Below, one piece after another: positions 1 through 64,000 of a DNA stretch of 64,000 bases (positions are counted from its first letter, which is position 1; the number at the start of each line of letters is the position of its first letter). Under the pieces are notes generated by a model that was not told the origin of the DNA, did not search any database, and saw nothing but the letters and a program-made list of their open reading frames with translations. The stretch comes from Mobula hypostoma. Lineage: Eukaryota. A program made the translations under genes and the position numbers. The stretch is taken from NCBI RefSeq assembly GCF_963921235.1, contig NC_086108.1, positions 44,022,001 to 44,086,000 of the forward strand, in the 5' to 3' direction.

Positions 1-78
1 AATGAGTGAAGACATTGAGTATCAACAATGCACAGAGCTACAAAAAACAGAATTTGTGATACAACTGGATGAGTTAAT

Positions 79-175
79 TGTGTTCATGCCCAGGGGCTGG
101 GGACTACCCAGACGGTATATGAGGTGTTGCTCCTCCAACCTGAGATGGTATACGAGGTGTTGCTCCTGCCCCATC
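79..175 (-). mobile_element. Penelope-like element 3' fragment
   Basis: Encodes RLEEQHLIYRLGSPQPLGMN, the C-terminus seen in the better PLE copy at 52220-52306. Confidence 0.75.
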
Positions 176-1660
176 CCAGTTGTGAATTCCATTAGCTCAG
201 CCACACAATATCTCTGCAGGAATTCCTCAAGATAGCATCCATGTGTTAAAGGATAGTCCATAAATTCGTGAAAATTACCTTAGTATTCCTTTATTTTTGC
301 ACTTATTTATTTTTAATTTATAGCAAGTTTGTGTGTCTGCACAGTGCTGCTGCCACAAAAACAACAAATTTCACAACATATAAGACATTGATAATAAACC
401 GAATTCTTTATTCTGTTAATTTGGAGCCTGAACGTGCAATCTGGTTGTGTTTATGTTGCAATTCAGCAGCAAGAAAACAGCGGGGATTGTGTGAATTCAG
501 AAGAGTTTTTGTTAATAAGAAATATTATGCATCTAAAGGTGATCTTTAGTGATGAGTATGAGAGATCTTTTGTGGAAAATACTCATCATTTAAACATTTG
601 GAATAGGAATGTTGTCCTATTCCTTGCTTTTTTCAAACCATGAAAGTAGTTTTATTAATGCAATTCAATAATATTCTCAGATCAGCACATTAATGATCTC
701 TCAATGATTATCTTGGCATACATCTCTCCACGACCACAACCTCTTCTCACATCAAGGAGGAAAAGAAACATTCAAGGAACTTCTGGCATTTAGAATTGGG
801 GCCTGGTGAATATTCATAGTTTAGCCAACACAACTAAAATTAGATTATCTGCTCATTATTTAGGTGCTGATTATGGGACCTTTCTGTTTGCAAATAGATG
901 CCCTATTATTAGAACAAATACGGCACTCCAGAAAGTACTTTATCAGTGTAGGAATACAAGCTTTTCCCTTAATTCCCAGTACTCAAAAATCTGACTGCTT
1001 ACGTTTGATCCCAATAACTGTTCACAGTAGCTTTTTCCTGAAGCTTAAGTTACAATAGTGGGAGACTGAATTTATGAAAGACTGATTTAAATTTCAACGG
1101 AGTGAAGAGGGAATCCCAGTCTCTCCGTAAAATAAACAGAAAGTTGCCAATGTATACAATATTAAAAAGAAAAATGTCTGAGAAAAAAAAAGTGAGGGAT
1201 TTGGAGCAAAGCCATACGATCAATTTCAGCCTTTCTGAGTGGGGTGAAATAGTACACAGTTGTTAAAAAAAAATTGGCAATGGGCAAGTACATTAAACAA
1301 AGCGATAAGTCTCCCAGATGCACTGCATAAGATAAGATTGAACTTACAGCGGAAACATACATTTTACAAATGAAGAAACTTACTATATATTTCACATAGT
1401 GATCCCTTAGTAAACTAGAAACAAAAATATCAAGGATGACTAACCCTTTGATTTATTCTTGCAATAAAACTACCCTACATGTGCTACATAAAGGTCATCT
1501 AGGGTTGAATTTCTAGAGATTTATTTTTCATCTACTTGCTTCATGTCTGCTGTGTTGCATAATGAGACAGTGCAATATAATGCCTATGTTTAAGGCAGCG
1601 TGTGCGAACCTTATTGCAGGCAGCCTGCAGGATGGGGCACAAGCTGATGTTTGGCTCCAT

Positions 1661-3071
1661 TTTGCGCTTATACCAGACAGTGATGCAGCCTGTCAGAATG
1701 CTCTCCACGGTACAACTATAGAAGTTTTTGAGTGTATTTGTTGACATGCCAAATCTCTTCAAACTCCTAATGAAGTATAGTTCCTATCTCACTTTCTTTT
1801 ATAACTACATCGATATGTTGAGACAAGGTTAGATCCTCAGAGATCTTGACACCCAGGAACTTGAAGCTGCTCACTCTCTCCACTTCTGATCCCCCTATGA
1901 GGATTGGTATGTGTTTCTTCGTCTTGCCCTTCCTGAAGTCTGCAATCTGCTCTTTCGCCTTACTGACGTTGAGTGTCAGGTTGTTGCTGTGGCACCGGTT
2001 CACTAGTTGGCATATCTCACTCCTGTACACCCTCTCATCGCCACCTGAGATTCTACCAACAATGGTTGTATCGAAAACAAATTTATAGATGGTATTTAAG
2101 CTATGCCTAGCCACACAGTCATGTGCATATAGAGAGTAGAGCAGTGGGCTAAGCACACACCCCTGAGGTGCGCCAGCGAGGAGGATATGTTATCACCAAT
2201 CAGCACAGATCGTGGTCTTCCAGCTAGGAAGTCGAGGATCCAATTGCAGAGGGAGGTACAGAGGCCCAGGTTCTGCAACTTTTCAATCAGGATTGTGGGA
2301 ATGATGGTATTAAATGTTGAGCTATAGTCGATGAACAGCATCCTGACGTAGGTGTTTGTGCTGTCCAGGTGGTCTAAAGCTGTGTGGAGAGCCATTGAGA
2401 TTGTGTCTGCCGTTGACCTATTGTGGCGATAGGCAAATTACAATGGGTTCAGGTTCTTGCTGAGGCAGGAGTTCAGTCTAGTCATGACCAACCTCTCAAA
2501 GCATTTCATCACTGTCGATGTGTGTGCTAATGGGCGATAGTCATTAAGGCAGCTCATATTATTATTCTTAGGCACTGGCATAATTGTTGCCTTTTTGAAG
2601 CAAGTGGGAACTTCCGCCCGTGGCAGTGAGAGGTTGAAAATGGCTTTGAGTACTCCCGCTAGTTGGTTGGCACAGGTTTTTAGAGCCTCATCAGGTACTC
2701 CATTGGGACCTTCCGCTTTGCGAAGGTTCACTGTCTTTAAAGACAGCCTAACATCGGCCTCTGAGACAGAGATCACAGGGTCATCAGGTGCAGCAGGGAT
2801 CTTCACAGCTGCAGTTGTGTTCTCCCTTTCAAAGCGTGCATAGAAGACGTTGAGTTCATCTGGTAGTGAAGCATCGCTGCCATTCATGCTATTGGGTTTC
2901 GCTTTATACGAAGTAATGGCTTGCAAACCCTGCCAGAGTTACCGTGCATCAGATGCTACCTCCAACCTCGTTGGAAATTGTCTCTTCTCCCTTGAAATAG
3001 CCCTCCATAAATCATACCTCATTTACCTGGTTTTTTTGGTATAGGCCTGGGTCACCAGACTTGAATGCCAC
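1661..3071 (-). mobile_element. Rex1/Babar LINE, RT region (3' part of a copy split by a CR1)
   Basis: [56 protein letters not shown] motifs with frameshifts. Confidence 0.9.
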
Positions 3072-4253
3072 AGCCTTTGACAAGGTGCCACACATGAGGC
3101 TACTTAACAAGATAAGAGCCCAAGGAATTACGGGAAAGTTACATACATGGATAGAGTGTTGGCTGATTGGCAGGAAACAGAGAGTGGGAATAAAGGGATC
3201 CTATTCTGGTTGGCTGCCGGTTACCAGTGGTGTTCCACAGGGATGAGTGTTGGGCCGCTTCTTTTTACATTGTACATCAACGATTTGGATTATGGAATAG
3301 ATGGCTTTGTGGCTAAGTTTGCTGACTATACAAAGATAGGTGGAGGGGCCAGTAGTGCTGAGGAAATGGAGAGTCTGCAGAGAGACTTGGATAGATTGGA
3401 AGAATGGGCAGAGAAGTGGCAAATGAAGTACATGTTGGAAAGTGTATGGTTATGCACTTTGGCAGAAAAAATAGACAGGCAGACTATTATTTAAATGGGG
3501 AAAGAATTCAAAGTTCTGAGATGCAACGGGACTTGGGAGTCCTCGTACAGGATACCCTTAAAGTTAACCTCCCGGTTGAGTCAGTAGTGAAGAAGGCAAA
3601 TGCAATGTTGGCATTCATTTCTAGAGGAATAGAGTATAGGAGCAGGGATGTGATGTTGAGGCTCTATAAGGCGCTGGTGAGACCTCACTTGGAGTACTGT
3701 GGGCAGTTTTGGTCTCCTTATTTAAGAAAGGATGTGCAGACATTGGAGAGGGTACAGAGAAGATTCACTAGAATGATTCCGGGAATGAGAGGGTTAACAT
3801 GAGGAACGTTTGTCCGCTCTTGGACTGTATTCCTTGGAGTTTAGAAGAATGAGGGGAGACCTCATAGAAACATTTCGAATGTTGAAAGGCATGGACAGAG
3901 TGGATGTGGCAAAGTTGTTTCCCATGATGGGGGAGTCTAGTACGAGAGGGCATGACTTAAGGATTGAAGGGCGCCCTTTCAGAACAGAAATGCGAAGAAA
4001 TTTTTTTAGTCAGAGCGTGGTGAATCTATGGAATTTGTTGCCACGGGCAGCAGTGGAGGCCAAGTCATTGGGTGTATTTAAGGCAGAGATTGATAGGTAT
4101 CTGAGTAGCCAGGGCATCAAAGGTTATGGTGAGAAGGCAGGGGAGTGGGACTAAATAGGAGAAAATGGATCAGCTTATGATAAAATGGCGGAGCAGACTC
4201 GATGGGCCGAATGGCCTACTTCTGCTCCTTTGTCTTATGGTCTTATGGTCTTA
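3072..4253 (+). mobile_element. CR1 LINE, 5'-truncated, inserted into Rex1
   Basis: AFDKVPH, VTSGVPQG, KFAD, RPHLEYC motifs; 3' tail (TCTTATGG)n; Rex1 resumes after it. Confidence 0.92.
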
Positions 4254-4779
4254 TCTAGCCTTCAGCAGATGACGTACTTCCTGGATCATCCACGGCTTTT
4301 GGTTTGGGAATGTCCTCTAAGTCTTTGTCGGCACACACTCAGCCACACAGGTTTTAATGAAGTTGGTAACAACTGCAGCACACTTATCCAGGTCCGAAGA
4401 TGAATCCCTGAATACAGTCCAGTCCACTGATTCAAAGCAGTTTTGTAGGTGCTCCTATGCTTCCCTTGTCCAAACCTTCTTGGTCCTCACTGCTGGTGCT
4501 GCAGTCTTCAAACTCTGCCTATACTCAGGGTGTAGAAGTACAGCCGGGTGATCAGACTTCCTGAAGTGAGGGTGTGGAAAAGCAAGGTAGGCATTCTTGA
4601 TGGTGGTGTAGCAATGGTCCGGTGTGTTGTTTCCTCTGGTATTGCAAGTGATCTGTTGATGGTAATTGCTTAGTGATTTCTTCAGATTGGCCTGGTTAAA
4701 ATCTCCCAAAACAATGGTGAAGGCATTAGAGTACACTGTTTCGTGCATGTTGATCCCATTGCTCAGATCATCTAAGGCA
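4254..4779 (-). mobile_element. Rex1/Babar LINE, endonuclease end (5' part of the split copy)
   Basis: GDFN and SDH APE-endonuclease motifs in ORF 4455-4748. Confidence 0.85.
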
Positions 4780-5215
4780 GTAATTATATATGTGTACGTT
4801 AAATTGTTAGATTAAAAATAGTGCAAAACAGAAATAATATTTTTTTTAAAAGTGAGGTAGTGTTCATGGGTTCAATGTCCATTCAGAAATTGGGCCGCAG
4901 AGGGGAAGAGGCTGTTCCTGAATTGCTGGGTGTGTGCCTTCAGGCTTCTGTGTGCCCTTCCTGACTGTAACAATGAGAAAAGGGCATGTCCTGGGTGATG
5001 GGCTATTTAATCATGGCAGTAGAGGAGGCGATAGACAAACATGTCAGAATGGGAATGGGAAATAGAATTGAAATGGGCGGTCACTGGGAAGTTCTTCCTT
5101 TTGCGGCAGACAGAGTAAAAGTACTCAACAAAGCGGTTCCCCAGTCTGTGTGAGATCACATTGATGTAGAGGAGGCCATACCAGGAACACCAGATACAAT
5201 AGATGACCTCAAAAC
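4780..5215 (-). mobile_element. Adjacent Rex1 3' fragment (~4780-5005) and PLE fragment (~5008-5215)
   Basis: Similar to the Rex1 3' end at 28298-28350; GIY-YIG-like VIYCIWCSW.GLLYI...RLGNRFVE. Confidence 0.7.
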
Positions 5216-6240
5216 TGTGTTCAGTACGTGGAAGCCACTCAAAGGCAAAATTTTGAGAGTGCAGAGTTTGCATGTTCCTGCCAGGATTAAAGGAAAAGTT
5301 AACAGGCATAGGGAACCTTGGTTTTCAAGGGATATTGGCGATCTGGTTAAGAAAAAGAGTGAGGTGTATATAGGCAACAAGGAATAAATGAGGTACTTGA
5401 AGAGTATAGAAAACTTAAGAAATTACTAAAGAAGGAAACCAGGAAGGCAAAAAGAAGACATGAGGTTGCTTTCGCAGATAATGTGAAGGTAAACCCGAAG
5501 GGTTTCTACAAGTATATTAAGAGTAAAAGGATAGTAAGGGACAAAATTGGTCTCCTAGAAGATCAAAGTGGTCGTCTATGTGTGAAGCCTCACGAGATGG
5601 GGGAGATCTTAAACAATTTTTTTCTATCAGTATTTACTCAGGAAACTGGCATAGCGTATATGGAAGGAAGGGAAACAAGCAGCAGTGTCATGGAACATAT
5701 AGAGATTAAAGAGGAGGAGGTGCTTGCTGCCTTACAGCGAATGAAGGTAGATAAATCCCTCCGGCCTGACATGATATTTCCTTGGACCTTGGGAGAGACT
5801 AGTGTAGAAATTGCAGGGGCCCTGGCAGAAATATTTAAAATGTCCCTAGCCACGGGTATGGTGCCGGAGGATTGGAGGGTAGCTCATGTTGTTCTGTTGT
5901 TTAAAAAAGGCTCCAAAAGTAAACCAGGTAATTACAGGCCAGTGAGCCTGACATCAGTAGTAGGTAAATTATTGGAAGGTGTTCTGAGAGATCGGATATA
6001 CAAGTATTTGGGACAGCCAAGGGCTGATTAAGGATAGTCAGCATGGCTTTATGCATGGTAGATCGTGTTTAACGAATCTTGTAGAGTTTTTCGAGGAGGT
6101 TACCAAGAAAGTGGACGAAGGAAAGGCTGTGGATGTTGTCTGCATGGACTTTAGTAAGGCCTTTGACAAGGTCCCACATGGGAGGTTAGTTCCGAAGGTT
6201 CAAACACTAGGTATCCTTGGAGAGGTTGTAAACTGGATTT

Positions 6241-6374
6241 TAGTCCTGACGAAGGGTCTCGGCCTGAAACGTCGACTGCGCCTCTTCCTATAGATGCTGC
6301 CTGGCCTGCTGCGTTCACCAGCAACTTTGATGTGTGTTGCTTGAATTTCCAGCATCTGCAGAATTCCTGTTGTT
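6241..6374 (+). mobile_element. 134-bp PLE-derived mini-element with hammerhead motif
   Basis: TSD TGGATTT (6234-6240 / 6375-6381); sequence matches the PLE terminal repeat at 52567-52661. Confidence 0.85.
6242..6277 (+). ncRNA. Minimal type I hammerhead ribozyme motif (predicted)
   Basis: AGTC-CTGACGA-AGGgtctcggCCT-GAAA-C-GTC^GACT: both core boxes, helix II, GUC triplet, helix I AGTC/GACT. Confidence 0.7.
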
Positions 6375-8906
6375 TGGATTTGAAATTGGCTGTTTGGGAG
6401 AAGACAGAGAGTGGTAATGGATGATTGCTTATCAGACTGGAGGCCTGTGACTAGTGGTGTGCCTCAAGGATCTGTGCTGGGACCATTGTTGTTTGTTGTC
6501 TATATCAGTGATCTAGATGATAATGTGGTAAATTGGATCAGCAAGTTTGCTGATGACACTAAGATTGAAAGCGTTGTGGACAGCAAGGAAGGCTTTCAAA
6601 GCTTGCAGAGGGATCCGGACCAACTGGAAAAATGGGCCAGAAAATGGCAGATGGAATTTACTGCAGACAAGTGTAAGGTGTTGCATTTTGGAAGGACAAA
6701 TTAAGGTAGGGCATACACAGTAAATGATAGGGCACTGAGGAGTGCAGAGGAACAAAGAGATCTGGGAGTTCAGATACATAATTCCCTGAAAGTGGTGTCA
6801 CAGGTAGACAGGGTTGTAAAGAAGGCTTTTGGCCTGGCATTCATAAATCAAAGTATTGAGTATAGGAGTTGGGATGTTATGGGGAGGTTGTATAAGACAT
6901 TGGTGAGGCCAAATTTGGAGTATTGTGTACAGATCTGGTCACCTAACTATAGGAAGGATATCAGTAAGATTGAAAGAGTGCAGAGAAGATTTACTAGGAT
7001 GTTGCCGGGTCTTCAGGAGTTGAGTTACAGGGAAAGATTGAACAGGTTAGTACTTTATTCCTTGGAGCGTGGAAGAATGAGGGGAAATTTAGTAGAGGTT
7101 TACAAAATTATGAGGAGTATAGACAGAGTAAATGTGAATAGGCTCTTTCCACTTAGATTAAGAGAGATAAACATGAGAGGACATGGCTTTAGGGTGAAAG
7201 GAGAAGGGTTTTGGGGGAAACATTAGGGGGAACTTGTTCACTCAGAGAGTGGTGGGAGTGTGGAATGAGCTGCCATCTGACATGGTAAATGTGGGCTCAC
7301 TCTTATGTTTTAAGAATAAATTGGATAGGTACGTGGATGGGAGAGGTCTGGAGGGTTATGGACTGGATGCAGGTCAATGGGACTAGTGGAATAATGTTTC
7401 GGCACAGACTAGAAGGACCAAATGGCCTGTTTTCTGTGCTGTAGTGTTCTATGGTTCTAAAGACTTGCAGATGAAATGTTACTTATAGGGCCACTAAGAA
7501 TCCCAACATACTGGTTTTCAATTAAAGAAAACTTTTATTCTGGAAAGCAGAGCAATGTGGACAGAAGCCAGATCCACTGACTATCCAGGTTATTCCAAAA
7601 AGCAATTAAACTAAACACTAACATGGATAAAGAAAGATAAATACATGAATGCTATATAATAATGATTATGCAGTGATACAAAACATATTTATTTTAAACT
7701 GGAAAGTGGTGACAATACCCAGCAGGTCAGTTAGGTCTCAAAGTGAGAAATAGGTTAATTGTTTGAATGAAAATCACCAACAGGTCTGAAACATTAATTT
7801 GTTTTTCTCTTCAGGATACTGACAGTGTGTTTTCCCTTTTAATTTCAGATTTACAGTGTTAATTATGTACCACCTTACTTGAAGATTTTAAACTAAGCTT
7901 TGCTAAGAACACCACTTCAAGCATTAGGAATTTTTGACGTAATTTTTAATGTTGGCCAGTAAATTGTCATATTCAGTGTTCAATCAGTATAATAAAATTT
8001 ACATTGTACTTCTGCAAAGTAAATTGTACACGAGATGCAAAACCTCAAGCTATCTCTCAGTAGCAGCTTTAGGTTTTTCAGCAGAAGAAACATCAAAGTT
8101 TCCTCTACATATCTATGCTAGAGACTGAGATTTTCTCAATTGCTATTTTACTGAATGCACAAACATGTGGTTTATTTTGCTACTTGAGAAGAAACTGCCT
8201 TTTCAATGTGTTATCTGTTATTTGTTGATACTACTGATACATTTGCATTCTCAAATCTTATTCTTTTTAAATTAACCATTGCAGTACAACCATTCATTAA
8301 CATCAGCAAAATAGCTTTTGTAACAAATTGTTGGAATAAGATGTAACTTTGGACCCATTACTCTAGATTAGTACTAAAGGTAATATTGTGTATACTTTTA
8401 AGTCATTGATCAGTACATGTATTATTAAGACATTACTTATTGCATTTTATTCTCCATAAATCGTACCATCATAAAGACAATAGAATAGTCCTTGTTGAGA
8501 ACTATGTCCTTGCCTGTGACCCTCTTATACGTTTCAGTTGCCTACAAATTTGGCAAGCAACTCAACAGTTTCCTTCTTTTGATGCTGACGCATTTCTAAT
8601 TGTTTTTTCACTTATGCCTCATTAGATTTTCCCAGCACTAGACTTGAAGCTTTTATTCACTAGGGAGTTGCAGTATGTGAGCATTAGAAAACTGTTTCCT
8701 TATAAGGTTTGATGGAACAGACATGTAAGATATGTTATCTAGTTCAAACTTTCAATAATGGAGTTCCTGGTCTTCTCTGAACATTTGTTTCATCCAACCA
8801 CTTGTGCCTCCACTCCTTTATCATCCTGAGAAGTATTCTAAATTCAGGATATCCTCTGATGCGTAACTTAGTATCTGTTATTGTTGTCTCTCATTGCTTT
8901 TTGTAG

Positions 8907-8998
8907 GGATATGTCGATCCATAGGAGTGAGCAATTTCCTCATTTCTCATTTAGAGCAGCTGAAGGAAGACTGTGACATCATCCCACATGTCAATCAG
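8907..8998 (+). CDS. Aldo-keto reductase internal exon (upstream exons lie before the window)
   Basis: ttttgtAG acceptor, CAG|GTgaga donor; phase-1 start; translates (G)ICRSIGVSNFLISHLEQLKEDCDIIPHVNQ with the AKR 'SIGVSNF...L' motif and the VNQ motif. Confidence 0.93.
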
Positions 8999-9369
8999 GT
9001 GAGAGTCTTATGCATGAGCATATGCATGCATAGAAAGAAAGGAAGTTTGGTCATCCTACAAATCACGTACAGTACAACTTGTTTTATTACACCTAATTTC
9101 TTGTCTTGATTAAAATTTTTCATGAACATGGAAAGATTCTCAAATAAAGCTACAAAATACTTATCCCTTCCTAAATCTTGATTGTTCAGCCTTACTATAT
9201 TGTTCTCTTAGGGCACAGTTTGAAAAGGATCTTCTGAAAACAATACTACCCAGAATCTACATTGTGAATCCCGGACCCAACCAATTCCCATGAGTATTAG
9301 AAAATGTAATTTAGCCACCACTGCACAGTGACTTAGCTTAGTGGCCAGATACGTTTTGGGAGCACAAAA

Positions 9370-9485
9370 TAATCTGCAGATGCTGTTGTCAAAGGAACAC
9401 TCACAATGCACTGGAGGAACTCAGCAGGTCAGTCAGTATCAGTTGAAAAGATTATTCGACGTTTTGGGCCAAAACCCTTCGTTTT
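9370..9485 (-). mobile_element. PLE terminal-repeat fragment
   Basis: ctggaggaactcagcaggtcag...tcgacgttttgggcc..cccttcg is the reverse complement of the repeat at 52571-52650. Confidence 0.7.
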
Positions 9486-10122
9486 GGGAAACCATGGCTC
9501 TCTGCCAACCCTGTTAAATAGAAGTATATTCAAAGACAACGTGTTAACTAATCCTGCGATGTTATTTCTGAAATATTTTGTCCGTAGTTTCAGACTATCA
9601 TGGTGATTAAAGTTAAATTGTCATATAATTCTTTCAGAAGAGGTATAACTTCACCTATTTTGAGCTTCATTGCCAGATTGATGAGTTCAAAGTCAAGGTT
9701 ATTGTCAAGTGCAATGAAAAACTTATTTGCAGCAGAATCATAGCATCATATACAGTCCTTATAAAAAGTAGTCCCCCACCACCACCCTGGAAGTTTTCAT
9801 GTTTTATTGTTTTACAACATTAAATCACAGTGGATTTAATTTGGCTTTTTTGACACTGATCAACAGAAAAAGATTTTTGTGTCAAAGTGAAGGCAGATCT
9901 CTACAATGTGATCTAAATTAATTACAAATATAAAACACAAAATAAATTAATGCATAAGTATTCACCACCTTCAAGTGCACCTTTGGCAGCAATTACAGCC
10001 TTGAGTCTGTGTGGATAGGTCTCTATCGTCTTTGCACATCTGGACACTGCAATTTTTCCCCATTCTTCTTTACAGAACTGCGCATGCTCTATCAGATTGT
10101 TTGGGAACAGCTTCTTTTCAAC

Positions 10123-10395
10123 TGTGAGAAGACTGCTGAACGGATCCTGACCCGGATCTGGGCTGTACCCTCCAAATATCCGGACCTACCTCTCTGTTTT
10201 TTTGTACTACCTTACTTCCCATTTTTCTATTTTCTATTTATGATTTATAATTTATATGTTTAATATTTACTAATTTTAACTGTTTTTAATATTTTAATAT
10301 TTAATATTTGTAATCCAGGGAGTGTGAAGTGCAGAATCAAATATCGCTGTGATGATTGTACGTTCTAGTACCAATTGTTTGGCGGCAATAAATTA
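10123..10395 (+). mobile_element. Short LINE 3'-end insertion inside the Tc1
   Basis: Interrupts Tc1 sequence; T-rich 3'UTR ending in caataaa, as in Rex1-type 3' ends. Confidence 0.5.
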
Positions 10396-10560
10396 TGAAG
10401 ATTGCATGGGGATCATGTGTGAACAACACTTTTCAAGTCCAGCCACAAATTCTCAAATGGATTTAGATCTGGACTGTGACTTGGCCACTCCAGGATATTA
10501 ACATTGTTGTTTTTAAGCCATTCCTGTGTAGCTTTGGCTTTACGCTTGGGGTCATTGTCT

Positions 10561-11529
10561 ACATAAGGACATAAGGAATAGGAGCAGGAGTAGGCCATCT
10601 GGCCCATCGAGCCTGTCCTGCTGTTCAATAAGATCATTGCTGATCTGTCTGTAAACTCAGCTCCATCTACCTGCCTTTTCCCCATAATCCTTAATTCCCC
10701 TACTATGTAAAAACCTATCTAACTGTATCTTAAATATATTTGGTGAAGAAGCCTCAACTACTTCCCTGGGCAGAGAATTCCACAGATTCACCACTCTCTG
10801 GGAAAAACAGTTTCTCCTCATCTCCATCCTAAATCTTCTCCCCTGAATCTTGAGGCAATGTTCCCTAGTTCTAGTCTCACCTACCAATGGAAACAATTTT
10901 CCTACTTCTATCTTATCTATCCCTTTCAAAATTTTGTATGTTTCTATAAGATCCTCTCCCATTCTTCTGAATTCCAGAGAGTATAGACCCAGATGACTCA
11001 ATCTCTCCTCGTAGGTTAACCTCTTCATCTCTGCAATCAACCTGGTGAACTTCCTCTGCACTGTCTCCAAAACCAGTATATCCTTCCTCAAGTATGGAGA
11101 CCAGAACTGCACACGGTACTCCAGATGCGGTCTCACCAGTACCCTGTATAGTTGCAGCATGACCTCCCTGGTCTTGAATTCAATCCCTCTAGCAATGAAG
11201 GCCAATATTCCGTTTGCCATCTTAATAACCTCTTGTACCTGCAAACTAACTTTTTGCGATTCATGAACAAGCACTCCCAAGTCCCTCTGCACAACAACAT
11301 GCTGCGATCTTTCACCATTTAAATAATAATCTGCTCTTCTATTATTCCTTCCAAAGTGGATGATCTCGCATTTACCAACGTTGTATTCCATCTGCCAGAC
11401 CTTGGCCCAATCACTTAACCTATCTATATCCCTCTGTAAACTCTCCACATCCTCTGTACAGTTTGCCTTTCTACTCAGTTTCGTGTCATCAGCAAATTTT
11501 GCCACTCAGTCCCCTCTTCCAAATCATCA
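10561..11529 (-). mobile_element. CR1 LINE 3' part, relatively young, inside the Tc1 transposase
   Basis: Uninterrupted 282-aa ORF 10657-11505 (KFADDTKL...RPHLEY...FSQRVVNLWNSLP); repeat tail at 10561. Confidence 0.93.
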
Positions 11530-12964
11530 GTAGCTGGTAAACAAATATTTTCCCAAGTTACAGTTCACTTGCGGACTGGATCAGGTTTTCCTCCAGGATT
11601 TCCCTGTATTTTGCTGCATTCATTTTACCATCTACCTTCACAAGTCTTCCAGGGCCTCCTGCAGTGAAGCATCTGCATAGCATGATGCAGCCACCACTAT
11701 GTTTCACGAAAGGGATGGCGTCACTGAAGCTTGAAACTCCTCCAGAGTTGTCATAGGTTACTTGGTAGCCTCTCTCACTAGTCCCTTTCTTGCACAGTCA
11801 GTCAGTTTTAGAGGAAGGCCTGCTCTTGGCAGATTTACAGCTGTGCCATGTTCTTTCCATTTCTTGATGATTAACTTAACTGTACTCCAAGGGATATTCA
11901 GCTATTTGGAAATTTTCTTGTATCCATGTCCTGACCTCTGTTTTTCAATAACCTTTTCACGGAATTGCTTAGAGTGTTCTTTTGTTCTCATGGTGTAGTT
12001 TTTGCCAGAATACTGACTCACCAGCAGTTGGACCTTCTAGATACAGGTGTATTTTTACTATAATCAATTGAAACACCTTGACTGCACACTGTGATCTATA
12101 TTTAAGTAATTATGTGACTTCTTTGTAGAGATCTTTTTTTCACTTTGACATGAAAGAATCTTTTCTTGTTGATCAGTGTCAAAAAAGCCAAATTAAATCC
12201 TCTGTGATTCAATGTTGTAAGACAGTAAAACATGAAAACTTCCGGGGGCGGGGGTGAATGCTCTTTATAGGCACTGTAAGCAGCATTCACAAGAAAACAA
12301 ATAAGCATAATTTATACACATCTTTTTACAAGAAAAGACAATTAGAACAAAACAAACAAGTCCATTTTAGTGGAAAATGATCATAGTGTTGATAAACTGT
12401 AACGATTTTGGTTTTGCTGCCTGGTTCTAGATGTTAATTAGGGGTAATCAGGGAGCATGTGCTTTGTATAGCCCTGGAGTTTTACATATTGTAATGTTGT
12501 TCAACTTCAGTGCCATTGTGAATTAGGAGTACTGTATTGCAGAAGTTCTGTCCTTGCATTCAAAAGTCCTGAAGAATAAAATGCAATAACTGGACATGAC
12601 TGGGATATATGGCACCAATAAAGATAGATACAATGTAATTTAAATAAAAGGGCCCTGCTCAATGCATTAAAGTAGCCAAAACAGTTAAATCACCATTGAA
12701 TAGAGTTTACTGTGATGGATAGAGAGTTCAGTTAATTATTTATGTTGCGTGGCTAGCCATTTGAAATGTAAACTGTGAATGTTGAGGGAATCCCAGTTTC
12801 CTGTTTGTTTTTTTTATTTGTGTTCTATTTACGAGACCTTACTTTCTCATATATAAAATTTCACTTCAAAGATGTATGGTCACTGCTGAACAGTTGGAAG
12901 ATGCAATCAGAGTTGTTGTTTGCCAAGTTTATATAATTAACACAATAATTTTACAATTTTACAA

Positions 12965-13185
12965 TTCTCCGTGCAACCTATAATCCGCACAGTCCTACTA
13001 TCTCCTGCTACTAGAGGCAATTTATATCGGTCAATTAAGCTACCAAACTGCTCATCTTTGGGATGCAGGAGGGATCTGGAGCACTTGGAGAAACTCACGT
13101 GGTCATAGGGAGTTCACCTCTTGTTCTGCAAATTCGATGCAGACTGCACCAGAGGTCAGGATTGAACATAGGTTGCTGGTGCAGG
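12965..13185 (-). mobile_element. tRNA-derived HE1/V-type SINE, decayed
   Basis: Minus strand has B-box-like GTTCAATCC followed by gtttctccaagtgctccag...catcccaaagatg...taattg, resembling the V-SINE central domain. Confidence 0.65.
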
Positions 13186-13242
13186 GGTCCCCTCATGTGA
13201 ACTCTCCACTCCATAATCTATTTGTAACTTATCTGCACCTTT

Positions 13243-13831
13243 TGTCATGGTCCGGTCTGTTAACTACTCATTTCAGTTAATTTCCTTTTCCCCTTGTTCC
13301 ACTGGGCTCCTTGATTAGGGCACCAGATCTTCATCCGAACTGGTAGAATAAAAACCCCGGCTTACAGCTACTTGGGGCTGGTCCATTACCCTAGCCAGGG
13401 CGGCGATGAATGTTCCGAGCCGCCAAGAATAAGGGACCGTCTTCCGAGCTGCCAAGAATAAGGGACTGTCTTCTGAGCCGCCAAGAATAAGCGACCGTCT
13501 TCATGATCTTCTCCATGTCAAGATACGTATTGTCTGTTGTTATTTGTTTTTGTCGTCTCGTGTCCAGCTGAGTATTGCCGGCCATCTTGCCGCTGCTCCA
13601 AGCCGGGATGCAAGTGGTCTGTCGTTGTTCTGTTTTGTAGGCTCCGAGCCCCAGTCCAAGTCAAGGCTCCGTGTCCAGTCCAAGTCAAGGCTTCGTGTCC
13701 AGTCAAAGCTTCGTGTCTAGGTCATGTCCAAGTCTGTCCCCGTGTCCAAGTCATGTCCTAGTCCGTCCCCGTAGCAAGTCTCTGTGCCTATGTCCTGCAC
13801 TTGGGTCCGCACCCTATGACCCATTGCAACA
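13243..13831. mobile_element. Solo LTR
   Basis: TGT...ACA termini; 5-bp TSD CCTTT (13238-13242 / 13832-13836); 589 bp; CpG-containing; internal tandem repeats. Confidence 0.82.
13413..13502. repeat. 29-bp tandem repeat x3 within the solo LTR
   Basis: TTCCGAGCCGCCAAGAATAAGGGACCGTC repeated three times with 1-2 mismatches. Confidence 0.9.
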
Positions 13832-14139
13832 CCTTTAACTTTTGCTTTCTCAGTTCATTGGTTCCAGTATAATCTGACATGTGCCTGGCCTGGATCAGAT
13901 GTGCTGCCAAGAGTTCTATTTCTAATCTCACTAACAAGATACAAAAAGTAGAGTGGAATCTCTGTCTTCTACTTTTCTGCAAACTGGTTGATCTAGAATT
14001 TGCCTGGTATTTTTGGTATGGTAGTGGACTGTGGAACTTTACTGAATGGGATCTCATGGATAGGTGGATGAAATGAACCACAATAATTAGACTTCTATAT
14101 CTGCACAAAAATAACTCAGGAAAGATGACTCAAACATGG

Positions 14140-16890
14140 ATTACAAAGGAAATCAGAGATTAGTTCTAAAGAGGAGATGTGCAAAGTTGCCAGGGAAAGC
14201 AGCAGGCCTGTGGATTGGGACCAGCTTAGAATTCCGTAAGGGAAGCAAAAAGGATTATAATGAAGGAAGAGGATGAAGAGAACATGAAAACTGACAGTAA
14301 AAGCTTCCATACATTTGTGAAGAGCACAAGGTTAGCAAAGACAAATGCAGATCCCCAATTGTGAGAAAGAGGAAATTACTATCTTGGAAACAAGAAATGT
14401 CAGTTCTGCGTCCACAAAGGAGGACTCTATTTAACCTCTCACATGCATTATGCAACCAAGGGTCTGATGAAAAGAGAAACTGCAGGAAAGGGACAGCCTG
14501 TAGACATGGTGTGTTTGGGCATAAGACCATAAAATATAGGAGCAGAATTAGGCCATTTAGCCCTTTGAGTCTGCTCCGCCATTTCATCATGGCTGATCCA
14601 TTTTCTCTTTCATCCCCAATCTCCTGCCTTCTCCCATATCCCTTCATGCCACGATCATTCAAGAATCTATCAACCTCTGCCTTAAATATATCCAATGATT
14701 TGGCCTCCACAACTGCCTGTGGCAATAAATCCACAGATTTACCACTCTCTGGCTAAAGAAATTCCTCCTCATCTCTATTCTGAAAGGGTACCCCTTTATT
14801 CTGAGGCTGCATCATCTGGTCTTAGACTGTCCCAGCATAGGAAAATCTTCTCCACATCCACTCTGTCGAAGCCTTTCAACATTTGATAGACTTCAGTGAG
14901 GTCACCCTTCACTCTTCTGAATTTCAGTGAGTAGAGGTACAGAGCCATCAAATGTATCTCATAAAACAAGCCTTTCAATCCTGGAATCATTTTCGTGAAC
15001 CTCCTTTGAACCCTCTCCAAAGTCAGCACATCTTTTCTTAGATAAAGGTTTCAAAACTGCTCACAATACTCCAAGTGAGGCCTCACCAATGCTTTATAAA
15101 GCCTCAACATTACATCCTTGCTTTTATATTTTAGTCCTCTCAAAATGAATGCTAACATTGCATTTATCTTCCTCACCACTGACTCAACCTGCAAATTAAC
15201 GTTTGGGGAATCCTACATGAGGACCCCCAAGTCCCTTTGCACCTCAGATTTTTGAATTTTCCCTCCATTTAGAAAATAGTCTATGTTTTTATTTCCTCTA
15301 CTAAAGTGCATGACCATACACTTCTTGACACTATATTCCATCTGCCATTTCTTTGCTCATTTGACGAATCTGTCCAAGTCCTTCTGCAGCCTCTCTACTT
15401 CCTCAAAACTACCTGCCCCTCTTTGTATTGTCCGCAAACTTGGCCACAAAGCCATTAATTCCATCATCCAAATCATTGACATATAACGTAAAAAGAAGCA
15501 GTCTCAACACAGACCCCGGTGGAAACAGAAAAGGCGCCCTTTATTCCCACTATTTGCCTTCTGCCATTCAGCCAATGCTTTATTCATGCCAGTATCTTTC
15601 CTGCAATACCATAGGCTCTTCACTTGTTAAGCAGCCTCATATATGGCACGTTGTTAAAGGCCTTCTGAAAATCCCAGTATACCACATCTACCAACTCTCC
15701 TGTGTCTCCCCTGCTTGTTATTTCTTCAAAGAACTCCAGCAGATTTGTCAGGCAAGCTTTTCCCTTAAGGAAACTATGCTGATTACAGCCCATTATGTGC
15801 CTCCAAGTACCCCAAAACATTCAGAAGGTTTTATGATAAGGTCTCAAATTTATGGAATTTGGGTAATATATTGGGGAGTTGTAATAAACAGGACCTTTTT
15901 CTCGACTGCAGTTAGTGATTAGTAGGACACTCAGAGCTTGGGACCCAGCAGTTTTCAATATACCACACTGATGTGGATGAGGGAATTAAATATAACACCT
16001 TTGCTTGCAAATTTAAATGGACTGGGGTTTGTGCATTATAAGGAAGATGCAAGAAGCTCCAATGTGCTTTAAGCAAACTTGGGTAAGTGGGTAAATGCGT
16101 AAATGCATAGCAGATGCAGTAGTGTGATTCTTTCTGTGGTTATCCACTTTGGCTGTAAAAACATCGTTAGATTACTATCTGAATGGTGTGAGATTGGGAG
16201 GGGTGCAACAAGATCATACACCAATCACTAAAATCAAGCGTATAAACAGTCTTCTTACTTCTTGCAGCACCTGAATGCTTGGTCTTTCTTTGCAAAAAAG
16301 ATCTAAGTACAGGAGCATGGATTATCCTTGCTAGTAGTGCACAATACTTTGATGAGGTCCTTTAAGGAGCTTTGTCTGCTGTTACGCTGTTTTTGTGAGG
16401 AAGGATTTTTTGTGGGCGTGTAGAAGAACAATAAAGTTTATTGGCCTGATTCTCGTCTCGGTTGATGTTTTAAGAGAGGTTGGATCAACTGGGCCTCTAT
16501 TCACTGGATCACTGGAGTTTATAAGAATGAGAGATGACCTCGTAGAAACCCATAAAATTCTAACAAGAGAATGTTGTTTCAGAGAAGCTGGAATCCAGAA
16601 AAGGGAATCACAGTCATAAGGTACAGGCTACCCATTTTTAAACCTCCTGAGGTCATGAGCAATTGCTTCACTCAGAGGTTGTGGAGGGTATGAATTTTGT
16701 ACCACAAGAGATAATAGAGGCTTCTTCAAGAACTTCCTCAAGAAAGAGGCTGATTTTTTTTCTTAATGTTAAAGAAATCAAGAAGTATGGAAAGAAAACA
16801 GCAGCAGGGCACTGAAGTAAATGATTACCATATCCAACAGAAGAGCGGGCCTGAAAGCCCAAATGACTTATTCTTGCTCCTAAGTTATGT
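14140..16890 (+). mobile_element. Old, highly decayed CR1 split by a younger antisense CR1
   Basis: Remnants such as SLEFIRMRDDLVETHKIL and ttcactcagagg.tgtg on both sides of 14521-15820. Confidence 0.6.
14521..15820 (-). mobile_element. CR1 LINE 3' part
   Basis: QHSFLKGKACLTNLLEFFE, DFQKAF, LERVQRRFT motifs; cataagac-type tail. Confidence 0.88.
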
Positions 16891-17939
16891 TTTAAATGTG
16901 ATAAGATTTTCTGCTCCACTACTTTCAGGCAAAGCATTCCAAACCCTAACTACAACTGGGTGAAAATTTCTTTTCTAATCTCTTTACCAATCACCCTTTG
17001 TCTTTGTCCCTGCTTGTTGACCTCTCTCCTTCAGGAAATTGTTTCTTCCTGTTCAGACTTCTTATGGCTTTGCACACCTCAATTATATCTCCCATCAGTC
17101 CCCTTGGTTCCAAAGAAAACAACCCCAGTCTAGACAGTCTCTCTGAAAAACTAAAATTGTCAAAATTCAGCAATGCCCGATCAGTTGCACCCATGGAAAA
17201 CCTTCTGCCGCTTTCTCTGTTTGGAGCATCCATTGGCAAGTATCTTCTATATGTTAACTTTTAATTGCTATTTCTAAGGACGTTATAGGGCCTCTAGCTC
17301 TAGGTTCACTGGATGCTGCTGGACATAGTTCTAACACATCTCAAAATAATTTTAAAAGAACACTTTTTGAAGGAGATAGTTTAGGTACTTTGTAAACAAG
17401 CATTTTCTGTTATGTTAACCTGAAACAGCAGACAATATATTCTCCAATGGCAATCAGTTACTGGTAAGTACTCCACCCGTTTCCTTTTCCTCTCAGTGAC
17501 TCACTCTAACAGACTTGGGGTACATTAGAGCGTATATTATATCTCAGCAACTGTGAGAAAGAACTATTACATTTGTCCTTATTCTGTCATAATAATGACT
17601 GTCCAGAATAGTAACTGTTAGCAACCACTTTGTAGACTGATTAACAGTAAACCATTGTTAATTTACTGTGGTACGACACAGGGGATTCATAAACAAGTAA
17701 TCATCAAGTGGAGTTAGCTCATATTTTAAAGTCACATTTTGTTATATTTATATACATTCTTAAGTTCACAACTAACAATGAGAACTATGTCTGCGGTTAT
17801 TACACCTCCAAGCTTATAGTCATCCTAAATAATAACACAGCTTGCACCTCTGTAGTTTTAAAAATATGATAAAACATTACAAGGCATGCATAGGAGTACT
17901 AAAATTTGATAAAGTAAGGAAATGTTTCCAGCTTTACTT

Positions 17940-18180
17940 ACAACATAGCAGGAGGCCATCTGGCCCCTCAAGTCTACACTGATTCATGAGGCAAATTCGT
18001 GCTCTTGCTGTATATTCTCTCCATATTCCATCAATAAATCACAGATTCTACCACCCACTTATACACTCGGGCCACTTTACACTGGTCCATTAACAGACCA
18101 ACCCACACTCCTTAGTAATGTGGGAGGAAGCCGGAGCAGCGTTTATGGGGAGGACATCTCCACATGGTCAGCACCAGACT
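17940..18180 (-). mobile_element. HE1/V-type SINE remnant
   Basis: gtgggaggaagccggagca is the reverse complement of the V-domain tgctccgg.ttcctcccac; CR1-like tail near 17945. Confidence 0.55.
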
Positions 18181-18652
18181 GTTACAGTTATGATGCAGAA
18201 ATATACTATTTCTGCAGTTGTGCTGGCCAGATACTGGAACAAATTACCTCAAGTACTCTATCAAGGACATGGATTTTAAAAGGCATCTAGAATGAGCATA
18301 GAGAGGAACAGAGGTTGGGAAGGGAAGGCCAAACTTTAGATCTTGGCGGTGGAAGATGTTGCCTTCAATGGTGCAATGGTCAAAATCACAGATGTGCAAG
18401 ATGCCAGGATTGGATCAGCACAGATACAGTATCTTGGAAGACTGGGGAAGTTAACAGAAACAGGGACGAAAGAGGCTATGAAGGGTTTTGAAAACAAGAA
18501 AGAAACCAGAGGCCCATGAGCCAGTCACTATCAGAGGATCAGAGAAGCAAGTTTAAATTCCTGTTACTATTTACTATGTTACTATTTCAGAGGCCCAGCA
18601 CATAAGTACAATTACAAAGAAAGAATGGTAGAGCCTCTAGTTTTTTAGCAGT

Positions 18653-19305
18653 TTGCGGAGATTCACCAAGACGTCTAAAAACTTTGACAAACTTCTACAG
18701 ATGTGGAGTGGAGAGTATATTGACTTGCTGCATCACAGCCTAGTACAAAAACCCTAATGCCATTGAATGGAAAATCCTACAAAATGTAGTGGATATGGCC
18801 CAGTCCATCTCAGGAAAATCCCTCCCCACCATTGAGCACATGTAGATGAAACACTGTCACGGTAAAGCAGCATCCATCATCAGGGACCCCTAGCACCCTG
18901 GACATGCTCTCTTCTCCCTACTGCCATCAGGAAGAAGGTACAAGTGCCTCAGGACTCGCACCACCGGGTTCAGGAACAGTTACTAACCCTCAACCATCAG
19001 GCTCTTGAATAAGGGGATAACTTCATTTGCCCCCATCATTGAAATGTTCCCACAACCTATGGGCTCACTTTCAAGGACTCTTCATCTTATGTTCTCAATA
19101 TTCATTGCTTATTTCTTTATATTATTGTTTCTTTTTGCATTTGCAGTTTGTTGCCTCCTGCTCTCTGGCTGATCGCCCCAGTTGGGCAGTCTTTCATTGA
19201 TTCTGTTACAGTCACTATTCTATGGCTCTGTTGAGTATGTCCAGAAGAAAATGAATCTCCCATATGGACATATATGGACTCTGATGATAAAATTTACCTT
19301 CGACT
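18653..19305 (+). mobile_element. Rex1 LINE 3' end
   Basis: KTLTNFYRC.VESILT.CIT, then 3'UTR ending gataaaatttaccttcgactttga; closely matches 45243-45968. Confidence 0.85.
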
Positions 19306-21124
19306 TTGAGATGTTTAAATGAGGTGTTCCTGTTGAATGAGGAGCAATGAAACTCGGTGCAAGGTACCCCATGGCTGCAAAGTAATCATTTGCGCTTAAC
19401 ATCTATATTTGGGACTACAGTCAGATTGATCAGATCTACATCCTTATCCAAGTAGTAAAGCTTAACCAGCAGTCCTTAAAATGTCCATTAGAGTTGAACA
19501 ATGGATAAGTTTCTGACATTTTATTGTCTGCCATACCAAGCCAGAAGGGAAGGTGTTCCTTTTGTAACTCCTTGTAGAAACCAATCACTACCAGACTGCA
19601 CTGCACTCCACTGTGGAGCCCCACCTTATCCATCCCCAATCTACCACAGAATTTTTAAAAATAGAAAGTAATCTCGTGCTTACATAATATAATTACAGTA
19701 ACCAGGTGACAAAAGAAAAACAAGTTATAATTGTGGGTATTTATAACCAGACGAAGATAAATATGAGAATCGGTTTTTGAGTAAGAGTAAACAGATTTGT
19801 GGCTGGGACAGGATAGATGTATCATTTCAGAAGTGGACATCCATGAGATGTTGTCGACGGATTGCAACAGCAAAACTATATTCTGCGATAATCCATAACC
19901 TCAGAGCTTTGTTCTACCTCACTCTATCACAACGATCATGCTAGAGGCTGGCCTTGATGCAACCAAAACTGCCATGGAGCATGCCAAGTGCAGTATTAGA
20001 GATAGTTATCAATGAAATACCCGTATGATGATGCCATAATGTGTGCATTAAACAGCAAAACAACTAGTAGTCTCACAACCAATGGATCACATTAAAGTTC
20101 TTCTACAGTACTGTTACATCCAGCTGCGAATGGCAGTGAATCAATTAAAGAGCTAACAGATAAAAGTGACACTAAGAATATATTTATCTGCATTTGCAAC
20201 TGACATTCAAGAATATGCTGAAGCTTTTGTAATCATCCTCAGCCAGCAGTGCCAGGTGCATAAACCATTTAAGTCTCCTCATGAGGTGCCCACCATCATA
20301 GGAAGCAACTCAACACTTTTTGTCAGGGCAACTTGGGTTGTTTCTTTTAGAACAGATAAGGTAGGAAGAAATTTAATTGAGGTGTGTACAATAATGAAGA
20401 CCTTATACAGAGTAAACAGTGGCAAAGTCAGAAACTCTGAACATACTTATAAAGCATTTGGACTTACACTGAAACAATGGGCCAAATGACCTACTGCATG
20501 TCCTAATTTTTCTTTGATCCATAAAGTGGTTAATTTTTTGGAATTATTTCTTTGTTTACTCTGTTGACCCATAACTTCACAATGCTGTTTCAACATACCC
20601 TGAACAATTCAGCTTTTTAGAGAATTAAATTCATTTAGCAATTAGTCTGCATCCTGCTGATTTCTTCTGACCTAGTGCTAAAAAATTTCAAGTATCTGAC
20701 AGTCTGCAAACTACCCTAGCCAAAATCTAACCTCCAAATGACCAGACATCCCTTTGACAACAAATAACTTTATGGCCTGTGAAAACTACTGTGCTTCTAC
20801 AGAGTTGAAATATATCATGGAATAACACTGCAGTTGTCATAAAACAATTTTAACACCTCACCTCTAAGCAAAACAATGAGTAAATCCTCATGTCATAAGG
20901 AATACAGACAGAAACCCAATCTAGGCATATTTTATGAAGGATTTAGGAATACAGCTACATAAGATATGCCCCACAGTGTTTATTATTAATAGTAAAACAT
21001 AAACTAAGTTAATACTACTGGAGAACAAAGTATTTTAACATAGTCTCTGGCAACTAATTTTACAATTTTACAATTGACAACATAAGAGTATGCAGTGGTG
21101 GGAAATAGACCATCAAACTTATCG

Positions 21125-21555
21125 AACATAGAACAGTACATACCTTTTAGCCCATGATATTATGCCGACCTTTTAACCTACTCCAAGATCAATATAACCT
21201 TTTCCTCCTACATAGCCCAACCTTTTTCTCTCATCCATGTGCCTATCTCAGGGTTTCTTAAATGTCCCTAATGTGTCTGCCTCTACCACCACCCCCACCT
21301 GTGCTTTCAACCTTTCCATTAGGCTTGCTCTCTAATCCATGGAGTATTCTGACAAATCTCCTCTGCACCATCTCGAAAGCTTCCACATCCTTCCTACTAT
21401 GAGGTCATCAGAACTGAATACAATGTTCCAAATGTGGTTTTATAATGCTGCAAGCATTACTTTGTGGCTGTTGAATTCAGACCCCCAACTAATGAAGGCC
21501 AACATATCATATGCCTTCTTAACCATCCTAACAACATGCGTGGCAACTTTGAGGG
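21125..21555 (-). mobile_element. CR1 3' fragment with deletions
   Basis: aacatagaacagtac tail; gaactgaatacaatgttcca (LE.C.QF antisense). Confidence 0.7.
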
Positions 21556-23136
21556 CTTGGTGTGCCATCATAGAGGAATGCAGAAAAGAATAAATTCAAG
21601 ATGCCAAATTGAGACAAAACCTTTGACAATTTCAAGTATTTTTCCAGTTCTCCAAGTTTTGATCCTGATGTCCCATTGAAATTGCAGTCATAATACTGGG
21701 AAAGTTATTGTCTTGGATGGGTCTGCTTTGTGAACTCTTTTCCTTCTGGTAATTGTTTCTCCATGCTACTTTTTGTTCTGTTTCTTGCCTGCATTTGGCC
21801 CTTAAGCCTGATTAGCACTAAGTGAAAGCTGAATATTGGCCAGATTATTGTTGTCTGAGTGTACAATGTGTTCTGTAGAAGAGGAACAGGATATTTTTTG
21901 GCAAAGCAGTCCAATTCAATGGTGTTACAAATTCTAGCATGTGTGATTTAGCTGCTCAGGTCAGAAATACATTAAACTGTTAAACATACAAATACTGTTG
22001 TTTAGTTAGGAATACATACCCTACACAAACTTAAAAAGGTATTGTGTTAATTACGGAAAACTAAAATGCATGTTCATTAAAATAACAAGGAGCTCCTTTC
22101 AGTGAAGTAAATGAATGGATGCTCAATAACAATAGAAGCTTCATTCGCCCAAATGATTTCCCCCCAAATTTTAGGATTGAAATGATTGTGAAATTGTCAG
22201 CATTCACTTTGTATTGCATAGTAAAACCAACAGAAAAAAAGATACTGTTACTTTAAGACACAAATCCCAAAGCTTGTGGATGAAAAGACAATGCAGGCTT
22301 AAAAAGAGCGGACAGTCTGATAGATATGATGATGATGAAGAAAGTATTAGTGTAGAGGTGGGAGAAGGTGGGGTAGGAAGATGGTGAGACTTGTAAATCA
22401 TGTGATCCCTGTTCCTCTTCAGGACCACCATTAGAAATTGCAGTTAATAGTCTGAGCAGCTGCTAGCAGACATTGCCATCCACCTGATAGGATTGAAGCA
22501 AATAAGACAAACAGATAAAAGCCAAATTGGGGGGAAAAAACAGAAAAGCAGCAACTTAAAAACAGCATGATAAATAAGAACAATATACTTGGCTCTCAAT
22601 AAAAGGAGTCTGTAGAGTATATGGTTGTTGAATCATTGTAGTTTGTAAATGTAAAATATATTTCATGGTTTATACCTTAGTTGGTTTTGTCTTACATTTG
22701 TCATGATCAAAGTAAAAGCTATTCTACCCACTAATTTGATCTTGCATTTTACTTCAAGTTTGTGATGCATATCTAAGGTTAACAACATACTCCATTTGAG
22801 CTAAGGCAAGTTACTACTTCATGGGCAAAAACAAGAGTGAACTCATGACCAAATGTGAATACAGTCTGTCAGTCAGTGACAGAATAATGGTCCAAAACCA
22901 AAGACGCAAACATTAGACTGTCAATCTATAACTTGACTGCACCCAGTAAAGTGAAAATGTAACAAAAACAAATAAATAAAAACCTTTTTAATTAATATGG
23001 TTGTGTTGGATTTTGTCATTTTTATTATACAGTACTTAAATTTAGTGCAACATTTAATAAAAATGTTTAATCCATAGACTTGAGATTTGGTTTGTGATTG
23101 CACTAATGATTTTCATTCCTTTGGTGTGTTAAACAG

Positions 23137-23319
23137 GTTGAATATCATCCTTTCCACAAGCCCCAGGAGCTGGTGGACTACTGCAGAAGCCAAGGAATCG
23201 TTTTTGAAGGATACTGCCCTCTGGCTAGAGGCTTGGCTTTGTCACACCCTAATATCATTGAAAAGGCAGAGAAATATCACTGTACACCTGCTCAAATCTG
23301 TATACGTTGGAGCATACAA
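23137..23319 (+). CDS. Aldo-keto reductase internal exon
   Basis: aaacAG acceptor, CAA|GTaagg donor; 183 nt, phase 0; VEYHPFHKPQELVDYCRSQGIVFEGYCPLARGLALSHPNIIEKAEKYHCTPAQICIRWSIQ completes NQVEYHP and carries the Y.PL..G and TPAQI..RW AKR motifs. Confidence 0.95.
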
Positions 23320-23467
23320 GTAAGGCCAGATTCATGCTGTTCTTTGGAAAAAATAGTTTAGAGATTTGTTATTTATCAAGCTTGCAAAAGCAAATATTTA
23401 GTAGTTATTCAAAACACACAAGAAAATTAGTGATAATACTGTTTTTAAGTAGTTTCTCCTTAAAGTG

Positions 23468-25033
23468 AAACTTTTCCCCAGGGCCTGATGGTCTGAATCC
23501 CACGGTAGTTAAGGAGGTGGCTCTAGAAATCGTGGACGCATTGGTAATCATTTTCCAATGTTCTATAGATTCAGGATCAGTTCCTGTGGATTGGAGGGTA
23601 GCTAGTGTTATCCCACTTTTTAAGAAAGGAGGGAGAGAGAAAACAGGCAATTATAGACCAGTTAGTCTGACATCATTGGTGGGGAAGATGCTGGAATCAA
23701 TTATAAAAGATGAAATAACGGCATATAGCAGTAGCAGGATAGGTCCAAATCAGCATGGATTTACGAAGGGGAAATCATGCTTGACTAATCTTCTGGAATT
23801 TTTTGAGAATGTAACTTTAAAAATGGACATGGGAAAGCCAGTGGATGTAGTGTACCTGGACTTTCAGAAAGCCTTTGATAAGGTCCCACATAGGAGGTTA
23901 GTGGGCAAAATTAGAGCAAACGGTATTTGGGGTAGGGTACTGACATGGATAGAAAATTGGTTGGCAGACAGGAAACAAAGAGTAGGGATTAATGGGTCCT
24001 TTTCAGAATGGCAGGCAGTGACTAGTGGGGTACAGCCAGGCTCAGTGCTGGGACCACAGCTATTTACAATAAACATTAATGATTTAGATGAAGGGATTAA
24101 AAGTAACATTAGAAAATTTGCAGATGACACAAAGCTGGGTGGCAGTGTGAAATGTGAGGAGGATGTTATGAGAATGCAGGGTGACTTGGAAAGGCTGGGT
24201 GAGTGGGCAGATGCAGTTTAACGTGGATAAATGTGAGGTTATCTACTTTGGTGGCAAGAACAGGAAGGCAAATTACTATCTGAATGGTATCAAGTTAGGA
24301 AAAGGGGAAGTACAACGAGATCTAGGTGTTCTTGTACATCAGTCACTGAAAGCAAGCATGCAAGTACAGCAGGCAGTGAAGAAAGCTAATGGCATGTTGG
24401 CCTTCATAACAAGGGGAGTTGAGTATAGGAACAAAGAGGTCCTTCTGCAGTTGTACAGGGCCCTGGTGAGACCACACCTGGAGTATTGTGTACAGTTTTG
24501 GTCTCCAAATTTGAGGAAGGACATTCTAACTATTGAGGGAGTGCAGCGTAGGTTCACGAGGTTAATTCCTGGGATGGCGGGACTGTCATATGTTGAAAGA
24601 TTGGAGCGACTGGGCTTGTATACACTGGAATTTAGAAGGATGAGAGGGGATCTGATTGAAACATATAAGATTATTAAGGGATTGGACAAGCTAGAGGCAG
24701 GAAGCATGTTCCTGATGTTGGGGGAGTCCAGAACCAGAGGCACAGTTTAAGAATAAGGGGAAGACCATTTAGAACGGAGTTGAGGAAAAACTTTTTCACA
24801 CAGAGGGTTGTGGTTCTGTGGAATGCTCTGCCTCAGAAGGCAATGGAGGCCAATTCTCTGGATTCTTTCAAGAAAGAGTTAGATAGAGCTCTTAAAGATA
24901 GCGGAGTGAAGGGATATGGGGAGAAGGCAGGAAAAGGGTACTGATTGTGGATGATCAGCCATGATCACAGTGAATGGTGGTGCTGGCTCGAAGGGCTGAA
25001 TGGCCTACTCCTGCACCTATTGTCTATGGTCTA
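23468..25033 (+). mobile_element. CR1 LINE, 5'-truncated, young
   Basis: 234-aa and 189-aa RT ORFs; CTATTGT/CTATGGT tail; 8-bp TSD TTAAAGTG (23460-23467 / 25034-25041). Confidence 0.95.
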
Positions 25034-25946
25034 TTAAAGTGGTCACACGAAAATTTACATTAAGACTGAGAGTGCTGTTATCAATACCAAGTTGGTTCCA
25101 GATCAAAGATATGGGTTGATACCTGATTGCCTGTTATTTTCAAAATATTATTATTGGGATTATGCACATATTAATATCTGGGATTTTAACTCAAACCTAC
25201 ATGGGAAAAAAGCCCCATATATCTGCTGATTCTAAGGACCAACATGTAATTAATTTGGACTAACTTGCCTCATTTTATTATGAGTAAGTGCCAAAGGAAA
25301 CAAAATAGTCTATAATTACACTAAATTGGTAGTTTCACTTAGAGCTTCAGAAAAACAGGCATTAGAGTGGTGAATGCAGATATTATATACTGTTATTTAT
25401 AACCGAGTATGTTGTTTCACTGCTACTGTATATCTGAGCAAGCATAACTAACACTGGATATCACTCTTAAAATCTATCCTTCAGCATTTTCATGATAAAA
25501 AAGTGAATTCACTAAAAAAAAGAATCATTTTGAAAAAAATTGCCCCCAACGAATAATATACTGAAATTGTTTGTTAAACTCCATTCCCAATAATGTTCTG
25601 AGTTAGTCACTTCATTTAAAAAAAGCTTACTCATGTCTACTTCAGTTGATTTTCTCTTAATGAGTGACCACGTTCTGAATGTTTAGTGGAATTTCATAAT
25701 TAAGAGTTGATCAGCGGTGAGCAGCAGTCCACATGAGCAAGGTCCTATTCTTCTCTTTTGTGATTGTTAATTTGTGCAGGAGATCAGAAGTTACAGTGCA
25801 AATTGGCCAGTGTAAAATGGGAATACAGTGGATTCTGGTTAATTGAGCCATCAATTAATTGGGGCAGCCATTTATTTGGGACAACTCTTAAAGAACAAAA
25901 ACTAATTGAGAAAATAGTCCGGATTCCCTTCATTTATTTGGGATGC

Positions 25947-28610
25947 TATCCTTATAGAGGGATCAGAAGTGGAGAGAGTGAGCAGCTTCAACTTCCTGGG
26001 TGTCAAGATCTTTGAGGATCTAACCTGGTCCCAACACATTGATGTAGTTATAAAGAAGGCAAGGCAGCGGCTTTACTTTATTTGGAGTTAGCAGAGATTT
26101 GTCATGTCAACAAGTACACTCAAAAACTTCTATAGTTGTACCGTGGAGAACATTTTGACAGGCTGCATGACTGTCTGGTATGGAGGGGCTGCCACACAGG
26201 ACTGAAAGAAGCTGCAGAAGGTTGTAAATCTAGTCAGCTCCATCTTGGGTACTAGCCTACAAAGTACCCAGGACATCTTTCGGGAGCAGTGTCTCAGAAA
26301 GGCAGTGTCCATTATTAAGGACCTCCTACACCCAGGGCATGCCCTTTTCTCACTGTTACCATCATCTAGGGCAGTGGTCCCCAACCACCAGGCCGTGGAC
26401 CGGTACCAGACCGCAAAGCATGTGCTACTGGGCCGCATGGAACCGATATGAGTCAACTGCACCTTTCCTCATTCCGTCACGCCCACTGCTGAACTTGAAC
26501 GCACGTGAGGTCATTACCCACACGAGGACATCAGTTGGTCATTAACCTACAACTACTCGATGAGTGAAAAACAAATGTTGCTTGAGAGTTTCTTTGGAAG
26601 AGATGGCAGGGGAGATAAAAGGCCTAACAATGATGATAATGCGGAGACAGCTGGTGCCGAGACTGCAAAAACAAAGAAAGCTTCCTTCAACAGAAAATAT
26701 GACGAGTCGTACATAAAATATGGCTTTATTGTGACCAGTGACTTGCACGCTCCAAGCCCCCTGTGTGTGATATGTGGAGACAAGCTGTCTAATGAGGCAG
26801 TGAAGCCCTCAAAACTGCTTCAGCACCTTGAGTCCAAGCACCTGCACTTAAAGACAAACCCATTGAGTTTTTTGAGTGGAAAAAATGTGATCAAGCGGGA
26901 CAGAAGCAAGTGCAGAGAGCCACCACCTCCACAAATGCTGCTGCTCTGAGAGCATCGTACTTAGTGGCTAGCCGTATTGCTAAGGCTAAGAAGCCTTTCA
27001 CTGTTGGTGAAGAATTGTGCCGTGAACTGCTGGGAGAAGTTGCAGCTAACAAGGTGGCACAGGTTTCTCTTTCAGCTGCCACAGTTTCAAGGAGAATCGA
27101 TGACATAGTGGAAGACATCAAAGCACAGCTGTTGGAACGGCTTATTGAGTCTGGTTTCACTACCCAAGTCAAAGAGGTTGCTCCTGAATGCCAGTCTACA
27201 CACTGTGTTACACCCAGGGAAATGCTGGCTAGCCGAAAACTGTCACCTGATCTTAACAGTGTATTGAGTGACGTTGTTGAAGTTATCAATCACATCAAAG
27301 CAAAGGCCCTTAACTCACGTCTGTTTGAGCAGCTTTGCGAGGAAATGGATCAGAGCACAAACGCCTTCTCTTACACACTGAAGTCAGGTGGCTATCAAGG
27401 GGGAGAGCCCTGGCCAGGGTTTTTGAGTTAAGAGAGCAGCTACAGAGATTTCTTTCAGGAAAAAACTCACCACTGGCAGCACACTTCAGTGACGAGTGGA
27501 TAGCAAAACTCGCTTATCTGTGTGACATCTTCAACCTGCTGAATGAACTCAATTTGTCACTTCAGGGGAGAATGACAACTGTCTTCAAGTTGGCAGATAA
27601 AGTGTCTGCTTTCAAAGCCAAACTGGAACTGTGGGGATGGCGAGTGGACATGGGCATATTTGACATGTTCCCAACATTAGCTGGGAATTTGGGAGAGACT
27701 GAGGCTCACAGCTGGTGCGCGATCACCTATCTTCGCTGTCGACAGAATTCGAGCGTTACTTCCCAACCGTAAATGACCCAAGCTGTGCAAAGGAATGACC
27801 CAGTTGTGAACGTTCCTGGTGAATCATCCATGTCAGCGCGGGAAGAAGATCAATTCCTTGAGCTCGCAAATGACGGTGGGCTGAAAAGTATGTTTGACAT
27901 ACCATCTCTGCCGGCATTCTGGATCAAAGTCAAGGCTGAATATCCTGAGATAGCCACAAATGCGCTGAAAACTTTGCTTCCATTTCCGACATCATATTTC
28001 TGCGAAGTGGAGTTTTCTGCAATGAATGCAATGAAAGCTAAATTGCGGAATAGACTGGACATAAGGAACTCCCTTATGACTTATAATTGACTTACCACTA
28101 TATCCACGCGAGGAAAATATGCATTGTGTGTTAAATATTAAATTCGTTAGATAAACCCTTTCAGAATCAAAATTGAGTGTATTAGCCACTTATAGTGACT
28201 TATAGTTGACTTATCATCTATATTCCGGTCATGATTAACAACCCCGCTGGTTGGCCGGTCCGCAGTGCAAAAAAGGTTGGGGACCCCTGAGCTAGGAGGT
28301 ACAGAAGCCTGAAGGCACACACTCAGTGATTCAGGAACAGCTTCTTCCCTCTGCCATCCGATTCCTAAATAGACATTGAATCCTTGGACACTGTCTCACT
28401 TTTTTTAATATACAGTAATTCTGTTTTTGCACATTTTTAAAATCTATTCAATATACGTAATTGATTTACTTGTTTATTTATTATTATTAGTTTTATTTTA
28501 TTTATTGTTTTTTCTCTCTGCTAGATTATGTATTGCATTGAACTGCTGCTGCTAAGTTAACAAATTTCACATCACATGCTGGTGATAATAAACCTGATTC
28601 TGATTCTGAT
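25947..28610 (+). mobile_element. Rex1 LINE 3' part, interrupted by a hAT
   Basis: EVERVSSF.FLGVKI, TLKNFYSCTVE, HPGHALFSLLPS; resumes at 28298; AATAAA plus (CTGATT)n tail. Confidence 0.88.
26372..28289 (+). mobile_element. hAT transposon, Charlie/Buster group, internally deleted
   Basis: 15-bp TIRs CAGTGGTCCCCAACC / GGTTGGGGACCCCTG; degenerate 8-bp TSD atcTAggg / agcTAgga; RKYDESYIKYGF, C..C...KPSKLLQHLESKH, TEVRWLSRG, LAYLCDIF, LLPFPTSYFCE motifs across frameshifts. Confidence 0.93.
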
Positions 28611-30439
28611 TAATTGTGACAGGAGACTATTGCTGAATAGTTTATAACCAGCATCATCCGTATGTACGTGTGTGGCCATTAGACAATACACTGTCAGTTA
28701 TGTGTGTTTATGTTCAAAAGGCAGTGACCTTTGTCACTAATAGTTGGTGAGAAATAAGTAGTAAGGCTATTCAGAACTGGCTTGCTCCCTGTTGATTCAA
28801 CATTCAGAGTTGGAAATGCCAGTAACAGCCAGGAGTGAAAATGAAGCAATTTCACTACTTCAAAAAGTTAGGAATTATGAAGAATTTTAAGGTATCAACG
28901 ATCATCTTGGATGTTCCCTTTGGTCCTCACTGGAAACTCAGCTCTCCCCTGTGGCTCCAAGTAGCTGTTCACATGTGATAGCGACCACTGGGCTAAACCA
29001 GGTGAGGGTAGCCAGTGGGTCTCATACCCTGGTAAGTTAGGGACATGCTATCCTAGAAAGTGAAATCAGCTCCGGCAAACTGGATAGATGAGATCTACAG
29101 TGAGTTCCAATAGCCATGAAGGCAATTCCACAACACTATGTGGAGAGCAAGGGCACGAAGAAACAGAAAAAGTCATGGTTATCCACTGCAACCAGGGAAG
29201 AACCCCAGTTGTGATGTCTACTCATACCACTGGACTCAGACTTCTGAGGTCAAGAGAGTGGAACTGCCCCAGTGCAATAGATTTTCCACTTTAAAATCTC
29301 CCCCACACAGGTTGGCTGGCTGTCCTCATCAGATACAATTGACAACCACCATAGTAATGGTAGTGTTCTAATTTGTTCTGTATTTCATTTAAATGCATAG
29401 TTTGTTCCTCAGTTAAATGATAGTTTGTTTTATTTTATATATCTTCTGAACAATTTCCACGAAACTTCAACTAATTGGAGCAGCCGCTTAATTGGGCCAA
29501 ATGTTCTGGTCCCGATGTGTCCTAATTAACCAAAATCCACTGTACTTTCAGCATAGTTTCTCAATGTTTTAGAAATCTGATGGGTTGACTAGTGCAAAAA
29601 TCAAACACTATTTGTTATAAAAGAGGGTATAGCAATTAATTGAAGAACACAAATGATATATTTTAAAATTTTCTTTCCTAGATTGTTAAAAGTCATAAAG
29701 TCGTAGCAATAAAGTATGCATTTCCTGTGCATGCATAATGTCCAGCAACACTAAGCTGTTGTACCAGTATGTTGTACTCAATTTCAAATCCAAATCTTTA
29801 TTTTCAGTTTATCATTGGAAGATTAAAGCTAAATACAAAATCCAGTCACTTAGACTCAATAGATTGAAATCAGCTGCTCCAAGTGGAGCATTTCCATGAA
29901 TGTTTTCGAACAGCCCAGCTATATACAACTGATGTTATAGGTTGTTTACCCTTCTGTATGTAGTTTGACAGTTCCAAGCAGGAACAACCCCATGATTTTA
30001 AATTCACTGGATTGCAAATGGTTCAAGGTGAATATCTGTGCATGTGACTTAACCTCACGTTATACATGTTTTTATGGATGATAATTGGAGGAAGACCATG
30101 ACCCAGTTTGCCCATTACTGCCCACCCCATACTCCCCCAAACTTGCACACATTGCTGGCCCTGACACAGCATCCATATTGTTGATCCCTCACAGGAGTAT
30201 TGATAATAAAATTTTTAACTTAATAAACACATTTTAGAAAGCAAAACTCCATTTATCCAAAATCCACCATCATTGTTTTTTGTCCTGTTTTGGTAACAGG
30301 GAGAAGTTTTCTTTTAATGAAATTGAAAAGCAGAAGTATTCCTTTCAAAACTGCTCACTGAGGCTTGAGTTTAAAGTCAACATTTTTGAATGATTAACTA
30401 TTTTCCTTTAGTAATTAACTATATTATTTTCTAATCAAG

Positions 30440-30499
30440 AATGGAATTGTGACCATTCCAAAATCCACAAAGAAGGAAAGGATTTGGGAAAACTGCCAG
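30440..30499 (+). CDS. Aldo-keto reductase internal exon
   Basis: tcaAG acceptor, CAG|GTaagt donor; 60 nt, phase 0; NGIVTIPKSTKKERIWENCQ = AKR NADPH-binding IPKS...R..EN motif. Confidence 0.95.
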
Positions 30500-30786
30500 G
30501 TAAGTTTTTTAATTATTCTGTTTTCTTACTTTACCTTAATTCTGTACTATAGACCCTTCGGTAGCATTTCCCAAATGAAAGGTTAATCTTCCTTCATCTT
30601 TGGAGGTTAAGATCCAACAAGCTGTACCTCTTAAGAAGCATGGAGGTGTAAATGAATTGATAGAAAGGTTCATTGCTATTCTTTGTTGTCGCAATTGCAT
30701 CAAATAGTTTTAGAACAATTGGCAGACCTCTCTAATATCACTGACGATTGAATCATTGGCATATAATTTTAGCAAAATGAATCATC

Positions 30787-31861
30787 GATACCATACAGCC
30801 CTCATTGGTGGGGGAGAAGCTCCGTTCAATGCCAACTGGCACCTCCATTGTATCCTGGATAATGGACTATCTGACTGGGAGACCACGGTATGTACTGCAC
30901 CAGAGCTGTGTGTCAAACATGACTATAAATAGCACTGGACCCCCACAGGGGACTTTAGTGGCTCCCTTCCTGTTCACCCTGTATACCTCGGACTTTAGAT
31001 ACAACACTAAGTTATGTCATCTGCAGAAATTCTCTGATGACTCAGCCATAGTTGGGTGTATTAAAGAAGGACAAGAGGATGAATACAGGGCCCTGGTGGA
31101 GGACTTTGTCAAATGCTGCAAGCTGAATCATCTGCAGCTGGACAGTAGTAAGACAGTAGTGCTTTAGGAAGACCAAGCCTGCATTGCTCCCTGTTGCTAT
31201 TGATGGTGAGGACATGGATGTGGTGAGGACCTACAAGTACTTAGGGGTGCACCTGGATGACAGACTTGAGGGGAGCACCAGCTCAGAGGCTATGTACAAG
31301 AAGGGCCAGAGTCACCTCTACTTCCTGAGGAGACTGAGGTCTTTTGGAGTATGAAGGCTTCTCCTTCACATGTTCTACAAGTCTGTTGTTGTCAGTGCAA
31401 TCTTCTTTGCAGTGGTGCGCCGGGGCAATGGCATCAACACAGGTGATGCCAACAGGCTCAATAAACAGATTAGAAAGGCTGGCTTTGTTACTGGAGTTAA
31501 ACTGGACACATTGGAGGCTGTGGTAGAACAAAGGACCCTACGGAAAATCCTGGCAATTTTGGACAACATTTCTCACCCTCTGCATGGCACCTTGGCTGAA
31601 CAGAGGAGCACTTTTATTAATAGACTAAGATGACTGCGCTGCTCCAAAGAGCGTTATATGAGGTCATTCTTACCCTCGGCCATTAGGCTTTATAATGAAT
31701 CAACCAATAGCTGTGGAAGTGATGACCCCCTCCTGTAAGACTGTTTGTAGTAACTTATTTTTTATTCTTTCTACTTCTTTTCTAATATTTCTGTCTGTGC
31801 AATTGTAATGCTCCTGTGACACTGTAATTTCCTTTGAGATCAATAAAGTATCTATCTATCT
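30787..31861 (+). mobile_element. Rex1-clade LINE 3' part (second subfamily)
   Basis: WIMDYLTGRP, TGPPQGT..APFLFTLYTSDF, QKFSDDSAIVG; AATAAA plus (TATC)n tail. Confidence 0.88.
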
Positions 31862-31870
31862 GTAGTAAAG

Positions 31871-32169
31871 TGTGGCGCATAGCCAAGTGGTTAGGACGTT
31901 GGGCTCACGATCTGAAGGCTGTGGGCTTGAGTCTCGGCCAAGGCAGTGTGTTGTGTCTTTGAGCAAGGCACTTAACCACACACTGCTCCAGTCCACCCAG
32001 CTGAAAATGGGCACCGGCAAAATGCTGGGCATTAACCTCGCGATAGACTGGCGTCCTATCTGGGGGGAAGGAGGAGGAGTCTCGTACTCTCAGTTGCTTC
32101 ACGCCACAGAAACCGGCATAAGCACCGGCCTGATGGGCCACAAAAGCTCGGGACAGACTTTAACTTTTT
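31871..32169 (+). mobile_element. tRNA-headed SINE, well preserved
   Basis: A box TAGCCAAGTGG and B-box-like GCTTGAGTCTC; CORE-like tttgagcaaggcacttaacc; ends gactttaactttt. Confidence 0.8.
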
Positions 32170-32869
32170 GTAACTATCTATAATAACTGGATTATAAAAA
32201 GACATGATCAGCAGCCACTAGTATAAAGAATTCAAATAGTGACAGTTATTGGCATAATAAGAGAACCCATCATTTAAATACTGATGCAGAGTTTAAACAA
32301 AAATCCTTGGAATTACAGAGACAGGATTCTGTGTCAATATGTCTAAATCACTGCCACATGTTGTTCCATGATGCACTTTTACCACTTAGATCAAGGACTG
32401 GTCAGGAAACTGAGACAATAGGATAGACCATGAATGTGACAGATACGGGGTCCAGAAAGTATGTTCAAGGAGCTTCAGACATTACACTTGTCCAATAAGT
32501 GTCTTGCAGCAAATGTGACCACAGCACTGTGGTGCAGCAGGCCATTCAGGATGAGAGTAATAAAAAGAAAATATTAACAAAGATGCTGCATAAGCCATGT
32601 AGTAAGAATGGGTGATTATGACAGAAGCAAGTATCTGTGCTTGTAAGGGCAGTTGGAAGGAATGAAAACAAAAAAAATACTCTCCATAATTCTATCTTTG
32701 ACTTCAGCTCCTTTACTGCACCCCAAAGTAAACTATGCAGTTCAGCCTTTACTGACAAGAGGCTGAAAGTACCATATGCCATCTAAAAAAGAAATGACAA
32801 ATAATCTATCAGCCCCTCCACTGAAGTTCTAAAACTTGATGGGGGATAAACTTTAGTTGCAAATTCACA

Positions 32870-34040
32870 ATTTCATCTTCCCTGGCTGCAAAGTGAAGAA
32901 CATGCCAGGAGACCACAGAATGTGACTACTTTCAAGAGAGGTGATGAATCTGACCATTTTAAAGGAAAAGTGGTCTCCCTGCTGCCTGACGGGGAAAATT
33001 TTCACCAAGGTCCTTTGCAATACCTCCAACAATTGTTCCCTGTTGGAGTCTGAATGACATTAATCTAGAAGCATGCTGGACCTTGACAACTCCAAGAAAA
33101 ATGCAAGAAGAGAATCCAATTACTAGATATGGTCTTTATCAATTTTGCTGGAAACTTTGATTCTCAGTTGAGAGAGACTTGGGAATCCTCAAATTTGATT
33201 GCCTGCAGAAATTCATTCCCATCTTACAGGTGCTTCATGATCACATGCCACCAGTAAGTCCATTGCATGTCCAATCTGAATATATTGTGGTATTAAGCAA
33301 GATTATTTTCTCACTATGACCCTCTGAGTTATTTTTGAAATGCTTGAATGCTGTACTTGCTTCCACAAGCTTTCTGCTGGACAGGGGCCAATGGGAAATT
33401 ACTTACCCTACGTTACCACCACTCCAGGACCAAAAAGTCAATCTTACTTAAAGCATTTGGTCTGCAGTACACAGATGTTCAAAAACCAGGCTTCAAGTCA
33501 GCATTAATATATTAACTGAGATGTGTGGGGGTATGGGCCTACAATCAGCCTGTGCTCACTATACAACACCACCCTCCAACAATAGAGCCATGACAAGACT
33601 CAACAAAGATATCTTCAGCGCACCAGCAGAGCATTAAGAATAATAAGTCTCAGTGCAAAGCTTTAGATCTCCTTATAGCAGGTACTTCAAAGCACTGAAG
33701 CTGCCTCTGTACAATCTTCTAAATCCACAGGAGGCTAAGCTATAATTACAGTCAGTTGACTGTCAGGTGGGCCACAAGTTTCACCTACCTGAAACCAGAT
33801 TCCCAAAACCAGCACATTGTTCTGTTTTCTGTCATGGGAAGAGATTACCATGTGGACACGGGAAGAGATTTGCCAAGCCTCCTTTCTAATCTACACTCCT
33901 TCCTTGGAATCCTTGGCCCAAAAGGGCACTGGAAATGGCACTAAAGAACCTTGAGACCTTGCACTGGGAGCATACTGAAGTGAAAGCAAAGGGAGCATCC
34001 CCGCCTATCCTGCCAGACACTTCTTGCCCCGGCAATCATC
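32870..34040 (+). mobile_element. Very decayed LINE, possibly RTE clade
   Basis: Only faint RT-like remnants (tggtctttatcaattttgctggaaactttgattc; ggtattaagcaag); no usable ORF. Confidence 0.35.
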
Positions 34041-34099
34041 TCAAAACCATTGAACTGATTGAGGAATAGTAGTAAAAGCAGACAGTATACTTGGAGAGA

Positions 34100-35585
34100 T
34101 AAATATTATTGGCTGCTATCATGAGTACAAGTTCCAAAGGTGCCAAGCTTTATGACATCGGTTTAGTGCTGGAGTAGTAAGATCCAGGATGAAGAAACAG
34201 AGTGTACAGATGTAAGAATATTCTAACAATTGGGGTCAGAGCAAAGAAAATGGCAAGGAGACAAAATAAAAAGACAAGATCTAATAGTCATCACAGAAAT
34301 ATGGTAGAAGGTGACAAAGTGGAGGCTATCAGTGTGATCTGGGACTTATGGCTCTTTTAGGAGTAGTGACTGCAGTATGATTGATTAGTCTGTAACTAGG
34401 GTTTCAAATCTGAATTAAGTAAACTACAAAAGCACCCAGCAAGAACTGGCTATGGTGAATTGAGAAATTACATCAAAATTTATGACAGGTAAACTAGAGT
34501 CATAGAGCACTATGGCATAGAAACAGATCCTTTGCCCCGTCTAGCCTGTGGTGAACTGTTGTTTTGCCTAGTCCCATCGACCTGCACCTAGACCGTAGCC
34601 TCCCCCCCTATACCCCTCCTGTCCATGTACTTATCCAAACTTCTCTTAGGTGTTGCAATCAAACATGCATCCACCAGTTCTGCTGGCAGCTTGTTCCACA
34701 CTTGCACCAACCTCTGAGTGAAGTTCCCCCTCAGGTTCCCCTTAAACATTTCACCTCTCACTCTTAACCAATGACCTCTTAACCTCTAGTTTTAGTCTCA
34801 CCCAACTTCAGTGGTAAAAGCCTGCTTGCATTTACAGCAGTGATGGTTTACATCTAAGCATTTAAAGAATTAAATCATTGTTCACAAGTTTAGATTTTTA
34901 AAAAACTAACAGTAAAAATAGTCGAGCCATTGCCACCAAGAGTTAAAGATAGTATTTGATCAAAGAAAAAGGCATATAATGTTGCCAAGAAAAGTAGTGA
35001 GCCTGAGAATTGGGAACATTCAGAACTTAGCCAAAAAGAACCAAAACATTGATATGAAAGGGAAAATAGAATATGAGTGTACTCAAATGTGAAGCATAAA
35101 CAGACGGTAAAGAGCTTCTACAGATATGTCAAAAGAGAAAGATCAGCTCAGGTTGGTGTGTTTCTTCCTGATAAACACAACAGAAATTACATTGCTATGT
35201 TTTTAAATGAGGTGTATCCAAGAGTTTAGTAAAAAAATGAGTGGAAATCCCATTGAAAATGTGCAACATTTGTACAAAGCCTGACAAGGTTGTTGAATAG
35301 CTGATGTTTCCCCTAGCTGTGGTGTTAGAAACAAGGGCTCACAGTCACAAAATAAGGGTCATCTATACAGTACTGAGATGAGAAACTACATAATCCCTAA
35401 GTAAGAGAAACTTTGGGACTATCTACACCAAGGGCTGCAGATGCTCAATTGCTGAGCATATTCAAGACAGAAGTTGTTAGATTATTAGATATAAAAAGAA
35501 AATCAAGGGTTAAGGAGAAAGTGAAGTGAAATGGCACAAAAGTAAAAGATCAATAAGGATACTGTCTCCTGCTTCCATTTTTATG
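34100..35585 (+). mobile_element. Old CR1 remnant with antisense CR1 3' fragment inserted at ~34497-34833
   Basis: gagcttctacagatatgtcaaaag, atgtttcccc...gggctcacagtc remnants; insert begins with an agtcatagagcacta tail. Confidence 0.6.
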
Positions 35586-38166
35586 CTCCGGATTTGGTAC
35601 CGGTGAATGAAGGATATTAGTCCGATTAGATAACAGAATAATTTGCATGGATTAGGGTATCCAAGTGCACAAGCCACTAAAAACTAGCACATGGGTACAC
35701 AGATCAGTTAAAAAGCCAAATGAAATGTAATCTTGTAATTCACATTAGAATTCAGAAATGAGTTTGTTGACCTCAGTTCTATTGAGTTTCAATCAAGCCT
35801 CTTCTAGTACATTTTGGATGCTGCACAGCAGTGAGAATATTTTGGCTGTCATGGAGTTACTGATGTTTCAGCAAAATCTACCAGGCTCAAAGCATGACAT
35901 TATGAGAACAACTTGCACAAACTTGGCTGGCATCCTCTTGCGCTTTTGGCTTACGAACACTGGATCAGGAATGGCTCATATCACATTTGCCTACTCTGCC
36001 TTCTAATGTTACTTTGGCTGATCCTGGATCTTAGCTATGTTTTCATGCACAAAAATCATCCAGTCTCTATTATGATTAAGTTCAAAAGTAGTGTATCCAC
36101 AGTTCTCCGAGTCAGAATATTCCAATGAGTCACAGTCCTCTGCAGTACCTTTCCTTGGTGGAATCCAAAATGCTGTACCAAGTCCCCTTCATACTAGATT
36201 CTCCAGCCAGAGGAAGTAGTATCTCATAATATCTATTCTGTCAGACTCCCTCAGAATCTTGACCACTTCCCATATTACTGAGCTCCACAGTGAGTGCACA
36301 TCCATCCAACTCTGGCTCACCCTAGTGCAGACTGCAGTTAGACACATCTATCTCAATACTCCACCTTATATCTCCCTCTTTTTATCTCAATATTGCATTG
36401 GTTTACAAGCTTTCTGCTAAAGTGGAGAACAAAATGTTTCAACCTTTGTTGCCAGTAATAATAATTTCTTAGTTCACAATAATTAAGAAGAAAGAGAAAA
36501 ATATTCTCAAAACTCTATTAATTCAAGAATTTCCCTTTTCTGGTACCATGTGGACTGTGCTGTATATTAATCTTTGCTAAATTGTCCTGTTACCAGTTCC
36601 CTAAAAACTGAACTCTAGCCCATTTCTGACTATTGGAGCCAGATTACCTGGACTATAATTTCTATTCATTCACCCTTTTCAGTGACCCACATTGGAGTAC
36701 AATGTGATACTCTCCCTTCCAGTCAGCACCAATAAAGCATGACAGCCTTAAGGATCCCCAGTCATTAACAATGTGCACCCTATCCCACAATATTCATTTT
36801 TACTCCCACAATTAAATGCTTTCATAGTGATGATGTCAAATTGCCCATGGTCTCTGCATTCTTTGTTGTTATTCTTATGGGTTCCAAGTTCTTACCTATT
36901 AACCAGTGTCTCACTGAATCCTTCATTTCTAAATGTACCTGACTGCAAGTAATATCTCTTGAGCATGACCATTAACTAAACAGTAACTACCACCTAAGAT
37001 GTCGACTTACTGGAGTAAATTATTCCAATAATTCCCTATACAACAACCAGCCCTCCCCACCCAACCCAACCCACCAGCTCCCAAAGTATGCAAATATTTT
37101 TAAATACCTGGGATCAAACTGGCCACCTCAATCTCTCACAATACCTTTGACTTATTGCAGTGATAGCAATGACAGTGGGACCCACTAAAGGAGATAAGCT
37201 ATTACTTATTTATGAACCCCAGAGCAACTTTACAATTAAAGCTATTGGAAGGTTCATTTATTATCAAAATATGTATGCAATATACAACTCTGAGATTCCT
37301 CTTCTCCAGATAACCACAAAACAAAGAAAAACCATGCAGTAAGTTCACGACAAACAGCAACCCCCCCCCCCACACCCGCACAAAAACACATCAAGAACAT
37401 TGGCATCCAAAATATCTGGCATAATTTTTTTTTCCAAATAAATGGCTTTGAAAATCTGAGATTCTCTCCTCTGAGGCTATGTATGCCCTTTGGAAAGCAG
37501 GTAAATGGTGTGTGTTGAAGATCACTGGATGGGTTAAAAGTGCAAGGTATTGAATAACTGAATCCTGGCACAGAGCATTCGGTATCAGAAATAATACCGC
37601 AGCATTACAGCAAATAACAGAACCATGAGGACAGCAAATTAGTGCAATGGAGTTAGATTTGCTGCTGTAATATGTTAGCAATATCAAATTGGAATCAGAT
37701 ACAGTGGATTTATACCATGCAAATAGACACTGGTGTTTGGAAATTAGATCACAAAAGCTAGTTTCATCCTAGCCTGAGACACCAATAGATATGGGACAGC
37801 AAGCTAAGATGAGCCAGTAATTCTCTGTGAGCTGAAGTTGGAATCTGCATTTCATTGATGGCACAGGATCAGAAACCTTTGTGGGGAATGCCAATCAAAA
37901 ATTAACATGAAATCCTTTCTTTGAGTATGGTGGACCTTCATCAGACCATACTTAAAAAGACTTTCTCAATAATAATAAGTTTTAGATAACTACCTGAGTA
38001 CAATAACATATTGATCTATACGATTCAAAAACTGAGTTGAATTTCAGATTATTTTATTACTTGAAATAAAATGAGCTGATGTTTCCCCGTTGTTCCATTT
38101 TACTGAGATGCTAACTTCAAGGAACAGAGGAATACTGCTAACTTCACTACACCATGCACTTTGTAG

Positions 38167-38262
38167 GTATTCCATTTTTCCCTTGCGGAGGATGATGTTA
38201 CAGATCTAAATGGAATGCATGATGGCCGACATGTGTCCTGGGATCCTACAAATATCGAATAA
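38167..38262 (+). CDS. AKR terminal exon A (proximal)
   Basis: ctttgtAG acceptor, phase 0; VFHFSLAEDDVTDLNGMHDGRHVSWDPTNIE then TAA. The assembled protein resembles, from memory, the vertebrate 'ZK1290.5/YtbE-like' uncharacterized AKR group. Confidence 0.92.
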   Translation, partial: VFHFSLAEDDVTDLNGMHDGRHVSWDPTNIE

Positions 38263-38671
38263 TGTATGTCAAAATTTTATTCACACTCAGTTTCGTAATA
38301 GATATCAGATGTTCATTCTTTTGATTTATACAAATTGATATTATGAAAATACTTTAGGGAATATTTCAGCAGTAATTCAACAAAATCATCACATACCAAT
38401 GCCATGAACAGACCTCATACACAAAGAATTTTTAATTTTATGTTTCTGCTGGAGATTTAACTAGTGGCTAGTATCATAGAATTTCTGCATGTCATGAATA
38501 CTGTAGATCATAGAAAGGTATTTCCATTTATTTGGTGCCCTGTTGCATTGAACCTAAATTTTTAAATCCCAAACCAGTGTTTTAAAATTTTTAAATGTTA
38601 AAATAACTTTGCTTATAAAGAACTGAAGGAACTAAATACAATACTTATTATCTGAACCTATTGAGACAAGA

Positions 38672-38742
38672 AATAAAAGCAGAACAAAACTTTTGAATGT
38701 AAAGTAAATAAAGTTACTAAAATCATGAAAGCATGAAATAAA
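38672..38742 (+). promoter_or_regulatory. Candidate polyadenylation signals for isoform A
   Basis: AATAAA at 38672, 38707 and 38737, about 0.4-0.5 kb after the exon A stop; region is AT-rich so chance occurrence is possible. Confidence 0.45.
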
Positions 38743-38848
38743 ATCAACTCTGCATATTTGAAAAATGTTCAAGATGATTACCCTTGGAAACATAGAAGAT
38801 CTTAACCTCAAATTAACTTGGTACATCTCTGATATATATACACACACA

Positions 38849-40313
38849 CAGTTGAAGTCAGAAGTTTACATACACTTAGGTTGATGTCATTAAAACTCAT
38901 TGTTTAACCACTCCACTGATTTCATATTAGCAAACTATAGTTTTGGGAAGACGTTGAGGACATGTACTTTGTGCATGACAGGAGTAATTTTTACAACACT
39001 TGTTTACTGACAGATTATTTCACTTTTAATTGACTATATCACAATACCAGTGGGTCAGAAGTTTACAAACAAAATCAAAAGAAATCAGCCAAGACCTCAG
39101 GAAAAAAAATTGTGGACCTCCACAAGTCTAGTTCATCCTTGGGGGCAATTTCCAAACGCCTGAAGGTACCACGTTCATCTGTAAAAACAATAGTACGCAA
39201 GTATAAACACCATGGGACCATGCAGCTGTCATACCGCTCAGGAAGGAGACGCATTCTGTCTCCTAGAGGTGAACCTACTTTGGCGCGAAAAGTAGAAATC
39301 AATCCCGGAACAACAGCAAAGGACCTTGTGAAGATGCTGGAGGAAACAGGTAGACAAGTATCTATATCCACAGTAAAATGAGTCCTATATCGACATAACC
39401 TGAAAGGCTGTTTAGCAAGGAAGAAGCCACTGCTCCAAAACTGCCATAAAAAAGCCAGACTACAGTTTGCAAGTGCACATGGCGACAAAGATCTTACTTT
39501 TTGGAGAAATGTCCTCTGGTCTGATGAAACAAAAATTGAACTGTTTGGCCATAATAATCATCGTTATGTTTGGAGGAAAAAGGGTGAGGCTTGCAAGCCG
39601 AAGAACACTATCCCAAACGTGAAGCACGGGGGTGGCAGCATCATGTTGTGAGGATGCTTTGCTGCAGGAGAGACTGGTGCACTTCACAGAATAGATGATA
39701 TCACGAGGAAGGAAAATTATGTGGATATATTGAAGCAACATCTCAAGACATCAGCCAGGAAGTTAAAGCTCGGTCACAAATGGGTCTTCCAAATGGACAA
39801 TGACCCCAAGCATATCTCCAAAGTTGTGGCAAAATTGCTTAAGGACAACAAAGTCAAGGTATTGGAGTGGCCATCACAAAGCCCTGACCTCAATCCGATA
39901 GAAAATTTTTGGACACAACTGAAAAAGCGTGTGCGATCAAGGAGGCCTACAAACCTGACTCAGTTACACCAGTTCTGTCTGGAGGAACGGAACAAAATTC
40001 CAGCGACTTATTGTGAGAAGCTTGTGGAAGGCTACCTAAAACATTTGACCCAAGTTAAACAATTTAAAGGCAATGCTACCAAATACTAACAAACTGTATG
40101 TAAACTTCTGACCCACTGGGAAAGTGATGAAAGAAATAAAAGCTGAAATAAATCATTCTCTCTACTATTTGACATTTCACATTCTTAAACTAAAGTGGTG
40201 ATCCTAACTGACCTAAGACAGGGAATGTTTTCTAGGATTAAGTGTCAGGAATTGTGAAAAACTGAGTTTAAATGTATTTGGCTAAGGTGTATGTAAACTT
40301 CTGGCTTCAACTG
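38849..40313 (+). mobile_element. Sleeping Beauty-like Tc1 transposon (IR/DR type)
   Basis: Ends CAGTTGAAGTCAGAAGTTTACATACAC / GTGTATGTAAACTTCTGGCTTCAACTG-TA; inner DRs at 39050-39070 and 40096-40116. Confidence 0.96.
39072..40089 (+). pseudogene. SB-like DD34E transposase pseudogene
   Basis: KSKEISQDLR...GRRR...WSDETKIELFG...MDNDPKH...SPDLNPIEN...KGNATKY; ATG lost, +1 frameshift in the A-run at 39102-39109, TGA stops at 39379 and 39649. Confidence 0.95.
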
Positions 40314-40315
40314 TA

Positions 40316-40400
40316 TCTCCCTCTCCCTCTCCCCTCCCCCTCCTCTCTCTCTCCCTCCCTCTCCCTCTCCCTCTCCCCTCCTCCCTCTCCCTCCCCCTCC
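40316..40400. repeat. C/T-rich low-complexity tract
   Basis: (CTCC/CT)n polypyrimidine run directly after the Tc1. Confidence 0.85.
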
Positions 40401-40419
40401 CTCCTCCAAACCCCCCCCC

Positions 40420-41610
40420 ATCTCGGGAGACAGACCATTCATTGACATCTTTTACAAAAACCTACTGACTCACAATTATCTTGATAGCCCTTCCCAATTT
40501 GCAAAAATACTATTCCTTTCTCTCATTTCTTCTGTGTCTGTCACTTCCATTCTCAGGGTGAAGCCTTCCATTCTAGAACATCTGAGATGTCCTTTCAAAG
40601 AATTGGTTTTCTCTTCCACCACCATCACTGCTGCCCTCATCCACATCTCCTCCATTTCTCACACATCTCACCCCACCTTCCCACTGTCAGAACCGAGATA
40701 GGGCTCACCTTGTTCTTACTTACCACCCCAGAAGCCTCTATATAAAACACATCATTCTCCATAAATTCTGCAACCTCCAACAAGGTCCTACCACTAAACA
40801 CATCTTTCTTTTCCCCCTCCACTTTCTGTAGGGATTGCCCTCTTCCTAACCCCTTTGTCCACTTATCCCTCCCCAATGATCTCCTTCCTCATGGATCTCC
40901 CTCCCTGCAAGTGTGACAAGTGGTACACTTGTCCCTAAACCTCCTCCTTCACCACCATGAAGTTCTTCCAGGCGCAGCAACATTTCTGCTGGGAGTTTGT
41001 CGGAGTCATCTGTTGTAGCCCATGCTCCTGGTTTGGACTCTTCTTCACTGGGTAGGCCTGATGCAGATTGGGGGACAAGTTTGTCAGGCACATTTGTCTG
41101 TCACAAAAGGCAGGATCTCCAAGTGGCTACCCATTTCGGTTTGACTTCCTATTCCCATTCTGCCATGATGAGGCCATACTCAGACTGGGGAAGCAACACC
41201 TCATATTGCACCTGTGTTTCTTTCCTCTCTTTTTCCATTCCCTGGTTACCCTCTCAGCCCTTCTCTCCACCTGCCCATCACCTCCCTCTGGTTCCTTTCC
41301 TCCTTCTTTACCCTTTACGTCTTCAAACTATTGCCTTCCAGCTTCTTACTTTAACTCCTCCCCCCATCCACCTTCCCCCCTCACTAGGTTTCACCTATCA
41401 CCTGTAACCTGTTCTCCTTCCTTTACCCCAACGATTTTATTCTGGCCTCTGTCCCCTTGTTTTTCTTTCTAGTCCTGATGAAGGACCTCAGCCCAAAATG
41501 TTGACTGTTTAATCCTCTCCATAGACGCTGCCTGACCTGCTGAGTTCCTCCTGAGTTATTTTGTATGTATTTTTCAATATTTCCAGCATCTGCAGAGTCT
41601 CTTGTGTTTA
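40420..41610 (+). mobile_element. Penelope-like element, decayed, with terminal repeat
   Basis: Collinear with 51525-52661; degenerate hammerhead agtc-ctgatga-agg...ccc-aaaa-tgtt-gact near 41471-41506. Confidence 0.85.
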
Positions 41611-42922
41611 AGATTTTATCAATAGAAGTGTGTCAGCATCAGGCAGGACACAAGTAAATTTATATTGCTTATTGACAGGTTTTAGAGGCCACTTATGATA
41701 AAGTACTAACTGAGGCTTTGCAGCGCACCCCCCCCCCCAAACATTAATATGTAAGGAATCTGAAAAAGGCTTTCACCATAATTTAATGTGAGTTCAAATA
41801 TGACTGCTGAATAGATAAAATTAGTAATGTGCTTGACCATAAAGTGGCATTCATCGGTATTCAGCTTGTCTTCATTAAGCTACTAGCAGGGGTACAGCAA
41901 TTGACTTCAAAGCATAGAAAAATTCTTAACTGTCAAATGTAATAAAAAACTAATTTCAACACATTTTCTTCAATTTTCCTTCTGGTTGTTAGTTAATGCC
42001 ATGATTTCTTTACTCTTGTGTATTAATGCCTGATCTCTTAACCTTCACTAATGTGGCCCAGATGAAAGTAGAGCACAGTGGTACACTTATCAAAGACATC
42101 TTCCCACTCCTTTTGCTGGTTGATGCTAAAAATAGTCAGCTATAGATAAGAAAAGAGACTTGTGATATAAATGCTTTTCTCCCTGTAATAAAGACTAAGT
42201 TGTATTTTAATAATGGTCTTTAAAACGGTGAATGGTTTTAAAAGACTTTACTTGATTGAAGATGCAATGAGAAGGAAGTTATCATTAACTTAAGATGCAT
42301 ACTGAGAGTGAGGAGGGAGGTTAGGAGAAATTTCTTTACATCAGAGCTTCCAAACTCTCTTGCTGTGTCCCACTTCAGGGAGACTAGGTTTTGGTGGAGT
42401 CATACCCATTCCTTATACAGTGGAAGATAGTTAATTATTGGACTTCAGCCATCTCAACCCTGGCATATTAATGCAGGTGTTCTTCAGGACAGTTCAGTGA
42501 GACAAATCATCTTTGGGTGTTTCACCAGTGTCATTTCCACCCTGAATTGGGCTCATAAATAGGAAACAACATTCTCACTACTGTACTCAGGTGCTTGGCA
42601 GTGGCCATTACTCATTAGCATCTCTAGCTTTGCTGCTATCAACACTTTCAGTATCACCATTGACCAGAACTCAACCAGAACAGTCATGCAGGTACTGCTT
42701 CACTGACAGCATTTCAGAAGTTAGATACCTTGCAATAAGTGACTCATCTTCAGCTGCTGACATCTTTTCATAACCTGCATGGTGCAATGTAACTGTGTGA
42801 TAGGATACTCCTCTTGCTTGGATGAGTGGAACTCCAGCAACAGTTAAATTTGACATATTCCACGAAAAAGCAGTACACTTACTTCCCACCCCATCTACCA
42901 ACTTAGTTATTCACTCTTTTGA

Positions 42923-43391
42923 ATGAATGAATGAATGAAATTTATTTCGGTCAGTACAAACATAACAAAAAGCATGATTTCATGGGACAAAATTACAACA
43001 AAAAACATAGGTATTCCTTAAAACAGACTGAAAGTGTGTAGGCTGAAGCTACAGCTTACTATGCCTACTTCTCTTACTTATACAACAACATATTTGGCGT
43101 CAATCATCACATCAAAACAAAAAATTTCATAATCTTTTAACACAGAGGCCAATTCCATGTATCATTTATTTACATTACTCCCATTCATTTAAAATCATGT
43201 ATTTTATATTTGTTCATTAAATTATTTTTAAATAATTTTTTAAGCTTGTTAAGTGTGGTGCATGTTTTTAAATTCTCACTACAACTGTTCCATAGATTCC
43301 CCCCTGACTGAAATACAATAATTTTTTACATTTGATCTTAACCTTTGTTTTTGAAGTATATATGTTCCTCCCAAATCATGTTGACTTTCTC
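42923..43391 (-). mobile_element. L2/Crack-like LINE 3' end
   Basis: 12-bp TSD TCACTCTTTTGA (42911-42922 / 43392-43403); minus strand AATAAA plus (TTCA)n tail; ORF2-end-like RSNVK..CISVRG..LWN. Confidence 0.75.
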
Positions 43392-43505
43392 TCACTCTTT
43401 TGACCATTGGTAGACTATGGCTGCAGTATATACCATTTCTAAAGTGCACTGTAATTACTCAACCAGTATACTTATTCAGCACTTCCCAAGCCGGCAATCT
43501 CTACC

Positions 43506-43670
43506 ACACAAAAAGTGCTGGAGGAACTCAGCAGATCTGGCGGTCTGTATGGAGGGAAACAGTCCATGTTTCGGCTTGAGACCCTTCATTTGGATTTCCT
43601 GTGAAATGTTGGCTGTCCACTTATCTCCTTAAATGCTGCATGACCTGCTGATTTCCTCCAGCACCTATGT
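43506..43670. mobile_element. Palindromic PLE terminal-repeat derivative
   Basis: gtgctggaggaactcagcag ... ctgctgatttcctccagcac inverted arms around a degenerate hammerhead. Confidence 0.75.
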
Positions 43671-45242
43671 TATTGCAGGCTCTACCATCAATATGAGGAA
43701 CAGATTCCTGGGAACGCCAGTGCCCAAACATGCAGCAAGCCAAGAATATATTATCTTGTTGGGTCTAGATCCACAAAAGCATTGTGGGTCTATTTTTCCA
43801 TGAGCATGACAACAGCACTTCAAGAGGTGACTCACCGTTATCTTTTTGAGGACAATTAGAGATGGACCGTGAAAGCCAAAAAAAAATTATGCTATAACTG
43901 CAGCATAAAACAGCTACATCTATACTGCATGAAATACAAAATGTTTTGAAGTCTGATGTTTTAGGGATTTTACGAATTCCTTGAAAATTTGTTTTTGGGA
44001 TTACAATGTCAAATTTTGGTCCATTAAATCAGTTTTTCATTTGACCTTCTAAGCAGTTAATTCTGCTGGTTAACTATTTAACCAAATAGCAGGTGAAAGA
44101 AGGAGCTTGTAGCTGAGTGAGACTGAAAGTAAATATCTTTCAGTTTAACCGTCTATGCTAACAACATCCTGAAGTCTTATTTAGAAGTATCAGTCGTTGC
44201 AGATTTTGCTTTCTAATCTCAGTAAAGTTGCAGATATACAGATGAATATATTCTCTTGTATTACTTAAATAAAACCCTTTAGAAGAATGTTATGGATGTC
44301 TCAGAGATTGTTATATCACTTTAGATTTTAAGAAACAAAGTAGCCAATATATGAATAAACCACATAATATACCTTTGTTGTATAATGGCCAAATTAAGAA
44401 TATGTGAACCACACCCATGAAGAATCAATGGCTTTTTTCAGTTATGTCTGGTCTCAATTTATTGCATATCTGAGTTAGCACAAAATGTGCAGTCACTCAG
44501 ACCGTTAACATCCTGCCTTTATCATGAGAAGGACAATATATTAAAAAGCCACACCTAAACTGTTACAAAAGAAACCCAAATTTCACACATTTCTATAATA
44601 CAATTGATAAACAATGGCAGAGTCAGACAACCTTCACAAAATACAGTATTACAATAATAGAGAGAGAGGAATAGAAGAAAGGAGCTTTACTTTATAGCAG
44701 CAGTGTCACCAACAATGCTCTGACCTAGAATACCAGCGTGTGACTCCACACTCAGACATGCTTTCACAGGAGTTGCTGACCAGAAATGTGATATAGTTTC
44801 ATACTGAGCGTCACCTGGTATACTGAGGGCCAGCAGCAGACTAGATGCAATAACTCAAAATATCTCTGCCATTCAACAAGATTGTGGCTGGTCTACCACC
44901 TGAAAATTTCTCTGCCCTCCCTCCCCCTCCCCTCAGTCCTCTACTGTCCAGGTCTATCAATTTCAGTTTGAATGCAGACTGAGCCCACCCTCCGGGATAG
45001 AGAATTCCAAAGATTTACCACTTCTCTTCATTTCAGTCCGAGGTGCCATACATCATACACCTTATTGTGCAAAACTGAGCCTTAGTCCTAGACTCCTCAG
45101 CCAGGATAAGCAACACCTCCCTCCGCCCTGCCCCCCAGATTTACCCTTTCAAGCCTCCCACGGAGGTTACATTGTTTTAGTAATTAAATAGAAGCCCTAC
45201 TTGCTCAAATTTCTCCTCATCTCCTTACTGGTCTTACAATTT

Positions 45243-45968
45243 CAGAGGATATGTTCTGGGCCCAGCATGTAAGTGCAGTTACAAAGAAAGCATGGCAGCG
45301 CCTCAACCTCCTTAGAAGATTGCGTACATTCATCATGAAATCTAAAACTTTGACAAACTTCTATAGATGTGTGGTGGTGAGTATGTTGGTAGGTTGCATT
45401 ACAGCATGGTATGGGAACGGCAATGCTCTTGAATGGAATATCCTCCAGAAAGTAGTGGATGCTGCCCAGTCCATCATGGGTAAAGCCCTTCCCATCATTA
45501 CGCATATCTACACGGAGCGCTGGCGCAGGAAACTAGCATTCATCTTCAAGGACTCCCACCACCCAGACGATCTCTCCTCTTACTACTGCTATCAGGAAGA
45601 AGGTTCAGGAGCCTCAGGACCCACAACACCAGGTTCAGGAACAATTAGTACCCTTCAGCTACCAGGTTCTTAAACCAATGGGGATAACTTCCCTCAACCT
45701 CACTCACCCCATCATTAAACTGTGCCCACAATCTATGGATTCACTTTCAAGGACTCTTCATCTCATGTTCTCAATATTTATTGCTTACTTGTTTATTATT
45801 ATATTATTTTCTTTTGTACTTGCACATTGGTTGGTTGTCCATCTTGTTGGGTGTGGTCTTTCATTGATTCTATTGTGTTCCTTGGATTTATTGAATATGC
45901 CACAAGAAAATGAATCAGGGTTGTATATTGTGACATATATGTACTTCAATAATAAATGTACTTTGAAC
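45243..45968 (+). mobile_element. Rex1 LINE 3' end
   Basis: KKAWQRL..LRRLR.F...KTLTNFYRCVV.SML.GCITAWYG; ends aataaatgtactttgaac. Confidence 0.88.
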
Positions 45969-46481
45969 TCTATTGTCATCCCAGGAACCGAAGCTGCTCT
46001 TCCTCTATTACAAGTGCATCCTTTTTTAGGTAAGGCAACCAAATTTATACATAGTATTCTGGGTGAAGTTTTATCAAGGCCCTATATACTCATAACAAGA
46101 CATTCTTGTTCTTGGGGTCAAATTTCCTTGCAATAAAGACCATATTATTTGCCTTCTAAATCATGTGCTGCACATCTATACTAACTTTCAATGATCTGTA
46201 TATAGCGTTATAGAGTCAAAGAATACTACAGTACAGAAGCAGGTCCTTAAGTCCATCTAGTCCATGCTTGATGAGGCATGTGAATAACTTATCCCAATTA
46301 ACTGAACTGAAAGACCTCACCCTGAGCTCCAAGTTATATAATGGAAGTCCTCAGCGGGTGACATGCACCAAACATAGTCATTGGCTGATGTGAATGTTAA
46401 TTGCAATTATTTAATTTTCAAAAAGACCCTCAATTCTGTAGCTCTGTGATTATAAACCTAAAAAAATCATGAATATTGGGC

Positions 46482-47700
46482 GACACACACAATTCTGGAG
46501 GAGCTCAGCAGGCCAGACAGCATCTGTGGAAAAGAGCACAGTCGATGTTTTCGGGCGAGGCCCTTCAACAGGACTGGAGAAAAAAGCTGAGGAGAAGATT
46601 TAAGTTGGGGGGGGAGGGGAGAGGGAAACACCTGGAGGGGGAGGAATGAAGTAAAGAGCTAGGAAGTTGATTGCTGAAAGAGACAGAAAGCCATGGAAGA
46701 AGGGGGGAGGAGCACAGAGGGAGGCGATGAGCGGGCAAGGAGATAAGGTGAGAGAGGGAAAAGGGGATGGGAAATGATGAGGGAGTGGGGAAGAGGGCTG
46801 TGGGGCATTACCAGAAGTTCGAGAAATCAATGTTCATGCCATCAGGTTGGAGGCTACCCAGACGGAATATAAGGTGTTGTTCCTCCAACCGAAGTGTGGC
46901 CTCATCACAACAGTAGAGGAGGCCATGGATAGACATATCGGAAAAGGAATGGGAAGTGCAATTAAAATGGGTGGCCACTGGGAGATCCTGCTTTTTCTGG
47001 TGGACAGACCATAGGTGCTCGGCAAAGCGGTCTTCCAACCTACATTGGGTATCACCAATTACAGGAGTACCGGGCACAGTATGTGACTCCAGCAAACTCA
47101 CAGGGAGTGTCACCTCACCTGGAAGGACTGCTGAGGATCCTGAGCGGTAGTGAGGGAGGAGATGTAGGGGCAGGTGTAGCACTTGTTCTGCTTGCAAGGG
47201 TAAGTGCTAGGAGGGAGATCACTGGGGAGAGATGAATGGACAAGGAAGTTGTGTAGGGAGCAATCCCTGCAGAAAGCAGGGGTGGGGAGAGGGAAAGATG
47301 TGTTTGGTGATGGGATCCCGTTGGAGATGGCGGAAGTTACGGAGAATTATATGCTGGATGTGGAGGCTGGTGGGGTGGTAGGTGAGAACAAGAGGAAGTC
47401 AATCCCTGGTAGGGTGGCAGGAGGATAGAGTAAGAACCGATGTGTGTGAAATGGAAGAAATGCGGTGGAGGAAGGGAAGCCCCTTTCTTTGAAAAAGGAG
47501 GCTACCTCCTTTGTTCTAGAATGAAGAGTCTCATCCTGAGAGCAGATGCAGCGGAGATGGTGGAATTAAGAGAAGGGGATGGTGTTTTTACAAGTGACAG
47601 GATGGGTAGTCCAGGTAGCTGTGAGAGTCCGTGGGTTTATTATAGCCATCAGTGGGTAAGCTGTCTCCAGAGATAGAGACAGTGAGATCGAGAAAGGGGA
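46482..47700 (-). mobile_element. Penelope-like element 3' part with terminal repeat
   Basis: RLEDRFAEH...PVATHFN...RLEEQHLIFRLGSLQPDGMNIDFSNF; degenerate hammerhead at ~46540-46575. Confidence 0.88.
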
Positions 47701-47922
47701 GCGAGGTGCTGAGAAAGGGGGTGTTGAGCCATAATTTTAAATTTTATAAGCTATAGAGTTAAGTAGCTTCACTTTGTATTTATCTTATAATATTATCCAA
47801 TGATTTCAGCTGAATTATAAACAATATCCTTACCACCCATGTAATATGCTATCATTAAATCTCCTACACTGGCAGTGTATTTTTTGCTACTCTTAGAAAC
47901 ATTGCTCTGATTTGCTTTACAG

Positions 47923-48027
47923 GTGTTTGATTTTTCACTCAGTGAAGAAGATATGACATCCCTAAACTCACTTGAGGATAACAAAAAGCAGGTTACACTG
48001 AAATTTCCTTTATGGAAGGAACATTAA
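47923..48027 (+). CDS. AKR terminal exon B (distal, duplicated alternative last exon)
   Basis: ctctgatttgctttacAG acceptor, phase 0; VFDFSLSEEDMTSLNSLEDNKKQVTLKFPLWKEH then TAA; 11 of the first 19 residues identical to exon A. Confidence 0.82.
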   Translation: MFDFSLSEEDMTSLNSLEDNKKQVTLKFPLWKEH

Positions 48028-49937
48028 TTTCATTCAGAACTGATGACTGCCAAGGTGGATCCCTCCAGTGAACATATTCAAGGAATGCTCATATGACCCT
48101 AATTTTGACTGTAGCCACAGTATTCACACCGTGAAGATTCCTAGTATTGGTTAACCTCTTTGGATGGAGTGCCACTACAGGAAAACCTGACGTCAGGTAC
48201 CTTACTCAAATAGAAGGTGATTTCTATTGTTGAACTTAATAGTACACTAATCCATATTCATAACACTGGGAATTGAAGCCCATTCTATTTCAGGCATTCA
48301 ATGATATATTCATTTATTTCATTACTCATTAACTCTATAAGACAATTGGTCCATAATCAGATGCAATCAGAAGACACTGAATGCAATTTTCCCAATATGT
48401 GGGAAAATACTATTACAAAATCAAAGGTGAAATGCAGATTCTTTTAAACTTTTAGCCTCAGATTTTTGAGAGTTGAGTTTAAAAAGATTTGGTTTTTATT
48501 TGTTATCTTACTGTACTGTTAATCCTTCTTTAACTGTTTCTTTGAATGATCAGTATTCCAGAGACTGAACTATGCACAGAATGTTTAAAGCCATTTGATT
48601 TTTTTTCTCAAAAAGAGATTTGCCTTTCAAAAAAAAACTAAGTGCTTGCAACTGAAATAGAATCCTGTATTAATTACTTGAATTGTTAGTGTTTATATTT
48701 TAATTAAAATGTTTATTTTTTAAAAATATCACAGTCACATCTATTCTTTGAAGGAAAACCAACCAACTAATATGTCATTAAGAATTTAATGATGGAAAAA
48801 ATAGTAATTGGAGTTTAGCTTGAGTTTTGCTGCTGCTATCGAAAATTCATCAGAAATCTTCACTACTGCCTTCACATAAAAGTTATGTCACTGTATAAAG
48901 ATGAAAACTGACTACTAATTTGGAATGTGGATGTTTTGCACTAAGCTTGAATTTTACCAATTCAATTGCAAATAGCCGATTCAAAAATAGACGGTCCAGC
49001 TCAACACCACAGTTTATGCCAAGCAACATCTGGAGTGACAAATTGGCAGCTCCTTCTTTAGCAGAATAAGCATGTACTGTTCCTGATCATAATGAATTGT
49101 GAGGATGATCTCCACAAAACCCTTACGCTGGAATTCTGCTTTCAACTGGAGCCTCTGAGGGACAATAACAGAACAAACACTAGCACACAGTAAAAGAATT
49201 GTAGTCAGATGATGGCCAGTTGTGAATTGGCTAACGTTCTCCAGCATGTGGTCCAGAAATTGGAACCCTACTGATCACTAGTCGATCAAGTGCTGTTTCC
49301 TAATTGTTCAAACTCTGCAAATCTATAAATCATGTGACTCTGCAAATGTTATACAACAATTTGTGGAAAAGGAGCAAAAACAAACTACCTCTTTTCACCA
49401 GGTTCATCAGCATAGAAACAAAATAATGAATTCATGGTTATTAGATGGACTTATTCAGAGTTTCTTTATCATCTATAAATGAATGGAATGCATTTTCATT
49501 TGTGATAAATAGAAATATGTTGGAAAGTAAAGAGGCATTGAGTTTATAACATTCATTTTCAAAGCCTGAAACTGAAGAATCTGCAACTAGTGGTTTGAAA
49601 TGTCTGTCAGGTGTATCGGGATATTGGTCTGTACTGATAAAGCCATACTGCACACACACTCTTTTGTAACTCAGGTTTAGGTATGATAATCATAGTTATG
49701 GATACTGAACAGTTTACTTATGGTGCTGGAATCCAGTATTCTGCGTAGTGAATGAAAATTTGCTGATGTGACACCAATCTTATTCTGTGGTTCAGTTATG
49801 ACATGACATTGGGTGTAGCATAAAGAGCTTCTCACGCCTACTGTACCTGACCTGATGTGATTCATATTCTGTAAGACTGGCATTGTTTTGTATCAAACCA
49901 ATACTTTAACTGACATGCAAATGTTCAGAAGGGCAGA

Positions 49938-49943
49938 AATAAA
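49938..49943 (+). promoter_or_regulatory. Candidate polyadenylation signal for isoform B
   Basis: AATAAA near the end of a ~1.9-kb stretch with no recognisable TE after exon B, followed by T/GT-rich sequence. Confidence 0.4.
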
Positions 49944-51524
49944 CATTTCTGTAGCTGCAGCATGATTGTTTTTAGAATTTAGTACCTTCTGTTTTTCTTG
50001 CATCAGTACTTTAACTTCTAATTTTAATACTTGACAGAACATGTGCAGAAACAACAGGCCTCCAAACTTTTAAGCTCAAAATGCAAACTGTACAAGCTTG
50101 ACATACAATAAGAAGAATAGTTTTAAAAACCTAAACCCAAAGTCATCAAGCCCTCTCAGGTGGGAACAGATCATGCTGAACAGGTTATCTAGCATCTGGA
50201 GAAAGAGAAAGAATTAGCATTTTTGGTGAATAACCAGTCATGAGAACTGCAGGAAGTTAGAAATGGATAAGTTGGAGAAGCAGAGGGGAAAGGCAGATAG
50301 AACAGAACAGTATAGTGAAGTACAGAACAGGAGAGGAGTTGTTTCCCTCTGACGAATTTAGGCCATATTGTTCTCAGGTGCCTGTTGCTAGGTACTCTGG
50401 GGGACAATTAAGATCTAGCCTTGTAATACCAACCTAGAGGCCTGTAAAGCATATAAAATACTAAGCCAACCCCTCAGCAACTACAGCCCACTCAATTCTT
50501 TATTAACCCTAGCAATAAAACTAAACAGCACCACACTCAAACTAGCTTCCTGGCTGGTGCATACTCTATTCTCCCTCAAAAGCCTTTATGCACATCACTC
50601 AACCCTTGACTATGAACTTGAACTACCAACCAGTCAGCCACCTCACCACCAACAACATAGCCAGAAAGCTGTAATTCTTTCCCCAAAAATAAAAAAAATC
50701 TAGTAAGCTTTCCCCTCTACTACGCTTGCCTACATACAGGAAGATTGCAGATGTTAACTTTTTTCCTTCACCACCCAACTCCTCCACCACATTAAGTGTA
50801 GAAGCCTCATAAGTAACGACAGAAGAGAACAAAATTATTGTTTTTATCTTCCTACACATTACATCGAAGCATTTCCCATGACACTAATTTAAGCATTAAA
50901 CATTTCTGCATTCTGAAATTCAAATATGGAAACTGAAAAACTGTAGTTACTGGTCCCTCCAGAACTTCCTCTTTTAAGTACTGATAGATAAAATGTTATA
51001 TAAAATGTTGTAATATGATCATTGAGAACTTAGGCCATCAGGTCCTCCAGGTGGTTAGCAAGTTAGACATAATCAGAAGTTTAAACATGAGCGGTATTAG
51101 CGAGCTTATATACTGAAGCTAGCATATCAAATGTTGCATGCATCAACTGCACCAGCATGTGTCCCAAACATGTTGAATCCAAAGTCCTTATTCTCTCATG
51201 GGTGGATTATGTGCTGTCTCTTTCAATACCATTTTGATAATGTCGCTGAAGTTTTAAAATGAAACTTAGAAAGTTCTCACATGATGCAGGGAGGATGTTT
51301 CCCCTGGTTGAGGAGCCTCGTCCCGGAGCCACAGTCTCAGAGTGAGCAATCAGCCACTGAAAACTAACATGAGGCAAATCATCTTTCGTCAGAGCATGGT
51401 GAATGTTTGAAACTCTCTGCTGTGGAGGCTCAGTCATTTGGTCTTTTAAAGAGAGATATTGATAAATCTGAAATATGATGGGAATTGAAGGATAAGCAGC
51501 AGGCAATCAGCGGTCCGAAGTGTG

Positions 51525-52661
51525 AGAAGACATAGCTCATCCTGCTCCCAGGATGAGGCTTTCCGTTCCATGACATCTCAGATGTCCTCTTTCTTTAAGG
51601 ATTGTGGTTTCCCTTCTACCATCATCAATGATGCCCTCACCCGCATCTCCTCCATTTCCCGCACTTCGGCCCTCACCCCATCCTCCCGCCACCACAACAG
51701 GGACAGTGTTCCCCTTGTCCTTACCTACCACCCCACCAGCCTCTGGATCCAGCACATTATTCTCCGCAACTTCCGCCACCTTCAACAGGACCCCACCACT
51801 AAGCACATCTTTCCCTCTCCACCCCTTTCCGCTTTCCGCAGGGATCGGTCCCTCCGTGACTCCCTTATCCACACGTCCCTCCCCACGGATCTCCCACCCG
51901 GCACTTATCCCTGTAAGCATAAGTGCTACACCTGTCCCTACACCTCCTCTCTTGCCACAATTCAGGGCCCCAAACAGTCCTTCCAGGTGAGACAACACTT
52001 ACTTGTGAGTCTGTTGGGGTCATCTATTGCATTCGGTGCTCCTGGTGCAGCCTCCTCTACATCGGTGAAACCCGACGCAGATTGGGGGACCGCTTCGTCG
52101 AGCACCTCCGCTCCGTCCGCCACAACAGACAGGATCTCCCAGTAGCCACCCACTTCAACTCTGCTTCCCATTCTGATATGTCCATACGTGGCCTTCTCTA
52201 CTGCCATGATGAGGCTAAACTCAGGTTGGAGGAGCAACACCTCATATACCATCTAGGTAGTCTCCAGCCCCTTGATATGAACATAGAATTCTCCAACTTC
52301 CGGTAATTCCCTCCCCCTCCCTTCCTCTATCCCTATTTCACTCTGCCCCTCCCCCAGCTGCCTATCACCTCCCTCATGGTTCCACCTCCTTCTACCCATT
52401 GTGTTTTCCCCTATTCTTTCTTCACCTTTCCTGCCTATCACCTCCCTGCCTCCCCTCCCCCACCCCTTTATCTTTCCCCTTACTGGTTGTTCACCTGGAA
52501 CCTACCAGCCTTCTCCTTCCCACCCTCCCTCCACTTCTTTATAGGGCTTCTGCCCCTTCCCTCTACAGTACTGACGAAGGGTTCCAGCCCGAAACGTCGA
52601 CTCATCATTTCCACTGATGCTGCCTGACCTGCTGAGTTCCTCCAGCGTGTTGTGAGTGTTG
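51525..52661 (+). mobile_element. Penelope-like element 3' part (best-preserved copy)
   Basis: GIY-YIG endonuclease GVIYCIRCSWCSLLYIGETRRRLGDRFVEH; VPLVLTYHP linker; polypyrimidine 3'UTR; terminal repeat. Confidence 0.92.
52567..52602 (+). ncRNA. Minimal type I hammerhead ribozyme motif (predicted)
   Basis: AGTA-CTGACGA-A-GGGttccagCCC-GAAA-C-GTC^GACT; intact core, one helix I mismatch. Confidence 0.65.
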
Positions 52662-52779
52662 CATAGCTCATTCAGGTTTGCCAACTGAGTACACAAGGCA
52701 TTGATTCGCAGCAGTTTTGAGCAGCAGCAAACCGGCGATTGGAATTGATTGACAAGAACAAGTTAAAATAAGGCAGGGG

Positions 52780-54760
52780 CAAATAGAGCGGCCATTGTTA
52801 TAGTGGGGATTTTGACGCTTTAGCTCTGCTAGGCTTCAGCGAGGAGAGGCTTGAGGTAGTGAAGGTGAAAAAGCTGTAGGTAGACCTTTTCCACCAGTTT
52901 ATTTATTGAGTACCTTTATTATATTTGCACAGTTAGAACAATAAAGATGCCAGGCAGGAGAGTTGAATGCTTCTCTTGCGGGATGTGGGAAGGCAGGGGG
53001 ACTTACAGTGTCCGTGACGACTGCGCCTGCAAGAAGTACACCCAGCTGCAGCTTCTAACACTCTGCAATAAGGAGTTGGAGCTGGAACTGAATGAACTCC
53101 AGATCATTCAGGAGGCTGAGGGGTTGATAGACAGGACATATAGAGAGTCAGTTACACCCAAGGTACAGGACACAGGAAACTGGGTGAGGGTCAGGAGGGG
53201 GAAAGGGATTAAACAGCCAGTGCAATGTAGCATTGTCACCATTCCTTTCAACAATAGGTTGGATACTGCTGGAGATGTGGGGGTGGGGTGAATGACCCTG
53301 CAGAGGAAAGTCACAGTGGTCAGATCTCTAGCACTGAGTCTGGCTCTATGACTTGGAAGCGGGGAGAAGAGGTGAGCTGAAGTGATAGGGGATTTGTTAG
53401 GGGAACAGAAAAGAGGTTCTGTAGACAAAAATGAGATTCCCGGATGGCAGGATCTGGGACATCTCAGATCAAGTCCTTGGCATTCTTAAGTGGGAGGGTG
53501 AGTAGCCAGAGGTGGTGGCCCACGTAGGTACCAATGACATGGGTAGGAAGAGTGACAAGTTCTGCAAAGTGAGTTCAGGGTATTAGGAGCTAAATTAAAG
53601 GGCAAGATCTCCAGGGTTGTGATTTCAGGTTAGGAACTGTGCCATGTGCTAGTGATTGCCAGAAATAAGAAGATAATACAGTTTAATTTGTGGCTAAGGA
53701 GTTGGTGTAGGGGAGAGGGCATCAGATTTTTGGGTCAGTGGGCTCTCTTCTAGGGAAGATGGTACAGAAGAAACGGTCTGCACCTGAACTGGAGAGGGAC
53801 TAATACCCTTGCAGGATATCCTAAACTAGAGTAAGGCCAATGTTTATGGTATCAAAAAGGACTTTCCAAGTGTGGATTGGGACAGGCTGGTTTCTGGCAA
53901 AGCTTATATGTGTCTGTTGGAATAAAAGGTAAAGATAACAGGTTTAGGGAACCTTGGTTTTTAAGAGATACTGAAGCCTTGGTTAAGAAAAAAAAATGGG
54001 AGGAGCATAGCAGGTATAGGCAGGAACTTATGGAGTATAAGAAATGCAAGAGAACACTTAAGAAAGAAATCAGTGGGCTAAAAGAAGGCATGAGGTTACC
54101 CTAGCAGACAAGGTGAAGGAAAATCCTAAGGGATTCTACAGATATGTTAAGAGCAAAAGTATTGCAAAGAACAAAATTGGACCTCTGGAAAATCAGAATG
54201 GTAATCTATACATGGAGCCAAAAGAGATTGGGGAGATCTTAAATGATTTTTTGTTTTGCATTTGTATTTACTCCAGAGACAGACACAGTCTATAAAAATG
54301 AGGCAAAACAGCAGTGAAGTCATGGACCCTATACACATTACAGGCGAGGATATGTTCACTGTCTTGAAGCAAATTATGGTGAATAAATCCCAAGGGCCTG
54401 ACAAGGTGTTCCCTTGGACACTGTGGGAAGGAAGTGCAGAAATTCCAGGGGCCCTAGCAGAGATATTTAAATCATTGTAGTGACAGGGGAGGTACCGGAG
54501 GATTGGAGGATAGCTAGTAATGTTCTGCCGTTTAAGAAAGGCGCTAAAAATAAACCAGGAAATTATAGGCCGGTGAGCCTAACATCAGTAGTGGTAAAGT
54601 TATTGGAAGCTGTTCTGAGGGAGCAGGTATATGAGTATTTGGATAGACATGGACTGATTCAGGATAGCCAGCATGGCTTTGTGCATAGTAGGTCATGTCT
54701 AACCAATCTTACAGAGTTTTTCAAAGAACTTTCAGGAAAGTTGTGAAGGCGAGGCAGTGG
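52780..54760 (+). mobile_element. CR1 LINE 5' part (5'UTR, ORF1, start of RT), continued at 59177-60532
   Basis: ORF1 CxxCGMWE...C..C..LQLL and esterase-like HVGTND; then KENPKGFYRY, PEDWR, GNYRPVSLTS, SCLTNL; breaks at gcagtggat. Confidence 0.88.
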
Positions 54761-54761
54761 A

Positions 54762-57700
54762 TAAGACCATAAGAGCAGAATTAGGTGATTAATCCCATCA
54801 AGTCTGCTCCACCATCCCATCACAGCTGATCTCAAACCCACTCAACCCCGTACACCTGACTTCTCGTCATATCCTTTCATGTGCTGACCAATCAGGAAAC
54901 TATCAACTTACACTTTAAATATATCCATGGACTTGGCCTTCACCACAGTCTGTGGCAGAGTATTCCACAGATTCACTACTCTCTGGCTAAAACAAAGTCC
55001 CTCCTTACCTCTGTTCTAAAAGGTCGCCCTTCAATTTTTAGACTGTGCCCTCTAGTTCTGGACACCCCCAGCATAGAAACATCCTCTTCACATCCTCCTC
55101 ATCTGGTCCTTTTAACATTCACTAGGTTTCAATAAGATCCCCCACATTCTTCTACAAACTTTGTAAATTCCAGTGAGTACAAGCCCAGGGCTTCCAAACT
55201 CTCCTCATATGTTAACTCCTTCATTCCCAGAATCATCCCCGTCAACCTCCTCAGGGCTCTCTCCAATAACAACACATCCTTTCTGAGATATGGGGCCCAA
55301 AACTGTTAACAATACTCCAAGTGCAGCCTGACCAGTGTCTTATAAAGCATCAGCAATATCTCCTAGCTTTTATATTATATTCCATAGAAACTATAGAAAA
55401 ACTACAGCACAGAAACAGGCCTTTTGGCCCTTCTTGGCTGTGCTGAACCATTTTCTGCCTAGTCCCACTGACCTGCACACGGACCATATCCCTCCATACA
55501 CTTCCCATCCATGTATCTGTCCAATTTATTCTTAAATGTTAAAAAAGAACCACCTCGTCTGGCAGCTCATTCCATACTCCCACCACTCTCTGTGTGAAGA
55601 AGCCCCCCCCCAATGTTCCCTTTAAACTTTTCCCCCCTCACCCTTAACCCATGTCCTCTGGTTTTTTTCTCCCCTTGCCTCAGTGGAGAAAGCCTGCTTG
55701 CATTCACTCTATCTATACCCATCATAATTTTATATACCTCTATCAAATCTCCCCTCATTCTTCTACACTCCAGGGAATAAAGTCCTAACCTATTCAACCT
55801 TTCTCTGTAACTGAGTTTCTCAAGTCCCGGCAACATCCTTGCAAACCTTCTCTGCACTCTTTCAACCTTATTTATATCCTTCCTGTAATTTGGTGACCAA
55901 AACTGAACACAATACTCCAGATTCAGCCTCACCAATGCCTTATACAACCTCATCATAACATTCCCGTTGAAATAAATACCAACATTGCATTTTCCTTCTT
56001 TACCACAGACTCAACCTGTAAATTAACCTTCTGGGAGCCTTGCATGGGGACTCCTAAATCCCTCTGCACCTCTGATGTTTGAATTTTAGCTTGTTAAGCA
56101 GCCTTATGTGTGCCTTTTGAAAATCCAAGTAAATGACATCACCTGCCTCTCCTTTGTCCACCTTGCTGATTACATCCTCAAAGAACTCTAACAGATTTGT
56201 CAGGCAAGACTTCCCTTTACAGAAACCATGCTGACTTATTTTATCATTAATCTCCAAGTACCCCAAAACCTCATCCTTAATAATAGACTCCAACACATTC
56301 CTAACTACTAAGGTTAGGCTAACTGGCCAATAATTTCCTTTCTTTTGCCTTCCTCCCTTCTTAAGGAGTGGAGTGACATTTGCAATTTTCCAGTCCTCTG
56401 GGACTATGCCAGAATCAAGTGATTCTTGAAAGATCAGACCAATGCTTCCGATATCTCTTCAGCAACCTCTCTCAGGACTCTGGGATGTAGTCCATCTGGT
56501 CCAGGTGACTTATCCACCATAAGACCTTTGAGTTTGTCTTCCACTTTTTTCCTTTCTAATAGCAATGGCACTCGCTCCTGCTCCCTGACACTCAAGGACC
56601 TCTGGCCCACTGCTAGTGTCTGCTACAGTGAAGACTGATGCAAAGTAGTCATTAAGTTCTTCTGCCATTTCTTTGTCCCCCATTACTATCTCACCAGCAT
56701 CATTTTCAGTGGTCCAATATCAACTCTCACCTCCATTTTACTTTTCATATAACTGGAAAAAACTTTTAGTATCCTGCTTTATATTATGGGCTAATTTGCC
56801 ATCGTAATTTCATCTTTTCCCTTCTTACAGCTTTTTTAGTTGCATTTTACTGGATTTTAAAAGCTTCCCAATCATCCAACTTTCCACTCACTTTTGCTAC
56901 CTTATATGCCTTTTCCTTGGCTTTTATGCAGTCCTTAACTTCCCTTGTCAGCCACGATTGCCTACCCCTGCCATTTGTGGGCTTATTCTTCTGTAAGATA
57001 TATCTATCCTGCACCTGTGAACCATTCCCAGAAACTTCAGCCACCTCTGCTCTATCATCATCCCCACCAGTGTGCTCCTCCAATCCATCTGGGCAAGCTC
57101 CTCTTATACCTCTGTAATTCCCTTTATTCCATTGCTATACTGATACATATGACTTATGCTTCTCCCTCTCAAATTGCAGTATGAATTAATAATATTATGT
57201 TTACTGTCTCCTAAGGGTTCCTTTACATTAAGCTCCCTAATAAGATCTGGGTTATTACACAATGCCAGTTCAAATAGCCTTTCCCTTAGTAGGCTGAAGC
57301 ACAAGCTGCTTTAAAAAGCCATCTCATGGGCATTCAACAAATTCCCTCTCATGTGATCCAACACCAACCTGATTTTCCCAATCCCCATGTATATTGAAGT
57401 ACTGCATTACAATTGTGACATTACCCTTCTTACATACCTTTTCCAGTTCCCTTTGCAATCTCAACCCCACATCTTGGCTACTATTTGGAGGCCTATATAT
57501 GATTCCCATAATGTTTTTTACCTTTGCAGTTTTTTTATCTCCACCCACAAAGATTCAACATTCTCTGACCCTATGTCACCTCTTTTTAATGATATAATTC
57601 TTATCTGTTACCAACAGAGCCACACCACCGCCTATGCCTTCCTGCCTGTCCTTTCAATACAAAGTATATCCTTTGATGTTAAACTCCCAACTATGGCCTT

Positions 57701-59175
57701 CTTTCAGCCATGACTCAGTGATGCCCACAACGTCATACCGACCAATCTCTAATTGCGCCACAAGTTCATCACCTTCTCCTGAATGCTACATGCACATTCA
57801 GTCCTGCATCCTTTCGGATTTTACCTCTGTGATACAATTTAACTCTTTGCTCTCTCTACATTTGTACCCAATCATTGGCTTGTCCTTCCTTACATTCATG
57901 TTATACTCATCATTTACTTGTAAACCTACTGGCTCATTCTCCACTCTATATCATACTGGTTCCCATCCCGCTGTCATATTAGTTTAAACCACTCCCAACA
58001 GCTCTAGTAAACCTGCCGGCAAGAATATTGGTCCCCCTCGGATTCAAGTGCAAACTGTCCTTTTTGTACAGGTCACACCTGCCTCAGAAGAGGTCCCAAT
58101 TATTCAGAAATCTGAATCCCTGCACCCTGCTCCAATTCTTCAGCACACATTTATCTGCCACCTCATTCTATTCTTACTCTCACTGTCACGTGGCACAGGC
58201 AGTAATCCCGAAATTACTACCCTTGAAGTCCTGCTTCTCAGCTTCCTTTCTAACTCCCTGTATTCGGTTTTCAGGACCTCCTCCCTTTTTCTACCTATGT
58301 TGTTGGTACCAATATGTACCACGACTTCTGGTTGCCCACCCTCCCTTTTCATGATATTGTGGACATGTTCAAAAACATCGCAGACCCTGGCACCTGGGAG
58401 GCAAACTACCATCCATAATTCTTTTTCACATCCACAGAATCGCCTCTGTACAGAGTCCCCTATATCACTGCTGCTATTCTCTTCGGTTCCTTACCCTTTT
58501 GAGTCACAGGGCCAGACTCAGTGCCAGAGGCATGGCCACTGTTGCTTCTCCCAGTTAGCTCGTTCCCCCTGACCCCCAACAGTACTCAAAATGGAGTGCT
58601 TATTGTTGAGGGGGATGGCCATCTCAACTCTCTGACATTCTCCCTTTCCTCTCCTGACAGTCACCCACTTATGCGTCTCCTGTAGCCTTGGGGTGACTAC
58701 CTCCCTGCAGCTCCTGACTCTCACCTCTTCACTTTCCCTAACAAGCCAAAGGTCATCGAGCTGCAGCTCCAATTCCTTAACACATTCTCTAAGGAGTTGC
58801 ACCTCGATGCACCTGGTGCAGATGTGGCCATCGGGAAGTCTGGTAGTCTCCTGGAAATCTCACATTTGACACCCAGAACAGAACACTGGCTCTGTAGACG
58901 TACCCCCCCCCCCCACTCTCTCAAGAGCTAAATAAGAAAAAATGAATAATAAATAAGGAATGGACTTACCTACTTACCTTGCCTGTTCTCACTGAAGCCC
59001 TGTTAAGCCAAAGCCTTACCACTCTGATTCAGACCACTTCGATGATGACTGCTCCCACAATGACTGCTCCGCTAGATGGTACACCTCTTTTATGGAGACT
59101 GGGTTTTTAAAGTTCTTCGCCAGACTTGCGCAGGAATGCTTTTACTGTGTCTGCACAGTACTCCAATCAAGGACT
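54762..59175 (-). mobile_element. Near full-length decayed CR1 (5'UTR, ORF1 esterase, EN, RT with deletions)
   Basis: VVCLPGARV...VVVHIGTNNIGR (SGNH esterase ORF1), IIYRPPNS (EN), QHGFCKGKSCLTNLLEFFE (RT), taagacca tail. Confidence 0.9.
55383..55962 (-). mobile_element. Younger CR1 3' end nested in the antisense CR1
   Basis: catagaaactatagaaa tail; 129-aa ORF LYKALVRLNLEYCVQFWSP... Confidence 0.88.
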
Positions 59176-59176
59176 G

Positions 59177-60532
59177 ATGTTGTCTACATGGACTTTAGCA
59201 AGGTATGTGACAAGGTCCTGCATGTTCAGGAAGGTTCAGTTGCTCGGCATTGATGATGAGGTAGTAAATTGGATTAGTCATTGGCTTTGTGGGAGAAACC
59301 AGAGAGTGGTAATAATTAGTTGCCACTCTGACTGGAGGCCTATGTGCTGCAGGGATCAGTGCTGGATCCTTTGTTGGGTGTCATCCAAGTCATTGATCCA
59401 GATGATAATGGGGTTAACTGGATCAGCAAATTTGGGGATGACACCAAGATTGGGACTGTTGTAGATATTAAGGAAGACGATCAGAGCTTGCAGAGGGATC
59501 TGCATCAGCCTGGAAAAATGGACTGAAAAATAGCAGATGGAATTTAATGCAGATAAGTATGAGGTTTTGCACTTCGGTAGAACCAACCAGTGTAGATCTT
59601 ACACAGTGAATGGTAGGGCACTGAGAAGCGCTGTAGAACAAAAAGATCTGGTAAAACAGGTCCATAACTTGTTGAAAGTGGCATCATATGTAGATAGGGT
59701 TGTAAAGAAAGCTTTTGGCACCATGGCTGTCATAAATCAATGAACATGAAATGGATTGTTATTTTGACACTGTATAACACATTGGTGAGGTCTAGTTTGG
59801 AGTACCGTGTGCAGTTTTGGTCACCTACCTACAGGAAAGAAGTAAATAAAGTTGAAAAAGTACAGAGAAAATTTGACAGGCCAGGCAGCATCTATGGAAA
59901 AGAGTAACCAGTCAAGATTTCAGGCCAAGAACCTTCATCAGGACTGGGGCCCAAAACGTCATCTGTACTCTTTTCTATAGATGCTACCTGGTCTGCTGAA
60001 TTCCTACAGCATTTTGTATGTTGCTTTGATTTCCAGTATCTGCAGACTTTCTCTTGTTTGTGACAGAGAAAATATACAAGGATGTTGTCAGGACTGGAGG
60101 ACCTAAGTTATAAGGAAAGATTGACTAGGTTAGGACTTTATTCTTGGAACATAGAAGATTGAGGGGAGATATGATAGAGGTACATAAAATAATGAGGGAT
60201 ATAGATAGTGTAAATGCAAGCAGGCTTTTCCCACTGAGGTTAGGTGGGACTACAACTAGAGGTCATGGGCTAAGGGTGACAGGTGAAAAGTTTAAGTGGA
60301 ACATGAGGGGAAACTTCTTCACTCAGAGGGTTGTGGGAGTGCGGAACAAGCTGCCAGTACAAATGGTGCATGTGAGGTTGATTTCAACATAGGTTGGATA
60401 GGTCCATGGATAGTAGGGATATGGAGGGCTATGGTCCGGGTGCAGGTCAATGGGACTAGGCAGTTTTAATGGTTTGGTATGGACTGGATGGGCCGAATGA
60501 CATGCTTCTGTTCTATACTTTTCTCTGACTCT
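59177..60532 (+). mobile_element. CR1 LINE 3' part (continuation of 52780-54760)
   Basis: Resumes at gatgttgtctacatggacttt (DVVYMDF); QGSVL, KFGDDTK, FFTQRVV motifs. Confidence 0.85.
59878..60061. mobile_element. Inverted PLE terminal-repeat insertion within CR1
   Basis: Arms ccaggcagcatctatggaaaagagta / tactcttttctatagatgctacctgg; flanked by duplicated ACAGAGAAAAT. Confidence 0.8.
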
Positions 60533-63139
60533 ATATGGTGACAGTACAGGAAAATGGAGTTCAGGCGACGATCAGCCTTGATCTGGATGAATGGTAAATC
60601 AGGTTCAAAGGGTGAAAATGGCCTACTACTGCTCCCAGTGGTTAAGTGCTTGTGACTTTCACCTTCTGTGTTTTCTGCTCTACCAACATGTACAGTAAAC
60701 CCCTTCGTGGATGTTTGCAAAGAAAACGAATTTCAGGATGTATATTGTATACATTTCTCTGACATTAAATGTACCTATTGAAACCTATTGACTTCAAAAC
60801 TTGCCTTTCTGGCAATACTTTTATTCATTTTCTTCTGCTCACTATCCACTCCTCTGAAAAATGTGAGGATGTTGCATTACTACAGCATTTATAATACTGT
60901 AAATTGTTGGAGGAAATGAGCACGCTCAGTCTTGTTTGAAACACTAAGTTCTTCAGGCAGAATCACCATTCTAATGTGTGTAGCTTTGGTGCTTCGCCTT
61001 TGCAATCCCTCTGGGGTTTTCTACATTGAACAGAAATATTCACCTTGTTTTTTTTAAACAAAAGCTTACTTAAGTAGAAGAAAAGGGAAGAAGAAAATAT
61101 CCCATGAGACAGGGCTGACACACTGTGATAATTAGTAAGGTCTCTTTACCATGTCAAGGTTATAATTCATCACCTGCATCCAATAGTTTTATTTTTTAAA
61201 ATTCATATCTGGTTGTAATTATGCATCTTGTTGCATTTAAATCATTTATCCTTATATAAATGCACTGGAACTTTTATTTTTGAACAAAGGATGATTAATG
61301 TGTCAATGTTGAGAATCCTGTATCCTCACCTCGACGACATCAGCTTGGGTTGGAATTAATTAGTATTAAATGGAGGAACTTCGATCTGAAATGCAACATA
61401 CTGACTATTACACAATAACGTCATTCTGCAGGAAATGCATTTGTTCTCTGTAAGTGTCATCAAAGAATCAGGATGCACCCAGGCAAAGCTTTCAAGCAAA
61501 ACATTTGGTTTTTCATCTATTTTTCAGACAGTTTAACTGTCAGGAAGTTCTCCACGTCTAGTCTAAAAGGTGTGAAATAAACATACAATAGTAAAGGATA
61601 AGTGTTGAACAATAGCTGAGAAAATTAAGTTCTTGCAATCTGTGTAATTGGCATTACAGAAATAATTTTAATATTAATAAAAATACAGAAAAATCACAGA
61701 AAGAAAGCATCCAATGTCAGAGAATGGTGTCTGCACAGAAACATTACTGCTTTAGTGAGTCTTGCTGAAGTTTACTGCAGGAGTAATTTATAGGACCAAA
61801 TCCGCCCATTACAGTAGAGACCATAATCTCCAGGAAACAAATCATTTGGCAGGAAGAGAAAGAATGTGCACAACTCAGCAAAAACCATCTAGGATATCAC
61901 CATAAAGCAAAGTAAACTTGAAGCTGATGGATATCTGTACGGTTGCTGAAAATGAAAAAGAAACAGAGTTATAATGTTCTACAACAGAGAACGAAGCCCT
62001 TCAGCCCACCACAAACCATGCTGATTATTAAACACCCATCAGTACTATTCCCACATACCAGCAGAGCCTTCTATAACCGGGAAATTCAAGTGCTTATCCA
62101 GCTTCCTCTTAAATGTGAAGACATTTAAAAACGTGTGCTTCAGATTTCAACCATTCTAAGTGAAAGGAATCCTTCGTACCGTAAGTATATGTCACTTTGT
62201 AGACACTTCTGCTACAGGGGGAATGTTTCTTAAGTCTACCTTATCCATGTTCCTCAATTTTGTATATACCTGGTTCAGGTGTCCCTTCAGCTCCTTGGCT
62301 CCTAAGAATACAAATCTAACCTATCCAATAACTGAAACATTCCATCCTAGGCAAAATCCTCGTAAATCTCCCGTAGATCTTCTGCAGTGCAAGCAATGTA
62401 TGATAATATACAGTGACTGATGATAAATACTGATCAAGATGGCACACACAAAGTGGAATTTAAAACATTAATGTTTAAATTGGGGCATTCAAGTCACAGT
62501 AAGAGATCAAATATACTGCTGAGTCACTTAATTTTAGTCTACCTCAGTTTTGAGAAGCTGGACATACCAAAACAGGACACAGGTAGCAATAAGTGGTAGG
62601 CCTCAAACCCCAAAAGTTTCAAACCATGTGAACAGGGTAAACAACTTTAGTTGTAAACAACTGAAAGATTGAAGACAGGATTTATGAGTAGCCTAGTTTA
62701 TGTTTAAAGTGTTACCTAAAAAAGCCAGTAATGGTACATATAAAATGACTGATATATTTACGTGGTTGACAGCATCATTTATTAGAAACCATTTTTAAAG
62801 CCTTAGTAGTCTTACAGGTATAATCAATGTCTGGGATCTTGATCCAACCAGCAGCTGTCATAGATTTTAAAGAAGTCCACTGTTTTATTGATTAAAAATT
62901 CTCTTGCCAAATGTATTTAAATAACTTAGCATAGTCTTCTTCCATTCTTTTCCCCCATCTTACCTCCACTGCCCTTAACTAATTGCATCTATTTGATTCT
63001 TTACAAAATAATCAACTATCTCCTCGTGAAAATCTGTCCAAACATTTTACATTATAAAATAAAAAAAAGTTCTGTTACTCTCCAGTGCCTGCCTCTCCCT
63101 GTAACCTTTGACGCTACAGTATTACTAGTCGAGAAACTA

Positions 63140-63425
63140 TAAACCTCCACTTTATATATACTCAATGACTTGGCCTCCACAGACATCTGTGGGAATGAAT
63201 TCCGCAGATTCACTATCTTCTGGCCAAAGAAATTCCAATTTATCTCTGTTCTAAAGGAACATCCTTCTAATGCTGTGCCCCCTGGTCATAGACACTCCCA
63301 CCATTGGAAACATCCTCTGCACATCCACTCTATCTAGGCCATTCAATATTTGGTAAATTTCAATGAAATACCCCCCATCCCATTCATATAAACTCCAGTG
63401 AGTACAGGCCCAGAGCCATCAAACA
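63140..63425 (-). mobile_element. CR1 3' fragment
   Basis: ttggcctccacag...gaattccgcagattcactat...ggaaacatcctc, antisense of the CR1 ORF2 end. Confidence 0.75.
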
Positions 63426-63436
63426 CTTTTCACCTG

Positions 63437-64000
63437 GACTATACATTTTCCCACTTTGTCAGTTGTAAAAATGCCATCCCCCTCTTTCAATTCCTCAGTC
63501 TCCACCACATCTCCTCTCAGGATGAGGCTTTTTCATTCCAGAACTAATGAAATGTCCTCCTTCTTCAAAGAAAGGGTCTTTCCTTCCTCCACCATCAACG
63601 CTGCTCTCACCTGCATCTCCTCCATTTCGCACATGTCTGCCCTCACCCCATTCACCTGCCACCCCACCAGGGTTCCTCTTGTCCTCACCTACCACCCCAC
63701 CAGCCTCCGCATCCAGCACATAATTCTCCGTAACTTCCACCATCTCCAGCAAGGTCCCATCACCAAGCACATCATTCCTTCTCCCTACTCTCCACAGGGA
63801 TTGCTCCCTATCGGACTGACTCCCTTGTCCATTCATCCCTACCCACAAATATTCCTCCTGGTACTTATCCTTGCAAGCGAAATAAGTGCTACACCTGCCC
63901 CTATACCTCCTTCCTCACTACCATTCAGGGCCCTAAACAGTCCTTCCAGGTGAGTGACACTTCACCTGTGAGTCTGTTGGGGTCATCTACTGTATCTAGT
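63437..64000 (+). mobile_element. Penelope-like element, runs off the window end
   Basis: EMSSFFKERVFPSSTINAALT...VPLVLTYHPTSLRIQHIILRNF; collinear with 51540-52030. Confidence 0.9.

Follow-up and report, generated by a model that had tools for sequence, protein, structure and literature searches.

Two short exons, A and B, at the 3' end of an aldo-keto reductase (AKR) gene in the 64,000-nucleotide stretch of Mobula hypostoma DNA analyzed here (the window) are very probably mutually exclusive last exons of that gene, which would go back to a tandem duplication of its terminal exon predating the split of sharks and bony vertebrates. Both are part of one gene of ~159 kb, the vertebrate 'ZK1290.5-like / glyoxal reductase-like / zgc:110366' aldo-keto reductase, in which exon 1 maps near window -110.9 kb, further exons map near -59.4 kb and -40.9 kb and at 8907, 23137 and 30440, and A and B follow. 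In the proposed mechanism, the spliceosome would join the donor at 30499 either to the A acceptor at 38167 or to the B acceptor at 47923, in the latter case skipping A along with its poly(A) site. Barrel, catalytic residues and cofactor motif would be common to the two messages, and only the final helix and the loop at the C-terminus would change. Both exons are probably spliced in this species and each probably has its own poly(A) site; the swap may reshape the substrate pocket or affect the enzyme in some other way.

Exons at the 3' end of the gene

The features on which the argument rests are the following (a slash marks the splice boundary):

8907..8998, + strand: shared AKR exon encoding (G)ICRSIGVSNFLISHLEQLKEDCDIIPHVNQ; acceptor tttgtag/GG, donor CAG/gtgaga
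23137..23319, + strand: shared AKR exon, VEYHPF...CIRWSIQ, 61 aa
30440..30499, + strand: shared IPKS exon encoding NGIVTIPKSTKKERIWENCQ, with the IPKS..R..EN cofactor motif; donor CAG/gtaagt
38167..38262, + strand: terminal exon A, coding part and stop TAA; reads VFHFSLAEDDVTDLNGMHDGRHVSWDPTNIE, with the seemingly ancestral-type tail ..HDGRHVSWDPTNIE
38672..38742, + strand: three AATAAA hexamers (38672, 38707, 38737), 410-475 nt past the A stop; candidate poly(A) signals by pattern only
39034..40086, + strand: Tc1/mariner (Sleeping Beauty-like) transposase remnant (HTH_SB 4e-17, DDE_3 1e-14)
47923..48027, + strand: terminal exon B, coding part and stop TAA; reads VFDFSLSEEDMTSLNSLEDNKKQVTLKFPLWKEH, with the seemingly derived tail ..NKKQVTLKFPLWKEH
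48703..48708, + strand: ATTAAA, 676 nt past the B stop; candidate poly(A) signal of the B form by pattern only

The donor of the IPKS exon serves A and B in common. Each of them is preceded by an AG with a pyrimidine-rich run (..cactttgtag/GTA for A, ..tgatttgctttacag/GTG for B), begins in phase 0 as that donor demands, and closes with its own stop. They are homologous as well: 11 of 19 residues are identical, with 6 of those 11 codons being synonymous variants, and 35 of the 57 bases in the compared 19 codons agree, a likeness far beyond chance. The phases, acceptors, stops and codon counts had been claimed in the original prediction and were re-read exactly. That prediction had placed the IPKS exon by its end alone (30499); the full exon spans 30440-30499. 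Downstream of exon B the next AATAAA lies at 49938.

Occurrence and age of the two tails

With the exon at 23137-23319 as the query, 276 orthologues were recovered. Among 122 orthologous database proteins, whose tails were classed by regular expression with 5 of the 122 reassigned by eye, 67 end in an A-type tail, 33 in a B-type tail and 4 in A and B chained, while 12 have other tails and 6 are truncated ahead of the IPKS exon. Both types are present in each of sharks, rays, ray-finned fishes, amphibians, squamates, turtles, birds and monotremes; in the sample examined, crocodiles show only B and the coelacanth only A. No therian mammal is found among the 120 orthologues listed, and monotremes are present there. 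The 44 elasmobranch cluster members divide into 11 A, 29 B, 3 other and 1 fragment, and 10 elasmobranch species possess both tails. Searches with the tail alone returned 2 proteins for residues 262-301 of P0003 and 14, all from jawed vertebrates, for residues 259-298 of P0051.

In the 11 species with both forms, the protein upstream of the tail is 100% identical between the forms in 10 and identical at 216/217 positions in one, so one gene makes both. In the closest relatives (Hypanus, Hemitrygon and Mobula) the two tails are RefSeq isoforms of one locus, these isoforms being mostly computed gene models. Exon A is identical at 31/31 residues to isoform X2 of Hemitrygon; exon B matches X1 of Hypanus and Hemitrygon and X2 of Mobula at 33/34 and retains 5/5 of the invariant B columns (L6, K22, L26, P29, W31). 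The skate cluster adds 7 Logan contigs of 1004-3098 nt with B-type open reading frames, six of them full-length (288-301 aa) and one (1339 nt) partial, with 184 aa; from their size, these contigs can only be spliced RNA. Thus, a common upstream exon with one tail per message is seen in relatives, both in the two-form species and in the skate B-type transcript contigs. The persistence of exon B in related species, which had been proposed as a check, is borne out from the stingrays across the jawed-vertebrate groups, as is the reading of A and B as alternatives of one gene. A different arrangement appears in raptors, where A and B run on from each other within a single protein in four models, of which two bear a LOW QUALITY flag and two are UniRef entries with no such flag, and the exons seem to lie only about 50 nt apart; there the choice would lie between two acceptors within one terminal region.

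Vertebrate AKR paralogues commonly stand in tandem, and the 9.7 kb between A and B would have room for small exons; exon B might therefore be imagined as part or remnant of a separate tandem paralogue that is never spliced to the shared exons. Several lines of evidence make this extremely improbable. Three different queries (one paralogue and two orthologues) gave no AKR match between A and B (38263-47922) or over the 20 kb past the window, in agreement with the earlier claim that the interval lacks a further set of upstream AKR exons, and the interval is taken up in part by the transposase remnant, which is filler and outside the parts of the gene. Furthermore, the raptor models put B ~17 codons past A, and A-type and B-type proteins are identical upstream in 11 species. 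The notion of a separate paralogue, named at the outset as what could overturn the prediction, is close to refuted. When a stingray orthologue was compared with 144 kb by tblastn, A was matched at 31/31 residues (E 3e-16) and B at 34/35 (E 2e-16), and each of the two exons occurs once in the 3.47 Gb genome. A search of 37000-49500 yielded no DNA-level direct repeat joining the flanks of A and B, which suggests that the duplication is too old for intron similarity to remain.

Such an age for the mutually exclusive last exons is also indicated by profile comparison. In hhalign, A and B are homologous over columns 1-21 with a probability of 96.9%, and this result, taken with the presence of both types from sharks to monotremes, upholds the old duplication originally proposed. 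The purifying selection proposed for both copies is similarly backed by the identities over 55 species pairs, which are 0.70 for the A distal tail and 0.71 for the B distal tail, the shared core standing at 0.79. In comparisons among lizard, echidna, frog and teleost, 10-12 of the 12 residues of the B distal end are identical, with a core identity of 0.69-0.78 for the same pairs. The ends themselves are of different character, that of A being polar (..HDGRHVSWDP..) and that of B hydrophobic (..K-L/I-I/V-x-L-x-Y/F-P-L-W-K..). As for polarity, the alignment of the A-type tail of the stingray orthologue P0001 reaches to 2-3 residues from the C-terminus of Bacillus subtilis YvgN/YtbE, and A-like ends occur in Owenia, an annelid, and in Amphiura, a brittle star; among the best 150 50%-cluster representatives only 3 align beyond profile position 285, and the B motif is confined to the vertebrate ones. 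With A-like tails in an annelid, a brittle star and bacterial structures, tail A looks like the ancestral type and tail B like an invention of the jawed vertebrates. A frameshift of A as the source of the B distal tail was set aside: read by eye in all three frames, the distal DNA of A bears no likeness to that tail.

The enzyme and the state of its gene in this assembly

The exon at 23137-23319 alone scores 26.8 bits against Pfam PF00248 (cut-off 24), and the stingray orthologues P0127 and P0001 reach 177.9 and 173.1 bits, respectively. Exons A and B by themselves (31 and 34 residues) are too short for this test and hit 0 families at E up to 10. For the A form of P0001, rather than for the spliced protein of the window itself, the AlphaFold model (pLDDT 88.5) has the (alpha/beta)8 barrel fold, with TM 0.85-0.89 to YtbE, YvgN and the trypanosomatid PGF synthases. 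By Foldseek it is 42-44% identical to YvgN/YtbE, 40-42% to the PGF synthases of T. cruzi and Leishmania, and 37-39% to DkgA and T. brucei PGFS. All these solved enzymes, E. coli DkgA among them, which we take to be AKR5 members, have the same fold at 37-44% identity. As AKR family nomenclature sets membership at >40% identity, the enzyme classes by sequence as AKR5-like, identities of at least 40% being reached. Residues of catalytic type are present as HIDTA, KKYG, TTKLW (exon 2), MHWP (exon 3) and IPKSTKKERIWEN at 30440-30499; these presumably comprise the catalytic tetrad Asp-Tyr-Lys-His, with IPKS..R..EN as the cofactor motif.

As assembled, exon 2 (L016:647-885) is missing one base past ..PGDYG and, in frame, another 9 bases, and the 1-base deletion splits the Lys from the His in the reading frame. 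This may reflect a null gene in this ray or a fault of the assembly. The locus could conceivably be dead or dying in this ray, with tails inherited from a working ancestor and no living isoform switch: the frameshift precedes the exon of the catalytic His, the window protein alone departs from the consensus at two columns that are otherwise invariant (S to R, K to R), and the gene seems dispensable in places, given the therian gap among the listed orthologues. We consider this unlikely, since the remaining exons are all open and 85-100% identical to stingray orthologues, with the exon at 8907..8998 agreeing at 32/32 residues with the Hemitrygon isoforms and A and B nearly unchanged. At columns conserved at >=95% the window sequence is outside the 10 most deviant of 63, and its distance to skates is only slightly above that of Hypanus (222/250 vs 231/254 identical). 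Moreover, a single indel may stem from faulty assembly or from one null allele.

What the swapped tail may do

For the AKR1 enzymes (aldose/aldehyde reductase, AKR1B10, AKR1C), the segment swapped between A and B corresponds to the position of loop C. Chimera work on these enzymes ties the C-terminal loop to substrate and inhibitor choice. A change in the substrate pocket through the A/B swap is plausible by this analogy. The structural models lend it no support: the distal tails have pLDDT <50 in both (alignments of 32 and 22 rows) and the B-form model is poor overall (70.2). The solved AKR5-type enzymes have one tail, with no alternative exon, in which R-V-G-P-N/D-P aligns with R-H-V-S-W-D-P of the A type and which is without the last 12 residues of B. 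No counterpart of those 12 residues was found in solved AKRs, where alignments of the B form end at ..NNSK. The B-tail profile matches solved AKRs over positions 1-23 only (1-26 for AKR1D1), and in a single-exon search B aligned with AKR1D1 over all 34 residues, at the start of loop C, with E 0.22; B as an AKR1-type loop C is at best a weak lead.

Conservation as extreme as that of the B end points to a specific role. One possibility, which we hold only tentatively, is that the tail swap is real and the B end serves as a binding or sorting module (for a partner, a membrane surface, an oligomer contact or stability) rather than in substrate choice. The near-invariance of K-L-I-H-L-T-Y-P-L-W-K-G in bony vertebrates, above that of the catalytic core, would be unusual for a loop that merely shapes a pocket, and AlphaFold leaves this end unplaced. 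Against this stand the alignment of the B exon with the start of AKR1D1 loop C, however weak, and the lack, in every tail, of a terminal tripeptide of the peroxisomal S/A-K/R-L type, which speaks against a PTS1-like peroxisomal tag. The C-terminal loop C of AKR1 is, moreover, one of three variable loops setting substrate and inhibitor selectivity, according to an extract of PMC3328219. A speculative reading, about as doubtful, is that in jawed vertebrates the B module has been kept under splicing control for ~450 My, giving a functionally distinct B enzyme and a regulated 'loop C switch' that was lost with the whole gene in therians. If true, the B form would act on another class of substrates or bind a partner through its tail.

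Alternative or mutually exclusive exons derived from tandem duplication form a known general class, with which A and B agree in being homologous, of the same phase, used one per message and both conserved. Unlike that general class, A and B are both terminal, and the choice between them may involve the poly(A) site as well as the acceptor. AKR specificity is usually diversified via gene duplication, and the AKR1 loops vary between paralogous genes, whereas the ray gene would offer two by splicing. The kind is known, and both tails are already annotated as isoforms of this gene in relatives (X1 and X2 each in Hypanus sabinus, Hemitrygon akajei and Mobula birostris, in RefSeq/UniRef); no paper on them was found in the literature searched. 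Those isoforms are automatic annotations without a described function, under names such as 'uncharacterized oxidoreductase ZK1290.5', 'glyoxal reductase(-like)' and the zebrafish-type 'zgc:110366', whereas the copy in this genome has the exon 2 frameshift in the assembly. An enzyme with no assigned function and no listed therian orthologue would thus have escaped study. One gene with two deeply conserved versions of a loop amounts to a ready-made natural experiment, in which the whole barrel is common and the difference is restricted to helix H2 and loop C, and the isoform pair is at hand in zebrafish, Xenopus, chicken and lizards. For annotation, the case illustrates that short terminal exons missed by open reading frame tracks can be recovered via phase, acceptor and paralogy.

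A single gene with two terminal exons

The aldo-keto reductase (AKR) locus was mapped by tblastn, with an intronless AKR paralogue from elsewhere in the genome (L001) as the query and afterwards with stingray orthologues, and resolves into one plus-strand gene with a span of approximately 159 kb.

Features of the AKR locus in window coordinates (AKR exons located by tblastn)
about 110.9 kb before the window, +: exon 1
59.4 kb before the window (L016:647-885, approximately window -59353 to -59115), +: exon 2
40.9 kb before the window, +: exon 3
8907-8998, +: shared exon
23137-23319, +: shared exon
30440-30499, +: shared exon (IPKS exon) encoding NGIVTIPKSTKKERIWENCQ; donor CAG/gtaagt
38167-38262, +: exon A; acceptor ..cactttgtag; phase 0; TAA at 38260-38262
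38672, 38707 and 38737, +: poly(A)-like AATAAA hexamers after exon A, by pattern only
39034-40086: Tc1/mariner transposase remnant between exons A and B
47923-48027, +: exon B; acceptor ..tgatttgctttacag; phase 0; TAA at 48025-48027
48703 (ATTAAA) and 49938 (AATAAA), +: poly(A)-like hexamers after exon B, by pattern only

The original prediction placed two phase-0 exons with good acceptors and their own stops downstream of the end of the IPKS exon, and the sequence reads as described, with A and B each occurring once in the 3.47 Gb assembly. Over their first 19 residues they share 11 identities, 6 of which are encoded by different codons (35 of 57 bases agree), and a scripted recount reproduced the predicted codon counts exactly. 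Searches by tblastn with the paralogue and the orthologues yielded no further AKR-like match between A and B, where a second set of upstream AKR exons had been said to be lacking, nor in the 20 kb past the window. No DNA repeat joining the flanks of A and B was found.

That A and B are alternatives of one gene, as had been proposed, is supported by the identity of the upstream protein between the forms in 11 two-form species (100% in 10 of them and 216/217 in Xenopus tropicalis). The proteins of relatives carry one tail each, and the window offers one donor, two same-phase acceptors and two stops; in the usual manner, splicing to A followed by cleavage after it would compete with the skipping of A to reach B. 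A skate cluster also holds seven Logan contigs of 1004-3098 nt with B-type ORFs, six of them full-length (288-301 residues) and one, of 1339 nt, a 184-residue partial. Since at least seven introns would not fit contigs of these sizes, they appear to be spliced transcripts.

Several other elements lie in or near this gene structure. The intron just 3' of the exon at 23137-23319 bears a reverse-transcriptase ORF (RVT_1, E 1e-24; 23469-24218, +), a retroelement insertion that is one of several inflating the 159 kb gene. Between A and B, a 56-nt element is present in two copies that are 80% alike (41496-41551 and 43604-43659), probably a dispersed repeat. Elsewhere in the genome, L001 (G000:C82:20803014-20803823, minus) is a separate paralogue or retrogene: a GC-rich intronless AKR ORF with a 302-residue open frame, 284 from Met, which matches the stingray orthologue at about 43% identity and ends like A (..CWDPRLVV).

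Distribution and ancestry of the two tails

A search with the 61-residue exon (23137-23319) recovered 276 proteins, and the named matches among the best 120 of these are all from jawed vertebrates, under the names 'uncharacterized oxidoreductase ZK1290.5', 'glyoxal reductase(-like)', 'YtbE-like' and 'zgc:110366'; monotremes are present among these best 120 of 276, and therian mammals are not. Together with two proteins from a tail-restricted search, the best 120 make up a census of 122 tails.

Tail classes among the 122 proteins
A-type (..HDGRHVSWDP..): 67
B-type (..K-L-I-H-L-T-Y-P-L-W-K-G, or its form in sharks and rays): 33
Models joining A and B in a chain, in raptors: 4 (2 of the 4 flagged LOW QUALITY)
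Other, mostly intron read-through: 12
Ending before the IPKS exon: 6

Regular expressions gave 65, 32, 3, 13 and 9 for these classes, and P0002, P0071, P0109, P0031 and P0114 were reassigned by eye. Cluster look-ups contributed 39 more elasmobranch proteins, bringing the cluster total to 44 (11 A, 29 B, 3 other and 1 fragment), and both tails occur in Hypanus, Hemitrygon, Mobula, Amblyraja, Leucoraja, Rhinoraja, Scyliorhinus torazame, Mustelus and both Chiloscyllium species. The A tail of Hemitrygon X2 is identical to that of the window (31/31), and the B tails of Hypanus X1, Hemitrygon X1 and Mobula X2 match at 33/34 residues, with one change. Both forms are already on record as automatic isoforms in many genomes, the closest relatives included, and alternative last exons arising from tandem duplication are a known kind. 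No paper on isoforms of the ZK1290.5-like/zgc:110366 AKR gene was found in the literature searched, and the A/B pair adds a new and well-conserved case among the AKRs.

Between profiles of 25 A and 25 B tails, homology covers columns 1-21 (hhalign probability 96.9%), in keeping with the predicted old duplication of the terminal exon, and the distal parts give no hhalign alignment. The A-type tail (stingray P0001) aligns up to 2-3 residues from the C-terminus of Bacillus subtilis YvgN/YtbE, the closest solved enzymes, whereas B-form alignments to them end 12 residues early. Among outgroups, the annelid Owenia (..RVTWDPTDIM) and the brittle star Amphiura (..HTLNPFKDVP) have A-like ends, and Ascaris a long, different tail. 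The reach of A to the YvgN/YtbE C-terminus and the A-like ends of Owenia and Amphiura suggest that A is the old end, and on sequence comparison it looks ancestral.

A full-length B-type profile was run against 1.84 billion cluster representatives. Among the best 150 matches, three align past profile position 285, namely a frog protein, a cyprinid zgc:110366 fragment and a locust AKR1B1-like protein, the last of which has a different end; a B-end motif search of the 145 new proteins among them was positive for the cyprinid alone. On the present sample, B looks like a jawed-vertebrate derivative of the duplicated terminal exon. The two copies have preserved different ancestral halves: the ..SEEDM.. 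helix, also seen in bacteria and in L001, persists in B, and the ..R..WDP.. end persists in A. Against solved AKRs the B-tail profile matches at positions 1-23 alone (1-26 for AKR1D1), and exon B of the window by itself aligns with AKR1D1 over all 34 residues (E 0.22), a weak lead that B may be similar to the first part of loop C in AKR1-type enzymes.

The B end reads ..PLWKEH in rays and ..PLWKG in bony vertebrates, and shark B tails (P0004, P0006, P0147-P0153, P0156, P0160, P0161) extend 10-15 residues beyond ..PLWKEQ (e.g., ..ELQSKLTFVH and ..SQSEPSIARKVASQ); the position of the B stop has shifted between lineages. In the raptor models P0083, P0085, P0100, P0114 and P0082, the A tail continues via 17 codons into the B exon, which implies for Accipitriformes that the stop of A has been lost or is overridden, with B only about 50 nt past A. 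In birds the choice may therefore be one between two acceptors, about 150 nt apart, within one terminal region.

Constraint on the tails and the part exchanged

Purifying selection on both copies had been predicted, and the protein comparisons are in agreement with it.

Mean pairwise identity over 55 pairs of the 11 species having both forms
Core common to both forms: 0.79
A, residues 1-21: 0.71
A, distal 10 residues: 0.70
B, residues 1-21: 0.60
B, distal 12 residues: 0.71

In the 28 pairs of a shark or ray with a bony vertebrate, the values are 0.72 for the core, 0.65 for distal A and 0.62 for distal B. Among lizard, echidna, frog and teleost, the distal dozen of B is identical at 10-12 of 12 positions, above the core in those pairs (0.69-0.78). 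On these identities both tails are constrained, and B remarkably so in bony vertebrates.

The stingray isoforms match the Pfam domain PF00248 at 173-178 bits, and one window exon on its own does so at 26.8 bits; the domain stops approximately 15-18 residues past the start of A or B and therefore does not cover the distal tails. AKR families are assigned by a 40% identity rule. The AlphaFold model of the A-form (pLDDT 88.5) superposes with TM 0.85-0.89 and 40-44% identity on YtbE, YvgN and trypanosomatid prostaglandin F synthases, which we take to be AKR5-type, and these values group the enzyme with the AKR5-type reductases. The model of the B form is of poor quality as a whole (70.2), and the distal tails fall below pLDDT 50 in both models.

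Since the cofactor-binding stretch (IPKS..R..EN) lies in the shared exon, the part exchanged is the last helix and the C-terminal loop. Swaps of the C-terminal loop were reportedly described by Barski in 1996. Loop C of the AKR1 enzymes is said, in a passage of one account (PMC3328219), to be one of three variable loops that determine substrate and inhibitor selectivity. By analogy with that role, it is reasonable to suppose that the A/B swap might retune the substrate pocket; the B end is conserved to an extreme degree, which would suit a role in binding or sorting equally well. The feature is confirmed, and its first interpretation is supported in all but this functional step.

Exon 2 in this assembly

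Exon 2, which is single-copy, reads ..GAT TAT GGC ATG GAG.. where all orthologues read ..D-Y-G-Y-G-A-T-K..; a base is missing after ..PGDYG, which puts the sequence out of frame ahead of the catalytic-His exon. Upstream, between YLKK and ES, nine more bases are absent in frame relative to all orthologues. The remaining exons are all open. A leave-one-out comparison of 63 sequences gave the window protein two private changes among 39 strictly invariant columns, and it did not rank with the 10 most deviant sequences where columns are conserved to at least 95%; it is only slightly more distant from skates (222/250) than Hypanus is (231/254). These results show no long decay; the defect in exon 2 may be an assembly error, a null allele or a very recent loss (a pseudogene).

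Annotated isoforms of relatives also include forms without the catalytic-His exon (..DYI/GICRS..) or without the IPKS exon (..WSIQ/VF..), as in P0002, P0007, P0009, P0130 and P0131, and these should be inactive products.

Follow-up and report, generated by a model that had tools for sequence, protein, structure and literature searches.

The stretch of 64,000 nucleotides of DNA analyzed here (the window) contains, at positions 38849-40313 on the plus strand, a decayed, near-full-length copy of a Tc1 transposon belonging to the Sleeping Beauty (SB) clade, and the host is best read, from the LINE content of the surrounding sequence, as a ray, likely a myliobatiform. Horizontal transfer is very probably the correct explanation for the presence of this SB copy in such a host. 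The complete history proposed here, in which an SB-clade family moved from a non-salmonid bony fish into a ray ancestor, multiplied there and then decayed in the absence of selection, also appears quite probable as a whole.

The reference for all comparisons was L001, an intact, TA-flanked element of 1,639 bp with a 340-residue ORF, which was recovered from metagenome contigs. The scan of these contigs yielded three SB-type loci (L001-L003) among 80, with L002 differing from L001 at 12 of 1,638 sites. The L001 ORF and the transposase of the vector pT2/Gene-Trap share 98.8% identity, and L001 is termed salmonid-type because, as judged by eye, its first ~340 coding bases are the same as those of the SB entry for Hucho hucho in Jia et al. 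The window copy begins with CAGTTGAAG at 38849 and terminates with CTTCAACTG at 40313, all its features being on the plus strand. Its left IR/DR (38849-39070, 222 bp) comprises an outer DR and a clipped inner DR, and its right IR/DR (40090-40313, 224 bp) an inner and an outer DR, with a 4-bp deletion after 40169. The earlier impression that the likeness to Sleeping Beauty extends into these non-coding ends is confirmed by identities to L001 of 87.8% on the left and 95.1% on the right. Repeat finding recovered two DR cores per end, ~195 bases apart, at 38857-38874 and 39054-39071 on the left (94% alike) and at 40095-40110 and 40288-40303 on the right (100% alike), with the left and right cores being mutually inverted. 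The first-pass annotation had listed all four DRs as present; three of them are indeed whole, but the left inner one is partial, being clipped by a 171-bp deletion whose junction lies at 39070-39071 and which, in a global alignment to L001, takes away the last part of the inner DR together with the 5'UTR and ATG. The target of the insertion was an (AT)n tract. On the left, the target-site TA (38839-38840) ends this tract and is followed by four CA units that precede the element end (TA and spacer together occupying 38839-38848); these are likely to have arisen by slippage of the terminal CA or by decay of the TA tract. The contig from organism B (see below) is gapless over 38839-38848. On the right, the target-site TA (40314-40315) is intact and adjoins a pyrimidine-rich simple repeat.

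The transposase pseudogene (39071-40089) corresponds to about residues 3-340 of SB, spanning the PAI and RED subdomains, the KKPLL linker and the DD34E core, and is 94.0% identical to L001 at the DNA level and 87.4% at the protein level. Its main frame is open from 39106 to the stop at 40087-40089 save for two internal TGA codons, and its first residues lie in another frame. As claimed in the first pass, the codons of the catalytic triad (39523-39903) are all intact, namely D153 (39523), D244 (39796) and E279 (39901), with DD34E spacing. The resemblance to Sleeping Beauty is borne out by measurement: three open pieces of the pseudogene match only Sleeping Beauty structures in the PDB (5CR4, with E-values of 1e-74 and 9e-48; 2M8E, 6URS and 5UNK), the Pfam domains HTH_SB, HTH_Tnp_Tc3_2 and DDE_3 are all detected over their cut-offs, and the copy as a whole is 93.2% identical to L001. 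The triad, the TIRs and the TA (intact on the right and displaced by the four CA units on the left) are the features of Tc1/mariner DD34E elements. The lengths of the IR/DR ends, the four DR cores (including the clipped one) and the CDS identity to L001 are those of the SB clade, which has been defined by CDS identity of over 80% within the clade and IR/DRs of about 200-250 bp with two DRs each (PMC9777934); Tc1 elements with long ITRs have been described as having this IR/DR layout (de Boer et al. 2007, PMC2198921).

In the global alignment the window copy and L001 differ by 99 mismatches over 1,464 aligned sites and by three gaps, comprising the 171 bases lost after 39070, one base gained after 39099, which causes a frameshift, and four bases lost after 40169. 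In-frame TGA stops are found at 39379-39381 and 39649-39651. The copy had been described as having few disabling lesions: the deletion of the ATG and 5'UTR, the frameshift and both stops are all as stated, but the word "few" understates the decay because the right IR has also lost 4 bp and the protein, apart from the two stops, departs from that of L001 at 41 residues. Over 338 codons, dS relative to L001 is 0.075 (the upper 95% bound of pS being 0.115) and dN is 0.057, giving a dN/dS of 0.76 that does not differ from 1 (Fisher p 0.34), and CpG decay amounts to 12/29. With an absent ATG, a frameshift, two stops and a dN/dS near 1, it qualifies neither as an autonomous nor as a domesticated element; it is a neutrally decaying fossil that is unable to make transposase. 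The differences from L001 are unevenly distributed, with 27/222 in the left IR and 72/1,242 elsewhere (p 0.001); 18 of these 27 are transversions and, among the rows listed, at least 7 of the 27 are private to the window copy.

The nature of the host is indicated by CR1 fragments, which account for 10,458 of the 64,000 bases of the window and have their best matches in batoid proteins. In a comparison with 29 chosen proteins, drawn from chondrichthyans, birds and turtles only, the top-ranked protein in 11 CR1 bins of 1.5 kb was chondrichthyan in nine and from a turtle in two, and identity to turtle or bird proteins reached at most 62%. The CR1 near 24,000 is 90% identical over 178 aa to a protein of Hypanus sabinus and 82% to one of Mobula hypostoma. 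For the CR1 ORF at 10657-11505 the best named matches are from batoids, sharks and chimaeras (59-64%), followed by birds and turtles (about 47%), with no teleost name among the 120 matches listed of 412. No host exon was identified among 26 window ORFs compared with Pfam (the window having 469 open frames), which gave mobile-element-type matches only, and the reading of the host is hence based on the LINEs. This lack of a host gene in the 26 ORFs is what might be held in favor of a ray-finned host, in which the element would be quite ordinary; such a host is very unlikely given that the CR1 elements are nearest to batoid proteins and that CR1s are reported to be absent from most teleost lineages, with Rex1 being richest in rays among others (PMC13343379). 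The premise of the first-pass annotation that the host is not a teleost is accordingly upheld by the CR1 LINEs.

If the element had been inherited vertically, it would have had to persist across a split of about 473 My, as given by Zhang et al. 2020 (PMC7070016) along with a mean vertebrate synonymous rate of 3.1e-9 per site per year. Based on these published rates, rather than on host genes, vertical descent predicts a dS of about 2.9 (2 x 473 My x 3.1e-9), far above the 0.075 observed, and even a tenth of the mean rate on both branches still predicts 0.29. The teleost branch by itself should saturate synonymous sites. Low rates of substitution in chondrichthyans (PMC10787021), such as the 7e-10 per site per generation reported for sharks (PMC10587355), might be invoked to argue that the element descends from the jawed-vertebrate ancestor and was kept by domestication or slow evolution. 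This explanation is extremely improbable: similarity to L001 is as high at synonymous sites and in the non-coding IRs as at replacement sites, the ORF is broken with a dN/dS near 1, and the 2022 survey of Jia et al. (PMC9777934), in the text available, lists one mollusc and 107 ray-finned species as SB hosts but no chondrichthyan. In their screen for transfers, Zhang et al. asked that the Ks of a TE, on at least 100 codons, be under 0.5 and lie below the 0.5% quantile for core genes, with at least five copies per clade, a patchy distribution and empty orthologous sites. The Ks of 0.075 on 338 codons falls within both absolute limits, and copy numbers of more than five per clade are indicated by the dozens of contigs in the runs described below (X1 and X5) and by the many salmonid copies. 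The original proposal of horizontal transfer is thus strengthened by dS, by the identity of the non-coding IRs, by the CR1 evidence on the host and by a junction found in two organisms, to which we now turn.

The words of a 6-kb stretch are shared to 82-84% by four sequencing runs of organism A and to 42-46% by three runs of organism B, the two organisms being closely related and most likely rays. Four runs were mapped on 37049-42148, namely X1 (organism A), X5 (organism B), and X8 and X13, which were taken from a set with small word shares (X8-X20). Both X1 and X5 gave a left-flank contig that ends at 38869, 21 bases into the IR, and that differs from the window at 0/1,569 positions in X1 and 16/1,563 in X5; a formal bridge asked for 31 element-side letters. 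The right junction, where the simple repeat was skipped, is unbridged, and no listed contig spans the element in the mapped runs. The flanks differ at 47/3,077 sites between organisms A and B and the insertion site is filled in both, with no empty orthologous site being seen. Because the contigs end at the same point in both organisms, which come from separate studies, they indicate a shared insertion that is older than the A/B split. Inside the element, summed depth over 8 bins reaches 149-8,165x that of the flank in X1 and 267-9,281x in X5, which is not a copy number. The abundance of SB copies in salmonid data, their occurrence in metagenome assemblies (L001-L003) and the shortfall of both junctions from a formal bridge would all be compatible with a teleost contaminant or a misassembly having placed a fish SB copy into a ray assembly. 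The left junction in two organisms and the depth of about 150- to 9,000-fold that of the flank nevertheless make contamination unlikely, to the point where hardly any weight can be given to it: the flank-to-IR contig end recurs in different samples, studies and years, the depth is hundreds to thousands of times that of the flank in both organisms, and the family letters at 39991, 39992 and 40001 are unlike those of X8 and X13. With regard to the misassembly or contamination envisaged in the first pass, the evidence thus consists of the left junction, with 21 element-side letters, and not of the right one.

The depth points to an element family of thousands of copies in the host, and dozens of distinct contigs per site are present in both X1 and X5. 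In runs X8 and X13 the element is covered, with L001-type letters and with the 5'UTR missing from the window copy, but the unique flanks are not. Among the 40 best-supported of 154 difference rows, a choice which likely favors private changes, 35 are private to the window copy, with the majority in A/B agreeing with L001 (including at the stop at 39651); the A/B majority agrees with the window copy against X8/X13 at three and differs from both at two. The 35 private rows imply that the A/B family stood closer to SB than the window copy does. The distance between the family and the salmonid elements is only bounded, by 5 sites seen and at most 64 of the 99 differences; extrapolation of the 35/38 private sites to the entire element was rejected, as the rows shown are selected. 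The five longest paralogous contig pieces differ from the window copy by 10.5-14.6%, or about 6% per copy, and the burst would therefore be roughly eight times older than the A/B split, an estimate that may be too high because long unique contigs favor divergent copies. As an order of magnitude, this would correspond to an age of ~20 My at the mean vertebrate rate, and more at shark-like rates.

Two further peculiarities of the family were seen in the mapped runs. In A/B, the depth over the last 340 bases (39939-40278) is 2.5-6x that of the rest of the coding part and 35-55x that of the interior of the left IR (38919-39088), a skew that is far weaker in X8 and X13 and that could stem either from a non-autonomous right-end derivative or from the 85% likeness limit acting on the diverged left IR. 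At 39627 and 40197 the window copy has the salmonid-type letter and another letter is found in over 98% of the A/B depth, which might reflect multiple subfamilies or waves of the element there.

As regards its closest relatives, the window copy has 31 residues in common with L001 as against a five-protein Sparus/Prochilodus/Coilia/Logan set, and 7 in common with that set as against L001. At positions where the salmonids changed, it shows Q133, L143, A230, F303, P312, A313 and E317, as well as a G at the synonymous site 39114; the derived salmonid states L303, H312, P313, G317 and A at 39114 are absent. Across 181 retrieved proteins, residues 303-317 have the pattern LHPG in 98 and FPAE, the pattern of the window copy, in 33, of which the 12 listed are 83-86% identical to L001. 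In File S2 of Jia et al., counting exact 17-letter matches only and reading species from abbreviations, the G at 39114 is found in 23 non-salmonid SB entries, including two eels and Beryx (alfonsino), and the A in nine, from eight salmonids and one pike. The supplement contains coding sequences truncated at 400 letters, and the lack of any match to a left-IR motif in it is therefore uninformative. Visual comparison of these 400 coding bases shows additional ancestral letters common to the window copy and the entries of tarpon, eel, alfonsino and tuna. N309 of the window copy occurs in none of the 17 other rows displayed. A careful tree was computed from 15 rows, with 22 of 37 being left out; it unites the window copy and the salmonid group with support of 65/76, does not reject two other placements (p-AU 0.23 and 0.16), and weakly rejects a pairing of the window copy with L001 inside the salmonid group (p-AU 0.044). 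The clade of window, salmonid and Sparus/Prochilodus elements has support of 100/99 against four more distant rows, and the root is left unresolved. An import from salmonids was rejected on the grounds of this p-AU of 0.044, the missing salmonid-derived states and the retained non-salmonid ones; the absence of the former and retention of the latter thus point to a sister lineage of the salmonid elements. Marine and diadromous teleosts appear from these sequences to be among the near kin of the ray element.

Parsimony favors a transfer into rays, because all the named relatives that were retrieved come from ray-finned fishes. No ray-named SB protein occurs among 78 matches, nor among the 120 listed of 138, and none is seen over 87% identity. 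This all-teleost neighborhood may in part be a sampling effect, as protein databases hold few dead ray elements, which weakens the case for this direction. Rays might alternatively have acted as donor or bridge to the subclade of salmonids, eels and tarpons, or there might have been parallel invasions from a third host such as a parasite. The ancestral states at seven residues and one synonymous site where the salmonids changed would fit such scenarios, and a basal place in the subclade is compatible with the tree tests. With paralogous contigs at the above distances from the window copy, the burst in a slow lineage could also predate that in salmonids, which has been placed at over 10 Mya (de Boer et al., PMC2198921). 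Nonetheless, they are unlikely in view of the fact that all named relatives, near and far, are ray-finned, that ray-finned fishes take part in 93.7% of the 975 vertebrate transfers inferred by Zhang et al. (PMC7070016), and that the eel, tarpon, alfonsino and tuna entries share the ancestral states, so that a teleost source exists.

Under the preferred reading of a transfer into rays, an active SB-clade element from a bony fish lineage outside the salmonids would likely have entered the germ line of an ancestral ray, and the family would then likely have multiplied to thousands of copies by insertion at TA sites. In SB/Tc1 elements, transposase bound to the four DRs cuts the element out and reintegrates it at TA, AT repeats being preferred targets (Jia et al., PMC9777934); cut-and-paste amplification is presumed in the present case because it is established for SB and Tc1. 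The copies, including that in the window, would subsequently have decayed without selection as the family died. A wider and rather speculative scenario, which we consider doubtful, is that rays, along with eels, tarpons, tunas and alfonsinos, were the marine hosts in which the SB lineage radiated before it entered salmonids, with rays holding its oldest and slowest-decaying record and maybe serving as a reservoir, and that transfers of this kind add up to the known excess of Tc1/mariner DNA that rays and skates have relative to sharks.

These observations may be compared with several known systems. The transposase of the window copy is 86.5% identical to the vector protein of Sleeping Beauty (SB10/SB11/SB100X; AFR53956.1), and has in common with it and with the natural salmonid elements the DD34E triad, IR/DRs with four DR cores and a TA target in an AT tract; unlike these, it is dead, is likely to reside in a ray and lacks the salmonid-derived states. 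The SB entries of Anguilla, Megalops, Beryx and Thunnus (PMC9777934) belong, by eye and over the first 400 coding bases, to the same subclade as the window copy. A precedent for a teleost-type IR/DR Tc1 element in a chondrichthyan is provided by the ZB-like family of Callorhinchus milii, with at least 100 full copies; it differs in being from another clade (SB and ZB having 52-54% CDS identity) and in a chimaera rather than a ray (PMC9777934). The Tc1 transfer between teleosts and lampreys (Kuraku et al. 2012, PMC3516227) likewise combines high identity over a deep vertebrate split with subsequent neutral decay, but involves the DTSsa1 family, with 95-99% identity and a link to parasitism, and the PCR reported there was negative in cartilaginous fish.

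The window contains several other repeats. A second, different Tc1 element lies at 9753-12276 on the minus strand, with CAGT ends, TA on both sides and 34-58% protein identity to SB; it is interrupted by an inserted CR1 of ~960 bp (around 10560-11520) and by another insert near 10190-10390, and may be another candidate for transfer. At about 26372-28289 on the plus strand there is a ~1.9-kb element with 11-mer inverted ends at 26376 and 28285 and four overlapping ORFs (26509-28090) that have no match in Pfam; we take it to resemble hAT-Charlie/Buster transposases. Copies of a repeat with a weak GIY-YIG match, presumably Penelope-like, are found at 40400-41640, 46800-47230, 51489-52630 and 63400-64000, and the highest depth of the mapped region is seen near 41470-41640. 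LINE fragments at 1767-2938, 30781-31167 and 45188-45673 are assumed to be of the Rex1/Babar type. Rex1 elements are reported to be plentiful in rays and to be transferred frequently (PMC13343379).

No report of SB in a ray was found in the literature, with subscription papers, repeat databases, Table S1 of Jia et al. and bioRxiv supplements being outside the scope of the search. In the tree of Zhang et al. the chondrichthyans are represented by Callorhinchus and Rhincodon only (PMC7070016). Tc1/mariner content has been given as 3.28% in skates, 2.30% in rays and 0.14% in sharks (PMC12361510); the accessible text of that study leaves horizontal transfer unmentioned and names SB only as a general subcategory. 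The available portions of a preprint on manta and devil ray genomes (10.64898/2026.10.27.761883) have no passage on Tc1 or TcMar, and those of Muller et al. (10.1101/2024.12.18.629015) none on cartilaginous fishes. Plasmid and phage collections contained no match to the element. The suggestion that a consensus of the family could supply natural SB variants loses much of its appeal, and the value of such a consensus looks small, because most of the lineage-level residues also occur in the Sparus and Prochilodus elements.

The transfer of Tc1 elements among fishes is common, there is a precedent in a chimaera and the copy itself is dead, and in this sense the finding adds a new host to a known process. 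Within these bounds, the element of salmonids is seen to be one twig of a wider SB group, and SB transfer offers an explanation of why skates and rays have more Tc1/mariner sequence than sharks. The family behind a widely used gene-transfer tool is thereby extended to the cartilaginous fishes, a group that has been nearly missing from surveys of horizontal transfer.
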